Assembly: GCA_044226015.1 (NCBI GenBank)
Contig: JBGAHS010000001.1
Span: forward strand, 352,001-416,000
DNA length: 64,000 nt
Source: Candidatus Obscuribacteraceae bacterium
Lineage (GTDB): Bacteria > Cyanobacteriota > Vampirovibrionia > Obscuribacterales > Obscuribacteraceae
Direction: 5' to 3'
How positions within the stretch are numbered: the first letter of the stretch is position 1; the number at the start of each line of letters is the position of its first letter. The notes beneath the pieces were generated by a model that was not told the DNA's origin, did not search any database, and saw only the letters and a list, made by a program, of their open reading frames with translations. This document shows, piece by piece, positions 1 to 64,000 of the stretch. Made by a program: the position numbers and the translations under genes.

Positions 1-1698
1 AGGTAGTCCTAGTCCCGTTCCTGCAGAGCGCTTTCCATCAGCGACTTCTGTCTGCGAGAATCGTTCGAAGATTTTTCCGCGTTGTTCTTCTGGAATTCCT
101 CGACCCTGATCTTGCACAGAGCACTTTATGTATTCTCCGTCTATTTGAGAGCTTATGAGAATTGTCGAACCTTCCGGAGAAAATTTGATTGCGTTGGAGA
201 TGAGGTTTACGAGAACCTGCACGATTCTGTTGGGATCTACCATCCATCGCATATTTGCTGAGTTGACTTTTAGTTCAATTCGCTTCTTTTGAGCAAGGCT
301 TTCTACATCTTGAGCAGCTCGCCTGATCACGTCGTCAACGGTGGACTCAATCTTCTTTACTTGAATATCTGCTGTGTTGCTAGCGTTTAGTTCAAACAGT
401 TCATCGACCAGAGAGACCAGGCGCTCAAGATTGCTGCTGGCTGAGTTCAAACGCTTTGCCGCTTTCTCTGAGAGACGACTTGGCTGGCGTTTTACAATCG
501 CTTGCAACGAGTTGGAAATTGAATGGAGCGGCGCCATTAGATTAGAGCTAATCATTGATAGAAATCGCTGCTTAGATTTCTCGATTTGCTTGGCTTCAGT
601 TTGATCTTGCGCGACGCCGAATAATCGTTGATCAGAATCAGACCAACTAACTGACCAGCGCATTTCGCGCTCTTTTCCATCTTTTGTAAGAACGGGCGCT
701 TCGAAAATAACTGACTCTTGCTGAGTCAACGCTCTGTCCAATGATTCTCTGATAGTGGTGTCGTTGCTGGTGGCTATTTCCTGTAGGCGTCTTCCCTGAA
801 GCTCATCCGCATCGTATCCCCACAGGGTTTTGCTTGAGGGATTTATTTTTGTTATTCGCCCTTCTCTGTCGCAAGCAAAAATGATTTCGCTTGCATTCTC
901 AAATAAAAGCCTTTCCCGATCGGACGCAGCTACGAGCTGTCTGTGCATATGATGAATTGCGTTGTCCACAAGTGCAATTTCGTCACCATATTCGAGTACC
1001 GGATGCATTCGCTTTCCCCGAGAAAGCGCAAATGCATTCTCCGAAATTTGATTGACGCGATCCACAATGCTGCGGCGGAAATAGAAGAGCAAAGCCATTC
1101 CCGCGATAATGTTGGCTAGCAATCCTAGTGCCAGCACGATTTGCTCTGCCAGGTGAATTTCGCTTTGATGTCTGCGGATGTCGTCGGTTAACTGGTTTGC
1201 TACAGCGCAGAGCTCCTGAAGGCGGCTTGGCTTGTCCCCAATCATTTCATCCATCTCTGTCAGGCGCGCTTGAATCTCATCCATGTGCTCAAGGGCATTA
1301 CCCCTTCTGGCGATGTCAGCGAGGCTGTCAACCTTCTCCAGAATGCTTGTATGTTGCTGCCACTCTGAGTCGTCGCGATCGACCTCGGGAATTTTTTTCC
1401 AGAGTTCGCGCGCTTCTTTGAATAAATCGAGGGTTTGTTGTCGTTTGCGCTCATACGTTTCTAGCAGGACAGGCGAGTTGAACTGCAACGAGGCCATAGC
1501 TAGTAAGGGAAGCTGAGCTGTGATACTCATGAGGCGCAATCCAAGGTTTGCCCCTTGTCTGTGTATTGTTTCCTGCTCTCTTTGCTTCTCGGAGATCTCG
1601 AGCAGAATTCCAAGACCGCCGATGAAAGCAGTGCTGATCAAAAGTGGAACTCCGACCAGCACCAAGCCCTTCTGGAAAACTTTTAGTTTGACAGCCAT
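1..1698 (-). CDS. Membrane sensor histidine-kinase-like protein (TM-HAMP-PAS-HisKA-HATPase), runs off the left edge; H-box His appears absent
   Basis: Not in the ORF track because there is no stop in the window. Manual translation from ATG at 1698 gives MAVKLKVFQKGLVLVGVPLLIS; the same frame later gives QVLVNLISNAIKFSP (N box), VQDQGRGIP (G1), IFERF (F) and GTGLGLP (G2) at the window start. Confidence 0.85.
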   Translation of the reverse strand, partial: MAVKLKVFQKGLVLVGVPLLISTAFIGGLGILLEISEKQREQETIHRQGANLGLRLMSITAQLPLLAMASLQFNSPVLLETYERKRQQTLDLFKEARELWKKIPEVDRDDSEWQQHTSILEKVDSLADIARRGNALEHMDEIQARLTEMDEMIGDKPSRLQELCAVANQLTDDIRRHQSEIHLAEQIVLALGLLANIIAGMALLFYFRRSIVDRVNQISENAFALSRGKRMHPVLEYGDEIALVDNAIHHMHRQLVAASDRERLLFENASEIIFACDREGRITKINPSSKTLWGYDADELQGRRLQEIATSNDTTIRESLDRALTQQESVIFEAPVLTKDGKEREMRWSVSWSDSDQRLFGVAQDQTEAKQIEKSKQRFLSMISSNLMAPLHSISNSLQAIVKRQPSRLSEKAAKRLNSASSNLERLVSLVDELFELNASNTADIQVKKIESTVDDVIRRAAQDVESLAQKKRIELKVNSANMRWMVDPNRIVQVLVNLISNAIKFSPEGSTILISSQIDGEYIKCSVQDQGRGIPEEQRGKIFERFSQTEVADGKRSAGTGLGLP

Positions 1699-1773
1699 GC
1701 CATGTATATACCCGGCGGATGGCTAAAACTGCGGTCGCCGAAGATTACTTGATAGACAGGGCTTTTGAGGATT

Positions 1774-2907
1774 TTAATTTGCTTTGAGGATCTTGTAGAC
1801 ATCGCGGAAAACCACACTGGCATTTATTTCAGCGCTTGAGGAAAAAACTATAATTCCCAGCTTACGTTTCGGTGAAAATCCGACATAGCTGCTTGTGCCA
1901 TTAAGCATTCCGTTCTTTCCATAAACGTCGAGCGCGTCGTCTCGAAGCCATGCGATGCAGCTAGTCGATTGCCCAGCCTTCGTTTTTGCTCGTCTTTTGC
2001 ACATTTCTATTATGTTCTCCGCAATTCTTCTTGATGCTGCAGGTGTCGCGGTATTTGATGGCGTGAACTTGATAATGCAATCAAGCAGTTTGTACATATC
2101 TTCCGTGGTTGATTTAAGTCCACCGGCTGCGCCCCCAGAGAAGGGAGCATTTTGCAGCTCTGCTCCATTTTCATCGTGTCCGACTGCTAGTCTGCTTACG
2201 GCTTCGGGTGCAATGCGCAATTTAGTTTCGTTCAAACCAAGTGGTTCCAGTATTTTTTCTTTGAGAAACTGCTCGTAAGTTTCCTGACTGACAGATTCAA
2301 TTATCTCCCCAATCAGGCGATAGCCGACATTGCTATAGCTATACTTTTCGCCAGGCAAAAACTCCAGTTTGCAGTTTGCCAGAAATTGATGGAACTGCTC
2401 AATTCCGTATTTCTCGCGATTGTTCATGTTATCTGGATTAGCTGGCAGCCCTGATGTATGTGTCGCAAGCTGGAAAACTGTAATTAGCTTGCCATTTTTT
2501 TGAGGCAAGCTCACAGTCTTTGGTAATAGTTTTTCCGCATTATCGTTGAAAGATAGTTTGTTCTCTCGCCAGAGTTCTGTAAGCAATATGCCTGTGAAAA
2601 CTTTGGTAATTGAAGCAATTTCGAAAATTGTTTTTTCGTCCGGCCTGACTACGCTTGCTCCTTTTATCGTGCCTATGCATACAGTTTTGTGTTGCTCACC
2701 ATTTGTGATGCCGATCACCAGTGCGCCTTTTTTATTCCGGCTTACAGTAGACGCAAGTTTTTCAACTTGTTTTACTAGCGATTCATCTATGCTTTTCTTT
2801 TGTGCCATCGCGCGGCAACTAAAATGAAAGGCAGCTATGAGCATCGCGCATGCAACAAGGCACTTTATTTTTAAGGAGAGGCGATTCTGAAAGCGAATTG
2901 AAAGCAT
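1774..2907 (-). CDS. Serine hydrolase, beta-lactamase class C / PBP-like family, with signal peptide
   Basis: FEIASITK (SxxK), LATHTSGLP, YSYSNVGY (YxN), GGLKST. Confidence 0.9.
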   Translation of the reverse strand: MLSIRFQNRLSLKIKCLVACAMLIAAFHFSCRAMAQKKSIDESLVKQVEKLASTVSRNKKGALVIGITNGEQHKTVCIGTIKGASVVRPDEKTIFEIASITKVFTGILLTELWRENKLSFNDNAEKLLPKTVSLPQKNGKLITVFQLATHTSGLPANPDNMNNREKYGIEQFHQFLANCKLEFLPGEKYSYSNVGYRLIGEIIESVSQETYEQFLKEKILEPLGLNETKLRIAPEAVSRLAVGHDENGAELQNAPFSGGAAGGLKSTTEDMYKLLDCIIKFTPSNTATPAASRRIAENIIEMCKRRAKTKAGQSTSCIAWLRDDALDVYGKNGMLNGTSSYVGFSPKRKLGIIVFSSSAEINASVVFRDVYKILKAN

Positions 2908-3027
2908 CGAAGGGTAGGCTCAATCTTAAGGAGAAGATTTCTCTTTTCGGGCTTGCTGACAACGTCGGCGATGTATAATTGTCCGGACATTTCGGGTAAT
3001 GATTTCATATTTTAGCGGAGCATTCCA

Positions 3028-3930
3028 ATGAAAATACTGGCGGCGGTTGACACTACCAAGCACTCTCAGAATGCTCTCAAATGCTTGAAGGGGCTAAACC
3101 TTAATCAAGATAGTGAAGTCAAGCTTGTCAAAGTTAGGAAGGGCGACCCCGGCAAAGGTGAAGCAGAGTCATACCTGCAGAAACTAACCGAGCAGTTAAA
3201 GAATGAACTCAACTGTAGTGTAAGTTACGAGGTTTTAGAGGGAGATCCCAAAAACAAGATTGTTGAAGCAATCAAAAGCTTCACAGCCGACCTTGCACTG
3301 TTGGGAACCCGTGGTCATAAGGGCATGGAATTGATGCTCTTAGGGAGCGTTTCGCAAGGCGTGTTGATGCAATCTCCTTGCCCTGTTCTCATAGTGAAAA
3401 ACAATGATGAGGACGAGTCGGGCTTGGGAAGTTTCCAGCGCATCATTCTAGCTGCAGATAATTCTGATTACTCGCAAGCTGCGTTGAATTGGCTCAAGAG
3501 ATTCAAGTGGAATGCGGATGCCTCGTTCAAAATTATTACTGTGATTCCGCATCTTTTTGAAAGCTTCGAAGATGAACACACTACCAGTATGACCAGCATT
3601 TTGGATCAGCAGCAAAGATTGCGTGAAGCTGCTGAGCGGCAACTGGAGTCTATGGCACGTTCTCTGGAGTCTCATTGTGGCTCTGAAGTGAGCATTGAAA
3701 TCACAGAAGGTGATCCCCGCGAAGAGGTTCTTCGTAGCGCCTCTGCTTGGAATGCCGATCTGATCGTAATGGGCTCTCATGGACGCACTGGACTTACCAA
3801 GCTCTTGTTGGGCAGCGTATCGCAGGCTGTTGCTCTTCATTCCGATTGCGCCGTAGCTATCGTTCGTGGGTTGGTGCAAAAGTCTAAAGTGATGCAGCAG
3901 ACAGGACGCTTCATCAAGCCTGGTAAGTAA
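3028..3930 (+). CDS. Universal stress protein (tandem USP domains)
   Basis: Two copies of G-D-P...DL..MG(T/S)(R/H)G..G...LLLGSVSQ.V.....C.V.IV. Confidence 0.92.
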   Translation: MKILAAVDTTKHSQNALKCLKGLNLNQDSEVKLVKVRKGDPGKGEAESYLQKLTEQLKNELNCSVSYEVLEGDPKNKIVEAIKSFTADLALLGTRGHKGMELMLLGSVSQGVLMQSPCPVLIVKNNDEDESGLGSFQRIILAADNSDYSQAALNWLKRFKWNADASFKIITVIPHLFESFEDEHTTSMTSILDQQQRLREAAERQLESMARSLESHCGSEVSIEITEGDPREEVLRSASAWNADLIVMGSHGRTGLTKLLLGSVSQAVALHSDCAVAIVRGLVQKSKVMQQTGRFIKPGK

Positions 3931-4032
3931 AGCAAGATCGTCCCTTACTCGCGAAGAGATTTAAAATACGAAACCCCGCTTGTGGCAGGGTTCCGTAAAG
4001 GGTAAAGGCTTGGGTTCGTTTGTAGTAATAGA

Positions 4033-4095
4033 TTAGCCGAATGGGTTTAGATTCAAAATGTAGAAGAGAGCAATCTTGCTTGCATAAATCTGCAC
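4033..4095 (-). CDS. Putative 20-aa small peptide (V/M)QIYASKIALFYILNLNPFG, repeat copy 1
   Basis: GTG..TAA, 63 nt, AAGGGTG upstream; same length and position as four other copies. Confidence 0.5.
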   Translation of the reverse strand: MQIYASKIALFYILNLNPFG

Positions 4096-4308
4096 GGTAT
4101 ACACCCTTTGAAAAAAACAGATTGCCTGGCGCTGCATTGCAGCAGGCTCTCGTTCCGTTTGATGTTTCGATTGCTTTTATTAGCGGCTAGCACTGCTTAG
4201 AAGAATTCGATCCCCTCGGTACACTCTATTAAAGCTTTAAAATACGAAACCCCGCTTGTGGCAGGGTTTCGTAAAGGGTAAAGGCTTGGGTTCGTTTGTA
4301 GAAGTAGA

Positions 4309-4371
4309 TTAGCCGAATGGGTTTAGATTCAAAATGTAGAAGAGAGCAATCTTGCTTGCATAAATCTGCAC
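4309..4371 (-). CDS. Putative 20-aa small peptide (V/M)QIYASKIALFYILNLNPFG, repeat copy 2
   Basis: GTG..TAA, 63 nt, same sequence as copy 1. Confidence 0.5.
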   Translation of the reverse strand: MQIYASKIALFYILNLNPFG

Positions 4372-4595
4372 GGTATACACCCTTTGAAAAAAAAAACAGA
4401 TTGCCTGGCGCTGCGCAGGCACATTACAGCAGGCTCTCGTTCCGTTTGATGTTTCGATTGCTTTTGTTAGCGGCTAGCGCTGATTAGAAGAATTCGATTT
4501 CTTCGGTACACTCTATTGAAGCTTTAAAATACGAAACCCCGCTTGTGGCAGGGTTCCGTAAAGGGTAAAGGCTTGGGTTCGTTTGTAGTAATAGG

Positions 4596-4658
4596 TTAGC
4601 TGAATGGGTTTGGATTCAAAATGTAGAAGAGAGCAAACTTGCTTGCATAAATCTGCAT
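4596..4658 (-). CDS. Putative 20-aa small peptide MQIYASKFALFYILNPNPFS, repeat copy 3
   Basis: ATG..TAA, 63 nt; forms the tail of ORF-track entry 4596..4859. Confidence 0.5.
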   Translation of the reverse strand: MQIYASKFALFYILNPNPFS

Positions 4659-4722
4659 CATGGGCCAGTCAGAATACAAAGTAGCTGTACTTCTATGATA
4701 TGCTGGCAGTGCTAGTTGCTGG

Positions 4723-5022
4723 ATGCTGAGCGCAATGTCGTCACCTGGATATTCTGCTTTGACCGATTGGTACCTCGCGCGGCTGCGAATTGCTGCGCAG
4801 GAAATGAAAGACGCAAACTTAACTCCACGAACTCTGTTGGAAGCTGATTTCGATCTCATCAGAAAGTTAGTTCAAAGTCGCGCCGAAATTCAAGATAAGC
4901 AATATGAACAGATTGTAGCCAGGTTCAGAGCGGAAAATCGCTTGATGTGGATAGCAGAGCTGGTGATATATCTTGTCGGATTTCTTGGAACCGTGGTTTT
5001 TTGTGTTCTGTATTTGATTTGA
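4723..5022 (+). CDS. Small hypothetical membrane protein (C-terminal TM helix), possibly a gene remnant
   Basis: 99-aa ORF ending WIAELVIYLVGFLGTVVFCVLYLI; an in-frame upstream ATG (4660) is interrupted by TGA at 4696. Confidence 0.4.
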   Translation: MLSAMSSPGYSALTDWYLARLRIAAQEMKDANLTPRTLLEADFDLIRKLVQSRAEIQDKQYEQIVARFRAENRLMWIAELVIYLVGFLGTVVFCVLYLI

Positions 5023-5026
5023 ATTT

Positions 5027-6436
5027 TTAGTCTGTTTGTAGATCTTCGTTTTTGACACGTTTGAGATTGAACGAAAATGCTGCACCGCCCGTGGTTGCGT
5101 CTTCGACCCAGATTTTTCCGCCTTGAAGTTCTATGAGTTGTCGACATATGTATAGTCCCAGTCCTGTCCCTGTGATCACATGGTTAGAGCCCACATCTTC
5201 GGATTTGAATCTCTCAAAGATACTCTTCTTCCTTGCGTCGGGCACCCCAGGTCCTTCGTCCGTGATCGTAATAGTCACAGTCTCTGCTAACACATTTTCT
5301 GTTACAACAACGGCAGAGTTGCTGGGCGAGAACTTAATCGCATTTGATATCAGGTTTGAGAAAATGTGCGATAGGTGCCCAAAGTCTGCCAGCACTATTG
5401 TTGAAGATTCTGGAAACACCACTCGAATTTGTTTTAGAGCAGCAAAATTGGAAAGCATTGTGTTGCATTGTTCATACAAATCTGTAAGAGGAATGTACTC
5501 AAATGATGCCTGCTGGTCTCCTCCTTCCAGCTTTTCAGCTTCGAGCAGCTGATTTATCATTGCCAGGATGTTTTCGGTTCCCAATTTTGCTTTAGTAATT
5601 TCTGCTTGCATCTTTTCTGGAAGTTCTCCATAGAGTCCTTTTGATAAGGATTCCATGAAGTAGCTGATGCCTGTTATGGGAGCGCGAAGGTCGTGCGTTA
5701 CCATCGCAGCAACTTCTGCTTTTAGACGCTGGTTTTGCTTCCGTTCGCTAATATCTTTGCAAAGGCAGAAATAGCAACTTAAATTGTTTGACCATTCCGA
5801 TTGAATCTCGAGGTCAATGAGTTTGGCATGTGCAGATTTTGCGCGAACTTCTAAGGTCTTTTTGTTGTCGCCTTCTTTCACTGTCTTAAAAAAGTTGAGG
5901 AATGTGGTTGAGTCCTCTTCAGCTATTATTGAGCGCGCCGGTGTACCGAGCAATGAAGCGACACTGTAACCAAGCAAACTTTCAGCTCTCAAATTGGCTT
6001 CAATGATCTTTATTTCTTCATTGAGGCATAAGAGCAGGTCCGAGCTGTAATCTGCGATCAATCTCTCGCGTTGTCTGGCGAGTTCCAGTTCTTGAACAAT
6101 ATTTTTACTGACTTCTTCCAGATTCATGTCCTCTGATTTTTCTTTGAGTTGAGCTAACAGTTTCGCCTTCGCTTCAAGTTGGGGTTCTAGAATTTCCTTT
6201 TGAAGGATTCTTGCCGTTCGGGCACAAAGAAAAGTGAGTAGCAGCCAGCTAGCAATGCATAGTAGTGTCACCCCCAGCTGTTTGTCTGAGTTTGTGGGTG
6301 CTAACTGCAGGTTTAAAGACAGAAGGGACACAAATCCAAGCAACATTATTGCAATCAACAGCAAAAGAGGATTCTTCACAAACTTACTCGCCTCGGAATG
6401 ATTCAAGTATAGTGGACATTGATGTTCCTTGAACAA
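5027..6436 (-). CDS. PAS-domain sensor histidine kinase
   Basis: Two TM helices, PAS, H box VTHDLRAP, NLISNAIKFSP, DEGPG, GTGLGL. Confidence 0.93.
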   Translation of the reverse strand: MFKEHQCPLYLNHSEASKFVKNPLLLLIAIMLLGFVSLLSLNLQLAPTNSDKQLGVTLLCIASWLLLTFLCARTARILQKEILEPQLEAKAKLLAQLKEKSEDMNLEEVSKNIVQELELARQRERLIADYSSDLLLCLNEEIKIIEANLRAESLLGYSVASLLGTPARSIIAEEDSTTFLNFFKTVKEGDNKKTLEVRAKSAHAKLIDLEIQSEWSNNLSCYFCLCKDISERKQNQRLKAEVAAMVTHDLRAPITGISYFMESLSKGLYGELPEKMQAEITKAKLGTENILAMINQLLEAEKLEGGDQQASFEYIPLTDLYEQCNTMLSNFAALKQIRVVFPESSTIVLADFGHLSHIFSNLISNAIKFSPSNSAVVVTENVLAETVTITITDEGPGVPDARKKSIFERFKSEDVGSNHVITGTGLGLYICRQLIELQGGKIWVEDATTGGAAFSFNLKRVKNEDLQTD

Positions 6437-6499
6437 GTTAGAAAATTGAATACCAGCTAAGGCTGATTATCATAATTCTTATGACTCTGGTGCATAATT

Positions 6500-7186
6500 T
6501 TGGCAAAAATAATTCTCGTTGAAGACGAACAGTTCATTGCTAACAGTGTCAAAAACTGGTTGGAGAATGAAAATCACACAGTCGATGTTGTAAGCAATGG
6601 CGACGATGGACTTTATCGTTTGTTGAATTATTCATACGATTTGGCGATTCTAGATTGGCAACTCCCCGGCATGCAAGGTGCCGATATTTGTCGTGAACTA
6701 CGTGCAAAACAATACGAGATTCCAATATTGATGCTGACGTCGAGATCTAGCCTGCCTGACCGATTGGAAGGCATAGAAAGTGGAGCCTTCGACTACATGG
6801 TGAAGCCCGCGTCACTGGAGGAATTGAGTGCGCGGGTAAGGGCACTTCTTCGAAGAATAACTCCTCCAGAACTTGCAAGTGTGATTGTCGCGAATCTCGA
6901 ATTGAAGAAGGAGTCGCATGAAGCATTTGTAAACAACGAAAAGCTAGCGCTCTCCCCTATAGAGTTTCAACTTCTGGAATTGTTTTGTGAAAATCTTGAT
7001 AGAACCATCACTGCCGACAGTATTGTAAGAAAATTATGGGCTGGAAAAGAAACTCAATCCAGGCAACACTTACGTGTGCATATGACACATTTACGGCAAA
7101 AGCTGAAGTCAGCCCAGTGCCAGCTTGTAATAGTCAGCCCCAGTGGTGGTGGCTATTTGGCGCAAAAACAGAGCGAGTCAGGCTAG
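6500..7186 (+). CDS. OmpR/PhoB-family response regulator
   Basis: ILVEDE, LDWQLPG, DYMVKP and a winged-helix C-terminus; divergent from the kinase at 5027..6436. Confidence 0.93.
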   Translation: MAKIILVEDEQFIANSVKNWLENENHTVDVVSNGDDGLYRLLNYSYDLAILDWQLPGMQGADICRELRAKQYEIPILMLTSRSSLPDRLEGIESGAFDYMVKPASLEELSARVRALLRRITPPELASVIVANLELKKESHEAFVNNEKLALSPIEFQLLELFCENLDRTITADSIVRKLWAGKETQSRQHLRVHMTHLRQKLKSAQCQLVIVSPSGGGYLAQKQSESG

Positions 7187-9051
7187 TTAGATTTGCCAGT
7201 GAGTTTCTTTTCAATAGCAACCAATTGGGCTCTGGCAGCTTTTCTTGCTGAAATAAATTCTTCCTTGTCAGCCTCTGTTAGCTCAAGTACCTGTTTGTAA
7301 GAGTCCTGCGCACCTTTTAGGTCATTACACTCCATCTGGCAGAAACCCAAGTTTGTATAATTGGAGGTTAGTGCCCGGCTGAGGTTCAATCTCGCTTCCT
7401 TCTCCGCGTAAGATCTTCCCATCGAACCGCCAAAGTATTGGATCGCTCCTTGGTAATTGCTGCCATCTGTACGCAGAATGTTGATGCTGCGATTGAAGAA
7501 TGGTCTTGCTTCATCATAGTGTTTCATTAGCATCTCAGTGTCTGCTGCCGATTCAAGTGCTCCTAATAAAGCCAGTCTTCGTTGACCATTCGACTTCTCT
7601 GTGAGGGCGATTACTTTCTCGTACACTTTCATTGCCTCGGGCAGTTTATTTTGAAATCGATAGTTGCTTGCCAGGGACAAAAGCAGGCTTTCGTCTGTAG
7701 TTAAGTTCAGTTTCTCGAAATCATTGGACGCATGAGCTAGTTCTCGCAGTTTGAGAGCTCTAATGCGCAGTGGTACGGCGGCTTTGTAGTTTTGAACATC
7801 GTCATATATCTGGGCAAGATCTTCCAGCGGTGAGATGAGATAGGGGCTGTTGCCGCCATATCTTTTTTCTTTCATTGCAAGAATTCTCTTTTGAGCTTCG
7901 ATGCTTGAAAGCTTTATTTTTTTTCCGTGGTCTTGCGGAATCGAATCTCTGTGCACTGCCTTTTCGGGCATCAATTTTAAGCGAAAAAGCATCGTCATCG
8001 ATGTAATTGCAAGAAGGAATACAAACGGTACGGACTGAAGAAAAATGCTCTTATTGGTTCTCGTGGTGAACTTCTTGTTCCAGCTAGTGCAACGGCGTGG
8101 CAGTATTTTATGGAGATCGAGATTACCTTTTATTGCTTCCGTTATCTCATCGCAGCGGGAGAATCGGTCCTCTGATTCCTTTTGAATGCACCTCAAGATA
8201 ATCGCCTTAAATAAAGAATCTTTTGTGTGATTTGTTAACCGAAATTCTGGTTCGGAGGGGAAAAGATTTTGGTGGAAATAGAATGATGTTAGTGGTGTTT
8301 CCGATTCGAAGTTGGACTTTCCACTTAGAAGTTCCATCATGATGTAACCAAAAGCATAAATATCCCAACTGGCATCAACATTCGGCAGTGAAAGAATTTG
8401 TTGGGGGCTCATATATCGATAATTTCCGACCAGAGCCCCAGTCCTTGTAAGTTTCTGAATTTCAGGGTCAAGAAGTTTAGCAAGCCCGAAATCTATCAAA
8501 CGAACGCGAAAGCCGTCAGCATCTTTTTGCAAGTAAATATTAGATGGACTCAAATCGCGATGAATAATTCCACAACTATGTAGATATGTGAGCGCCTTCA
8601 ACGATTGCAGCAAAATAGATTCAGCAAGTTCTAAATCCAGCGGCTCTTGCCGAATCAACTTACTGAGAGCTTGTCCCTCCAGGTGCTCCATAACCAGAAA
8701 TGGCGTGCTTTCGTCAAAAAAATCCATTGTGTAAATTGACACGATGTTCGGATGTGAAAGTTGAGCAAGAATTTGAGCTTCTCGTTTATATCGGTCAATA
8801 TCAGATATATCAATTAACTTCAGTAGCTTGATTGCTACTTTTCGGTTGAGCTTCTCGTCAACGGCCGTATAAACGTAGGCGAATCCGCCCTCACCGATAA
8901 AATCGACAATGCGATAGTGGCTACCAATTACGGTACCTGGCGTTAGTTTAACGAGGCTCATCGATGCTTCACAGGCTTGTGAATGATCTATTCCCTGTTT
9001 TGGATTTTCGTTAGCGCAGATCTTCATAGGACCCTTTGAACACCCTTTCAA
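7183..9051 (-). CDS. Hanks-type Ser/Thr protein kinase with TM helix and TPR repeats (true start probably ~8961)
   Basis: IGEGGFAYVY, VAIK, HRDLSPSN, DFG, then TM and TPR-like helices. Confidence 0.9.
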   Translation of the reverse strand: MKGCSKGPMKICANENPKQGIDHSQACEASMSLVKLTPGTVIGSHYRIVDFIGEGGFAYVYTAVDEKLNRKVAIKLLKLIDISDIDRYKREAQILAQLSHPNIVSIYTMDFFDESTPFLVMEHLEGQALSKLIRQEPLDLELAESILLQSLKALTYLHSCGIIHRDLSPSNIYLQKDADGFRVRLIDFGLAKLLDPEIQKLTRTGALVGNYRYMSPQQILSLPNVDASWDIYAFGYIMMELLSGKSNFESETPLTSFYFHQNLFPSEPEFRLTNHTKDSLFKAIILRCIQKESEDRFSRCDEITEAIKGNLDLHKILPRRCTSWNKKFTTRTNKSIFLQSVPFVFLLAITSMTMLFRLKLMPEKAVHRDSIPQDHGKKIKLSSIEAQKRILAMKEKRYGGNSPYLISPLEDLAQIYDDVQNYKAAVPLRIRALKLRELAHASNDFEKLNLTTDESLLLSLASNYRFQNKLPEAMKVYEKVIALTEKSNGQRRLALLGALESAADTEMLMKHYDEARPFFNRSINILRTDGSNYQGAIQYFGGSMGRSYAEKEARLNLSRALTSNYTNLGFCQMECNDLKGAQDSYKQVLELTEADKEEFISARKAARAQLVAIEKKLTGKSN

Positions 9052-9273
9052 ACACTAAAGCAGACCGCGGGTTGGTCTGCTTTGTGCGGAGTTTGATGCT
9101 CTTTCATCTTATTCAAGGGGCATTAATTTTTTGTGGCATGAGTGCACACGTGATTTCACGATTTCCTTCCACAATTTATTAATCCCCGAAGTTGTTCAAT
9201 TCCAACAGTTCGACATCCCCATTTGAAGGCAACAAAGGGCGTTTGCATTTCTCTATAATTAAGGAGTCTTCGC

Positions 9274-11355
9274 ATGGACAGACACTCACCCCGGGACAAT
9301 GAAACGCAATCGCACGAGGTTTCTGGTGCAAGCAAGGAATTCCCATCACAAGTTCGTGGTGAACTACACAATGCTGCTTATGAAGGGGCGATCAAAAATC
9401 TAAAGTGGCGTCCCCAAAATGACCCTGCTAATAAGGTTTTGAGTACACTTTCCTTTATTGATAAATCAGCGATTGTGGCAAAGGAGGGCGGCGCTGCGCT
9501 GAAAGATTCTGTTGTTGATTCTATTGTGGGCGTTCATAACATACATCTTGGTAAAGATGTTGATTTGCCTGTACCTAAGGCACTGGAGACAGTGGCTGCA
9601 GGTGCTGCAATTGGTTTCGCCTCTCGCACACTGCTTCCTCAGCTAGGTGTATTTGGTAAGTTGGGCAATGCTGCGTTGGCAGTGGCTCTTACTGCTCCGG
9701 TGGCAAAGCAGGCTTTTGATGCAGCCAATGAATTCAAGCATGCCAGAATGGAAAATGACCTTCGACATGCTTCACATGAAATGGGCGCAGTAGTTGGTAG
9801 TCTTGCAGCAAGCACACCCCTTGGTATTGCAGGCTTTAGAGCTGGTACTTTAGCTGCTGATCGCGTTCTAGTTTTGCCTTCAATGGCTGAATTCAATTCC
9901 AGCAAGGCTCAAAAATTCGATGCTGTGAATGATTGGATGCGTGAAAGAATAAATGATGGTGCGGCACATGCAAAAAATTTCGCTGTAGGTGAGAGCCGAT
10001 ATCCGGGCTCTCATGGCGTCGCTGAACAGTTCCCGCAAATTACCGATTCCTTGCGCAATGGAATTAAGGGGACTGATTACGCTTTGCCGACAGTCAAGCT
10101 GTCTGAAAATATAGGAAAGGACGCCCGCGTGTTGGTTGTTACAGGTCATGGTGTTGAGGCACCGGAATTTACTGAAGTCGTGAAAGCCATGAAAGGTGCC
10201 GGTGCTGAGGTTACTGTAGCAACTCCAGATTGGACATGGGATTATCAACCAAAAAATCCTGGTAAAGTCACACTGGCTCAATGGTTAGCGAATGACCACG
10301 TTCTGCAGGGCGATATCTCGGTTTCGAATGCGGCCAAGATGATGAGTGAGGGTAAATTTGATGCGATGTATATTCCAGGCGGCGCTGGAAACACTGCGGC
10401 TATAAGAACAGATTCGGCGATTCAAGCTCTAGTCAGGCAGTCACTTCAACAGAAGCTCGACACATGGACAATCTGTCATGGAGGCCAGGTCTTTGTTAGT
10501 GCTTTAGAGAAAAACTCGGGCATTAAGCTAACCGGTTCTGGCGATATAACTGCTCAAGATTTGCCAAACGCAGGTTTCGTTGTTCCGAAGGATCCTGTTG
10601 TGTTTGACTCGACTCATAAAATACTGAGTGGGAAGGATCCAAGTGTCTTGAACGAATTCATCACCGCCATTGGTGACAGATTCAAGAGTATACAAGAACG
10701 GAAACTTAGTCCGGTAGCAGCTGCTCCTAAGCCGTTCTCAACACCAGTTGAGCTGCTGGCGCAATCAATTGCAGAGCGTCCTCCTGTGCCATCGGCTTCA
10801 GAGCTTCGCTACCCTGGAGCAGCGCCAAGTTATCCTCGTGGTCTTCGAGCCGAGTCCTCTGCTGTTTCGGGATATCCAGAAGGGCTGGACAGTTGGAAGA
10901 GAACGGGACCCCGAGATACCGCCGTTGATACCAGTGCTGCGAAGATTCCACAGGGTGATACCAGATATCCTCAAAATAATCCCAACTATCCAAAAGAATT
11001 AGGTGGACCCGGTGCAGCAGCAGAAGTTCCCGTTCCAGCTGTTTCGGGATATCCAGAAGGGTTGGACAGTTGGAAGAGAACGGGACCCCGAGATACCGCC
11101 GTTGATACCAGTGCTGCGAAGATTCCACAGGGTGATACCAGATATCCTCAAAATAATCCCAACTATCCAAAAGAATTAGGTGGACCCGGTGCAGCAGCAG
11201 AAGTTCCTGTTCCAGCTGTTTCGGGATATCCAGAAGGGTTGGACAGTTGGAAGAGAACGGACCCCGAGATACCGCCGTTGATACCAGTGCTGCGAAGATT
11301 CCACAGGCTGATACCAGATATCCTCAAAATAATCCCAACTATCCAAAAGAATTAG
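9274..11355 (+). CDS. Protein with hydrophobic Gly/Ala-rich N-terminal region, DJ-1/PfpI domain and 59-aa C-terminal repeats
   Basis: GVEAPEF, IPGG and ICHG motifs of DJ-1/PfpI; 177-bp tandem repeats at the 3' end. Confidence 0.85.
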   Translation: MDRHSPRDNETQSHEVSGASKEFPSQVRGELHNAAYEGAIKNLKWRPQNDPANKVLSTLSFIDKSAIVAKEGGAALKDSVVDSIVGVHNIHLGKDVDLPVPKALETVAAGAAIGFASRTLLPQLGVFGKLGNAALAVALTAPVAKQAFDAANEFKHARMENDLRHASHEMGAVVGSLAASTPLGIAGFRAGTLAADRVLVLPSMAEFNSSKAQKFDAVNDWMRERINDGAAHAKNFAVGESRYPGSHGVAEQFPQITDSLRNGIKGTDYALPTVKLSENIGKDARVLVVTGHGVEAPEFTEVVKAMKGAGAEVTVATPDWTWDYQPKNPGKVTLAQWLANDHVLQGDISVSNAAKMMSEGKFDAMYIPGGAGNTAAIRTDSAIQALVRQSLQQKLDTWTICHGGQVFVSALEKNSGIKLTGSGDITAQDLPNAGFVVPKDPVVFDSTHKILSGKDPSVLNEFITAIGDRFKSIQERKLSPVAAAPKPFSTPVELLAQSIAERPPVPSASELRYPGAAPSYPRGLRAESSAVSGYPEGLDSWKRTGPRDTAVDTSAAKIPQGDTRYPQNNPNYPKELGGPGAAAEVPVPAVSGYPEGLDSWKRTGPRDTAVDTSAAKIPQGDTRYPQNNPNYPKELGGPGAAAEVPVPAVSGYPEGLDSWKRTDPEIPPLIPVLRRFHRLIPDILKIIPTIQKN

Positions 11356-11359
11356 GTGG
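10861..11359 (+). repeat. Intragenic 177-bp tandem repeat (~2.8 copies at 10861, 11038, 11215)
   Basis: GCTGTTTCGGGATATCCAGAAGGG... recurs at a 177-bp period; the third copy lacks one G. Confidence 0.95.
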
Positions 11360-11393
11360 TCCACGCAAATAGTTTTTTTTCCGAAACGAAACG

Positions 11394-11430
11394 AGAGAAG
11401 GTCCCAGCTTTGGCTGGGACTTTTTCTTTG
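11394..11430 (+). terminator. Intrinsic terminator after the DJ-1 gene
   Basis: AGAAGGTCCCAGC-TTTG-GCTGGGACTTTTTCT hairpin with T tract. Confidence 0.75.
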
Positions 11431-11571
11431 CCTTCTATGGAACTTTTTCCTTGCCTTAAATGGAGTTCGTGCTGTCTGCTCGGCCGACTTGGTAGAGATT
11501 TAAAATACGAAACCCCGCTTTTGGCAGGGTTACGTAAAGGGTAAAGGCTTGGGTTCGTTTGTAGTAATAGA

Positions 11572-11634
11572 TTAGCTGATTGCTAATGCTATCGAAATGT
11601 AGAAGAGAGCAAAATTGTTTGCATGAATCTGCAT
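11572..11634 (-). CDS. Putative 20-aa hydrophobic peptide MQIHANNFALFYISIALAIS, repeat copy 4
   Basis: ATG..TAA, 63 nt, GAGGA upstream. Confidence 0.55.
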   Translation of the reverse strand: MQIHANNFALFYISIALAIS

Positions 11635-11782
11635 TGGTTTCTTCGTTCCTCAGTTGCTAATGGTTTGTCCTTGAATTTGTGCTGGTCCGGTCGGTTGACT
11701 TGGTAGAGATTTAAAATACGAAACCCCGCTTGTGGCAGGGTTCCGTAAAGGGTAAAGGCTTGGGTTCGTTTGTAGTCTAATA

Positions 11783-11845
11783 TTAGGCTGAGCTAAGTAA
11801 TCGAAGTAGGTGTAAGTGAGCAAAATAGCCTGTGTATTTCCACAT
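11783..11845 (-). CDS. Putative 20-aa peptide MWKYTGYFAHLHLLRLLSSA, repeat copy 5
   Basis: ATG..TAA, 63 nt; divergent sequence but same length and FA at residues 8-9. Confidence 0.45.
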   Translation of the reverse strand: MWKYTGYFAHLHLLRLLSSA

Positions 11846-12032
11846 CAGGAGTTAGTAGAAGTATCGCATTGTCCACCCTGAAAGAACTTGTTCGATTAAA
11901 CCTTGCTTTAAACCTCGCGCTATGGAAGCAATGAAACGGTTCCACCGAGCAGTGGGATGCCCTGCCGATAGCTTGAAGTGAATTCAGTTGAGTTAGTGTT
12001 TTACAATAAGGTCTTCATCTCTGGAGCTTGGA

Positions 12033-12461
12033 ATGGAACCACGAATTGATCACATTCAAATTACAGTAAAGGACATTAGCAAAGCTGAGTTGTTTTACGA
12101 CCAGGTGTTACCCTTGCTGGGGTTTGATCCCACTAAAAAGAGCAGCGCCATCCTTGATTCACACGAGTTTCATGTGGTCGAGTGGAAGCACCCTGTGCTT
12201 TGCTTTGCTATTACTTCTCCCCGACAGACTTTTGCCAACGATATTGTAAATCGGAGAAAACCTGGTGCGTTACATCACCTGGCGTTCAAAGCCTCCACTC
12301 GAGCAGAGGTAAATTCAATTTTTGAGAAGCTCAAAAATCTTGGTGTCAATATTGTTAGTGCACCACGAGAGTATCCAGAATATACTCCGGCAGGATACTA
12401 CGCTCTGTTTTTTAAGGATCCCGATGGCATCAAATTTGAGGTCGTAAGCTATCCAACCTGA
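12033..12461 (+). CDS. VOC/glyoxalase family protein
   Basis: IDHIQITV, LHHLAF, YYALFFKDPDGIKFEV. Confidence 0.9.
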   Translation: MEPRIDHIQITVKDISKAELFYDQVLPLLGFDPTKKSSAILDSHEFHVVEWKHPVLCFAITSPRQTFANDIVNRRKPGALHHLAFKASTRAEVNSIFEKLKNLGVNIVSAPREYPEYTPAGYYALFFKDPDGIKFEVVSYPT

Positions 12462-12505
12462 GCATTAGCGACAACCGTCTCGATTTCCTTCCTGTTGAAT
12501 GTCCA

Positions 12506-12674
12506 GGAAAATCTGCGCTTTGAAGTCATTGCCGTGAACACGGAAAATCTTCGATTGCTATGAAAGCACGGAAAATCTCTGCACACGTGTTTTTCTTTTC
12601 CGGAAAATCATCGGGATATCAATTTTCTTTGATCAGATCCATCTCATGATTCAGCCCGACCCGTAAGATTTTCC
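12506..12674. promoter_or_regulatory. Array of GGAAAATC motifs upstream of recN
   Basis: Direct copies at 12506, 12542, 12570 and 12602; inverted copy GATTTTCC at 12667. Confidence 0.45.
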
Positions 12675-12787
12675 GGGAAATGGTATCACTCAAAAATAAT
12701 CTTTATCCATTGGATATATTTTTTGCTGACATTTTTTTTGATGAGGTTATGATTAGTAGTGTTGGCTGATTTGGCTGGTTAAAACTT

Positions 12788-14503
12788 ATGCTTCTAGAGC
12801 TCGAAATTAAAGACTTTGCACTGGTAGAACATGTTCGGGTTCCATTTGCCTGGGGACTGAATGTTCTTACCGGCGAAACTGGCGCTGGAAAATCGATAAT
12901 TATGGATGCACTAAACGCGGTGCTTGGTGGCAAAGTTAGTGCTTCCGTTATCCGACCTCAGGCTGAGCGCGCTAACATCGAAGCGACCTTCAAAGTGACA
13001 CCGGAATTGCTCGGCTGGCTCAAAGAGCATGAGCTTTGTGAAGATGAAGAAGAGACATTCACGCTGAGCAGAGAGATAAGTAAGACTGCTTCGAAGCTCC
13101 GTATAAATGGAACGCTTGTAAACCTCTCTGTTATGGCAGATTTTCGCCAGCGCCTGGTCACAGTTCACGCTCAACATGAATCACGCACGTTGATGTCACC
13201 TCAAGCGCAGTTGGAATTGCTTGATGCTCTTGGAGACACTGAGCACAAGAAAATTCTTACTAAATTGAAAACCGTTTACGCTCGTCGCAAACAATTGGAT
13301 GCAGAACTCGATGAGTTGCGAAAAACAGAAGCTGACCGCGAGCGCCGTCTCGATTTTGCTCGTTTTCAAATGCAAGAGTTAGAGGCTGCTAACTTAGAAG
13401 ACCCCAATGAAGATGAGAGTGTGAACGAGCAGCGAAAGCTGCTTTCGAATGTCTCAGAATTAGAAAACTATCTCTCAAATTCTCAATCGATGCTAAGAGG
13501 GCACGATGGGGATGGTGAGGTTGGTGCTCTTGAACTAATTCAAAAAGCTCTCGCTGAATTGTCTAAGGCTGCCGAATGTGACAGCCGTTTAGTTGAAATG
13601 GAGTCTTCGCTGAATGAAGTTCTTGTTCGGCTTGAAGATGAAAGTCGAGCAATCAGAAAATACCTCGATGCACTGGATAGTGACCCAGAAACTCTTGCTC
13701 AACTAGATGAGCGTGCAGCAATGCTTGCGACAATTAAGCGCAAATACGGACCTGAACTTGCTCAGGCCATCGAGCGTCAGGGAGAGCTAGAAATTGAAAT
13801 TGAAAGGCTTACGAATACTGAGAACGAGATCCATGAGCTAGAATCTGAGCTGAGTTCCACAAATGGTGAACTTCTTGAATTAGCTAAGCTGCTATCCCAA
13901 ATGCGTGGAGTTCTTGCTGCTGATCTCTCACAGAGGATACACAAAGAGCTCAGTGATCTTGGAATGGCGAACTGTCGGTTCGAAGTAACTTTGAGCCGCC
14001 TTGAAGGAGCTGATTCGGAGGGGCTTGTAGGTCCATCGGGATCTGACAAGTGTGAATTTCTGATTTGTCCAAATCCTGGTCAACCTATGTTGCCCCTTGC
14101 AAAAATTGCTTCGGGTGGCGAGTTGAGCAGGGTGATGCTTGCGGTCAAAACCATTTTCGCCGGCGCAGAAAAAGCGTCGACTGTTGTGTTCGACGAGATT
14201 GATACAGGGCTGTCTGGTCGGGTGCTTCAGACCATGCGCGATAAGTTGGCCCGTCTGGCCCTCTCGCAACAGATTTTGTGCGTCACCCATCAGCCCATCA
14301 TTGCTTCAATAGCGGATGCTCACATTTACGTCAGCAAAGAACAAGGGTCGTCAAGCACTAGGACCTCAGTCAATATTTTGGACCAGAATGGCAGGCTCAA
14401 GGCTCTGGCTTCAATGGCTAGCGGACACGAAAACCAAGAAGTCGCACTAAGTTTTGCTCAGTCGCTTTTTGATGAAAGCATGCGTGTGAAAAAGGCTTTC
14501 TAG
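12788..14503 (+). CDS. recN: DNA repair protein RecN
   Basis: LTGETGAGKS Walker A, coiled coil, ASGGELSR signature, VFDEIDTG, VTHQP. Confidence 0.97.
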   Translation: MLLELEIKDFALVEHVRVPFAWGLNVLTGETGAGKSIIMDALNAVLGGKVSASVIRPQAERANIEATFKVTPELLGWLKEHELCEDEEETFTLSREISKTASKLRINGTLVNLSVMADFRQRLVTVHAQHESRTLMSPQAQLELLDALGDTEHKKILTKLKTVYARRKQLDAELDELRKTEADRERRLDFARFQMQELEAANLEDPNEDESVNEQRKLLSNVSELENYLSNSQSMLRGHDGDGEVGALELIQKALAELSKAAECDSRLVEMESSLNEVLVRLEDESRAIRKYLDALDSDPETLAQLDERAAMLATIKRKYGPELAQAIERQGELEIEIERLTNTENEIHELESELSSTNGELLELAKLLSQMRGVLAADLSQRIHKELSDLGMANCRFEVTLSRLEGADSEGLVGPSGSDKCEFLICPNPGQPMLPLAKIASGGELSRVMLAVKTIFAGAEKASTVVFDEIDTGLSGRVLQTMRDKLARLALSQQILCVTHQPIIASIADAHIYVSKEQGSSSTRTSVNILDQNGRLKALASMASGHENQEVALSFAQSLFDESMRVKKAF

Positions 14504-14681
14504 GCTTTTAACGGACCTCTGCGAAGAAAAATTCCTTTTCAGGATTTATTGAACTACACAATTTGATCTCAAAGTTACCTCTGAACCTTTGGGATACAAA
14601 TGTTGCAGCGATCTTATATATGCTTATCATAAAGTTGACAATCATGCTTGAGGTTCAATAAAATCGTCTCTTGGCTCACTT

Positions 14682-14753
14682 TGGGGTGTCGCCAAGTGGT
14701 AAGGCAGCTGGTTTTGGTCCAGCCATTCCGAGGTTCGAATCCTTGCACCCCAG
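14682..14753 (+). tRNA. tRNA-Gln(UUG), CCA not encoded
   Basis: Acceptor stem TGGGGTG/CACCCCA, anticodon arm GCTGG-TTTTGGT-CCAGC, T loop GGTTCGAATCC. Confidence 0.96.
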
Positions 14754-14825
14754 CTCTTCCGCCATTCCGGTGCCAGTAGCCGGACAGGTGGCGGGTTTAA
14801 GCTCATTTCATTTAGAGGATTAGTC

Positions 14826-15404
14826 ATGGAAAGGATCTCGCTGAAGCTCGAAGGTCGTGAACCAAAGAAGCCAAATCAGCTAAGACGTGGTGGAATGATT
14901 CCGGTGACAGTTTATGGTCCCGAAACCAAGGCTGCTTCGTTTCAAGTAGCTCGCGAAACATTTAGTCGTTTGCCCGCAGCAGCTTTCAGTCAGATCGTCG
15001 ACCTCGAAACTCCGAGCGGCGCAGTGAAAGCCCTCATCAGACACGTTCAACGTAAGCACGTCACTAGTGAAGTACTGAACATCGAGTTCTATCAAGTGGC
15101 AAGTAATCGCAAGTTGACCGTGACAGTTCCATTGAAGTTTGTTGGAGTTTCACCAGCCGTTGCTAAAGGCGGACTTCTTGTTGAAATGCAACAGACCGTC
15201 GTTCTGGAATGCCTTCCAGGTGACATTCCTGAGTTTATTCAAGTCGATATCAGCAAGATTGAAGAAATCGATCATGGTATTCACTTCTCAGAATTGAGCA
15301 CCGGTAGTGGTGTCAAAATTCTGAATCCAGCAGAAGAACTTGTTGCTCGTGTTGTTCCGAAGAAGGGTGGCGGCGGCGGAGCTGCTGCACCAGAAAAGAA
15401 ATAA
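14826..15404 (+). CDS. rplY: 50S ribosomal protein L25/Ctc
   Basis: LRRGGMIPVTVYG, VTVPLKFVG, CLPGDIPEFIQVDIS. Confidence 0.93.
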   Translation: MERISLKLEGREPKKPNQLRRGGMIPVTVYGPETKAASFQVARETFSRLPAAAFSQIVDLETPSGAVKALIRHVQRKHVTSEVLNIEFYQVASNRKLTVTVPLKFVGVSPAVAKGGLLVEMQQTVVLECLPGDIPEFIQVDISKIEEIDHGIHFSELSTGSGVKILNPAEELVARVVPKKGGGGGAAAPEKK

Positions 15405-15432
15405 GCGGAATCGCGCAGCAAATGAAATCGAG

Positions 15433-15460
15433 AAACCGTCTCTTCGTGAGGCGGTTTTTT
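15433..15460 (+). terminator. Intrinsic terminator after rplY
   Basis: AAACCGTCTC-TTCGT-GAGGCGGTTTTTT. Confidence 0.8.
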
Positions 15461-15581
15461 GTTTGGCGAATGATTTGTTGCCGCTACAAGTTCTGTGTAA
15501 ACAACGCTGCCCTAGCAACCTTTTTTTGTTATTTCCGGAATTTGCGAGTAGGATTGTATTGGCTCTCTGCCAAGTTCTTTA

Positions 15582-18230
15582 ATGCAATTGATGAACGATT
15601 CAACAGATAACTACGCCTTGAATAAGAATGACTGGGACTACCTCACAAGGGAGTTTGCCAAGTTAGGTGTTGCTATCGAAAGCCAGATTTCAAATGGGGC
15701 AAATTCTCAGCTATTCAAGGCAAGGCAATCAAATTTGCAAAGAGAAGCTGTTGTCAAAGTACTGGCAAACGGACTTTTACCGACTGATGTTGCTTATTTG
15801 CGCTTCCAGGAAGAGTCGAAGATTCTTGGTTCATTGTCTCATGCCAATATTGTTCAGTTGTATGGTGTAGGCCGTCTTCCTGATGGACGTTCATACATGA
15901 TCATGGAGTATCTAGAGGGGAAGACTCTAGAGCAAATTATCGCAAGTGGAGAAGTATTAGATGAGCCTGCAATTCGTGGTTATTGTGCCAACCTCTGTGA
16001 AGCGCTGATCGCGGCTCATCAGCATAAAATCATCCACCGAGATCTGAAGCCTTCAAACGTAGTCATTTCTGATACCGAAAGTGGTGGCAAGATCGCGCGC
16101 CTGATCGATTTTGGAATTTTCAAGAAAACTGACGGCATTGATGGTGGAATGCAACTGACGCAGCTCGGAAGCTTGCCTGGCACACCTAACTACATGAGTC
16201 CAGAACAATGCAGCAAACAAGAAGTGGATGAGCGTTCAGATATTTACTCACTAGGTTGTTTGCTTTATGAACTTATTGCAGGGACGCCGCCGATGAATGC
16301 GGAGACTGACATGGTGATCATGTCTAACCATTTGAACAAGAAGATCACGCATGTTCCATCGAATCGTCCCATATCCTATGAACTAAAAAAGATTGTTTTG
16401 AGATGCCTTGAGAAAGACAAAACTCTGCGTTTTCCTGACGTGCCTGCTCTTATGGAGCAGTTAAATAAAGCATATGATTCCAAGAGTATTGATTATCGTG
16501 CAAAGCATATAGCCTTAGTGGGGCTTGGTTTGCTTGCACTTTTGGCATTTGGATGGTTCGCATTTTCAGTGATTAATGAACGCCGAACCGAACAATACAC
16601 TGCTCGTCGCGTCGATTACTTGTATGTGGATAAGGCTCTCGGGCTGCGCACTCGTGGGTGGGATGAGTTCTATGACAAGCTGAACAAGTTGGATAAGACT
16701 GATGAGGAGAAAGATTCGGCAATGCGTAGATGGGGACTTGACCATATCGAGAATCCAGATACGTGTTTTATCGATTTACAAAAGTCCCGGGTGGTGATGA
16801 AGATTTTGCCGCTCGACTCATTACCAGCCTTGTTAAAGAAAGTAAACGCTCGCTTAGAAGACATCGCAAACAATCCAAACAAAGGTAATTCGCACTTGAA
16901 TGTCCTCTTAAGAGATCCAAAATCACAAGAGCTATTTTGTTTGCTAGATTTGAAGTTCTATGCGGCTTTGCGCGCAAAACTGTTTGCTCAGTGTGTAAGC
17001 GCGGCTGAGCGTATTTACAGCACAAATAGTTTGAATACCTTTTTTGCAAATGAACAATACGCGGCTTACGCTAACGATCTCCTTAAGAATCTTACTGATT
17101 CACAGGAGCCTAGCGATGCTATTTTTCGCCGCCTGCGAAAAGTCCTTAATGACCGAGAAAAAGCGATTAAGCTTGGACTTACTTATGCTGAACTTCTTCG
17201 CAATCAAGAGCGCTTTGCCGTGATAATGCAAGCTTACAATGAGTTGATGGAACAACGGACCATTTCAGATCGTAAGATTCTTGGTTCGATGCTGGCTCTG
17301 CTTACAGAGCAGGGGTACATCAGTGAGGCTGTGGATGTGGTAAAGAAATTTCCTCTGCAACGTGGCGATGAAAATGGTGTTGTGCTGAATTATTTCTATG
17401 TTTTTCTAGCAATCAATGATTTGAAATCGGCCGTTGGTGTTTTAGATATGATCAAGAGCAATGAAGTGTCTGATTCTGAGCAGCAAAAAGTGACTATTCT
17501 GGCCTGCGATCTGCAGCTTGCTGTGGCTAGACGTCAAAACAGTAAAGCAGTAGAAATTGCCAAGAAAATTTTCGAGCAATACGGGAAGCGAATTCTCGAA
17601 ATCACGCCGCTAAAATTTGCGCTCATTCAAGCAGTGCCCTCAAATGGCGCGTTATTGCAACTCTGCGATGATTATTTACGAGATGAGCCACAATCTCTGG
17701 CTATTTTGCACGCTTCCCGAGGGCACACCTTGCGCACCCTGGGTAAGGACAGGGATGCTATTCGCCAGTACGAGCTTTCCCATCATTACTTTGACGTAGA
17801 CAAGCGAGTTTTTGCAGGTCGGCGGAATGTCTATATAGGAGAGTGCGAGTCGTACCTTCACCTTAAAGAGTTCGATAGTGCGAAATCCATTTTTCAAAAA
17901 GCTATTAACTACGGTGATAAGCACGTGACTCCTGATAGGTTCGCATTGGAATCAACCCGGGGGATCATTTCGAGAAGTGAAGGAAAATATGAGGAGGCTG
18001 CTCGCGTTCACGCAGCACTAATGAGGTCTTTTAGCAAAGAAGAAAAGAAGCTTTATTCCGAATTCTATTGCAATATCGTTGGAGAGCTCTGCCTTGATCA
18101 CTACCTGAATAAGAATAGGACTGCGCTGGATTCTGTAATCAAGGACGAAGGACCTTTCCTGAAACAAGCGGGACCTCATGGAACCTATATGATAGGTTAC
18201 ATCAGCGGTATGCTTAAGAACTTGAATTAG
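15582..18230 (+). CDS. Ser/Thr protein kinase with TM helix and helical/TPR-like C-terminal region
   Basis: AVVK, HRDLKPSN, DFG, GTPNYMSPEQ, SDIYSLG; TM segment LVGLGLLALLAFGWFAF. Confidence 0.92.
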   Translation: MQLMNDSTDNYALNKNDWDYLTREFAKLGVAIESQISNGANSQLFKARQSNLQREAVVKVLANGLLPTDVAYLRFQEESKILGSLSHANIVQLYGVGRLPDGRSYMIMEYLEGKTLEQIIASGEVLDEPAIRGYCANLCEALIAAHQHKIIHRDLKPSNVVISDTESGGKIARLIDFGIFKKTDGIDGGMQLTQLGSLPGTPNYMSPEQCSKQEVDERSDIYSLGCLLYELIAGTPPMNAETDMVIMSNHLNKKITHVPSNRPISYELKKIVLRCLEKDKTLRFPDVPALMEQLNKAYDSKSIDYRAKHIALVGLGLLALLAFGWFAFSVINERRTEQYTARRVDYLYVDKALGLRTRGWDEFYDKLNKLDKTDEEKDSAMRRWGLDHIENPDTCFIDLQKSRVVMKILPLDSLPALLKKVNARLEDIANNPNKGNSHLNVLLRDPKSQELFCLLDLKFYAALRAKLFAQCVSAAERIYSTNSLNTFFANEQYAAYANDLLKNLTDSQEPSDAIFRRLRKVLNDREKAIKLGLTYAELLRNQERFAVIMQAYNELMEQRTISDRKILGSMLALLTEQGYISEAVDVVKKFPLQRGDENGVVLNYFYVFLAINDLKSAVGVLDMIKSNEVSDSEQQKVTILACDLQLAVARRQNSKAVEIAKKIFEQYGKRILEITPLKFALIQAVPSNGALLQLCDDYLRDEPQSLAILHASRGHTLRTLGKDRDAIRQYELSHHYFDVDKRVFAGRRNVYIGECESYLHLKEFDSAKSIFQKAINYGDKHVTPDRFALESTRGIISRSEGKYEEAARVHAALMRSFSKEEKKLYSEFYCNIVGELCLDHYLNKNRTALDSVIKDEGPFLKQAGPHGTYMIGYISGMLKNLN

Positions 18231-18234
18231 CCGG

Positions 18235-19332
18235 TTAGACCAATTCTGGTTCGTCTGGAACTTCTTTGCCCGCTTTGATTAGCTCTTCTCTATCGGCCAG
18301 CGGCAATCTAACAGTAAATGTAGAGCCTTTGTTGAGTTCGGACTCTAATTCGATGCCGCCGCCGTGAGCTTTAACAATCGCAAGCGCAATTGCTAACCCT
18401 AAACCTGTGCCACCACCGTAAACGCGGCTTCTAGTGCGCGATCTCTCGACCCGATAAAAGCGATCAAATATTCGTTGTTGGTCTGCCGGAGCGATACCAA
18501 TACCGGTATCAATCACTCGGATGATTGCTTCGTTATTATTGCATCTCAGTGTTACTGTGACCTTTCCTCCGCCTTGCGTAGCCTTGATTGCATTATTGGT
18601 AAGATTGAGGAAAATTTGTTTCAGCTTATCGAGATCTGCAAGCACCCATACAGGTTTTTGCGGCGTAATAAATTGAATCTCGATTTGCTCAGGTGCTATG
18701 ACCATTACTGTGTCTTCGACACCTTCCAATGCTTGCCGCAGATCAATAAGATTCTTTTGCGCTATCAAAGGTTGTCCAGCGTCGGCGCGCGCCAACTGAA
18801 GAAGGTCACTGACCAGGCGTATAAGTCTTCCGCTCTCATCAGAAATTGTTTGAAGTGCTTCCGATAACAAGGTGGAATCAATATTTGCACCACGTCTCTG
18901 CAGCAGTTTTGTGTAGCCTTGAATTGAGGTTAGCGGAGTTCTCAATTCATGACTTGCATCGCCAACGAACTGACACTGAATATTCAGTGATTCCTCAAGA
19001 CGATTGAGCAATCGATTAAATGCTTTTCTAAGTTCCATTATTTCAGCAGAGTCTGTCTGGTCGACTTCCAGTCGCTGCCTGATGTCCATCGATGCCAACT
19101 TATTGGTCGATGAAATCAAATCGGTAAGTGGAACCATGATTACACTTGCCAAATACCAGTTGTTTATTGCCAGTAAAGGTAAAAGAGGAATGTACCAGAG
19201 GAGATCAATTAGATTGAAACCATGTAAGCGGCAAGCGATCACGTGACAAATGATTATTGGCACGATGCTGTTTACGGTCATGACTATTGCCATGCGACCG
19301 CGAACTGTATTTGACCACTTTAGCCGGCTCAT
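18235..19332 (-). CDS. HAMP-domain sensor histidine kinase
   Basis: DASHELRTPLT, NLTNNAIK, DTGIGI, FDRFYR, GGTGLGL. Confidence 0.95.
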   Translation of the reverse strand: MSRLKWSNTVRGRMAIVMTVNSIVPIIICHVIACRLHGFNLIDLLWYIPLLPLLAINNWYLASVIMVPLTDLISSTNKLASMDIRQRLEVDQTDSAEIMELRKAFNRLLNRLEESLNIQCQFVGDASHELRTPLTSIQGYTKLLQRRGANIDSTLLSEALQTISDESGRLIRLVSDLLQLARADAGQPLIAQKNLIDLRQALEGVEDTVMVIAPEQIEIQFITPQKPVWVLADLDKLKQIFLNLTNNAIKATQGGGKVTVTLRCNNNEAIIRVIDTGIGIAPADQQRIFDRFYRVERSRTRSRVYGGGTGLGLAIALAIVKAHGGGIELESELNKGSTFTVRLPLADREELIKAGKEVPDEPELV

Positions 19333-19371
19333 CTTGCTCCTCCCGGCAGCATTTTAACGCTGTATATGGAT

Positions 19372-20160
19372 CTATGGCAGTTTGAGTAAGCTCAAATATG
19401 CTTCATGCAATTTACCATTGCTAACCAGGCAATGCCCCGAATAAATTGATGGATTGCCTCTCAGGTCTGTGAATTTCCCACCAGCCTCTTCTGCAATTAT
19501 TTTCATGGGCGCGAAATCCCACGGTTTTAAACCGACTTCAATCATTGCTTCTGCTTTCCCTTCAAAAACAAAAGAGAAGTCAAGGTAATCGCCGAGCCCT
19601 CGCTGTCTATAGCTTTGGCGAATAGCCTCGGTGAACCCATTCCAGGGACCCTTTTCTAGAATTCGATTAATTCCCCCAAACAAAAACATGGAGTTTTCGA
19701 TTTCAGATATTTTCGATACGCAAATGGACTGGCCGTTTCGGAAAGCGCCAGCGCCTCGGGCAGCGTAGAAAATTTCTTCGTTTGAAGGGTTGTAAACAAC
19801 ACCTAGTTCGACTTCTCCATCGATTTCAAGAGCGAGTAAGACAGAGAATATCGGAATTCCGCGTGAGAAGTTGTAGGTGCCATCTATCGGATCGATGATC
19901 CATTTTCGATTGGATTTAAAAGCCTGAAGGCTTTCACCCTCCTCCTCACCCAATAACGCATCATTGGGGAATTTAGAGCTGATTCTGTTTCTGATTTGTG
20001 TTTCACATTGCTCATCAGCAATAGTTACCGGAGTGTTGTCTGGCTTCTTCGTGACCTGAACTCCACGATTGAAGTGAAACATTGCAAGTTGTCCCGCGTC
20101 CTTGCAAAGCTCAAGTGCGAATTCCAGCTCTTCTTTCAAAGCGCATTCTGGAACACTCAT
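19372..20160 (-). CDS. Inositol monophosphatase family, histidinol-phosphate phosphatase (HisN)-like
   Basis: KPDNTPVTIAD, GEE, WIIDPIDGT, PWDFAP. Confidence 0.88.
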   Translation of the reverse strand: MSVPECALKEELEFALELCKDAGQLAMFHFNRGVQVTKKPDNTPVTIADEQCETQIRNRISSKFPNDALLGEEEGESLQAFKSNRKWIIDPIDGTYNFSRGIPIFSVLLALEIDGEVELGVVYNPSNEEIFYAARGAGAFRNGQSICVSKISEIENSMFLFGGINRILEKGPWNGFTEAIRQSYRQRGLGDYLDFSFVFEGKAEAMIEVGLKPWDFAPMKIIAEEAGGKFTDLRGNPSIYSGHCLVSNGKLHEAYLSLLKLP

Positions 20161-20236
20161 GTGATTTCCCGTTTTTCTGACTGAGAACTAAAGACGAGAG
20201 ACTGATCTTGTCCCATGACTACTTTACATAGCTAAA

Positions 20237-20275
20237 CGGAAGCTCCCGCCAGCGATTGCCAGGCGAGAGCTTCCG
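20237..20275. terminator. Stem-loop between the SLH gene and the hisN-like gene
   Basis: CGGAAGCTCCCGCC...GGCGAGAGCTTCCG inverted repeat. Confidence 0.55.
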
Positions 20276-20311
20276 AGGAGATCAGGCCGAATAGAGCTAC
20301 CTTGGTCCTTA

Positions 20312-20890
20312 TTAGAACAAGTAGGTGTAGATGGCGCGTGCTCCGCGACCAACGCCCACCCCTATGTCTCTAATGTCGATGAATGTCCCTTTTACGAGAC
20401 GCTCATACAAGAAACCTTTTTGCCTTTCAGCATAAGCAAGTCTCATGTCTTGTTCGATGTTCTTTTCTTCGACTGCTTTCATTCGTCTTTCTAGATCATC
20501 GACACGAGCCTTGAGTTGATTTAGTTCACCACGGAACTCTTCAAGAAGAGCTGCAAACTTTTCCAAGTCAGCTTTATCAGCCTTTTGAGCCAAACGCTCA
20601 GCCACACATTGTTCGTACTTGTAGAGAGCTGCTGCCAGCTCAAAACGTGTTGTGGACTTTTGTCCACGGTATGTGCGGTCCGGATATCCTACCAGTACGT
20701 GGCAGGGATTGTTAACAAGATCTTTCAACGCATTGTATGCCCACTCGTTGCCTACAACGTCGGTGAGTTCACTGACGTTTTGTGCGCCCTGAGCATTCGC
20801 CGGCGTAATAGTAAAAACAGTGCTTGCACCTAGTGCAACAACAACTGCAGAAAGCAAGGTTGCCAACCTTTTCTTCATACCAGTTATCAC
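20312..20890 (-). CDS. Secreted S-layer homology (SLH) + coiled-coil protein resembling the N-terminus of cyanobacterial porins
   Basis: Signal peptide; VSELTDV...WAYNAL..LV....VGYPDRTYRG...TRFELAAAL, then LLEEFRGEL..LKARVDDLE. Confidence 0.85.
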   Translation of the reverse strand: MITGMKKRLATLLSAVVVALGASTVFTITPANAQGAQNVSELTDVVGNEWAYNALKDLVNNPCHVLVGYPDRTYRGQKSTTRFELAAALYKYEQCVAERLAQKADKADLEKFAALLEEFRGELNQLKARVDDLERRMKAVEEKNIEQDMRLAYAERQKGFLYERLVKGTFIDIRDIGVGVGRGARAIYTYLF

Positions 20891-21494
20891 TCCCGTAAAT
20901 AATTGACCTGACTCCTACGAAGAGCAATATACCCCAAGTGCTTCGGTGATTAGTAGTAGATTGATCAGTAAAAGTAACCCATCTATGTACGATAAGCTCA
21001 AGATGCAGTGTAGGAGCTGATGTCGAACGGCTTAAATAACATTAATAAATTAACATCAGTGTTGACGATATATGCAATGCAAATCTGGAAAGCCCTGTCA
21101 TGAGCCTTGTTTCCGTGTTCTGTGTTCTTGACGAGTCCATGGATTTTTGTTGTGCGACCGATAAATCACTGTCCAAAAACTAGCGAGGATGCAGCTTTTG
21201 GCAGTCATCAGAAATCAAGCGAATCGGAGAAATCAAGTGATGCGTGACACCGCCGACGGTGCAGTCTGTGGTGGTCAAGTGTCCGGTATCACGCGTGGTA
21301 TCAAGGAGCGTCTGCGTTTTCGGCGTTTTGCTCTGCACCACTTTCGCTGACGCTGACATTTAGAGAATGCTCTCTCTTGGGCAAGACATTGCACACAATA
21401 AGATGAGCATGTTTACTATTAAGAGATAGAAGGATCCTGAGGATTCAAGACGCGTTGCTAAACTTCTAGTAGAAAAGCAGGAGTTATTTGTCAT

Positions 21495-22232
21495 ATGGTT
21501 GCCCAAAAGTTGCGGATTGCTCATTTATACGCTCACTTCCTCAACATATATGGTGATAGGGGAAACATAGTCAGTCTTGTAAAACGATGTCAGTGGCGTG
21601 GCATTGAAGTCGAAGTCAAACCTACCTTGCTGAATGAAAAAATCGATCCTGAATATTTCGACGTTTACTTCATTGGTGGCGGGCAAGACAAACAGCAACA
21701 AGTGATCGCTGAGGATTTACTTGCACAAAAAGAGGCGTTGCGTAGATCTATAGAAGGGGGCGCAGTCATTCTTGCAATTTGTGGCGGTTACCAGTTGCTC
21801 GGGCATTACTATCGACCGCATGAAGGTCCAGAGTTGAAAGGAATATCACTTGTTGACGTGCATACGGTTGCTGGAAATAGAAGGATGATCGGCAACGTTC
21901 TAATTAAGCGAGAAGATGGCAGCACCCTAGTAGGATTTGAAAATCACAGCGGCAAGACATTTCTTGGCAAGGATTGTTCACCATTGGGAACTGTTGTGAC
22001 GGGAAATGGCAACAATGGTGAAGACGGTAAAGAGGGTCTTGCTCAGCGGGTTGGAAGCGGCATGGTTTATGGAACCTATTTACACGGTTCGTTGCTTCCT
22101 AAGAATCCTGAGTTCGCCGATGAGATAATCAAGCATGGACTGCAACGTCGTCATGGCAATGTGGACTTGGCAAGGCTTGACGACCACACCGAACAGAGAG
22201 CTCATGAATACGCCAGTTCTCTTAAAGCTTAG
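21495..22232 (+). CDS. Type 1 glutamine amidotransferase, GatD/CobQ-like
   Basis: NIYGDRGN, GGGQD, AICGGYQLLG, GFENH, GTYLHG.LLPKNP. Confidence 0.9.
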   Translation: MVAQKLRIAHLYAHFLNIYGDRGNIVSLVKRCQWRGIEVEVKPTLLNEKIDPEYFDVYFIGGGQDKQQQVIAEDLLAQKEALRRSIEGGAVILAICGGYQLLGHYYRPHEGPELKGISLVDVHTVAGNRRMIGNVLIKREDGSTLVGFENHSGKTFLGKDCSPLGTVVTGNGNNGEDGKEGLAQRVGSGMVYGTYLHGSLLPKNPEFADEIIKHGLQRRHGNVDLARLDDHTEQRAHEYASSLKA

Positions 22233-22244
22233 TGGGACATTCAA

Positions 22245-22946
22245 TTGAAAAAACTTACTATTCTCATCCCCGTTTACAATGAAGTAAAGACTCTCGTCCA
22301 GGTGCTGGAGGCTGTTTCAAATGCCGACACTGTCGGGCTAGAAAAAGAATTGATTCTTGTTGACGACGGGTCGACTGATGGCACAAGAGACTTGATGAAA
22401 ACTCTTGATGCTGACAAGTACAGCGCAAAAATCTATTTTCACGAGAAAAATCAAGGAAAGGGTGCTGCTCTTCGTACCGGTCAGGGGTACGCGACTGGCG
22501 ACATCATAATGATTCAGGACGCTGACCTCGAATACAGCCCTGACGAGTACCCAGGCTTGCTAAGACCTATTATCGAGGGGAAGGCTGATGTGGTTTATGG
22601 CTCGAGGCTCAGCGGAGGCAAAACTACCAGGGCTTTCAAGTTCACCCATTACGTCGGCAATAAGTTCTTGAGCTTTCTAACAAATTTGCTTTACGACTGC
22701 ACGCTCACTGACATGGAGACCTGTTACAAGGTTTTCAAAGCTGAAGTCTTCAAGAAAGTGACTATTAAATCGAACCGCTTTGACTTTGAGCCGGAAATTA
22801 CAGCTAAGGTTCTCAAGCAAGGGGTTCGAATTTACGAACTTCCCATCTCTTACTATGGGCGTGACTATGCCGAAGGCAAGAAAATTACATGGGTGGATGG
22901 GTTCGGGGCAATCGCTGCCCTGGTGAGATTTCGATTCTTTGATTAA
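22245..22946 (+). CDS. Glycosyltransferase family 2 (polyprenol-phosphate glycosyltransferase-like)
   Basis: [35 protein letters not shown]. Confidence 0.93.
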
Positions 22947-23080
22947 AACTGACCGAAAAGTCAGGGTTTTGGATAGACACAAACCTTTCCACGACAATTT
23001 AAGTTTCATTTATTTTCACTTTCGGGTACACTGATGTCATGTGGTGAGCTTCGGCTCGGTTTACTAGGGTTATAAAAACG

Positions 23081-23572
23081 ATGAAACAGCTAATCGCGAT
23101 TTTGGGTCTTTCGATTCTCACAGTCAGCTTGCCTGCGCAGGCTCAGTATCATCAGAACTACGGCGGTAGCCGTGTAACTCATCAAAATCAAACAGGTTTA
23201 TTTCATTCCGACCCGAGCTATATCAGTGCGGGCACGATGAGCCGTTCAGCTCAGGGCAAGGCCGCCGGTATGTCTACTGGTGGGCTTCCTAATACTAGCT
23301 GGGGCGGTTACATCAGAAATCCGGGCGATGACATTTACACCGGAAACAACGGCGCCATGCGCATGCAGAATGGTTCGATGGTTTATGGTGATGAAATCAT
23401 GCGGGCTAATCAAATGGCAGCAATGAAGCAGCAACAAATGATGTATCGTAATCGCATGCGCCAGATGCAAAATATGCAACAGCCACAGGGCAACTTCTAC
23501 GTGCCTGGCTCTAACGGCGGAGCCGCCAACTACGGTGCCGGTGGCGCTGCAAGCTACGGAAGCTACAGGTAG
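23081..23572 (+). CDS. Secreted low-complexity Gly/Gln/Met/Tyr-rich protein
   Basis: Signal peptide ending PAQA; low-complexity body. Confidence 0.75.
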   Translation: MKQLIAILGLSILTVSLPAQAQYHQNYGGSRVTHQNQTGLFHSDPSYISAGTMSRSAQGKAAGMSTGGLPNTSWGGYIRNPGDDIYTGNNGAMRMQNGSMVYGDEIMRANQMAAMKQQQMMYRNRMRQMQNMQQPQGNFYVPGSNGGAANYGAGGAASYGSYR

Positions 23573-23629
23573 CTACAGGTCTACAGGTAGCTACAGGTAG
23601 CTACAGGTAGCTACAGGTAACTACAGGTA
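23561..23629 (+). repeat. 10-bp tandem repeat (AG)CTACAGGT, 7 copies, spanning the stop codon
   Basis: AGCTACAGGT AGCTACAGGT CTACAGGT AGCTACAGGT AGCTACAGGT AGCTACAGGT AACTACAGGT. Confidence 0.93.
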
Positions 23630-23646
23630 CTGCTGTTGAACTTTGG

Positions 23647-23681
23647 GGCGTGTCTTTCTCGGAAGGCGCGCCTTTTGTTTT
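23647..23681 (+). terminator. Intrinsic terminator
   Basis: GGCGTGTCTTTC-TCG-GAAGGCGCGCC followed by TTTTGTTTT. Confidence 0.65.
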
Positions 23682-23845
23682 GCACTAATTCCGTGATTGC
23701 GTTAAAACCGTTTTCTCTGGGGTCCTGCTTGCTCTTGTCCTATATAAGTTGTGCAACGGACCATGATTAGGTCAAGATGATAAACTGGCAGCAAATCGAG
23801 TATGAGCGCTAGTCCAAGCGCCCATCTTTGTAGCTTTTAGGTGAG

Positions 23846-25054
23846 GTGCTTGTGAAGATAGTCGTTTTGGGTGCAGGTGCGATGGGCCAGGTTACGATTC
23901 GCGATTTGTGTGAATCGGCGGCCGTAAAGGAAGTCCTGATTGCTGATTTGAATCTGGATCGAGTTGAGTATCTAAGAAAACTCTTTGGAAGCTCGAAGCT
24001 GAAAACCGCCAAAGCTGATGTTACCGACATTGAGGGACTTGCATCCATTCTCAACGGGTACGAGGCGGTAATAAATTGCTCGCCCTACATATTCAATTTG
24101 AATGTCATGGAAGCGGCTCTAAAAGCAGGTTCTCATTATCTTGATCTCGGTGGTCTTTTCCATTACACAAGAAAACAAATGGAATTGCACAAATCTTTCG
24201 AAGCGAAAAATTTGCTTGCCGTACTTGGTATGGGCGCCGCACCGGGCATGACAAATGTTATGGCAGCAGCCGCTGCTAATGATTTTGATGAAGTTGATTA
24301 CATTGATATTTATGCTGCATCTGTGGATTTGATTGCAAATGAGCATCCGTTCTTGCCTCCATATGCTCTCGATACTATTCTCGATGAGTACTTCCTCAAA
24401 CCATTTGTGTTCGAAGCGGGCGAATTCAAGGAAGTCGAACCCATGTCAGGTGAACAGGTTCTCGACTTTCCTCACCCGGTAGGACGCGCATCTTCGTTTT
24501 TGACTTTGCATTCTGAGGTTGCGACTCTTCCTTTGAGTTACAAGAGCAAGGGCATAAAAAGGGTGACCTATCGTCTTGGTTTGCCGACTGTGTTTCACGT
24601 AAGATGCAAATTTCTTGTCGACCTTGGCTTTGGAACAAAGGAGAGTGTCAAAATTGATGGTGTTGAGTTCAAGCCGCGCAAAATTCTGCAAGCGATGATT
24701 GATCAGCATCCTGTTCCTGAGCTTGACCCAGATGATTGTGAAGTTGTTCGTGTCGATATTGGCGGACGCAAAGGCGGAAGACAGGTGCTCAGTAGGCTTG
24801 AAACCACTGTCCTGGCACACAAAGAATGGAAAGTATCTTGTGGTGCGCTCGATACAGGTGTGCCACCGTCTATAGTGGCGCAAATGATTTGCTCGGGGCA
24901 AGTAAAGGCACGCGGAGTTCATGCCCCTGAGACTTGTGTTCCTCCACAACCATTCTTCGAAGAGCTAGCTAAACGAGGAATGGAGATGCGACGAATAACC
25001 GACGAAGTGCTTGCTAGCTCTTGCCAAAATAGGAAGCAAGAAGTCCAAGTCTAG
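23846..25054 (+). CDS. Saccharopine dehydrogenase family oxidoreductase
   Basis: VLGAGAMG Rossmann motif, HYLDLGG, GMGAAPGMTN, LHSEVATLP. Confidence 0.88.
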   Translation: MLVKIVVLGAGAMGQVTIRDLCESAAVKEVLIADLNLDRVEYLRKLFGSSKLKTAKADVTDIEGLASILNGYEAVINCSPYIFNLNVMEAALKAGSHYLDLGGLFHYTRKQMELHKSFEAKNLLAVLGMGAAPGMTNVMAAAAANDFDEVDYIDIYAASVDLIANEHPFLPPYALDTILDEYFLKPFVFEAGEFKEVEPMSGEQVLDFPHPVGRASSFLTLHSEVATLPLSYKSKGIKRVTYRLGLPTVFHVRCKFLVDLGFGTKESVKIDGVEFKPRKILQAMIDQHPVPELDPDDCEVVRVDIGGRKGGRQVLSRLETTVLAHKEWKVSCGALDTGVPPSIVAQMICSGQVKARGVHAPETCVPPQPFFEELAKRGMEMRRITDEVLASSCQNRKQEVQV

Positions 25055-25182
25055 GTAGTGTGGTCAAATACGCAGTGTTAGATCCACCTCTTGGTAATTA
25101 CCTTTACTAAAGTTGGATCTAGAAATAAGTCTATTTTATAATTGTTCCAATTAATTCCCAATTATGGCATCTTGCATCTGAA

Positions 25183-26142
25183 ATGCATCGCCGTCAGAGG
25201 CTAAGCGGACACTTGGAAAAGCTAGATTCTAGTAAGGCTAATGCAGGCGCAAAGCGCTCATGGTGGGTGCTTGAGTTCGATGTCGATGCTGCTCATGAAG
25301 ACATGGCTTCATGGCTGATGATTCACATCGGAGCGAATGGTTGTCAGTTTATAAACAGTGAAAACGGAATTGTGACGCTGCAAGCAAGCTTTGAGGAAGA
25401 TCGAATCACCCCCGATAATTTGCAAGCTGTCTATGCCTCGCTAGACGAATATGGTTTAGGTGCGGTCGCCGGAACGATTCGAGTCAATAAGTTAGAAGAA
25501 GAAGATTGGTTAGCTGAATGGAAGAAAGGCATGACGCCTTTGCGTCTCGGCGAACGGTTTCTTGTTAGCCCTCCGTGGTTCGAAGGAAAGATTGCCGAAG
25601 AAGATTTGGCAGGGCGAAACGTAATTTGGATTGAGCCTGGTATGGCTTTTGGTACTGGCTTTCATGCCACGACTCAGTTTTGCATGCAAGCAATTGAGTC
25701 GCATCTGTCATCTTTGAGCAAGAAAAAATTGGAAGTTTTGGATGTCGGCACGGGGTCCGGAATTTTAGCAATAGCAGCAGCTCAGCTACTCCCAGATGCA
25801 CATATTCTTGCAGTTGAAATCGACCCAACTGCATGTAAGGTCGCAGAAGAGAATTTGGTACTTAATAAGGCCGACCATCAAGTTGAGCTTATCGAAGGCA
25901 GCACCGAGAAAGTGCAAGGCAAGAAGTTCGACGCAATATTGTCCAATTTGACTTGCGAAGATAACGTGGCGTTATTGAAGGAATATGAGGAAATGTTGTT
26001 GCCGGGCGGCAAGCTCATTCTCTCTGGTATTTTATTGGAGAAGAAACCGATTATAGAAGCTGCTATAAATCAGTATGCGCTGCGAATTGTCGAGCATCAG
26101 GCGCGTGAGATTTGGTCTGGACTTGTTGTTGAGCGTGTTTGA
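25183..26142 (+). CDS. prmA: Ribosomal protein L11 methyltransferase
   Basis: EEDW..EWK, IEPGMAFGTGFHATT, VLDVGTGSGILAI, LILSGIL. Confidence 0.93.
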   Translation: MHRRQRLSGHLEKLDSSKANAGAKRSWWVLEFDVDAAHEDMASWLMIHIGANGCQFINSENGIVTLQASFEEDRITPDNLQAVYASLDEYGLGAVAGTIRVNKLEEEDWLAEWKKGMTPLRLGERFLVSPPWFEGKIAEEDLAGRNVIWIEPGMAFGTGFHATTQFCMQAIESHLSSLSKKKLEVLDVGTGSGILAIAAAQLLPDAHILAVEIDPTACKVAEENLVLNKADHQVELIEGSTEKVQGKKFDAILSNLTCEDNVALLKEYEEMLLPGGKLILSGILLEKKPIIEAAINQYALRIVEHQAREIWSGLVVERV

Positions 26143-26145
26143 GAA

Positions 26146-27915
26146 GTGAAGATGGAACCCGACGACAGTCAATCAAAAGGCAAGCAATTAGGCTCAGAAG
26201 ATTTGGAAAAAATCGCTGGCGAAATGTCAGAGGCGTTGATCAAAAATCCTCGCTTGATGGATGAGCTTTCGTCGCGATTGCCAACAGAGTTCAGTTTTGT
26301 ATTGCGTCAATTGCCTCACGATCAGGAGGCAATGGAAACTTTCGTTTCTGCGATTATGCCTCTGCTCGAAAAAGAAAAGCGCTTGAGCGAAAAAATGAAC
26401 GAGGGTGACAAAATTGATTTCTTCCTCGACTTGATGGACAAACCCGAATTTATCAATTGGATAATTCAAGCAATTACTGGTAAAGATGCGGCGGAGATTC
26501 AAGAGTTCGGCTCGCCAACGTGGTTGAGTAAATCACAAAAAGGCGCAGATTTGCTTGAGCAAAGACAGTTTGAAGAGGCAAAAGATTTGCTCTTGCAAGC
26601 CCTCGAAGAATGCGATCGCGACCGTCCTAACAGTTTGTGGAGTTTTGCTATTCTTCGTGCTTTGGCTGTCGCTTGCGGCGGCGCGGGCGATGTTGATCGG
26701 CTTGAGCCACTTCTTAAAAGATGGATTGATTCTGCTGAAAGCAAATTGGGTGGATGGCACCCAGAGCTGGCCTATCCCTATTCTATGATGGCTCTGGTTC
26801 GTGAAGAAAATGGAAATCTTGTTGAGGCTGAGACTTTATACAAAAAAGCTGTAGCCATTCTTGAGCGCTCTGAGGGACCTCAAGACGAAGACCTGATGAA
26901 CTCTATTCATGAGCTGGGGTTCTTCTACTTTAGGCAGAAGCGATTCGATGAGGCTCGACCTTTACTAAAGCGCGTGTTGGAAACACTTGAGAGCATCGGA
27001 CAAGTTGAAGAAATCAAAATTGAATATCTCGAAGCACTCGCCGTAATGGACGCTGAGGAAGGCAAGTTTGAGAGTATAGAGGGATATTGTCGGAGAATTC
27101 TCACTTTTTGCGAGCAAAATCCTGCCGAGTTTGAAGATTCCTGGTATCCGTTGGGCTTGCTGGCTTGTTCGTTTTTGGCTAAAGACAAATTCGGTGAGGC
27201 CGCCGTTGCCTTCGATGTGGTTCTTGAAAAAATGCAAGCTGCCACCATTGAAGACAATGAGAAGTTGGCTCTGGTATTGAATTCTTATATAGATTTGCTG
27301 AAGGCTAAGGGGCGCGAGCGAGAAGCTTCTTTGGTAAATGCGCAGGCTCAGAGAATCGTTTATCAAGAACTGGAAATCAAAACTCAGACCGATGAAATTG
27401 TTTCGGATGAACTTCCAATTGAAATCGTTGCGTATAGTTTTTATCGTCTGGCAGGAAACGACGCCGCTGATGCTTGGAAATTTATGGATCCCGAAGAGCG
27501 TGATCAGAAGCTCAGGCAAGTGCTGGTTTCTTCTCTCCAGGCTTTCTTCATCAGCACTGATTTCTTGAGAATATGTACCGATTTCAAAGAAATTGAAGAG
27601 GAGTTTCAAGATATCATTTCGTCTCATCCCGATCTCAAAGGACTGGAAGTCGTTTTCCAGTTTCGAGAGTTCAGTGATAAAGGTGGGTTCTTGCAGATAT
27701 TGGGTAAACTTCAACGAGCCATTCAGCTTTCATCGTCGGGTCAAAGTGATGAAGCAGAATCTCTGTACGAGGAGTCGCTGAATGATTCAATGCGCTTTCC
27801 GCGTTCTGATTTGAATAAATATGTCAAAGAGATCTTCATCGATTACCTCGTGAATTCTGGTCAGGAAGACCGAGCAAGTGACCTTCGTCGGCAGGATGAG
27901 TCTGAGTCTGATTAG
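26146..27915 (+). CDS. Acidic tetratricopeptide-repeat protein
   Basis: Kinesin-light-chain-like TPRs (AETLYKKAVAILE, ARPLLKRVLE). Confidence 0.8.
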   Translation: MKMEPDDSQSKGKQLGSEDLEKIAGEMSEALIKNPRLMDELSSRLPTEFSFVLRQLPHDQEAMETFVSAIMPLLEKEKRLSEKMNEGDKIDFFLDLMDKPEFINWIIQAITGKDAAEIQEFGSPTWLSKSQKGADLLEQRQFEEAKDLLLQALEECDRDRPNSLWSFAILRALAVACGGAGDVDRLEPLLKRWIDSAESKLGGWHPELAYPYSMMALVREENGNLVEAETLYKKAVAILERSEGPQDEDLMNSIHELGFFYFRQKRFDEARPLLKRVLETLESIGQVEEIKIEYLEALAVMDAEEGKFESIEGYCRRILTFCEQNPAEFEDSWYPLGLLACSFLAKDKFGEAAVAFDVVLEKMQAATIEDNEKLALVLNSYIDLLKAKGREREASLVNAQAQRIVYQELEIKTQTDEIVSDELPIEIVAYSFYRLAGNDAADAWKFMDPEERDQKLRQVLVSSLQAFFISTDFLRICTDFKEIEEEFQDIISSHPDLKGLEVVFQFREFSDKGGFLQILGKLQRAIQLSSSGQSDEAESLYEESLNDSMRFPRSDLNKYVKEIFIDYLVNSGQEDRASDLRRQDESESD

Positions 27916-28232
27916 CTGCCTGCAATATTTCACTTTCATGTCAGTTGGTATTGATAAATTGCAGTAACGATTGGGCTGCTTTTTTGCTCCGCTCAATCTT
28001 GTTTGCTAACGACAATGAGCCGGAACCGCTTAAAGAAAGGGTGGTTCGGAGGATGAGGCTAAAAATTGCTTTTGATGAATTCGGTCTAAACCCTTGGGAC
28101 GCAAGGCTTTTGGAAGTTGATTCTGTGATTCATTTAATGCGGTTTCCCCCATTCTTTTCCTGAATCTTTCGGGCACTTTAGTTAGACTCAGATGTCAGTT
28201 GGTTGGGAAGTTCTGATTGGAGTCTTAGGGAC

Positions 28233-29252
28233 ATGAGTCATGGCGGTTTGGGAGGTGGCGGAAGCCACGGTCACGGTGGGCACGGCGCGGCAGCCATGGG
28301 TATGCATGCTGACCAATCTCCTAGTTGGAATATGGCTATGCAAGCCGAAAAGTCTGAGAAGGATCTCTCTAAGAGAATGTCCCTCTTTGACCCAAGATTG
28401 GTAATCGTCATTTCATTGATTGTTTTTGTCACACTCATCACTTTGCCTTACACCATGGATTATATGCAGAGCCAGGGTATGGGCGGCGGCAATTCTGAGC
28501 CTGTGCCTGACTCAAGCGGACCTTCGCTTGCGGCTCTTTCGATGGTAGGAACTACCATGATGGGTGGACACGTAGAACTTCCCGAGAGCGCAATGGAGAA
28601 AATCGCCGAGGCTCAAGGTGGTCATAATCGTGGGCGCGAGCGAATGAGAGAGCTGGTTTCAACAGACCAATCATCACAACTCAATGAGAATAGTTCGGTT
28701 GCTGATCAGCAATCGGAGGCTGCGCGCTCAGCAGCGGAATATGTCCATGATGCACCAGAACTGGCATCAAAGTCAGCAAACGATACCGTTGCTGCAATGG
28801 TAGAAGCTTCGGGTTTGAATCATGGGGCTAGCCGTTCTGCGGCTGCTAGCTCACAAGCTGCACTATCTAGTTTTGGAGCACCGATGCAAGCTGGCGCGAT
28901 TCAGTCTGTTCAAGCGGCACCTGCTGTTGCCATCGAATATGGTGGCGCAATGAAGAGTGCAACCCAGGACTACTACGTTTACATACCAGGGCAGGCTCCT
29001 GCTGAGGCTGCCCTTCCGCAAACTGCTGCTCTTGTTCGGACAAGGCAGCAAGTGGCTATGGCTGAACCTAGAGTAGAACAGATGGCTCCTCAGATTCCAT
29101 ATGATCCAAGTTCGCCCTTCAATCCATCAACAAGTGCTATGGTTGCTCCTATGGGACTGCGCAATCATGCTGGGGCGCCGACTATGCCATTAGTGCCAAG
29201 CACTAGAGGGCAAGATGGTTCGACTCGATTTAAAGTACTTGTTTCGAAATAG
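28233..29252 (+). CDS. Hypothetical single-pass membrane protein with Gly/His-rich N-terminus
   Basis: ATG at 28233 (MSHGG); TM segment LVIVISLIVFVTLITL; Ala/Pro/Gln-rich tail. Confidence 0.7.
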   Translation: MSHGGLGGGGSHGHGGHGAAAMGMHADQSPSWNMAMQAEKSEKDLSKRMSLFDPRLVIVISLIVFVTLITLPYTMDYMQSQGMGGGNSEPVPDSSGPSLAALSMVGTTMMGGHVELPESAMEKIAEAQGGHNRGRERMRELVSTDQSSQLNENSSVADQQSEAARSAAEYVHDAPELASKSANDTVAAMVEASGLNHGASRSAAASSQAALSSFGAPMQAGAIQSVQAAPAVAIEYGGAMKSATQDYYVYIPGQAPAEAALPQTAALVRTRQQVAMAEPRVEQMAPQIPYDPSSPFNPSTSAMVAPMGLRNHAGAPTMPLVPSTRGQDGSTRFKVLVSK

Positions 29253-30138
29253 TCCGCCAGGCTTTTGTGGGAAAGTAATCTGAATTAGGCCATTGCGACG
29301 GAACTCTTTCCAGAATTCCGTCAGCAAAAACTGTTTGCAGATCTAGCTCATTTAGATAGACATATCCAATATGGCAGCCGCAAGTTTTAGCGCTGCATGG
29401 GCGTTCTTTCAAGATAGTGTGCAGTGGGTCGCTGTAAAGATTTCCAAGTACACTCTCGATGAAGTGGCATCGACGAATATTCCCGTCGCCATCGACCGAG
29501 ATAACGTCCTTTCCTGTCTTGCAAACTTTTCCTTCGCTTTTGTGGTACTGGTTGTTTAGTTCAAAGAGAGGGTCTATCTCACTCAACTCTGTAATCTCAG
29601 AATCAGAATAGTAGTTGGCTTCTCTTTTGAACGCATTGACCCATAAATACACAGATTCTGGAAGTGTTTCTCGCAGTGTTCGAATTGCCTCGAAGTTTTC
29701 TTTCAGCCCCACTATTCCAACACTGTATTTTATGCCTTGGGCGCTGAGCTGTGAGCACTGCTTCAGAAATTTGCTTTCAGTGACTTCGCCTGGGTGATAA
29801 GTCGCCCATATTCCTACTTTGTCGCGATTGCAATCTTTCAACCAGTCGAGTTTGCAAGATAGATTTGTCTGCACCGCAACTTTTTGCACGTTGGGTAAGT
29901 TGGTCAATTCTACAAAGGCTTGCTGATATCGAGGATGAATCAGGGCTTCTCCCCAGGGCGTGAAAAAAATGGAAAAGGCGATGTCTTTGCTTCGCTTGAT
30001 GAAGTCCGTAAATCTTTTTAGTGCTGCTTCATCTTTTTCGTGCTCTTCACGTGTTTCAAGATGCTTTGCAAATGGGCAGTAGGGGCAGCCGTAATTGCAG
30101 CTTGAGAGCGGTCCTCGGTACAGAATTGACAAATCCAT
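29230..30138 (-). CDS. STM4011-family radical SAM protein
   Basis: ILYRGPLSSCNYGCPYCPFAK (CxxxCxxC), FFTPWGEAL, C-terminal CGCHIGYV. Confidence 0.88.
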   Translation of the reverse strand: MDLSILYRGPLSSCNYGCPYCPFAKHLETREEHEKDEAALKRFTDFIKRSKDIAFSIFFTPWGEALIHPRYQQAFVELTNLPNVQKVAVQTNLSCKLDWLKDCNRDKVGIWATYHPGEVTESKFLKQCSQLSAQGIKYSVGIVGLKENFEAIRTLRETLPESVYLWVNAFKREANYYSDSEITELSEIDPLFELNNQYHKSEGKVCKTGKDVISVDGDGNIRRCHFIESVLGNLYSDPLHTILKERPCSAKTCGCHIGYVYLNELDLQTVFADGILERVPSQWPNSDYFPTKAWRTISKQVL

Positions 30139-30141
30139 ATT

Positions 30142-31488
30142 CTATTTTGCCTCATATGAATTCATCAGTTCTTTGATTTCTTCAGAATAAAGTGCGTAGC
30201 TGATCGAGTCGGATAGGCTCAGTCCAAGCGCATTCAATTTTATGAAGCCAGATTCCTCGTAAGCTATTCCTTCGGCAATAAACCCATTCAGAATGTTTAT
30301 GTCGCTGAGAGGATTTGATGCGAATTCCGCCTGGTAAGCGTCAATGGAAAGCCCGTCACTCTGCAGTAAAGACTGAATGATAAAACGACGCTTACGTTCT
30401 GTTTGGTCTAGCTCAATTCCGTAAGAAACAAATGAAAAGTCGCGCTCAGTCAATTGGATGTATCTGTCAATTATTGACTTTACTTCTTCTTTCTGGACAG
30501 CGTATGCGCCTGAGTAGTGGATGCTTTTGGTGTATGAACGTGCTCCTGCGCCGATGCCGATCATGCCATCTACCTGGCAACAATATTTTGTGCTTCCGCT
30601 TGCTGCTGTTGTTTTGCGCCTGAACATGCGCATTGATAATTGCTCGTAATCATGTTGTTTCAAAAAACTGCAGGCGATGCTATAGAGTTTGTCTCTGCTG
30701 TCTTCCCATTCTTTGCCCCTTCTACCCATGCCGGTAAGTGGTCTGACGTAGAGGGGGTAGATGAAGATTTCTTCCGGGTTGAATTGCATACTTCGTTCAA
30801 GAGAATAAAGCCATGATTCTTGTGTTTGTGATGGCAACCCGTAAATCAGGTCGATGTTGAATATTGGAAACGCCTGCTCTTTGATGGCTGCTAGCGCATT
30901 TTCCAGCTCTCTGAGGTTTGTGCCTCGCCCTACTTCTTTTAGCTCGGACTCTACAAAGCTCTGAACGCCGATGCTAACTCGGTGGACGTTTTTTCGCTTT
31001 AGTAATTCCAGTTTTTCTGGGTTGGCAGTACCGGGAGATGTTTCTATACCAATCGGTATTTCGTGTCCTTTGACGCCAAAAGTTCTTTCTGCAATTTCAA
31101 ACAATTCTTCCAATGATTCCAATGACAGGAAGGTAGGCGTGCCACCACCAATAGCCACGTTGGCTACTTGAGCGGCCGAAATACTCGCTTTTACAGCTCT
31201 AGCCTGTAGCGCAAGTGATTGCATGTACAGTCTCTCCTGCTCGGAAGCTGGATGTGCAGTTGTGAAAAGATTACAGAAACCACAACGCATCTCGCAAAAA
31301 GGTATGTGAAAGTAGAGGAATAGAGATGAGCACTTCTCGTTTTTCCAAACGTCTGAAAGTTGCCTGGGTGCCTCGAAAGTTCTATATGCCGTTTTGTGCG
31401 GATATGAGTAAGCGTAAGCACAATAGCGATTGTCTTTGAGTCGTTCTAAGAGGCTTTCTGAATGCAATGTGGAATTAATTACTGTCAT
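30142..31488 (-). CDS. STM4012-family radical SAM protein (HemN-like)
   Basis: YAYSYPHKTAYR, HIPFCEMRCGFCNLF, GGGTPT, YCCQ.DGM.G.GAGARSYT. Confidence 0.88.
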   Translation of the reverse strand: MTVINSTLHSESLLERLKDNRYCAYAYSYPHKTAYRTFEAPRQLSDVWKNEKCSSLFLYFHIPFCEMRCGFCNLFTTAHPASEQERLYMQSLALQARAVKASISAAQVANVAIGGGTPTFLSLESLEELFEIAERTFGVKGHEIPIGIETSPGTANPEKLELLKRKNVHRVSIGVQSFVESELKEVGRGTNLRELENALAAIKEQAFPIFNIDLIYGLPSQTQESWLYSLERSMQFNPEEIFIYPLYVRPLTGMGRRGKEWEDSRDKLYSIACSFLKQHDYEQLSMRMFRRKTTAASGSTKYCCQVDGMIGIGAGARSYTKSIHYSGAYAVQKEEVKSIIDRYIQLTERDFSFVSYGIELDQTERKRRFIIQSLLQSDGLSIDAYQAEFASNPLSDINILNGFIAEGIAYEESGFIKLNALGLSLSDSISYALYSEEIKELMNSYEAK

Positions 31489-32302
31489 TCTGATGTCCTC
31501 GGTCGGCAGGAACAATCAGCTCCAGGTAGGGCACATTCCAGATGACAGGGTGGTTGATGCGATGTCCGGTGAATCCATCTTCACCGTATGCGGTGCCGTG
31601 GTCTGAGCATATGATGGCGAGGAATGCACCGCGGGCAGACATGGCATTGAAAAGCGCTGACATTTGAGAATCGACATATGCCAATGCAGCTTTCTGTGTT
31701 TCCGTTGAATCGCTCTTCGCGCCCGGCATGAAGATGCAGTTTGGCTGATGCAGCGCAGAAACATTCATGAAAAGAAAAAGTCTTTGCTTGCTTTCAATTG
31801 CCTCTATGGACTGCACTGCTTGTACAACCTGATGCCTCGTACTTTCGTTGTTTGTAACACCCATTTCGCTGCACCAATAGCTGTCCTGAAAAAGGCTCGG
31901 TAGCACGTTTCCCAGAGGGTTCTGCTTGTTGAAGAAGCCGACACCACCAATACAGATGGTTCGATATTGATGCGCTGCGAACCCCGATATTATGTCGGGG
32001 GTGTCAAATACGGCCGTGTGCTCAGTGCTTGTTTCGCTTCCAGCAAATTTTGCAGCAAACAATCGCGGATGATTTCCCGGTGATGAAGGTGTTGGCAGAA
32101 AACCAGCAAAAAATGACTGATGCGCAGCAAAGGTAAAATTGCCCGGAGTGTGTCTTAGTTCCCAGCCCTCTTTCGGAAGCAGTTTTGCGAAGTTCGGAAT
32201 CAAGCCTTCAAGGAATGCTTCCTGCGCTACATCATACCTGAGTGCATCAAGTGTTATGAATAGAATATCGTGCGTGCCGATAAGGGAGGGAGCGTCTATC
32301 AT
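31475..32302 (-). CDS. STM4013/SEN3800-family hydrolase (alkaline phosphatase/sulfatase-like fold)
   Basis: ITLDALRYDVA, RHTPGNFTFAAH, CIGGVGFFNK, CSDHGTAYGEDG. Confidence 0.85.
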   Translation of the reverse strand: MIDAPSLIGTHDILFITLDALRYDVAQEAFLEGLIPNFAKLLPKEGWELRHTPGNFTFAAHQSFFAGFLPTPSSPGNHPRLFAAKFAGSETSTEHTAVFDTPDIISGFAAHQYRTICIGGVGFFNKQNPLGNVLPSLFQDSYWCSEMGVTNNESTRHQVVQAVQSIEAIESKQRLFLFMNVSALHQPNCIFMPGAKSDSTETQKAALAYVDSQMSALFNAMSARGAFLAIICSDHGTAYGEDGFTGHRINHPVIWNVPYLELIVPADRGHQNDSN

Positions 32303-33507
32303 TAAAGCACTGCCTCCTGTTTGGGGAGTCGAACCGCTTCTTTTGAGAGCGCTGTTCCGGAGGCTGCAAGTGTATCCAAGTTCAAAATCGACATTAGCTC
32401 GCTGGTGTAGGTGTTGTGTTTGTCGAAATAAACGTCTTTAAGATGATCGCCAAAAGCGTTGACTTCTGCTACTGCATGTTTCTTCAATCCCGCGCTGACA
32501 AGTAAGTCGATTCCCATATACAGGCTTCGCGGAAAAATTCGTGCAACGGCTTCTGTCGTCTTCAAAATGCTTTGCCATTGTGAGCCCATTCTGCTTTCGA
32601 ACTCGTCGGTTTCAGCGCGTTGATTTAACAGATGCAAGTTTGTGAAAGGACCACTACTTAGCCTCAGGACTTTATGCTTTGCGATACCGTCTATGGTGAC
32701 TATGCGCAGGTCGCAGCTCTGTCCATTGTGATTTGCTTTTACAATCCACTCCTCCGCAAATACACGGTCGTGGCAGAGCAAATTCACTAGTTTTTCAATC
32801 TCTGTGTGGTTATTTAGTACTTTCAACTTTCTTGAGTTGTACAGGCGCTTTTCCGGTCCTGATTCTTCTAGTTCAATAGTGCTGCATGCTTGCATATGGT
32901 GCTGGTTCATGCGAAACGCAATTAGACCTGAAGCGCTCGAGCCATGGGCCAGTTTTAGGAATACGCGCGAGCAGTTATTTGTCCGTATTTTCTCTCGCAA
33001 CTCTTCGAATGAGGATATCTCCCCTAACTGCATTGCGCTTGGAATTGAAGCTTGCTGAAATAACTTTTGGCAAGCTATTTTGTCGAACATTGTTGCGATG
33101 TCATCTGGGCGATTCAAGAAATCGCAGCCTGCTTCTGCACCAATTTGCTTGAGTTCTTGCAGTAATTGTTTGAATCCGAGATACCATTGCCGAGACGGCA
33201 AGATTGCACCTTTGCAAAATGAAAGTGCCTCTAACTCTTTAGGAGATAAGGTAAGGACAGGCTCTTCGTTGGCTGCACTATATCCGCGTTTCAGTAGGAG
33301 CTTTTCTACGGAAAAGTTCTTGCCGGGTGACTCTATTCTTATTATGGAATCAGGCTTCAACTTTTCTCTCAGCTGATCGAGCGACTCGGACATTGTAAGG
33401 TATGGAACTACCTCACAATGCACTGCGCTGAATTGCGCGCATGCTTCAACGAAGCCCTTTACGCGAGGGCTGTCGTGTTCTCCAATCAGAACTATATGCA
33501 CGGACAT
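32302..33507 (-). CDS. STM4014-family ATP-grasp-like protein
   Basis: MFDK, FLKLAHGSSASG, DLRIV, TNLHL, GIDLL, EVNAFGD. Confidence 0.85.
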   Translation of the reverse strand: MSVHIVLIGEHDSPRVKGFVEACAQFSAVHCEVVPYLTMSESLDQLREKLKPDSIIRIESPGKNFSVEKLLLKRGYSAANEEPVLTLSPKELEALSFCKGAILPSRQWYLGFKQLLQELKQIGAEAGCDFLNRPDDIATMFDKIACQKLFQQASIPSAMQLGEISSFEELREKIRTNNCSRVFLKLAHGSSASGLIAFRMNQHHMQACSTIELEESGPEKRLYNSRKLKVLNNHTEIEKLVNLLCHDRVFAEEWIVKANHNGQSCDLRIVTIDGIAKHKVLRLSSGPFTNLHLLNQRAETDEFESRMGSQWQSILKTTEAVARIFPRSLYMGIDLLVSAGLKKHAVAEVNAFGDHLKDVYFDKHNTYTSELMSILNLDTLAASGTALSKEAVRLPKQEAVL

Positions 33508-34424
33508 TACTCACCAACTGATACGTACCGGTCTTCTTCGTTGTCGCCCTGTCCGTCCGTTGAGTCGATTTCGATGCCCAGTCGTCTCAGCTTGTTTATC
33601 ATGTTGTCAGAGCAGTAATGATAGTGAATGTCTAGTTTTTTTAGTTGAGTGATTTGTGGGCAGTTCAGCAGATGCTCTGCGCCGACATCGCCGAGTGTTC
33701 CCAGTGACAAATCGAGGATTCTAAGTTGTTTGACGATGTCTGATTTTGCCAGCAACTCTGCTACTGCATCTGCCATATCGCTATCTCGTAAGCCCAGATA
33801 TTCGAGTTTAGGAAACTTCGAGGATTGAACGATTGGTTCAATGTCTCCTATTGCAAAATTTGCACCATATTCGGTTGTTCCAAGCCAAATTTCCAGATGC
33901 TTCAGATTTGGAAGCTTGCTGTTTCCGATCTGCTGAAGGACCCTTCGATCAAGCCCGCCAGTCTCAATAACTAGTGATTCCAGTTTCTCGTGCCGAAGTG
34001 CTCCCAGGCTTAATTCAGCTCCACCTCTTGCCCCAAAATGCGTTAGTGCAGGGAATGCCAGAAGAAGTGGCGATAGATCGGATTGCACAATCCAGGAGAT
34101 TTCGCATTCTTCGAACGTGACCTCAGCAATGAAAATTGCAGTCAGTTTGGGCAGGCGGTCTGAGGCTGCGACGATGGCGTCCACGACTTCAGTGCTGGCT
34201 GTACCAGTTCCCATTTCTCCCCATCCACCCACGACGAGTGCTTCTAGTTCGCTGGAATTTTCGTCGTCTAGAAATTTGTGAAATTTGTCAGCCCAGGAAA
34301 TATCGTCATCGTAACCAACCGAAATTCGGTAAGCGTTTTCGGATGGGTTTTCGATTTTGTCACCGATTTCCCAGTTAACGATTTTCTTTGAGGCAAAATT
34401 ACCCATATCAGTGGCGATGGCCAT
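33507..34424 (-). CDS. STM4015-family leucine-rich repeat protein
   Basis: EECEISWI, LKHLEIWLG, LEYLGL, LRILDLSLGTL, C-terminal RYVSVGE. Confidence 0.85.
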   Translation of the reverse strand: MAIATDMGNFASKKIVNWEIGDKIENPSENAYRISVGYDDDISWADKFHKFLDDENSSELEALVVGGWGEMGTGTASTEVVDAIVAASDRLPKLTAIFIAEVTFEECEISWIVQSDLSPLLLAFPALTHFGARGGAELSLGALRHEKLESLVIETGGLDRRVLQQIGNSKLPNLKHLEIWLGTTEYGANFAIGDIEPIVQSSKFPKLEYLGLRDSDMADAVAELLAKSDIVKQLRILDLSLGTLGDVGAEHLLNCPQITQLKKLDIHYHYCSDNMINKLRRLGIEIDSTDGQGDNEEDRYVSVGE

Positions 34425-34594
34425 TAGTTTTCCTCACTTAGACGACGTGTTATATCTTCGACCTTTGACCAGGCGTTTGCGTTAGTAAACAGGGATTCTT
34501 GCTGAAGATTTACATAAAAAGCACCGCAGTCAGGAGTTAATGCCAAATTGAGTTGTAAGCGGGAATAATTCGAATGAGAAACGAGGAGAATTGT

Positions 34595-34897
34595 ATGTCG
34601 CTCTGGAGACAAGGTGATGTCCTGATCAAGTCCGTGAAATCCATTCCGAAGAATTTAAAAACCCGTTCCGGGGCGGTCCTGGTGCGCGGTGAAGCGACGG
34701 GGCACAGTCATCGCTTGCAAAATAGAGATGTTGGGGAATTGTTCGAAGCCGACAATAAGCTATATTTGCGTGTACTCGCAGATGAGGCAGTTATTGTTCA
34801 CGAAGAACATGGACCAGTTCACCTTCCAAAAGGTGAGTATGAAATCTGGCAGCAACGCGAATACTCCCCTGCTGCTATCCGGACCATCAGAGATTGA
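34595..34897 (+). CDS. Small His-rich 'RQGDV' protein (cupin-like, putatively metal-binding)
   Basis: RBS GAGGAG before ATG 34595; RQGDV, GEATGHSH, HEEHGP, QQREY. Confidence 0.8.
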   Translation: MSLWRQGDVLIKSVKSIPKNLKTRSGAVLVRGEATGHSHRLQNRDVGELFEADNKLYLRVLADEAVIVHEEHGPVHLPKGEYEIWQQREYSPAAIRTIRD

Positions 34898-35011
34898 CCT
34901 ACTGTATTTTTTTCGACGAGCTATCAGAAATATCGCTAGCTGTATTTTGCTTGATTAAGTATCAGGTATGGTGGATATTGTGTTTTATGGATAGAGCATA
35001 AGCGTGGCTAA

Positions 35012-36136
35012 ATGGGAATTTTTGATTTTTTTACTAAAGGCAAGAAGGAAGCGCCTCCGCAAGATGATTTTTCCAGTCCGGTCAAATCTCCGCAGAAGGC
35101 TCGGGAACTACTGAAAAAAGGTACTGCTCCCTTTGGAATGGAAGTGAATGGTTATTTGGATTTGCGCTCGTGCACTGAAATTGTTCGTCTGCCTGAGGGC
35201 CTGCGTTGCGATGTGCTCGATCTGACAGGATGCTCCAAGCTCATTGAAATTCCCGGTACGATGCAGGTAGGACGCCTCATTTTAGATAAGTGTTCTTCTC
35301 TGAAACCGCTGCCATCTGATTTGAAGTGCAACGAACTCCGAATGCACGATTCTCATTTCGAAGAGTGGACCGAGGGCTTAAATCCTAAATTTAAGCTTGA
35401 TCTGCAGGGGTCCTCCAGGCTCAAGAAGATTCCGCCTAACTTTAAGTGTGGAACGCTCATTCTTGAAAATTGCACTGAATTGCGTGAGATAGGTGATGGA
35501 CTCGATGTCAATTCCCTGGATTTGTCTAATTGTTCTAATTTGGAATCTCTACCAGAACGAGGAAGATTGCGATTCGGAAGATTGATTTTGCGGAATTGCT
35601 CATCGCTCAAAGCAATTCCAGAGTGGGTTGAAAATTGCTCTCGGCTAGATCTGCGCGGAGCATCGTTAATTTCTGAGGTGCCTGAGGGCACTATGGGTGG
35701 TGCCCAGATTGATATCGCTGGCTCTTCCGTTCGATCATTGCCAGCCGACGCTGCGTTCTCAATTTTGTGGAATGGTGTTTTGATTGATGAGCGCATTGCG
35801 TTTCATCCTGAGGAAATTAGCGCCCGCGAAATCATCGATTGTGTGAATGTGGAAACTCGACGAGTCATGCTTGAACGTGTTGGATATGAGCGGTTTTTCG
35901 AAGAGCTTTCACCGACTGTTCTAGACGAAGATCAGGACAAAGGTGGCAAAAGAACATTGCTAAAGATTGGACTAAGTGGTGATGAAGACCTCGTTTGTGT
36001 GACTTTCAGTTGCCCCTCGACTGGTCGAAAATATGTCACGCGCGTTCCGCCAAAAATAAAGACTTGCCATCAGGCAGTGGCTTGGATGGCTGGTTTTGAT
36101 AACCCCAACGATTACAAGCCGATGCATGAAACTTGA
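35012..36136 (+). CDS. LRR protein with DUF6745-like C-terminal domain
   Basis: L.L..C..L..LP repeats; NVETRRVMLERVGYERF, CPSTGRKY..RVPP, QAVAW. Confidence 0.8.
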   Translation: MGIFDFFTKGKKEAPPQDDFSSPVKSPQKARELLKKGTAPFGMEVNGYLDLRSCTEIVRLPEGLRCDVLDLTGCSKLIEIPGTMQVGRLILDKCSSLKPLPSDLKCNELRMHDSHFEEWTEGLNPKFKLDLQGSSRLKKIPPNFKCGTLILENCTELREIGDGLDVNSLDLSNCSNLESLPERGRLRFGRLILRNCSSLKAIPEWVENCSRLDLRGASLISEVPEGTMGGAQIDIAGSSVRSLPADAAFSILWNGVLIDERIAFHPEEISAREIIDCVNVETRRVMLERVGYERFFEELSPTVLDEDQDKGGKRTLLKIGLSGDEDLVCVTFSCPSTGRKYVTRVPPKIKTCHQAVAWMAGFDNPNDYKPMHET

Positions 36137-36346
36137 GTTGATCTTTTGTGCTTCGCTCTGAATCGCTTCTCGATAAGCGACCTTGAGTGACTAACTTGCC
36201 CGCGCTCATGCGATTGTTTTTGCTTGCCATCTCGGCCGAATGCAAGTGCCTTTGTGTCTAGTAAAGTATGTCATAGTTAATTTGTGGGACGATTTTTACT
36301 CCTGCAAAGCGTGTATATATTTTCTGTCGAACGAAGGAGAATCGCC

Positions 36347-37369
36347 GTGGGTGATAGCAGGCATAAGCACGATAAGTCAGACAAGGCAGAAGAGAAAATC
36401 GAAAAAGCTGACAGTGCTGCTGTAAAGCTTGAGAATATAAAGGTAGCAGTCAAGGAAGACGCAAAGGCTGTCTTTGGCTATTTGATGAAGAAGTCCGAAA
36501 GTTCTGAGGGGAAAGCCGAAGCCCCAAGGGAAATTCCTTATGAGAAGCAGAATCCTGTATTGAAGCCGTCTGATGTTTCAAACTGTGTTGCTAATGCCAT
36601 AACTCAGTACGAGAGCTCCGGAAAGGGGCGGGTAATCAATGACCACCTTTGGACCGGAAAAGCCGGTGGAGCTGTGTATATCGGTAACCAGCTTTACTTT
36701 GAAGAAGGCAACTCAATGAACGTGCTCAAAGGGCTGCCGCTGCGTTCTGGCAAAGAGCTTGATCTGTACCAGGAAATAGTAAGATACACTAAGCACAATG
36801 ACATTACAGACCCATCTAAAAAGATTACACCAGATATGGTGATGTCGTGGTCGCTAAAGGTCAATGCAGACAACGATGGTAATGTTGTAATTCAAGATGC
36901 CCTGTTAACGGCTCACAACGTTATGCGTGCGCTTGCTCGTTCGGAAGTTGCCGAGGTTGAGAACTTGCCCAAGGATGACCCTGTTCGGCACATCGTGGAA
37001 GACCAAACCCCCTCTCACAAGCCTGATTGGCCTCATGCTAAGGGATTGAGAGAAACAATCTACGACAAGTATCAGTTGAAGAAAGGGCTTAGCGAGGGTC
37101 ATGATACTGCTCTTTTTGATCAGTCCGACCGATACTCAGTTTTTAAGCCGCTGACAGATTATGCTAACTCAAGCACTGGGTCATCGTATCACTTCTGGGT
37201 CGGTGCTTTCGGCGCTTCATGTCTCGGCTCAGGCGCTACGCGGCTGGCGGTCAAGGTCGAAGGTGACAAGGTGAAGGGTGGCAACAAAACTGGCCAAGAT
37301 GAGAAGCCGTGGGGTAATGCAGGGGTAGATATGTATGACAAGGTTTCGGGAAACATGCATTGGCTCTAG
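36347..37369 (+). CDS. Hypothetical protein
   Basis: Long ORF; AAGGAG RBS before GTG at 36347. Confidence 0.7.
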   Translation: MGDSRHKHDKSDKAEEKIEKADSAAVKLENIKVAVKEDAKAVFGYLMKKSESSEGKAEAPREIPYEKQNPVLKPSDVSNCVANAITQYESSGKGRVINDHLWTGKAGGAVYIGNQLYFEEGNSMNVLKGLPLRSGKELDLYQEIVRYTKHNDITDPSKKITPDMVMSWSLKVNADNDGNVVIQDALLTAHNVMRALARSEVAEVENLPKDDPVRHIVEDQTPSHKPDWPHAKGLRETIYDKYQLKKGLSEGHDTALFDQSDRYSVFKPLTDYANSSTGSSYHFWVGAFGASCLGSGATRLAVKVEGDKVKGGNKTGQDEKPWGNAGVDMYDKVSGNMHWL

Positions 37370-37581
37370 TTCTACAAGTAAATTTGTTGAGCGGTGATTC
37401 TTGCACGGGAATTCTTAATTTAAGAGACTCTTTGCGGATTTCATGCCTGCAAAGGTTTTTACTTGGGTGTTGTAACGCCAAAGTTTCAGGACGCATAGCT
37501 GTCCTGGGCAGGGCTTGCTATAATCAATTTATCGCACACTGAAAATTTGATGCAAAGAAGCCTGAAACCCAACCCCATCAT

Positions 37582-37962
37582 GGGGGCGTTTAGATTCGAC
37601 AGGGTTGTAGGGTCGTGAGTTGCAAGCCGAGGTTGTTCGGAACCTCGTTAACAACCGAGCAAAACAATAAACGCAAACAACAATGTTGTTAGCCTCCGCC
37701 CTGCCCTCAAGGCAGTTGCCTAACTAAAAGCTTAGGTGCGGACTTGACTGGGAGTCTTGATCACCCGATTTCCATCATGTTAAACCATGGTGATTGCTCA
37801 CAGGCGAAGTTAGCAGTTAGTAGCCTGTGCTAAGACATAATTGCGAACCTGGATGGCTGTCTGTGCCTTTCCCAGCGGTTCTGGGAGAATAAGAGACTAA
37901 GCTTGTAGTAACTTGCCTCTCGGCAATTTTGGACGCGAGTGCGATTCTCGCCGCCTCCACCA
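37582..37962 (+). ncRNA. ssrA: tmRNA; tag reading frame 37673..37723 encodes ANNNVVSLRPALKAVA
   Basis: 5' GGGGGCG pairs with 3' CGCCTCC-ACCA (G3-U pair); GATTCGAC near the 5' end; resume codon GCA after ATAAAC; cyanobacterial-type tag. Confidence 0.95.
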
Positions 37963-38103
37963 TTTTTTTCAGGCTAAAACAATCAGTGTAAGTCCACGCT
38001 TCGAGTATTTTCAACTTTGAGAATGTGCAAGTGTGGACTTTTTTTGTTGTGTATATTGCAAAACGGTAGCCCGGTGGTGTCTGGTTGTGCCTCTGTCCAC
38101 GGA

Positions 38104-38626
38104 TTATTCTCTGATGCGCTTACTATTAGCAGCTATATCTTTTTCAATCGTGCGCAGCGTTTTCTCGCGGATGGGTCCGAAGTACTGCTTCGCTTTCATC
38201 GTCTTCGAATACATGCCGAACGTCTTGTGCGAGTTCCAGTAACTGTACATCTTCTGGTGGCAAACCGTTGATCTGGCTAGGCTCGTATGCAAGCGCGCCC
38301 ATCGCGGTCTCGCCGATATATCCCAATCTGTCGAGGGGCGACAGCTCGGCTGGATCTAGTCCTTGCTTGCGGAAGAGTCTGTCCATCAACAGCATGCCCC
38401 AGCCATCGGGCAAGCAGTCGCTTATCAGCCCCGGCAGTCGCAGCTGATGGGCAGGATGATCTCCAAAAGTTTGGCTGCTCAGCGGCATTTTAAATGGCGA
38501 AACTTCCAAGCCGCGCTTAATAGCCGCAGCCGTGTACTCGAAGAGAATATCTCTGCCGTCGTCGGCTAGGACCCCCAGGGTGAACCGTTCTCCCCAGCCA
38601 GTATAGATGACATTCAGCTTTTTCAT
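38104..38626 (-). pseudogene. hipA: HipA-family toxin kinase remnant (N-terminal domain only; apparent internal deletion)
   Basis: LPGLISDCLPDGWG.LLMDR and LDRLGYIG..AMGAL.YEP are present; the ORF ends after ~150 aa without the kinase core. Confidence 0.75.
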
Positions 38627-38928
38627 AGATGTCTTCTTGATGCACGTTGTCGCCGTTGCTGAGCTACTTCCATTTCCTTAATCGTTCGCTGTTTCAGCTC
38701 GAACAGAGTCGACAGGGACTCAGAGAGCCCAAGTGCAGCGACAATGCGCAGAAACACATCGAGTGAAACTTTACCCGACTGCTCGAAGGTAGTTAGAGTC
38801 TTGTGAGAAACGCCGGCACGGGCCGCCAATTCGCTCTGCGGTAGATTCTGTGCGAGTCTGTGCGCGCGTAACCTCGCCGCCAGTTGCTCCGCTATTTCGT
38901 CAGTAGTTGCTAATCCGAAATGAACCAT
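38623..38928 (-). CDS. XRE-family HTH protein, HipB-like antitoxin
   Basis: RLRAHRLAQNLPQSELAARAGVS..TL..FEQSG; ATGA overlap with hipA. Confidence 0.85.
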   Translation of the reverse strand: MVHFGLATTDEIAEQLAARLRAHRLAQNLPQSELAARAGVSHKTLTTFEQSGKVSLDVFLRIVAALGLSESLSTLFELKQRTIKEMEVAQQRRQRASRRHL

Positions 38929-39120
38929 TCTTGCACCTTGGGTAATGCGTAAAATATTACGCGTTAGATGTCAGAAAAGGAGATAATAGGTAGTATTTTA
39001 CCACTTATTGGTCGCGGTTGGCTGTTTTCTTTTGGAAAACCAATTCCACGTGTATTTGCGCGAATTTTTCTTGCGTACCTTGTATCTTTTAGATGAATCG
39101 TTTTTGGAATGGAGGGGAGC

Positions 39121-39585
39121 ATGGGCTACGAAATCCAAGCGGTGATAGCAAAGATGAGCACTCTTGCTTTGCTATCGCAGTCCAGCGGCTACATTAGGGC
39201 TGTATCCTTGAACCAAGATTTTGGACTGGTACCACTCATCGACGAATTTTTAGACGATTTGCAATCTGCTCGACCCGACCTGAGGGCTCAGCCTGACCCA
39301 TTTGAAGGATTCTGTAAATTATCGGCAGTAGTCGCTGACCTGCTGAAAAATGTATCTAATTCTGGTTCACTTGCGTATGTCGAAGCAGAATTCTTTGGTG
39401 GTGCCGGCGGGCAATCATCGATAGCTTGGGCTAATGGGAGTGTTAGTTCAGGTCCGCACCACACTGAAGATGCTATCAACTTGGCTTTATTGCACTTGGG
39501 AGTGCAGGCAATTGCACCGTATGACGAATTTGATAGTCTTGGGCTCGGGCAAAAACGGCATACTAAGCAGTGGTTGAGCTCATAG
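39121..39585 (+). CDS. Hypothetical protein (MGYEIQAVI..., AYVEAEFFGG.G.Q motif)
   Basis: GGAGGGG RBS before ATG 39121; clean 154-aa ORF. Confidence 0.75.
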   Translation: MGYEIQAVIAKMSTLALLSQSSGYIRAVSLNQDFGLVPLIDEFLDDLQSARPDLRAQPDPFEGFCKLSAVVADLLKNVSNSGSLAYVEAEFFGGAGGQSSIAWANGSVSSGPHHTEDAINLALLHLGVQAIAPYDEFDSLGLGQKRHTKQWLSS

Positions 39586-40104
39586 CCGATTATGCAATGT
39601 CTCGTGCACGTGAGTCAGATTGCATCGCGTCGTTGAATATCTCGCATTGCACTGGTTTTGTGCTCTGGTTAGAACTTCTTGCAGACTTTCGCAACTCGTG
39701 AATTGGTTTCAAGCGAAGCGCAGCTGTAATTGTCGCGCTCGTATTTCTGAATTGACCTGTTCAAAAAAATGGAAAATTATTGGATTCGCCGAATTTTATC
39801 AGTCAAATCCGCCAAGTTTTAGCGGACTTTTTGCCGGAAGTTTATGCGGACTTTTTAGATGGTATTCAGGATGTGAAAATACTGATATGGTTGACTCTAT
39901 AGAAACATGGATGCCGGACAATGAAGCAGACTTTTTGATGGACATTGATCGAGGTGAGCATGTACGTGTTGTTTCTTCGCTTGTTGCGAAAAGCGTTATT
40001 TGTTCAAACGGTGATCGAGAGCCTCTTCGATTGTCATTCCCTGTAAAAGCTGCCGCGAGCTGGTTTCCCGGGCTGTTTCCGCCTAAGTAAAAACACCTGA
40101 TTTA

Positions 40105-41529
40105 TTACATTTGTTCGTTTCGAAGTCGGGCTTGCATCTTCTCTATTTGAGTGATGATTTTTTTTCCTTCAGATGATGGAGGCCCGCCCTGGTAGTGTGG
40201 TCCAGCCTTGAGGACCTGCTTGTATTGGTCTAGCACGAGCATCGCAGATTGAGAAAATTCGTTCGTTTTGGCATGATTGTTGACGCAATCGAAAACCAGT
40301 GACGGTGGCAAGAGCGGTTGAAAACTTGGACCAAGATCTTTGAATCGCGAGCTAGTCGACCGATCTAGCAAGGTTCGCTCAGTCGCTAATTGAAGGAATA
40401 GTGTGAATTCGTTTTCGGAGAATGGTAGCTTACGATTTAGCAGAAGCGGAATCAGCTCGCCGAGAATCTTTTGCCTTGTCTGTAGGTTCTGATATCTCGT
40501 TAGCTGCTGCTCCGTGGGTTCCCGTTGTCGTACTTCTTCAGCTCCAATCATGCCTTTATCTCGAATCTCCGCCAGATCATTATCAGTGTCCGCATAGGAC
40601 ATTATCCAAGCTAATTCGTTATTTACTTGCAATGATCTTCCAACCGTTCTCAGAATAAGCGGACTTTCGGGATTATAGATTCCATCTAAAAGCAGTTGAA
40701 TACGATCTCTTAAATCCAGTTTCCTTGTAAGATGACTGAGTCTGCACGCCGATAACTCACAGAGTGCGCAAAGCAGAAATTGAGTTTGCTCAAGCTCTGG
40801 TTGGGCAAGGACATCCTTCACTGCGTTTATTCTCTGAACTTCAACTGTGAGATCTGCTTGTCTCTCTTCAATGAATCGCTCCAAATAAACTTTGGCGTGA
40901 ACGAAGTCTGACAAATGATGTAAAGTCGGCTCATCGCTCATCAGGAGTCCTTGGGCACTGCTAGGTGCGTTCGTGATCATTTTGTTGGCTTTGTTTGTGA
41001 TGTTGCTGGTTGACTTTTGAGTCTTCTGTCGTTCCGCCTTGAGAGACTGTGTGTCATGTGGAATTTTATTCTCCTCAATTTGCAAGAAAATATGCTCTTG
41101 TTCTAATGCGAGTATCGAAGATAACCTTTTTGCGAAAGCTACAAATTCAGCCATGCCTCCTTCTGCGAAGTCCTCTGCTTGTGGTTTTCGCCCAGTGACA
41201 CTAGCTTGAGAAAGGTTGATTAGAAACGTTGTTTGCACCTCTGATAATTCAGAATCCTGAGTGCGACGCCATAACTGCTTGGATCTCTCAATCATGTGAG
41301 ATTGCCGAAGTTGTGAAAGCCGCTCACCTTCAAGTTGGAGTTCGTTTGCAGAGTCTCCCTTAGACGCTAGATAAACAGCGATTGATTGTTTAACTGCAAG
41401 TTCCGGTACATCGAGGAGTTCAACGATTCTGTCTTCTGCGACTCCAGCCTGAACATAGGTCATGATGTTGGCGCATCTATCTCGATTTTCTTCGGTCCAA
41501 CACAATGTTTCTGGTTTATGCATCGTCAT
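40105..41529 (-). CDS. Hypothetical helical protein
   Basis: 474-aa ORF with GAGG RBS; no motif recognised. Confidence 0.7.
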   Translation of the reverse strand: MTMHKPETLCWTEENRDRCANIMTYVQAGVAEDRIVELLDVPELAVKQSIAVYLASKGDSANELQLEGERLSQLRQSHMIERSKQLWRRTQDSELSEVQTTFLINLSQASVTGRKPQAEDFAEGGMAEFVAFAKRLSSILALEQEHIFLQIEENKIPHDTQSLKAERQKTQKSTSNITNKANKMITNAPSSAQGLLMSDEPTLHHLSDFVHAKVYLERFIEERQADLTVEVQRINAVKDVLAQPELEQTQFLLCALCELSACRLSHLTRKLDLRDRIQLLLDGIYNPESPLILRTVGRSLQVNNELAWIMSYADTDNDLAEIRDKGMIGAEEVRQREPTEQQLTRYQNLQTRQKILGELIPLLLNRKLPFSENEFTLFLQLATERTLLDRSTSSRFKDLGPSFQPLLPPSLVFDCVNNHAKTNEFSQSAMLVLDQYKQVLKAGPHYQGGPPSSEGKKIITQIEKMQARLRNEQM

Positions 41530-41709
41530 CCTCTGTCATAAAATGGTTAGGCAGCATTCTACCAAGTTCTCATTTTTTTGTTGAAATGTTATCCTGTCTT
41601 TTGTCAGATTGCTCGGAAATGCAATTGTACCGGAAGTGGCGAGCTTTGCGTAACCAACTCTCCACTCAGTTTCCAGGCTGTTAGCATACCAGTGTAGAGA
41701 GAGAATAAA

Positions 41710-42243
41710 ATGAGCCGTGATGATTCTTTGAATATTGGGAGTTCGATTTGGAAGATTGTTGCTTCTGGTATTGTTCTTTTGAACTTCTGTCCGGCAGTTT
41801 CTGCCGATAGCGCCAAGACGATAGTTCGCGATCAGAAAGCAAAGCAAAAACTATTGGGGAAGCACAAGCTTGCGCTGCAGTGGATCAGTTGGGATAAATT
41901 TGGTTCAGCTGATGTTGTCGATGTTGCTGGACAGTTGCAGTTGAAGGGCGAGCAACTGGGCTCTGAGCAAGGGAAAATCAGCACCAGTTCACATCCTGGA
42001 ACTCCGGGAAATACAGGAGACTATCTCAAAATCGATGGTGTGGTAACAGAGATTGATGCTAAGCAATTCAAGTTCAAGGGTAAAATTCTGATGCGAGTTT
42101 CTAGCATCGCAGGGGGTAAAGAGTGTAAAAGAGATGGCGTTTTTACATTTGCGCTGAAGTCGCATCCAACATATTGGAGGATGCAGGAAATTCAGAATCC
42201 ATGTGACGAAGTCGTTGATTACGTAGATTTGTTCTGTCGCTAA
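41710..42243 (+). CDS. Secreted hypothetical protein
   Basis: Signal-peptide-like N-terminus; LQWISWD and YWRMQEIQNPC..VVDYVD motifs. Confidence 0.75.
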   Translation: MSRDDSLNIGSSIWKIVASGIVLLNFCPAVSADSAKTIVRDQKAKQKLLGKHKLALQWISWDKFGSADVVDVAGQLQLKGEQLGSEQGKISTSSHPGTPGNTGDYLKIDGVVTEIDAKQFKFKGKILMRVSSIAGGKECKRDGVFTFALKSHPTYWRMQEIQNPCDEVVDYVDLFCR

Positions 42244-42335
42244 CTAACGCGATTTTGCTTGTTTAGCGGGCGCACGTGAGTCCTATGTTATTGGTCCACT
42301 AGCTATGCCGAATTGAGATGGCAATCCCATCACAT

Positions 42336-43859
42336 CTATTCGCTCCACTTCGCCTCATCGGCTCCGAAAGGCTGTAGCAATGTCAAATCTTTTCTCGGCA
42401 TTTTATCGAAGCTAACCGCTGGAGCCAGTTCCGTTACTTTTCCGCAGCTAGTCATAAAGCTATGCAAGTTTGTCGGGTACTCATCCTTTTCGGGCATCTT
42501 CGAATATGCTTCAGGTGAGATGTATCCCAAGCTTTGAACCCACATAGCAGTTCTTGCCAGTGATACCTTCACGTGATACGAGCCGCCATGTTTAGCGCGC
42601 AACAGTAACGCCGCCATAGCTCCGGCAGACGCAAGATAGCCTGTCAGGAAATCATTCAAGTAAAATACCGGAGATAGTCGCGGCTTGTCGGCACCGCCCT
42701 CGGTGACTGCAAAGCCCGTGCCAACTTGCACGTTGTGGTCAAATCCTGGACGCAAAGCCCATGGACCGCTGTGCCCATAGGCATTGATAGATACGCAAAT
42801 CAAGCCTTGATGCTTTTCGACGAGATTCGCTACCTGCAATCCAAATCTTTGTGCAACTTCGGGGCGATATGAGCAAACAAAAACATCAGCATCGCTGATT
42901 AGACCTCGCATTCGTTCTAATGAAGTACTCTCGGTTAAAAGCAAGTATGCATTGCGCTTGCCGATGTTGACCAAAAGGTTTTGCGCTACGGTGTCTCGAT
43001 GATATGGTGAACTGATGTGCAAGACTTCAGCTCCGTATTGTGCCAGGCTGCGAGCGCTTCGCGGACCAGCAAGCACGTGTGTGAAGTCAACTACTCTAAT
43101 TCCATCCAGAGGAAACTCTGCTTTTTGCTCTAGCCCTTTGGGGCTGCCGTCGCCAACTTTCTCAATTTCCACTAATGGAGATGCCATCAACGCTAGTCCT
43201 TGAGGATGCTTCTCCCATTCTTGCTTGCTGCGTGCCACACACGCGGGCAATCCCAACGCCGAGAGTTTCTCTTCCAGATCGGCAGCGTCGTATTTCGCCA
43301 TTTCGCGTGCGATTGATTCTCTATTGTTTCCACAATCAAAAAAATTCAGGTAGCCTCTTTCGAGTTTAACGTAAGGTGGACCTGACTCAGTCATGATGTA
43401 GCGTCCATCTTTGCACTGATAGATTCCGTTTGTTGGAACAAATTCGGCACCTACGGACATGCTGTAATTTGACTGCCAGAGAAAATGAGTTGAATGCAAT
43501 GCGTGTATTGCATCAATAACGCTCACTTCCATTGAAGTGCTTTGTCCCGACCGATGATGCCAGGCTGACGCAGCTGCGATTCCTTCTGCTAAGAGTGCAT
43601 AGGCGGTTGCTTCAGCGAGATGATGAGGTGAACGGAGTAGTGGATCCGCTCCATGGAGCACTGCATCACCAGCGAAATCATCGAGCTTTAGTACTCTGGT
43701 GAGATCGGAAAGAGCTGTTAAGTCCTTGTTTCTGAGCGATCTTTGAACTGAAGTTTTAGTTTGTTCGGTCACTTGGTTCGCGCCTTTTTTTAAGTGATAC
43801 CTGGCCTCATAAGCCATATACCCCTTTTGCGAATTGGCAGCATTGTAATTCGCTTTCAT
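42336..43859 (-). CDS. CoA-transferase family III (CaiB/BaiF-like)
   Basis: PLDGIRVVDFTHVLAGP, GKR, ADVFV.SYRP, YG.SGPW..RPGFD. Confidence 0.9.
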   Translation of the reverse strand: MKANYNAANSQKGYMAYEARYHLKKGANQVTEQTKTSVQRSLRNKDLTALSDLTRVLKLDDFAGDAVLHGADPLLRSPHHLAEATAYALLAEGIAAASAWHHRSGQSTSMEVSVIDAIHALHSTHFLWQSNYSMSVGAEFVPTNGIYQCKDGRYIMTESGPPYVKLERGYLNFFDCGNNRESIAREMAKYDAADLEEKLSALGLPACVARSKQEWEKHPQGLALMASPLVEIEKVGDGSPKGLEQKAEFPLDGIRVVDFTHVLAGPRSARSLAQYGAEVLHISSPYHRDTVAQNLLVNIGKRNAYLLLTESTSLERMRGLISDADVFVCSYRPEVAQRFGLQVANLVEKHQGLICVSINAYGHSGPWALRPGFDHNVQVGTGFAVTEGGADKPRLSPVFYLNDFLTGYLASAGAMAALLLRAKHGGSYHVKVSLARTAMWVQSLGYISPEAYSKMPEKDEYPTNLHSFMTSCGKVTELAPAVSFDKMPRKDLTLLQPFGADEAKWSE

Positions 43860-43944
43860 TTTTTTATGTCAGAAAGGCAGGTCTGAATTGCCATTGCATG
43901 GAAAACATCGTTGACCGCTTGTTGATTGATAGGAAACTAGTGTC

Positions 43945-45750
43945 ATGAGGAATACAAGGTTTAGTCTTTCGTTAATACTCAAATTCGGGGTTGCGCAAAT
44001 GCCGAAAAGTACGAAACTTGGTCCTGAGACGCTAGAAAATAGAAGTCGAGTTGATTTTATTTCAGCTGTACAAGCTGGCAGAATTGAGGAAGTGAAGAAG
44101 TTTCTTGCAGATGGCATGTCTCCGAATGCACAAGATGCGATGCATCTTCTGGAGTCGTCCGACCCCAGCTTTAATAAGCGGGCTGCAATGAGTAATCGCT
44201 GTGTGGGTTTGTCTGCTTTGTCATCTGCCGCCTGTCTAGGTAATCTGGAGATGTGCACGATTCTTCTTGATGCCGGTGCCAATCCGAATATTCGTGAAAC
44301 GAGGCAAGCGATGCAGACACCATTGATGGTGGCGATACATAACGGGCAAGTAGCCGTCATGCACCTGTTGCTTGAACGTGGTGCGGATTGTTTCGCCTCG
44401 GATATAGTGGCTAACACTCCACTAAAACTTTGTCGATACCTGAAGAACCCGGAGGAGGCAAAGAGTGCGCTAGAGGCGGCATTGAAAGCGAATAGGGAAA
44501 AGATGACCTTAACCCAAGCAATCATTCATGGAGACACCGAGCGCCTCAAGGAATTGCTGCTTGCAGGAAATTCTCCCAACGTATTTCATTCAGACGGGTT
44601 CTCTGCATTGTTTTATGCCTGTCTGGTGGGAAATCTAGAGACCCTAGATTTGCTCTTAGAGAACGGTGCCGAAATAGATTTGGGTTCAAACGGAACTCAA
44701 ACACCAACTCTGGTATTGTCTTCTAAAGGCGAGGAGCTGAAAAAGGTTACGGCTTCAGAGTTCTTCCAAGAAAAGACAGGCAGAACTGTTTATAGCAACA
44801 GGCTTCTATTTGGGGAGGCTCCAATTTTTGCAGCGTGTGAGTTGGGGCGAATGGATATAGTCAGCCGAATGTTGAAAGCTGGTTGCGATGTAAATTGTCT
44901 AACCGAGGTTGGTAAAGTGTCACCACTTATGATGGCAATCTATTCGGAGAATCTCGAACTGGCTCAGTACCTCATTGACGTTGGTGCTGACTTGCAGCAT
45001 CGTGATTCGCGTGGTGCCTCTGTTTTGGAGTGGGCTTCGAAAGCTGCTCCGGGGTCTGGAATGCGCAACTTGATTCGCGATGCCTTGGGTCTTAAAAATG
45101 CCGCCGTTGATTTTAAAGCTGAATTCAAAAAGTTCAAAGATGTGGAGGCTTCAACGGAATTCAAAGATGCTTTGGCTTATTTGATGAACGTTTGCCAAAA
45201 CAAAACTGCCTACCCGTGGAAAAAGAAAAAGGGCGTATATCGGCTTTATGTTAATGAGAAAGCCTGGGACAACATTGCACAAGTCTTCGGCAAAGGGTCT
45301 GATTACATCAAGGGTGCAAAAAAAGAGGCGAAGCAGCAACTCAAGAATGAACTTGCTGATATGTTGCAGGACGAAATTCGCAAACGAGGCTTTTTGCTTG
45401 TCTCTCATAGAGATGAGCAGGGCTCTGCGATGCAACTGCTTTTTCCAAGTTCAAACAAATACGCCGTGCTTGCTGCGTGCGGTACAAATGGTGATAACTA
45501 TGGGCGCGATAACAGTGAAATCATTCAACTGCTGACGGAGTTGGAGGAAAAGCAAGCGTTTGTTTTATCTGAATGCACGCACGATGCGGTTGGAGGTCGG
45601 TTTATTGAGAAACTATCTTCGCCAGAAGCACTCTCCCAGTTTCTCTATTCAATTTGTCCTGATTTAATTGATGGAGAATCAGTTTGCGATGAAGGAGATT
45701 TAGCCAAGCAATTGAGAGAGCAGAATAGGTTTTATTTATGGTGGAGCTAG
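43945..45750 (+). CDS. Ankyrin-repeat protein with DUF4253-like C-terminal domain
   Basis: Multiple TPL..A...G....V..LL..GA repeats; GTNGDNYG, CPDLID and terminal FYLWWS. Confidence 0.85.
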   Translation: MRNTRFSLSLILKFGVAQMPKSTKLGPETLENRSRVDFISAVQAGRIEEVKKFLADGMSPNAQDAMHLLESSDPSFNKRAAMSNRCVGLSALSSAACLGNLEMCTILLDAGANPNIRETRQAMQTPLMVAIHNGQVAVMHLLLERGADCFASDIVANTPLKLCRYLKNPEEAKSALEAALKANREKMTLTQAIIHGDTERLKELLLAGNSPNVFHSDGFSALFYACLVGNLETLDLLLENGAEIDLGSNGTQTPTLVLSSKGEELKKVTASEFFQEKTGRTVYSNRLLFGEAPIFAACELGRMDIVSRMLKAGCDVNCLTEVGKVSPLMMAIYSENLELAQYLIDVGADLQHRDSRGASVLEWASKAAPGSGMRNLIRDALGLKNAAVDFKAEFKKFKDVEASTEFKDALAYLMNVCQNKTAYPWKKKKGVYRLYVNEKAWDNIAQVFGKGSDYIKGAKKEAKQQLKNELADMLQDEIRKRGFLLVSHRDEQGSAMQLLFPSSNKYAVLAACGTNGDNYGRDNSEIIQLLTELEEKQAFVLSECTHDAVGGRFIEKLSSPEALSQFLYSICPDLIDGESVCDEGDLAKQLREQNRFYLWWS

Positions 45751-45808
45751 AATGAGTACGCTGTTGGTATCTTCGAGTTTCTGTTTAGTTCTTTAGTGGA
45801 TCTGGTCG

Positions 45809-46345
45809 ATGACGAGTGAGGCAGGTTATTTTCTTTGCGGCAAGCGAATTGGTTTTCGCTGGTGGACTGACGATGATTTCGAATTAGCAAAAGGGCTTTG
45901 GGGCGACCCATCCGTAACTCGTTTGTTCTCGAAAGAGCCTCTAAGTGACCTGCAAATTCGTGAGCGTTTGCAGGCGGAGATCAAAAGAGCCGATGAGCAT
46001 AAAATGCAATATTGGCCGATGTTCGAATTGGCAACGGGGCTGCATATTGGTTGTGGTGGATTTCGTCCATACCGAGCCGATGAACAGATTTACGAACTAG
46101 GTTTTCATCTTCGCCCGGCTTTTTGGGGAAAAGGACTAGCTTCTGAGGCAGGCAAGACTTTAATCGAATATGGATTCGGGCAGCTTTCTGCAAAAGCAAT
46201 TTTTGCTGGGCACCACCCCGATAATCTTCCTTCTCAAGCGGTTTTGTTGAAGCTAGGTTTCGAGGAAATTGGAAAAGAGCTGTATCCACCCACGGGACTT
46301 CTGCACCCCTCGTACATGTTGCGTGCGTGTCCAACCGTCCGCTGA
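45809..46345 (+). CDS. GNAT N-acetyltransferase (RimJ/RimL-like)
   Basis: ELGFHLRPAFWGKGLASEA, N.PS..VL.KLGF. Confidence 0.9.
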   Translation: MTSEAGYFLCGKRIGFRWWTDDDFELAKGLWGDPSVTRLFSKEPLSDLQIRERLQAEIKRADEHKMQYWPMFELATGLHIGCGGFRPYRADEQIYELGFHLRPAFWGKGLASEAGKTLIEYGFGQLSAKAIFAGHHPDNLPSQAVLLKLGFEEIGKELYPPTGLLHPSYMLRACPTVR

Positions 46346-46364
46346 AGATCACTACACTTTTGTA

Positions 46365-46392
46365 TTGCGCATTCTTCGTGCTGTGTTATATT
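46365..46392 (+). promoter_or_regulatory. Putative sigma70 promoter (TTGCGC-16-TATATT with TG extension)
   Basis: Consensus-like -35 and extended -10 about 30 bp upstream of the uORF. Confidence 0.45.
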
Positions 46393-46422
46393 GAAATAGT
46401 TGACCGCATGGAGGATATAACC

Positions 46423-46452
46423 ATGCTTACTTTAATTGCAGGCTGTCTTTAG
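46423..46452 (+). CDS. Putative 9-aa leader peptide MLTLIAGCL
   Basis: Strong GGAGG RBS upstream; followed by a hairpin and gene 46583. Confidence 0.5.
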   Translation: MLTLIAGCL

Positions 46453-46582
46453 CACTGCCATATCTCCGTTAAATTTGCGACTCACTGCGTAGCGCGTCCT
46501 TGCGATTCAATGTAAGGACGCTGGCTAATCTTGGCAAAAGCAAGGCTGTGTTCGAGCACAGCTCATAGGAGTTCGCAATTAT

Positions 46583-47920
46583 ATGAAACCAAGGAAATTG
46601 AAAAAGCGTGAGTTTGCTCGCGCCCTTCGACATGGTCACGGAAGCGCTTTTTTACATGTTAAAGAGTACGGTGATGAGTCCATAGCTAATCACCTATTAA
46701 ATGCTTGCCTCCGCAACTTGATTTTCGATCGACAGTTTGAAAACGGGCGAGCCAGTTGGCTGGCGCGAATGGTCGATGCAACTGGCAGGGCAGAATATTA
46801 TGCCGAGGAGGTGGCGACAGCTCTGCGATCCTGCAAATTTGAGGAGTACTCTGACCTTCAACAATTGCTTGAACTGGCGGTGGAATTTTTTGAAAGAGGT
46901 TTCAGCGAATTCAAAACAATTTTGCTTGATCCTTCATTAGCGGCAAACTATAAGGAGCTTGCTTTATTGCCTTATGGTCGCGCAATTGCGGATCTAGCTG
47001 GTCTTTCCGGATTTGAGAGTGCCTGCCAGTTCATGGCTGGTGCAGAGGTCGATGAGTATGAAAAGTTCTGTATGTATGAACATGGTAGAAAGTTTTTTGA
47101 TGAGCAGGCTGAGCTTGACTCTTTTCTTGATGAATGTGCTGCGATGGACGAATTGATTGCAAAGTTTTGGCAAGAGGTTAAGGCAGAGCGTTCGCGAAGC
47201 AAACTAATCAAGCAAGCCCCAGCAGAGAGGAAAATAGCGACTCTCGGCGAGCTTATAGGTGAATTTGAAAATGATGAGGGAACCAGGCGGTTGGAGTTCA
47301 AATTCTCTCGCTTTGGGAAGACCGCAAGCAAAACCGATTTAGAAAACGTGCTCAAGCTCATAGAGCGTGAAACGAATAACAGACGAATTTTGTGTTACCT
47401 CTCGGTGTTTAGATTCGTCGCACCGCCAGCGGTATCGAGTAGCTTTTTGAATCTGATGTTCTCGAATGACCGGAAGATCAGATATGCTGCCTCATCTGCT
47501 CTTCGAAACTTGCAAGGCCCTGCTGTCCGAAAAGCAGCGCTGAAAGCTCTCAAGAGTGAGCGGCAGGAGTTTGTTTCGGCTGGATTCAAGGTCTTTCTAA
47601 AAAACTACAAATCCTGCGATGTTGATGTTCTGAACAGTGCGTTTGTCAGGCTGAAGGATCCGGACCACATTCATTGGGTGGTTATGGACATAAAAGCCAT
47701 CGCAGCGGAGAGCTCTGACTTTGCCCTTGCTCCACTTCTGCACCATTGTTTTTATTCGACGCCATGCTCATATTGTCGTAAGGTTGTTCTTGAGTTACTA
47801 CTGGAATGGCAGCTGACTCCAGCTCAGATGCTATATGAAGGTCAATGGGACAGCGAAATTGAAATAAGAAACATCGCAAGAGCACAGATTGGAAAAGCAG
47901 AACCTTGCATGGGTATGTAG
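46583..47920 (+). CDS. HEAT-repeat-like hypothetical protein
   Basis: TAGGAG RBS; IRYAASSAL..L...AVR..AL helical repeats; PCSYCR motif. Confidence 0.75.
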   Translation: MKPRKLKKREFARALRHGHGSAFLHVKEYGDESIANHLLNACLRNLIFDRQFENGRASWLARMVDATGRAEYYAEEVATALRSCKFEEYSDLQQLLELAVEFFERGFSEFKTILLDPSLAANYKELALLPYGRAIADLAGLSGFESACQFMAGAEVDEYEKFCMYEHGRKFFDEQAELDSFLDECAAMDELIAKFWQEVKAERSRSKLIKQAPAERKIATLGELIGEFENDEGTRRLEFKFSRFGKTASKTDLENVLKLIERETNNRRILCYLSVFRFVAPPAVSSSFLNLMFSNDRKIRYAASSALRNLQGPAVRKAALKALKSERQEFVSAGFKVFLKNYKSCDVDVLNSAFVRLKDPDHIHWVVMDIKAIAAESSDFALAPLLHHCFYSTPCSYCRKVVLELLLEWQLTPAQMLYEGQWDSEIEIRNIARAQIGKAEPCMGM

Positions 47921-48171
47921 AGCTATTGCCTCATCTCAGCGCAACTATGATGGCTAAATGAGATGGGCGGTTCGCTCTGTAATTTTAGATTCACCATGAA
48001 GTTGAAAGCAGGTGAAACTTTTGAGCCGACAAAAAGAATAATTAAAAAGCAAATGCTACAAACTATATTTCGCGGTTGAATAGCTGGAAGAAACGCAGTC
48101 ATTAGTCCTCGGCTTTTGGTGCGATAACCTTCCTATTTTATCATTTCGAGCTGCTGAGCATGTCATGTTCG

Positions 48172-48474
48172 CTATCGCTCAGCACACTCGTTCGTCAAGT
48201 CTGCTTCGGAATCACATGTGTCCAAATAGTTTTGATTAACCAGGCTGCACCAATATTTTAGAGCTCTCTGAAAAGCCTCATGTTCAAGTTCTACGGTTGT
48301 GAGCTTGTTATTGTGCACCTTTGTTATTACGTCGACAGCGCCGTGTCCGTCTACGCGAGATTCTAGCTCATGCTTGAGTCTCGCTAGTTCTTTTTTTGAG
48401 CTTTCATTCAGTCGGTGCTCGAACTCTTCTGAGCAGTGGCTCTGTGATTTAGCAATTTTGGATTTCTTTCTCAT
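48172..48474 (-). CDS. Small hypothetical protein, paralogue of 51419..51679
   Basis: GAGGTG RBS; basic N-terminus; EHEAFQRALKYWC. Confidence 0.7.
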   Translation of the reverse strand: MRKKSKIAKSQSHCSEEFEHRLNESSKKELARLKHELESRVDGHGAVDVITKVHNNKLTTVELEHEAFQRALKYWCSLVNQNYLDTCDSEADLTNECAER

Positions 48475-48604
48475 AGCCACCTCGCTGTTGTTTTGCAAAG
48501 TCTATTGAATTACTCTAGCACTCGGTTTTACGCTCGCCATCCTTCTCGCAAATGGCTTTTTACCGAGTGGGAGGGATGCTCGTTTTGACATTTGAGCCTG
48601 TGCT

Positions 48605-49066
48605 CTATTGAGCTGTAACAACTATCGGGAAAGTATAGGTTTTGCTGAACTTCAACAGGGTGTTGCTTCCAACGTTAAATCCATAGACGAAAATTGGAGC
48701 TGGCAACCTGACTTGGGAGTAACAAGTGACTTGAACGTACGGACTGGTGTTTGCGGGAGGAACTCCGCCGAAATCGTTGTAGACAAATTTGCTAACGTCT
48801 ACAATTGGTGAGCTAACAAAGTAACCGTCCCCTCGATAGCAGTTTACGGCCGTTTTTGCTAGCAGAAGACTATCCTGGTAGTTGTTGCATTGGGCTGACA
48901 TGCGAGCGGCATCTCTGCAGGCTCTTTCGGTTAACGATGAGCCGATCGCGAGAATCAACATGTTCAGGCAAAATAGAGTCATCACAATCAATAGAACGCA
49001 GACGACCGCGAATTCCAGAATGGCGCCGCCTTTCTTATTTCTGTTTAGAAAACGCATTGTGTTCAT
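48605..49066 (-). CDS. TadE-like pseudopilin
   Basis: KKG-GAILEF prepilin site, TM helix, ACRDAAR. Confidence 0.88.
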   Translation of the reverse strand: MNTMRFLNRNKKGGAILEFAVVCVLLIVMTLFCLNMLILAIGSSLTERACRDAARMSAQCNNYQDSLLLAKTAVNCYRGDGYFVSSPIVDVSKFVYNDFGGVPPANTSPYVQVTCYSQVRLPAPIFVYGFNVGSNTLLKFSKTYTFPIVVTAQ

Positions 49067-49071
49067 TTTGC

Positions 49072-50811
49072 TTACCTCACAAGTTGCACGAGGCAGCGAG
49101 CTACATGTTCAAACGTATAGCGAAGTTGTTTTGCATCTGTAACCAGATAGAAGTGACCTCCGTTTCCAGCAATGGCAGCCATGCCGCCAGTTGTTGGGTT
49201 AGAGTTTGTATCGTTTAATATCGATGTCTCTCCTGGAATTATCTCGGGATTTTGAGCTAGCCCAATGGTGTAAATTGGAATGCCTGCCGTTTTCGCCTGG
49301 ACGGCCGCCAGCCTTGCGTTAGACCACGGGTCTGAACTTAGAGGTCCGCCGGTGGTCGGCTGTCCATCAGTAAATAGGACGATTGCCCTGCGCGAACCAA
49401 CCCTGCTTTGATTTTTCAATTGAGTAACAGCTTTGGAAACGGCATCTCCGATATTGGTAGATGTGCAGGCAGTCAAGGTCGGAATCTGCGCTATGACAGT
49501 CGAATAGTTGCTTACTGTGGGGGAGACGTTCAAGCTTATGTTCGGCAGGGGGACTTGCACTGTTCCGGCAGGGAAGCTGGAGTCGATTTTATTTTCGCTA
49601 TAAGTTCCGCTTGGGCTGCTGCCTGCATTGTCGGCGAAGGCAATCAAACCGAAATGAGCATCTGTATTTGTGTTTAGAATTTGGAAAAAAGCATTAGATG
49701 CCTCTTTTGCTGCCGCGATTGGTTGCGAGAGTGCTGTCGCCAACTCGAAGTATTTGCTTTGGTAACCACTGCGAGCTTGAATATTACTTGGAACGCCAGT
49801 GTATGCTTTGCTTGAGTTGAATGATGCAGCATCATCTAGGTTGCCGCGCGAAGCTTCTACCAGGGTTGCGACGTTTGGAAACTGATAGCCATCGCTCGAT
49901 GTGTAACCTGCAAAGGTTTTCTTTCCGTCAAGGTTTACAACCATGTCCGTAAATGTCTGTGCCGTTCCTGTAGAAACATTGCTTGGAGGATAGTTTCCTG
50001 GTGGAGTCCCTTTGTCTGCGCTTCCTCTCAACTTAGCACTGAAGGTCAAAGGGTATTTGACTCCACTATTTGCAAGCCCTAAATACTCGGGGTATTTGGT
50101 ATTAACTCTGGTGCCAGTTGCGGGGGCTCCAAGAATGTCATAAATGGTGCCGCATGCAGTGCCTCCGACCGGCGATCCGTTGCTGCTAGTCATTGTGTAA
50201 ACGATTTTGGAATCGGCAGATTGCCATTGTCTTTTGACGAAACTAACATTTGTTTGATCATCAATTGAGCCAGAAATGTCAAAACATACAACAATGTCCA
50301 GGTCAGGCACTCCTGCAAGAGCCTGTGTTTGCAAGCAAACCGAGGGTAGCTTCAGGTAAGAAAAAGCTGCTTCAAGTCCGAGGCTTCCCGTCAGTTTCAA
50401 CACTTTCCCTGCAGGATTGCCGAGTTGAACTTCGACATTATCGTGGTTGGGGTCCAGCAGCTGAACATAGACAGAGGAGCATCCGGCGGCTGGCTTGTAT
50501 TGCGGACTGCTGGTTAAAACAGCGTTCTTGAGGTCATACCCAGTTACAGTGTTTTGTTGAAACATCTTCAAGGCGGTCTCAATCGCATTTGTTTGAGCCT
50601 GGCTTGTGTCGATAATGTCGCTGCCTGCCAGGGTGGCTGCTCCGGCAAGAGCTGCCGCTTCTGTAGCTGCGCGGAGTTGGTTGCGCGCCGTCTCGACTCT
50701 TGCGATCTCAAAACCAAAGGTACCAATGAGTAACAGCACCATCACCGCAATGCCCATACCAAGTAGTACGATCATTTGTCCTTTTCTTCTGCGTATGGCT
50801 GCAGTTTTCAT
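49072..50811 (-). CDS. TadG-like pilus-tip protein with von Willebrand A domain
   Basis: RRKG-QMIVLL prepilin site, QLRAATEAAALAGA, DISGS MIDAS, TNIGDA, LFTDG. Confidence 0.88.
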   Translation of the reverse strand: MKTAAIRRRKGQMIVLLGMGIAVMVLLLIGTFGFEIARVETARNQLRAATEAAALAGAATLAGSDIIDTSQAQTNAIETALKMFQQNTVTGYDLKNAVLTSSPQYKPAAGCSSVYVQLLDPNHDNVEVQLGNPAGKVLKLTGSLGLEAAFSYLKLPSVCLQTQALAGVPDLDIVVCFDISGSIDDQTNVSFVKRQWQSADSKIVYTMTSSNGSPVGGTACGTIYDILGAPATGTRVNTKYPEYLGLANSGVKYPLTFSAKLRGSADKGTPPGNYPPSNVSTGTAQTFTDMVVNLDGKKTFAGYTSSDGYQFPNVATLVEASRGNLDDAASFNSSKAYTGVPSNIQARSGYQSKYFELATALSQPIAAAKEASNAFFQILNTNTDAHFGLIAFADNAGSSPSGTYSENKIDSSFPAGTVQVPLPNISLNVSPTVSNYSTVIAQIPTLTACTSTNIGDAVSKAVTQLKNQSRVGSRRAIVLFTDGQPTTGGPLSSDPWSNARLAAVQAKTAGIPIYTIGLAQNPEIIPGETSILNDTNSNPTTGGMAAIAGNGGHFYLVTDAKQLRYTFEHVARCLVQLVR

Positions 50812-51371
50812 TGGTTTAACCCTTGTGGATTTTCGAAGAAGTCTTTTGAGCAAACTGAAACTTTAATCGGAGCAGTTAGTCCTGGAATATTCTGCAAGCG
50901 CGCATTTTCTAACTTGAGAATTGGTTGAGCCTGTCCATTAACCACAACTTCAATTTGGTAGGCATAGGTGGACGTGTCGGCAGGTTGTGCCAGCGCCTTG
51001 CTTTGCTTGCTTACAGTTCCATCAGCTAATTTTGTGATGATTATGTTTGTGTTGACTGATGTTACTGAGATTTCGTTGAATTGTTGGGCTGCACCCTCAG
51101 CGACAGATTTTGAGGTGTGAATAGCTGATTGTTTAGTGCTGGAAACATCAGTTTCGAAAGTTCTGCATCGCGATGCCGCAAATGCAGCATCTCTTGATGC
51201 AGCGACCAGGAAACTGTATCTGATGGAAAACGACACCATAATTACTAGCGGAATCATCAAACCGCAGAAGAGCAGCCAAAGTACGATTGGTAGTTCAGCA
51301 GCGACAGAGGCTAGTGGTGTAAGCCTGCTTTCCCGCATGCTTTTCTCTTTCGGTTGTGTGTAAATAAACAT
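50808..51371 (-). CDS. TadE-like pseudopilin
   Basis: SVAAELP + TM helix + ASRDAA.AAS; Ala in place of the usual Gly at the putative cleavage site. Confidence 0.75.
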   Translation of the reverse strand: MFIYTQPKEKSMRESRLTPLASVAAELPIVLWLLFCGLMIPLVIMVSFSIRYSFLVAASRDAAFAASRCRTFETDVSSTKQSAIHTSKSVAEGAAQQFNEISVTSVNTNIIITKLADGTVSKQSKALAQPADTSTYAYQIEVVVNGQAQPILKLENARLQNIPGLTAPIKVSVCSKDFFENPQGLNQ

Positions 51372-51418
51372 AGCTAGTCACCTCTCAGTAAGAGGATGCG
51401 CCCTCTGAAAGGTTCAAT

Positions 51419-51679
51419 TCAGTCCGTGGATGGCTCGCACCAATAATGGAGCGCTTCCACAAAAACCTCGTGCTCATGATTCCTTTGCGTAGAATTCTTT
51501 CTCTGCATCTTGGTGATCAAGTCACTTGAGCCTGTGTTGTGTTTATGATTCTCGTGATATTCACGCTCTTGAATCAGTCTGGGAAGTTCTGTTCCATCGA
51601 GAGCTTTGCGTTGAGGCTTTTCTCTGCGATTCTTATTAGCTCGACGTGGAAGCTTAGCTGATCTAGATTTTCTTGGCAT
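51419..51679 (-). CDS. Small basic hypothetical protein, paralogue of 48172..48474
   Basis: AAGGAG RBS; MPRKSRS...; EHEVFVEALHYWC. Confidence 0.7.
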   Translation of the reverse strand: MPRKSRSAKLPRRANKNRREKPQRKALDGTELPRLIQEREYHENHKHNTGSSDLITKMQRKNSTQRNHEHEVFVEALHYWCEPSTD

Positions 51680-51841
51680 GATGCTTCTCCTTGTATGTCG
51701 ACTATAATTCGAAAATACCATTTAGCCCGGTATTCCTTCATCAATCTAGGGATTGGAAGCTAATCCCCCAAATAAGGGATACCAACCAATTCATTTCATA
51801 CCAGCTTGTTTCGATTGCAGTTATAAGGGAACTGGGGCGTC

Positions 51842-51880
51842 GCTTCACGAGTGGGATTGCTGCTTCACGAGTGGGATTGC
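51842..51880. repeat. Tandem 19-20-bp direct repeat GCTTCACGAGTGGGATTGC x2
   Basis: Seen directly in the intergenic sequence. Confidence 0.85.
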
Positions 51881-52095
51881 AGGCTTCCGGCCGGCATCGG
51901 AGTCAAAGAGAGCGCCGGATACGGAATGCCACTGCGGGATCCCGTGAGAACTCTCCTCGTCTGAGAATCCTGATGGGCGCTCTCGCAGTCCTGCAAAGGT
52001 AGCAGGGGCGGCAATTTGGGAATTTCACGAAGCCCATGCGGCGATCACACCTTCCCCCAGCGCCCCTGAGCGGGTAGCATAGTGGGTGGTATGGA

Positions 52096-53811
52096 GTGCT
52101 AATTGTGCCCTTTGAAGAAGTGAAACTAAATCGAAGTAGCGAACTCGACAATCAAGCTGTCGAGTCGACTATGCACAAGCTTCAGAGAGAAGCTCACCTT
52201 CTTCTTGGTGGTGTCGGCGAAGGTACGGTTGATGCAGCCAGGCACTCGGTGTCGTCAAAAGAGGCGTGGGGAAGAACTCTTCTTAGTGTTGGAACAGCAG
52301 CTGCTTTGACTATAGCCATGAAGCGACCGGGAATGCTGGGCAACATTGGAAGAGGCGCTGGAACGCTCGGCGCAGCAAACTTCATTTATGATCTTGCGAA
52401 TCCCTACAGGCTAAGTGCCATGGGAGACGCGATTAGCGATACCTGGCAATCGGGAGCAAATTTCGATCGTAATTATGGCTTGATGAAAAAAGAGCTCGGC
52501 AAGCTCAGTTTTGATACCATGCTTGGTGTCGGTGGCGGTGCTCTAGGTGCAGGCTTCGCTAGCCGGTTTGCGCTAAAAAACTCAATTGCAGAGCCAATTC
52601 TGGGAAGGCAGGCGCAAGCTGTTGAGCCGCCCATTCTTGCGGATAAGACCAGTCTTGCAGCTGCTGAAATGACTCCTGCAGCTCAGCTGTCCCGTTTAGA
52701 AGCGACAAAGCCACTGGAGCTGCTAAGTACAGAAGCGCCGAAAGGTGCTGACGCCTTAAACGTTTTTAGCCGTTCAAATGAGCCTCTAGGTCGCGCTCTT
52801 TCTAATTTCGCTCATACACCTTTTGAACTTGATGGAGTAAAGTTTGCTTCGGTTGAAGCCTTCTATCAAGCTCTAAAGTATTTGGACCCAGTGAAGAGAG
52901 CCGAGATGGCACCACTTTGGGGCAGTTATGCTAAGTCGGCTGCTAACAAAGCACCGAAATTGAGCGAAACTTCTTATATGGGTGAAACAATTACCCTCGG
53001 CTCCAAAGAGCATCATGCTTTAATAGAACGTGCAATAAAGGCTAAATTAGAGCAGAATCCGAACGTTTTAGCGGGACTTCTTGAAACTGGCAATCGCCCA
53101 ATTGTTCATGACACTGGTAAAGGAATGAACTTTACTCGGCAGAGCAATTTCCCTGACCCTGTTTTTGCATCTATGCTTGAGAAAGTACGTGCGGACTACC
53201 AGGCTAAAGGCTTTGACGCAGGAAAGTTTAACCCATCTGCTCTTGATGTTATAGACGCAAAAGGTGGTAAATCGACGAGCGTGCCTGTTTCGATTCGCGA
53301 TACCGTCAGTGGTGCTGATAAAATATTCTTGAATCCTGTTGCTATCTCTGGAGAAGCAAATTTGAAATCTGTAGCAGATGCGCTGTCCACCATAAAGAGA
53401 CCAGAGCTTCATGAATGGCATAATTTAGAGGATTATTCTAGGGCTTTTGCGGGATTTGACCGCAAAGTTAGTTCTGTAGTCGGAGGTGGCTCCGACAGCA
53501 TTGCTCTTAAGCTTGAAGACGGCAATGTTTTGAAAATCACTACGAGAGACCTTCCGGCTGATTTGGGTTCTCGCCCGTTTGATCTGCCAGTCCTGGAACG
53601 CGGTTCTAAGCCCGTAGGCATCGGCGATATCAGTGTTAATTACTTCATTCAACCGTTCGCCAGCAAGCCTAAGCAGGGGCATTTAGGAATGGTTGCAGAC
53701 ACTATTAGCAAGAGTGGTTATAACTTTGTAGAGCCGTTCATTAGTCAAGTCGGAGTCTACAAAGGGCAAGCTTACTTGCTCGATCCGTTTGCGGTGAAAC
53801 CGAAAAATTAG
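52096..53811 (+). CDS. Protein with hydrophobic N-terminal region, NADAR (YbiA-like) domain and kinase-like C-terminus
   Basis: LSNFAHTPF.LDG.KF.SVE.FYQA.K and K.EQNP....LLETG (NADAR); GGGSDSIAL...VLKIT...QVG.....YLLDP (kinase-like). Confidence 0.8.
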   Translation: MLIVPFEEVKLNRSSELDNQAVESTMHKLQREAHLLLGGVGEGTVDAARHSVSSKEAWGRTLLSVGTAAALTIAMKRPGMLGNIGRGAGTLGAANFIYDLANPYRLSAMGDAISDTWQSGANFDRNYGLMKKELGKLSFDTMLGVGGGALGAGFASRFALKNSIAEPILGRQAQAVEPPILADKTSLAAAEMTPAAQLSRLEATKPLELLSTEAPKGADALNVFSRSNEPLGRALSNFAHTPFELDGVKFASVEAFYQALKYLDPVKRAEMAPLWGSYAKSAANKAPKLSETSYMGETITLGSKEHHALIERAIKAKLEQNPNVLAGLLETGNRPIVHDTGKGMNFTRQSNFPDPVFASMLEKVRADYQAKGFDAGKFNPSALDVIDAKGGKSTSVPVSIRDTVSGADKIFLNPVAISGEANLKSVADALSTIKRPELHEWHNLEDYSRAFAGFDRKVSSVVGGGSDSIALKLEDGNVLKITTRDLPADLGSRPFDLPVLERGSKPVGIGDISVNYFIQPFASKPKQGHLGMVADTISKSGYNFVEPFISQVGVYKGQAYLLDPFAVKPKN

Positions 53812-53911
53812 TGCCAGAGATAGCCAAATTGTGGGACTGCGTTGGAGCAGGCTCAAGCTCTCTTGAGCAAAGCGGGAAGCTCTTTTTGCTTTGAGCTTAC
53901 TCGTTGTGACA

Positions 53912-54370
53912 CTACATGCGGTGTTTGATTTCGTCCCAGTCAGGTATTTTACCCAGTACCGGTTCCAAAACGGCAACATTTAAGCGAGCACTTTTGTTTG
54001 CCACTTCCAGCGCCTGTTGTCGCAATGATGTATATTCTTCTTCAGTTAAAGAACGGATTTTTCGTTTGCCCAAATACTCTACTAACAAAAGTGGAATTCT
54101 ATCAGCGCCTTCGAAACGATCTGGAGGGTATTCGAGAAGCAGATACTCTCGCCCATTTGCCGGCATTCGTTGGTTCACCGCAAACCAGTATTCACTCTTG
54201 GCTGTTTCGTCTTGTTTCAGGCATAATTGCACCGATCGCGAACCGTAGCTGTAGCATTCAGTGATTGGTAGTATTGTATTTGGTGGCAAAACCTCGAGCC
54301 CGAAGCAAAGCTCGCGCATGATATCAAAATGTTCTGTGAATTCTTCAGTCGATGCCATCTTTCTCTCCAA
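53912..54370 (-). CDS. Small hypothetical protein directly downstream of the giant protein (immunity/partner candidate)
   Basis: 152-aa ORF starting 7 bp after the stop of the giant ORF, same strand. Confidence 0.7.
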   Translation of the reverse strand: MERKMASTEEFTEHFDIMRELCFGLEVLPPNTILPITECYSYGSRSVQLCLKQDETAKSEYWFAVNQRMPANGREYLLLEYPPDRFEGADRIPLLLVEYLGKRKIRSLTEEEYTSLRQQALEVANKSARLNVAVLEPVLGKIPDWDEIKHRM

Positions 54371-54377
54371 TCAATGT

Positions 54378-57300
54378 TTATAACTTATCTACAAACAACT
54401 CAGTACCTCGCCTCAACTGTGGATAGGTATGGAACGCAGAACTTCCGTTATTGGTGTCTTTCGTTCCAGTTCCACCAAGCATGAGCCGGTCTCCTGGTTT
54501 AATTTCCTGGGTTCCCACGAGAGCTTCCCACTTATCCGTGTTCGCTCTCATTATGTATGTTCCGTAAGTTGAGCCTTTGTCTTTGGCGTAAAGTTTGCCA
54601 GACGCGTCTTTGGTCAGCTGCAGATGTTCTCTGGAAACATTGCGATTAAAATACGGTGAAGCTACGTCTTCCAGGACATCTCGCTGATGATTGCGTCCAA
54701 TCTCCAGCGGAGTGCCATCAGCTTCCACTCTTAATTGCATTCCTCCGAAATCTATTTTGTTTGCAACGGCTTCGACCTTTGCCGGGGCTGAAGCGAACAA
54801 CTTCAATTCTGTGCCGTAGCGTTTAGCTGGGTCCGCATCCCACGCTACAGATGGAGTGTCGGAGGTTCCACCTAACATTACGCGGTCGCCTGGCTGTACT
54901 TCAGTCTTGCTTGTTACGGCTTCCCATCGATTGCTGCCATTACGCTGAATGTAGGTGCCGTTGCTGGAATTGTTGTCTGTTATGAATACTCTTCCATCTG
55001 CTTCGCGGTTGACGACTGCGTGAGAGCGCGACACGTTCTTATTATTGAACGGTGAGTTGTCAGCACCGAGGGTTTGTTGATGTGACCGGCCAACGCTGAG
55101 CGCTGGTCCGCCTGCTGCCAGGTCGAGCTGCTCGCCGCCGATGCCAATATTCACTTTGGCTTCTGGCGTTAACTTAGACCCCGGTGCAACCGGTGCCATG
55201 GGGGCATCGAATCCACTGGGCGATTTCACCGTACCAAGCAACAGGTCGGTGGGGTCTTTCCCTTCGGGCAAATATTTGTTCGCCAGGGCGTAATACGCTT
55301 GTCTGTCAGTCAAGTCTCCTGCTTGCTTGCTTGCGCTGCTTTCGTCCAGATATAAGCGGGGACCATCGCCTCCTTCCCTGACTCTGGATCCGTTAGACTG
55401 AGCTGCAAGCGAGAGGTTTGAGTCTCGGTCATAACCAAGTGTGTTAGGACGCAGTCCCGCATTCTTTTCCACTTGCCGTAATTGATCGCTTGTTAAACGC
55501 TCACCGGGCTTCAGTCCCATTTGCGAATGGATATGATCTGCCAGCGGTTTGTCGAGCTTCGCTGCAATATCGCTATCCATTCTTGTTATCTGGTAGAAGT
55601 CTCGAACGATGCCTACTCGGTTCGAGCTGCCAGTTACTTTGTCGATGTTTCCAGTGTCGATTGGTTTTGCTCGACCCAGATTTTTTTCCGTAAGTATTCT
55701 GTCTATTTCTTTTTGTACAGCAACCGCATCTTCCGGAGTCTTTGTGAATACGGTGAAACCTTTTGCTTCCTGTCCCTTTCCTGTTGGAGAGAAAGTGCCT
55801 TCTGGAGCCGTTCCTGCGCCGACTTTAGGATCGAATGTTTTCCATCCGTGAATCTTGGATGCTAGCGCTGGATTCTTTTCAAGCTCAGGAATCAGAGCCT
55901 CTTGCAATTTGCCGAGGTCTGCATTTCCATCTGTTGTCACATGAACTTTTACGGCTCCGGGTGGACCAGAATCGAGTTTTCCATAAAACCAATCTTGTTG
56001 CGGTGTTTTGATTAGTTTGAATTGATCGCCGTTGATTTCGACTTGCCGCAGGAATGGCATGTCGTTCGGCTCGCTGACTTTCATTCTCTTCGGAAATTCA
56101 GGTGCTGCATCCTTTGGAAGTGCTGCGCGATCGAATGCATCGATTTTAACTTCCGTGCCGAAGCGTTTTGCTGGATCTTTGTCTGCCACCGCAGATGGTG
56201 TCTCGCTGGTTCCGCCCAGCATTACCTTGTCTCCAGGCTGAACCTCGGTTCTTCCTGTCACTGTTTCCCACTTATCTGAGCCATTGCGCTTGATATAGGT
56301 TCCATTGCTGGAGTTATTATCAGTGATAAACACTTTGCCGTCGGCGTCTCGACTGAGCGTGGCGTGATTTCGAGATACATTCAAATTCTCGTGTGGGCTA
56401 TTCGACCCGAGAGAGGTTTGATGTGAACGTCCCAATGGAACTGAGGGACCGCCTGCTTCTAAATTGATTTTGTCGCCACCAATTCCAAGTCCGACATTTG
56501 CCTCTGCACTGAAAGATGGTTTTGCAGCCTGCGGGAGGGCTTGAACAGGTGGTGCTTCAAATTTTGGAGATTTGACCAGGCCCGCAGCTAAATCTGCAGG
56601 ACCTTGTCCTTCGGGAAGATACTTGTTTGACAGTGCGTAAAAAGCTTGTCTGTCCGTCAAATCACCAAATTCTTTTCCAGCCTTTCCTTCATCAAGGTAA
56701 ATGCGCGGACCGCTGCCGCCATCATGCATGCCGCTTGAGCGAGATTGTGCGATGAGCGAAAGATTGTTGTCCCTATCATAAGCGAGCGTTTCCGGTCTCA
56801 ACCCAGCCGCTTTTTCCACCTGTCGAAGCTGTTCGGGAGACAGCTTTTGACCAGGTTGCAAGCCCATTTGAGCCTGAATGTGCTCGGCTAGTGGTTTGTC
56901 CAATCGGGCTGCAAGATTGCCATCGACTTGAGTTGGTTCAAATTGGTCTCGAACGATTCCAACTCGGTTGGATGATCCTTTTATCTGGTCGATATTACCG
57001 GTGTCTATCGGTGTCGAACGACCCAGTCCTTTTTCAGTAAGTACTCTGTCAATTTCCTTCTGCAGAGCTACTGCATCTTCAGGAGTTCGGGCGTAGATTG
57101 TGAATGCTTTTGCTCCCTGTCCTTTGCCATTGGGCAACCATGCGCCTGGTCCTGCGTTACCAGCACCAATTTCGGGGTCAAATGTTTTCCAACCATGAAC
57201 TTTCGCTGCTAGTTCCGGATTCTTATTCAGTGCCGGAATTAATGCCTCTTGTAGCTTTCCAAGGTCTTGAACTCCGTCTGTCATCACATGGATTTTGACA

Positions 57301-60300
57301 GGAGCTTCCCCTTGGGCAAACTTACCGTAATACCAAACTTGAGGTCCGCCTTTGACCAGTCTGAAGTTTTCACCATCTATATTTACTTCGCGAACACCAG
57401 GCATATCTTCGGGAGAGCTGACTTTCATCTTAAGCCCTGGCGTTCCGTCATTAGGCACTACTGCAGCTTTGCGTTCGAGTGCTTCAATGTGCAGTTCTGT
57501 GCCACGTCGTTTGGCCGGGTTTGTTAGGAATTCTGAATCGCGAACATCTTGTGTGCCGGTTCCGGCCAACATCACTTTGTCGCCAGGTTTTATTTCTGTC
57601 TTCCCTTGCACCTTTTCCCAGTTGTTGGAACCGTCTCTCTTTATGTAAGTTCCTGCAGTTGAATTGTTGTCTGTGATGTAGACCTTGCCGTCGGAAGTCT
57701 GATGGATATGGCCATGTTCGCGTGAAACATTTGTATTGAAATGCTCCGACGAGGGGTTTGCTATTCCGTCCTGATGGTATCGTCCAAGTGGCACTGAAGG
57801 ACCACCCGGTTCAAGTTTTAGTTTCTCACCGCCGAGTCCAACGCTAGCGATTTCTTTTGTCGATGGAGGGAGATCGGCTACTGCTGCAGGCTTCGCAAGT
57901 GACTCCGGACGTGGAACTCGTCCACTTGCCAGGTCAACCGGATCGTAACCTTCGGGTAGATATTTGTTGGTTAGCGCGTACATTGCTTGTCGATCTGTGA
58001 GATCTCCAGCAGCTTTACTCGCGTTGCTTTCATCAAGATAAATTCGAGGTGTGCCGCGATCGCTTATTCTAGAATGACGCGATTGACCAAGTAGCGCAAG
58101 TTCCCCATTGCGATCATAAGCTAGGGTACCCGGCCTGATACCAGCGTCTTTTTCCACTTGTCTCAATTGAGCGTCAGTGAGCTTTTGTCCTTCCGGAACA
58201 CCTAATTTAGAATTGATGTGGGCTGCAAGTTCGCGATCTAAGAGGGCACCATCTACGGGGCTATTTGGCAGGTCTGCTGGATGGAAATAATCACGCACAA
58301 TTCCAACACGGTTTGAGCTTCCTCTGATCGAGTCAACGTTTCCTGTTGAAATTCCATGCTCTCTGCCGAGACCCTTAGCAGTTAGAATTTCGTCAATTCG
58401 CTTCTGAACTGCAAGCGCATCCTCTGCTGTTTTTGTGTACAGAGTGAATGCCTTCGCACTTTGCCCTACCCCATCTGGCGCTTTCTCGAGATTTCTTCCA
58501 ACACCAACTTCAGGGTCGAAAGTCTTCCAGCCTGAAACTTTTGCTGCTAATTCCGGATCGTTTTTCAGTGCAGGAATAATGGTCTCTTGGAGTTTGCCGA
58601 GGTCTGCAGCACCATCTGTCACTACATGTACTTTCGCAACAGCGCTTTCTCCCTCTGGGAATTTTCCGTAATACCAGAAATCGCGAGGCGGACGCATAAG
58701 GTCGAACTGTTGACCATTTATTTCGACCTTCTTCCAGGCTTCGCTGTCGGCATGTACTTTCATCTCTTTTGGGAAGTTCTTCGCCGCAGCTTCTCTTTCC
58801 AATGCTTCGGTCTTCAAGCCAAAGAGTTCGCGCGCGCCCTTATTTCCTGCCGGAACTTCGCCATCGGACTTCTTACCAAAGCCCCAGAGTGCTTCGTTGA
58901 CTGGTTGTTTTTGTCCTAGTTCTGGTGGCGTTTCAAGTTGTGGACGGATTTCGGCCGTATGATCAAATTTTGCCTTTGATTTGCCCCTTATGCCCGTGGC
59001 TTTTTGCAGTTCATCCAACATGTTCATGTTGTTGTTGGGGCCGCCATATGGAGTCAGGATATTTGTAGTTAGACCAGAGTCGTGTCCTGGTTTGAAGAGT
59101 TTATAGTTACCGAATACTTTTTCCTGATCTGTCAGTCCGAGACGTGCCAATGTTGCCGGGTCATACAATTGTTTGTATGTCTGATTAGATAGAACAGTGA
59201 CATCCATATCCTTCAATGGAAGGTAGCGAGAATCTTTTTGCCAGAGTAGCCATGGGTTCGTTTCGGTTTCAAATTTGCCCATGGTGGCAACTACAACTTT
59301 GCCACCAGATTGCTTCAGCATAGTGGCATTGTCTTTGACAACACCAGCAGCTTGCCGTCCGCTCAGGGAGAAGTCATCCAAGTAGACCAGAACCTTGCCT
59401 TTGGCACCATCTGGACCCAAAGCAGCCAGTTCTTTTGCTGTTATGAAATTAGCAGAGCCCAGATCGTTAGCTGTGGCGTACATTTTCGCCGAGATCATCT
59501 GGCTGCCAATATTGTCAATCTTATCTAAGGACTTGCCTGCTGCTTTTGCTGCGGCAATTTGTCCTTCGTATTCAAGTCCGGTCACAAGCATGATGTCAGA
59601 CGGCTTGGTGCCAGGCGGGAGCTCTGCCATAAGCTTCTGATGCAGTTCGTGGAATTCTTTGAGTTGTTGTGTATACGATTTGTACTCAACTCCATGTTCA
59701 AGAATTTGACCTGCAAATGACTTGATTTCTGGGCTCTTGATTGAAGCCAGATAAGACTCAAGTTGCTGCTTCGTCAGCTGAGGGGCAGTAAACTGATCGT
59801 ACATCGATCCGATTCTGTACTGTTCGCTACCTCCAACCTTATCTCGTAGTTGCTTTCCTGGTAGCTGCTGTTCTGGTTGCAGAACTGTCGTTTTTGGATT
59901 TATTTCCGTTGCTAGTTTCGCGGTGTCGCCTTCCAATATCTTCTTCACAGCGGCTTCACTGCTCAGACCTGGTTCAGCTGCTTGCAATGCCTTGGCTTTC
60001 TCTACTATTCCTGCAATCTTGTCTTGCATACCTTTGGTGCCTGCGAATTGGCTGGCACCAAAATCAATGAAATTGACTCCCTTGTCGAAACCGTTGATAT
60101 TGCTCACGTAGAGTCTGTCAACTTGAGAAAGAGCTTGCTTTTGCGCTGCAGTTGCAGTGCTCAGGTCGCCGAGAATTAGTGCACGATTTGGCATTCCTTC
60201 AGCTGCAAGTTGTTTCATTCCGGCAGCATCAAGAGTAACAACATGAACCTTGAGTTGATCTTGATTCTTTCTAAGTAATTGTGCCAGCATTTCAGCAGAA

Positions 60301-63300
60301 TCATTGCCACCCATTGAGAAGACTGTAATGCCCTCTTTGCGGAGTGCCGGGTCAATTTTGTCGAGTTGGGCTTGCAGGTTGCGGAGCTGATCGTCGAGAG
60401 CTCGTGGTGTCATATTCGGTGCGGACTGTTCCATGACTTCCATGGCCAGTTTTCTGTCGGCTTCGCTAAATCCTTTGAACATGTCCTCGAATTCAGCTTT
60501 TGTTATTGGTACCTCACGGGTGCCTTCCGAGAACTTTTTGGTTATGCGATCAATGCGTTCGAGATCCATCTTTTCGGCAGGATCATACGGTTTTACTGGC
60601 TGATCACCAGGCGTGTCTTTGGCGCGAACTGGAGCGTCGTCGACTTTCGGTCTGGTACCAGATGTGGCGTCGCCGCCCTCTTTGACCTGATGCGAAAGTC
60701 CGTATGCTTCTTTCTCGATTTGGTTAGTCGAATATGCGTTGATCAAGTCTTTATGAACCTGATTTACTTTCGCACCTTCACCTTCAAGGTGCTTAATCAA
60801 CGCTTGTCTTGCCCCTTCAGCGTCAAAGCTCTGTATGTGTCCGGCTTTGAAATCTTCCCATTGTTTAGCAAATTTCGATAACTCTTCTGATGGTGCAGTT
60901 TGACCAAACAATCTGGAAGCCAGCACATCACCTCCTGGCTCCTTCAAGAGATCATTAAACAATCGGTCAACCGCCTTGCCGTCAACATTTGCTTGAAGGT
61001 CTTTAAGCTTCGAATCAATGACTCTAGCCGAATTGCCTAACTGCTCTGACTTTGCTGCAACATCTGTCAGCGAGTTCTTGACACTCTTTGCGAGATCTCC
61101 AGCCCGTGCTATTTCATCGGCAGTGAGAGCACCTTTCTTCTCAGCCGATTGACTTACAGTCTTTAACCAATCAGCATTTAGATCGCGACCCGTCGCTTCC
61201 TTGTAGTGTGCCTGAACCGCAGCCACATCGCCGGCTTTGCCATCGGCTGCTGCCAGACGTTGAGCGTTGCGCACCAGAAGTTCGTCTTGTGCTGCTGCGT
61301 GAGTGAATTCATGGAAGGTCACCCTATTAAGTCCTGCGGCACCACCTGCCTCAGCTAAAGCATCCTTCGGTAATGTGATTACTCCTTCGCCGAATGTGTA
61401 GCCTCCAGCCGCGTGCATGTTTTCTGCCAGCTGTACTTTGACTGGTGGCAAGCCTCTTTCGCTTGCAAATTTATTGAGTTCTCGCTCTAATTCTTGTGCG
61501 CGCGCTTTAGATACCGCGGTAATCTCGCTGGTCAGATTCTTGTGTTTGTTAGCCAGCGATTTCCAATCTTCGCTGAGTTGATGAAGTTTGGAGTCCTTAT
61601 TAAGAGGATGATTCGCGTCACTTCGTGCCGCAGCAATGTCGGCTTCGGAAGCTCCGGATTGCTTTAATCGCGAAATTTCATTATCTAAAACCTGTTGAGC
61701 TTCTTTGACTTTCGGAGCCAATCCATCAGCTTCTTTGACTTTTGGACTGAGGTCATCCTTCCAAGATTCTCTGACCTTGCTCATGCGGGCACTGAAATCT
61801 TCAGCTGCTTCTTTTCCGAGTTGCGGAATTTTGTCATTCAACGCTTGCAATTCAGAAGCGCTCGGAGCTTCGATTTGCGGTCTGTAGGCTGAGTCAAATG
61901 GCTCTTCTGTTTTGAGGGCTGCAGCTTGCTTTTTCAAGTCGGGATGGAGATTGTCATTTGCCGGAACTCGTTCAGCAGGAGCCGGACCGTCTTTAACAAC
62001 GCTTGGTCCATCTTTCACGCCTGTCGCGGGGGTATCTTTTACAGCTGTCGCAGGCGCGTCTGTGGGAAGAACCTTGCCTTCATTTACCCTAGCTTTGTCG
62101 AATACATCTTTCAGTTCACCAGCAGCGGTGCTTCCGCTGCCAGGGTGTAATTGTCCGCTGGGCTTGCTGGGAACATGTGCTTTTGCTACATCGGCGGTCA
62201 CTGCGCCCAGTCCAGCCGTTCCTGCTACTACTTCCGGAACGACATGATCTCCTTTTGGAACCGGCACAGAAGGATGTTCTCCTCCCTTGAATGCCATTCC
62301 GACTCCTTTGAATGCCGTGCTCATGACACCAGTGAAGACGAATCCTTGAGCGAATGCGATCTGTAGCGATTTGCCGTCAATCTTGCCGTCGTCAATTAGC
62401 TGTCGTCCACCTTCACCTATGGTATTACCGATGCCACCAACAGTAGAGTGCACGAGTAGGTTTGCTGCCTCTGTCTTCAATATCTGTGCAGTACTTGCAC
62501 CCGCCAAATGCGTGGCTTCTTTGAACCCTAAGTTGCCCGCGCCGAACTGGTTCGAAAATGCAAGCGCGGTGTATTTGAATGCATCCCCAGCGAATTCCTT
62601 AGCTCCGTTGGTGTCATTTCCCATCAAGCCATACTTTAATGTCGCTGCTCCCAACCCCATAACAGTAGAAATTCCGGCTAGAGCGTAAAGACTAGCCCCT
62701 GCAGTGAACGGGGCTGCCACCAAGGAGACGCCTGTAACGACGCCTGTCACCACGGTATCTGTTGTGGCTTGCTTTGTGTCCTTAAAGCTCTTTACTCTGT
62801 CTTCTGTATTTGCGGCAAGTTCATTTAACGTTTTTACATCTAGTGTCTTGCCGTTAGAAGTGGCCTCATAGATTTTTCGGTTGAAATCGTTTAGTGCTTC
62901 AATATGAGTAGTGTTGTAATTGCTTGCCATGCGCGCTCCAAGTCCAGCGTCTGTAGCAGAAACTGTCTTGATAGCGTGTAAATGTTCTTTGTCTTGCGTC
63001 CAGTCTTTGTGTCTGGTTGCACGGAATACTTCATCGTACTCTTTGTTGTCCACTTGTTTGAGCATGCTGGCTCTGAAGTTTTCGTATTTCGCTTCGTAGC
63101 GATTTTGAATTTCTACGCGAGGTCCTTCCTCAGTCATAGACTTCATTAAGCCTATGGCTTCTTCTTTTGTCACGCCCGCATTTAGTGTAAATGCACGCAG
63201 TTTGTCCTCTGGTTTAACTTCACCTTGCTTCAAAATGTTTTGAGCAAGTTCGTAAACTTCTTTTGGTCCGGCATTTTTTAAGGTCTCGAGCATCTTCGCT

Positions 63301-64000
63301 TTTTCAGCTGCACCTTCCGGTGAATTCAAATAAGCTAGTGCGCGAGGCGAAGCATCCAGAACTCCTTCTTTAAAGTAGCCCCTTGAGTCGAAAATTGGCG
63401 CTCCGCTTTCCTGATCATATGAGGTATGTTTTTCTTTCAAAGTATCACTGGTCAACCTGCCTGTTTCGAGCAGAGGTTTGACCTGTTCGTTGAATGCTTT
63501 CTCGGCTGCTGCGTCATCTCGTCCAGACTCTCTCTTGAATGCTTCGATGGCTGCTTTTTTGAATTCCGGGTCTTCAGCCAATTTACGGGATTCACTGCCG
63601 TCTTTGTCGCCCTTGATTGCATCGGTGATGATCTTTGTGGCGCTCTTATCTGAGTAACCATCAAGCCCGGCTGCTTTTGCTAGAAGTTGTTCTTTTGCTC
63701 CCATAACAGGTGCTGCTGGAACTGCATCTTTACTCGTTTCAACTTGCTTGAGCAAGCTGTCTATCAGTTTATAGCGGGCATTATCTTCGGCTCCGTTCGA
63801 GAATTTTTCTTTGAATTGATCGCGCAGTGCCTTTCTTGCTGCCTCTCCTTCCGGAGTCTGGCTGGCGAGTAACTTTCGATCTTCTGCTTTCATGTTGAGC
63901 ACAGCATCAACCATGGCTTTGCGATCGTTACCCCAGAAACTCTCATTGTCTTTTAGTTTGGTTTCTAGAGAGCGACCAGTAGTTTGTTGGACAGCGTCAT
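54378..64000 (-). CDS. Giant multidomain putative effector/toxin (>3200 aa, 5' end outside window): hydrophobic region, HExxH peptidase-like, PRTase-like, 3x [pThr-lyase-like + FHA], terminal FHA
   Basis: Frame stays open from 63914 to the window end; motifs HEFTH, YLDDFSLSG, KxH...WK...FT.(Y/F) x3, and GR...SR.H...D..S..GT x4. Confidence 0.9.
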   Translation of the reverse strand, partial: DAVQQTTGRSLETKLKDNESFWGNDRKAMVDAVLNMKAEDRKLLASQTPEGEAARKALRDQFKEKFSNGAEDNARYKLIDSLLKQVETSKDAVPAAPVMGAKEQLLAKAAGLDGYSDKSATKIITDAIKGDKDGSESRKLAEDPEFKKAAIEAFKRESGRDDAAAEKAFNEQVKPLLETGRLTSDTLKEKHTSYDQESGAPIFDSRGYFKEGVLDASPRALAYLNSPEGAAEKAKMLETLKNAGPKEVYELAQNILKQGEVKPEDKLRAFTLNAGVTKEEAIGLMKSMTEEGPRVEIQNRYEAKYENFRASMLKQVDNKEYDEVFRATRHKDWTQDKEHLHAIKTVSATDAGLGARMASNYNTTHIEALNDFNRKIYEATSNGKTLDVKTLNELAANTEDRVKSFKDTKQATTDTVVTGVVTGVSLVAAPFTAGASLYALAGISTVMGLGAATLKYGLMGNDTNGAKEFAGDAFKYTALAFSNQFGAGNLGFKEATHLAGASTAQILKTEAANLLVHSTVGGIGNTIGEGGRQLIDDGKIDGKSLQIAFAQGFVFTGVMSTAFKGVGMAFKGGEHPSVPVPKGDHVVPEVVAGTAGLGAVTADVAKAHVPSKPSGQLHPGSGSTAAGELKDVFDKARVNEGKVLPTDAPATAVKDTPATGVKDGPSVVKDGPAPAERVPANDNLHPDLKKQAAALKTEEPFDSAYRPQIEAPSASELQALNDKIPQLGKEAAEDFSARMSKVRESWKDDLSPKVKEADGLAPKVKEAQQVLDNEISRLKQSGASEADIAAARSDANHPLNKDSKLHQLSEDWKSLANKHKNLTSEITAVSKARAQELERELNKFASERGLPPVKVQLAENMHAAGGYTFGEGVITLPKDALAEAGGAAGLNRVTFHEFTHAAAQDELLVRNAQRLAAADGKAGDVAAVQAHYKEATGRDLNADWLKTVSQSAEKKGALTADEIARAGDLAKSVKNSLTDVAAKSEQLGNSARVIDSKLKDLQANVDGKAVDRLFNDLLKEPGGDVLASRLFGQTAPSEELSKFAKQWEDFKAGHIQSFDAEGARQALIKHLEGEGAKVNQVHKDLINAYSTNQIEKEAYGLSHQVKEGGDATSGTRPKVDDAPVRAKDTPGDQPVKPYDPAEKMDLERIDRITKKFSEGTREVPITKAEFEDMFKGFSEADRKLAMEVMEQSAPNMTPRALDDQLRNLQAQLDKIDPALRKEGITVFSMGGNDSAEMLAQLLRKNQDQLKVHVVTLDAAGMKQLAAEGMPNRALILGDLSTATAAQKQALSQVDRLYVSNINGFDKGVNFIDFGASQFAGTKGMQDKIAGIVEKAKALQAAEPGLSSEAAVKKILEGDTAKLATEINPKTTVLQPEQQLPGKQLRDKVGGSEQYRIGSMYDQFTAPQLTKQQLESYLASIKSPEIKSFAGQILEHGVEYKSYTQQLKEFHELHQKLMAELPPGTKPSDIMLVTGLEYEGQIAAAKAAGKSLDKIDNIGSQMISAKMYATANDLGSANFITAKELAALGPDGAKGKVLVYLDDFSLSGRQAAGVVKDNATMLKQSGGKVVVATMGKFETETNPWLLWQKDSRYLPLKDMDVTVLSNQTYKQLYDPATLARLGLTDQEKVFGNYKLFKPGHDSGLTTNILTPYGGPNNNMNMLDELQKATGIRGKSKAKFDHTAEIRPQLETPPELGQKQPVNEALWGFGKKSDGEVPAGNKGARELFGLKTEALEREAAAKNFPKEMKVHADSEAWKKVEINGQQFDLMRPPRDFWYYGKFPEGESAVAKVHVVTDGAADLGKLQETIIPALKNDPELAAKVSGWKTFDPEVGVGRNLEKAPDGVGQSAKAFTLYTKTAEDALAVQKRIDEILTAKGLGREHGISTGNVDSIRGSSNRVGIVRDYFHPADLPNSPVDGALLDRELAAHINSKLGVPEGQKLTDAQLRQVEKDAGIRPGTLAYDRNGELALLGQSRHSRISDRGTPRIYLDESNASKAAGDLTDRQAMYALTNKYLPEGYDPVDLASGRVPRPESLAKPAAVADLPPSTKEIASVGLGGEKLKLEPGGPSVPLGRYHQDGIANPSSEHFNTNVSREHGHIHQTSDGKVYITDNNSTAGTYIKRDGSNNWEKVQGKTEIKPGDKVMLAGTGTQDVRDSEFLTNPAKRRGTELHIEALERKAAVVPNDGTPGLKMKVSSPEDMPGVREVNIDGENFRLVKGGPQVWYYGKFAQGEAPVKIHVMTDGVQDLGKLQEALIPALNKNPELAAKVHGWKTFDPEIGAGNAGPGAWLPNGKGQGAKAFTIYARTPEDAVALQKEIDRVLTEKGLGRSTPIDTGNIDQIKGSSNRVGIVRDQFEPTQVDGNLAARLDKPLAEHIQAQMGLQPGQKLSPEQLRQVEKAAGLRPETLAYDRDNNLSLIAQSRSSGMHDGGSGPRIYLDEGKAGKEFGDLTDRQAFYALSNKYLPEGQGPADLAAGLVKSPKFEAPPVQALPQAAKPSFSAEANVGLGIGGDKINLEAGGPSVPLGRSHQTSLGSNSPHENLNVSRNHATLSRDADGKVFITDNNSSNGTYIKRNGSDKWETVTGRTEVQPGDKVMLGGTSETPSAVADKDPAKRFGTEVKIDAFDRAALPKDAAPEFPKRMKVSEPNDMPFLRQVEINGDQFKLIKTPQQDWFYGKLDSGPPGAVKVHVTTDGNADLGKLQEALIPELEKNPALASKIHGWKTFDPKVGAGTAPEGTFSPTGKGQEAKGFTVFTKTPEDAVAVQKEIDRILTEKNLGRAKPIDTGNIDKVTGSSNRVGIVRDFYQITRMDSDIAAKLDKPLADHIHSQMGLKPGERLTSDQLRQVEKNAGLRPNTLGYDRDSNLSLAAQSNGSRVREGGDGPRLYLDESSASKQAGDLTDRQAYYALANKYLPEGKDPTDLLLGTVKSPSGFDAPMAPVAPGSKLTPEAKVNIGIGGEQLDLAAGGPALSVGRSHQQTLGADNSPFNNKNVSRSHAVVNREADGRVFITDNNSSNGTYIQRNGSNRWEAVTSKTEVQPGDRVMLGGTSDTPSVAWDADPAKRYGTELKLFASAPAKVEAVANKIDFGGMQLRVEADGTPLEIGRNHQRDVLEDVASPYFNRNVSREHLQLTKDASGKLYAKDKGSTYGTYIMRANTDKWEALVGTQEIKPGDRLMLGGTGTKDTNNGSSAFHTYPQLRRGTELFVDKL

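Follow-up and report, generated by a model that had tools for sequence, protein, structure and literature searches.

A family of predicted small RNA genes with a shared palindromic operator in one genus of Obscuribacterales

The five repeat units on the minus strand of the window (the whole 64-kb stretch of DNA that was analysed, G000:C11:352001-416000, from an 8.2-Mb genome, G000, that is 92% complete) are very probably stand-alone genes of a non-coding RNA of about 60 nt, as predicted from sequence comparison. Our preferred reading, to which we give a probability of roughly 0.65, is that they are sibling small RNAs (sRNAs) activated by a response regulator, which would silence a few mRNAs through a 5′ seed that pairs across the ribosome-binding region of each. 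The gene itself was recognised by its promoter geometry, an unpaired head, a covarying terminator, its occurrence in 1-8 copies and the enrichment of its operator. The family appears real and of a known kind, with no earlier description found in the literature; its predicted gene anatomy is well supported, the case for the operator is strong and the proposed activator is plausible. One predicted target is well supported, and a second one less so.

Anatomy of the repeat units and the 20-codon frame

Five minus-strand copies, reported previously in an earlier note on this DNA with cores at 3960, 4236, 4523, 11499 and 11710, were found again in two arrays, each copy with a hairpin and a T run. 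The five peptide sequences listed in the note were also reproduced, and both arrays face convergent genes as it had described, one for a Usp protein (3028-3930) and the other for a DJ-1/PfpI protein (9274-11355). The exact 15-mer core was found seven times in G000 against 0.014 expected, five times in the window and once in each of two copies outside it, G000:C3:336669+ (core C3:336671+) and G000:C1:926846- (core C1:926844-), making seven copies in 8.2 Mb. Other features of the window are a tandem array of three 177-nt repeats (10861-11390) within the 3′-terminal part of the DJ-1/PfpI gene, the third with a 1-nt shift that alters the C-terminus of the protein; a 99-aa hypothetical gene on the plus strand (4723-5022), divergent from copy 3 and 65 nt off its operator, with similar genes in a further record, L031 (9521-10000), and at G000:C1:990532; and three diverged direct repeats spaced by about 1340 nt (55599-58634), probably paralogous genes.

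In copy 1 (3960..4023, minus strand), the predicted +1 is at 4023 and the RNA would end in the T run near 3960, both ends being inferred from the -10 spacing and the terminator. The RNA of about 60 nt consists of a near-invariant 24-nt 5′ head, the predicted seed (4000..4023), which is unpaired in the consensus fold, and a terminator hairpin of 13 bp (3967..3997) followed by the T run. Upstream on the same strand are a -10 box, TAATCT (4030..4035, -12 to -7 from the predicted +1), a proximal box ending in ACAT and defined by column conservation (4058..4073, centred at -42.5), and a distal 16-bp palindromic operator (4080..4095, centred at -64.5). The remaining copies, also on the minus strand, repeat this arrangement: copy 2 (4236..4299) has its promoter at 4306..4371 (-10 box 4306-4311, proximal box 4334-4349, operator 4356-4371) and copy 3 (4523..4586) at 4593..4658 (4593-4598, 4621-4636 and 4643-4658, respectively). 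At locus 2, copy 4 (11499..11562) has its promoter at 11569..11634 (11569-11574, 11597-11612 and 11619-11634) and copy 5 (11710..11773) at 11780..11845 (11780-11785, 11808-11823 with ACCT for ACAT, and 11830-11845).

Copies 1-3 are recent duplicates. Spacer 1 (4097..4235), carried within the tandem duplication and seen at locus 1 only, and spacer 2 (4373..4522) share 87% identity, and the locus 1 spacer was found nowhere else in G000 nor in 12 relatives' loci. Upstream of the ORF, the note had placed a hairpin with a variable T tract in the spacers. The tracts are present, as A7 and A10 runs on the plus strand of two spacers; the hairpin proved no more stable than shuffled sequences (z 0.71) and was found in the two locus 1 spacers only, not in 12 relatives' loci.

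Alignment of 34 distinct upstream regions showed three sets of conserved columns, namely the 16-bp palindrome, the second box ending in ACAT, and TAnnnT, with T-14, A-13, T-9 and C-39 invariant. The positions of the boxes (-64.5, -42.5 and -12 to -7) follow from placing +1, by inference, at the A that opens ACAAACG. Arrays of two to six copies were found, each copy with its own operator, ACAT, -10 box and terminator; the upstream box is shifted in the G003 and G005 arrays, and ACAT is present in 7/7 metagenome copies. G000, G002, G003, G006 and G007 each have a single copy of a longer subtype, which contains an additional short stem. A scan for sigma-70 -35/-10 pairs returned 0 sites, which is consistent with an activator-dependent promoter.

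The covariation check suggested in the note favoured a conserved RNA structure. In an alignment of 26 of the 34 distinct sequences, with the longer subtype left out and with counts inflated by related copies, 7 of the 10 pairs of the terminator stem showed two-sided changes, 97.3% of cells were paired and 0 of 500 shuffles reached the score; slid controls were paired at 33-62%. Good folding was confined to the minus strand (z -3.96), whereas the plus strand folded no better than shuffles (z 0.68), and no conserved block was found past the terminator.

The units had been read in the note primarily as a 63-nt ORF followed by a hairpin, encoding a type I toxin or a leader peptide. The 20-codon peptide is likely the promoter of the RNA gene read in frame; the ORF coincides with the operator and the -10 box. 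In copy 1 (4033..4095, minus strand) its start codon is the NTG of the operator and its stop codon the TAA of TAATCT, the frame itself being unconserved as an ORF, and the length of 20 codons arises because the operator NTG and the TA of the -10 box stand 60 bp apart. A start, an open frame and a stop do exist in 5/5 window copies; the figure of exactly 20 codons depends on the start chosen, and taking the first in-frame start within 95 nt gave frames of 23, 23, at least 27, 20 and 20 codons, the frame of copy 3 being the end of an 87-aa ORF at 4596-4859. The claim that the frame is under selection for translation was contradicted by identities of 0.54, 0.69 and 0.72 at codon positions 1, 2 and 3 among the four distinct window ORFs; conservation peaks at third positions, opposite to what coding selection would give. 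The F/I-A kept at residues 8-9, offered as a peptide feature, is the TTGC of the proximal operator half-site.

Whether the ORF always precedes the core, a check proposed in the note, was scored in 46 copies (5 in the window, 2 elsewhere in G000, 32 in six relatives and 7 distinct metagenome copies, after four short or duplicate metagenome matches were dropped). A start, frame and stop at the window positions were found in 0/2 of the other G000 copies, 0/32 of the relatives' copies and 0/7 of the metagenome copies, thus in 0/41 outside the window. In the same 41 copies TAnnnT was retained at the stop position in 40: in 1/2 of the other G000 copies (shifted in the second), 32/32 in the relatives and 7/7 in the metagenomes, in addition to 5/5 in the window. 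An intact ORF in 0/41 other copies is what the note itself had said would refute its peptide reading.

We give almost no credence to the idea that each copy encodes a hydrophobic peptide of 20 residues, be it a type I toxin or a leader peptide. The five window peptides have GRAVY values of 0.31-1.19, all five frames have a start and a stop, and purine-rich stretches stand upstream of the ORF in copies 1/2 and 4; however, such a stretch, which might serve as a Shine-Dalgarno sequence, was found in only 2/4 distinct window copies, in upstream columns that are unconserved, and in 16 copies from relatives the mean GRAVY of this frame is -0.04. Together with the loss of the ORF and the codon-position pattern given above, the peptides gave no Pfam or NCBIfam match, the frame sits upstream of the predicted transcription start, and past the terminator there is no conserved block able to drive an antisense RNA. 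By contrast, the secondary guess of the note, an unannotated sRNA family, was supported. For scans of this kind, a fixed 60-bp spacing from operator to -10 box can look like a conserved 20-codon hydrophobic ORF.

Distribution, copy number and neighbouring genes

With at most one mismatch allowed, the 17-mer core was found in 6/7 relatives of the same genus, 1-8 times each, and outside the genus as three single matches among 53 other genomes. An exact 17-mer scan of GTDB returned 75 stretches, with about 70 chance matches expected by a hand estimate; the 16 titled Obscuribacterales or Obscuribacteraceae carry the full element, and none of the other 59 runs on into the head and hairpin. The 17-mer also directly follows (T/C)TGC, with no terminator, in one Geminicoccaceae record and several from Acidobacteria; these may represent a distinct, widespread repeat with the core in common. 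Five further stretches came from metagenomes and 0 matches from viral contigs. No Rfam family came near its gathering score for window 3800-4800 and four other loci.

A covariance model run on 104 family genomes found intact heads in one genus only, with 7 copies in G000, 5 in G002, 7 in G003, 1 in G004, 8 in G005, 8 in G006 and 4 in G007; the sRNA is thus present in 7/8 genomes of one Obscuribacterales genus. Inspection of 23 weaker matches outside the genus showed plain terminators or coding DNA. The sRNA is missing from only one of the genus genomes searched, G001 (91% complete at 4.2 Mb), which likewise lacks a close regulator orthologue and any match to target 1 or the TGCCAA promoter and contains a single operator site (see below). 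No sRNA described for Obscuribacterales was found in a literature search that covered mainly openly available papers.

Copies recur beside recN (G000, G004, G006 and G007), hslO (G002, G003, G005 and G007) and a small GTPase gene (G003, G005 and G006), and at the end of a putative bioA-like (biotin-type) operon (G000, G002 and G007). The genes downstream of the copies differ and point either way. Recurring neighbours combined with such variable downstream genes fit vertical inheritance with local tandem duplication.

Explaining the unit as a cis element or inert repeat spread by duplication, such as an attenuator leader, a plain terminator or a REP/MITE-like sequence, seems very improbable to us. 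Several relatives do have a gene on the same strand that begins about 50-300 nt past the last copy; however, the downstream genes differ and occur in either orientation, and both window arrays face convergent genes. The recent duplication of copies 1-3 would fit an inert repeat, but a genome has just 1-8 copies, recurring beside the same genes, each keeping its own -10 box and operator, and no viral contig matched. REP and MITE sequences are many, dispersed and untied to loci or promoters, unlike these few repeats with recurring neighbours and their own promoter. At lengths of 25 nt or more, no terminal inverted repeats or target-site duplications were reported. The REP/MITE or shared-terminator fallback of the note is likewise at odds with the promoter-like geometry and the invariant unpaired head of each copy.

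The palindromic operator and a candidate regulator

The palindrome is, by sequence comparison, a genus-wide operator that also stands before a NarL-like response regulator gene and a second predicted small RNA. When a matrix trained only on 28 relatives' promoters was run on G000, six sites exceeded 25 bits, five of which are the window copies, and permuted matrices gave 0. The exact pattern CTGYRNAATTNYRCAG occurs at 8, 8, 7, 10, 9 and 12 sites in G000, G002, G003, G004, G006 and G007, against about 0.5 expected by chance and 0-1 in reversed controls; G005 (70% complete) and G001 have one site each, and 26/36 family genomes have at least one. At more than 12 bits, the operator precedes 138 of 5837 called genes in G000, compared with 18-78 for permuted matrices. 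A -10 box at the same spacing was slightly enriched over 510 oriented operator-like sites (12 versus about 6), so the size of the regulon is uncertain. The operator would mark tens of promoters genus-wide, many of them before hypothetical proteins.

Proteins with polar or acidic N-termini, a class defined after the matches were seen, were enriched behind the operator (8/52 by a strict and 15/176 by a broad definition). This large class of hypothetical proteins has a polar/acidic start and an L..EA-type motif, as in C11:21541+, C10:498418-, C9:426832+ and C1:784970+ and in window 9274-11355. Because neither FHIPEP (type III export gate) nor a VirB4-family gene was found in any of the 8 genus genomes, we do not claim these proteins as secreted effectors.

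The second predicted small RNA (G000:C3:309141-309214, minus strand) has the same operator, a -10 box and a strong terminator. It is near-invariant in 4/7 genus relatives, shares CGAACCC with the repeats and gave no Rfam match near the cut-off.

The regulator candidate, G000:C6:375581+, is a receiver-domain protein with a NarL-like C-terminus. The operator was found upstream of this gene in 6/6 orthologues, with a mean of 12.8 bits against 2.1-8.4 for 20 permuted matrices; in five of them the best site is followed by ACAT in register, and in G003 a site in register lies 25 nt farther along. Orthologues at 75-88% identity are present in 5/7 relatives, G001 having only a 36% paralogue, and in G003 and G006 no more than about 600 nt separate the gene from an sRNA copy. 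The DNA-binding domain scored below the Pfam (GerE) and NCBIfam cut-offs, with an Atlas lead at 0.93 to GerE-bearing clusters. The NarL-like subfamily to which it belongs (in G000 C6:375581, C1:1240064, C9:469400, C13:61098 and C11:31473) was found in 32/36 family genomes and in 0/24 outside the family. On this sequence evidence the odds are about even that the activator is G000:C6:375581(+) or a paralogue sharing its recognition helix, and the operator before the regulator gene could also reflect control by another factor. A search for an autoregulated regulator among 16 Pfam GerE genes gave no convincing candidate (best upstream score 9.2).

Predicted targets, mode of action and related systems

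Candidate targets were nominated from the start regions of G000, and six were tested in the relatives' orthologues, a seventh having no usable orthologue; pairing energies ignore target accessibility, and gene starts were from a crude in-house caller. Target 1, the gene of a 108-aa Cys-rich protein (G000:C11:946413-946739, minus strand), ranked 2/5837 by energy in G000 and 1/95 among those with at least 9 contiguous pairs. In six relatives it gave -23.0 versus -15.8 kcal/mol, with 0/1000 dinucleotide shuffles as strong, and it passed with every start-region window. It has 13 contiguous pairs with the head in G000, 16 in each of G003 and G005, and 10, 8, 7 and 7 in the rest. Since G003 and G005 are close kin, the support leans on both: 2/1000 shuffles were as strong when G005 was removed, 50/1000 when both were removed, and 111/1000 when the shared CGAACCC core was also held fixed. 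Four homologues outside the genus did not pass (81/500). We judge the 108-aa gene, from predicted pairing, to be somewhat favoured as a real target.

The protein product of target 1 matched no Pfam, NCBIfam or Atlas family, has only 7 homologues, and gave a model with pTM 0.36 and no PDB fold match. In its mRNA (G000:C11:946290-946900, minus strand) there are a hairpin at the 5′ end, a G-rich ribosome-binding region and a second hairpin at the 3′ end, whose C-rich loop is complementary to the G-rich region; the two ends change together in G025, outside the genus. This 3′ loop fits the same site as the sRNA, and fits it better than the sRNA in G002 and G007. In 5/7 genomes the sRNA forms the longer pairing (13/9, 16/9, 16/9, 10/6 and 8/5 pairs for sRNA/loop). 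The second small RNA is complementary to both flanks of the loop.

Target 2 (G000:C5:240663+) has two seed-matching segments in four orthologues and passed only after the window was widened (98, 29 and 1 of 1000 shuffles with the start region taken from -35, -50 and -70). C4:272721, C1:167186, C8:65477 and the regulator did not pass (44-104, 57-76, 78-101 and 700-877 of 1000), and six control gene sets gave 44-308 of 400. Feedback on the regulator's own mRNA was rejected on that result, and C8:65477, the best duplex in its own genome (-31.5), has one orthologue and was not significant. Seed-complement 7- and 8-mers were not enriched at start codons genome-wide, and general targeting of proteins with polar or acidic N-termini was discarded, as shuffled seeds gave a similar bias.

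Target 1 and C4:272721 share a rare promoter with a fourfold TGCCAA repeat, of which G000 has three strong genes. In this promoter type four repeats with an 11-bp period precede the -10 box (G000:C4:272608, C11:946836 and C11:323675, and relatives); it gave 1-4 exact matches per genus genome and 0 in reversed controls. Two paralogues of C4:272721 with 15 and 12 pairs came out of a pattern search and are not independent; of 20 sites fetched in the pattern search for paired sites, 4 were just before a start. The whole TGCCAA-promoter set found no support as targets: four genes chosen by promoter alone did not pass (158/1000).

The mechanism we propose is as follows. A response regulator of the NarL type would bind the palindromic operator and likely switch the RNA gene on; the invariant C-rich 5′ head would pair with G-rich sequence at or near the ribosome-binding sites of a few mRNAs, likely blocking their translation. 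The RNA dose would rise with tandem duplication. Repression by base pairing is, on the sequence evidence, a quite probable mode of action. In G000, one Hfq gene of the cyanobacterial type (Hfq_1) and no other was found, and CsrA was not found in this genome (92% complete).

Three other accounts accept the RNA gene and differ in what it does. The RNA could be a decoy whose unpaired A/C-rich head sequesters a protein as CsrB/Rsm RNAs do, with the dose set by copy number. The CsrB/RsmXYZ decoys are multi-copy sRNAs behind a palindromic upstream operator and carry repeated GGA loops, and the GacA-Rsm and LetA-RsmY/Z circuits combine multi-copy RNAs with the palindromic operator of a NarL-family regulator, as is proposed here. 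CGAACCC is likewise exposed in the other RNA behind the operator and in the target 1 3′ loop, which is what a common protein-binding site would show, and the target statistics are uneven. Nevertheless, a decoy is unlikely: the motif occurs once per RNA and conserved GGA loops are missing, unlike in CsrB/RsmXYZ, CsrA was not found in G000 (92% complete), and a decoy does not predict runs of 13-16 contiguous pairs at a start-codon region, as seen in three genomes, or of 15 in a G002 gene.

Equally doubtful, or slightly more so, is a base-pairing RNA with different true targets, either other mRNAs or another RNA; conservation of the sites described above would then reflect pairing with the second sRNA or with the 3′ loop of the same mRNA. 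Within the target 1 mRNA, 5-9 bp form between the 3′ loop and the 5′ region, and the two co-change in G025; the significance drops to the level given above once the core is fixed and G003 and G005 are removed. Against this, the pairing of the sRNA that exceeds the 3′ loop in most genomes uses bases that only the sRNA family has, and target 2 matches the family-specific 5′ half of the head. We would also entertain, as a rather speculative extension, that the repeats are antitoxin-like RNAs forming a dose-tuned switch by which the programme of one regulator silences genes of another. The unlinked mRNA of the Cys-rich protein would lock its own ribosome-binding site by its C-rich 3′ loop, covarying between genera; the genus would have evolved two free-standing CGAACCC RNA families under one response regulator, one of them amplified to as many as eight copies; and the target itself has a different promoter from that of the sRNA, the one with the TGCCAA repeats.

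We return to the sibling-sRNA reading for comparison with known systems. If it is right, an sRNA family with a mapped operator, a candidate activator and candidate targets would be available in Obscuribacterales, a non-photosynthetic sister lineage of oxygenic cyanobacteria, and target 1 with the sRNA head would be an RNA-mRNA pair testable by a reporter. Type I toxin-antitoxin loci (Ibs/Sib, Ldr/Rdl) are tandem repeats with hairpins whose toxin mRNAs have 5′-3′ interactions (T1TAdb, PMC8594479). Tandem repeats with hairpins are found here too, and a comparable 5′-3′ interaction is predicted in the target mRNA rather than the repeat, the 3′ loop of that mRNA being complementary to its ribosome-binding region. 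In contrast to these loci, the repeat lacks a conserved ORF, no cis-antisense partner was recognised in it, and the predicted target protein is Cys-rich instead of a hydrophobic helix.

In E. coli, a response regulator activates the redundant siblings OmrA and OmrB, whose 5′ end is conserved and pairs close to the translation starts of several targets (PMC2588501). The present RNAs resemble them as siblings with a conserved unpaired 5′ end and an intrinsic terminator, activation and pairing here being predicted, and differ in having up to eight copies, a C-rich head, no predicted pairing with the leader of their own regulator (see above) and a host with only cyanobacterial-type Hfq. NsiR1 of heterocyst-forming cyanobacteria is about 60 nt long, occurs in 12 tandem copies with individual promoters under one master regulator, and inhibits translation by pairing at translation initiation regions (PMC9045159, PMC4030482). 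It belongs to the same phylum, and its tandem, slightly divergent siblings of similar length with their own promoters match the arrays predicted here. The differences from NsiR1 are the lack of an Rfam match, neighbours that include recN, hslO and Usp among others and not hetF, the 16-bp palindrome with a likely NarL-type activator, several loci per genome, and a non-photosynthetic lineage. If our reading is right, the NsiR1 design has arisen with unrelated sequence in the same phylum; in its predicted anatomy the family is built like NsiR1, it likely works like OmrA/B, and it is a member of neither.
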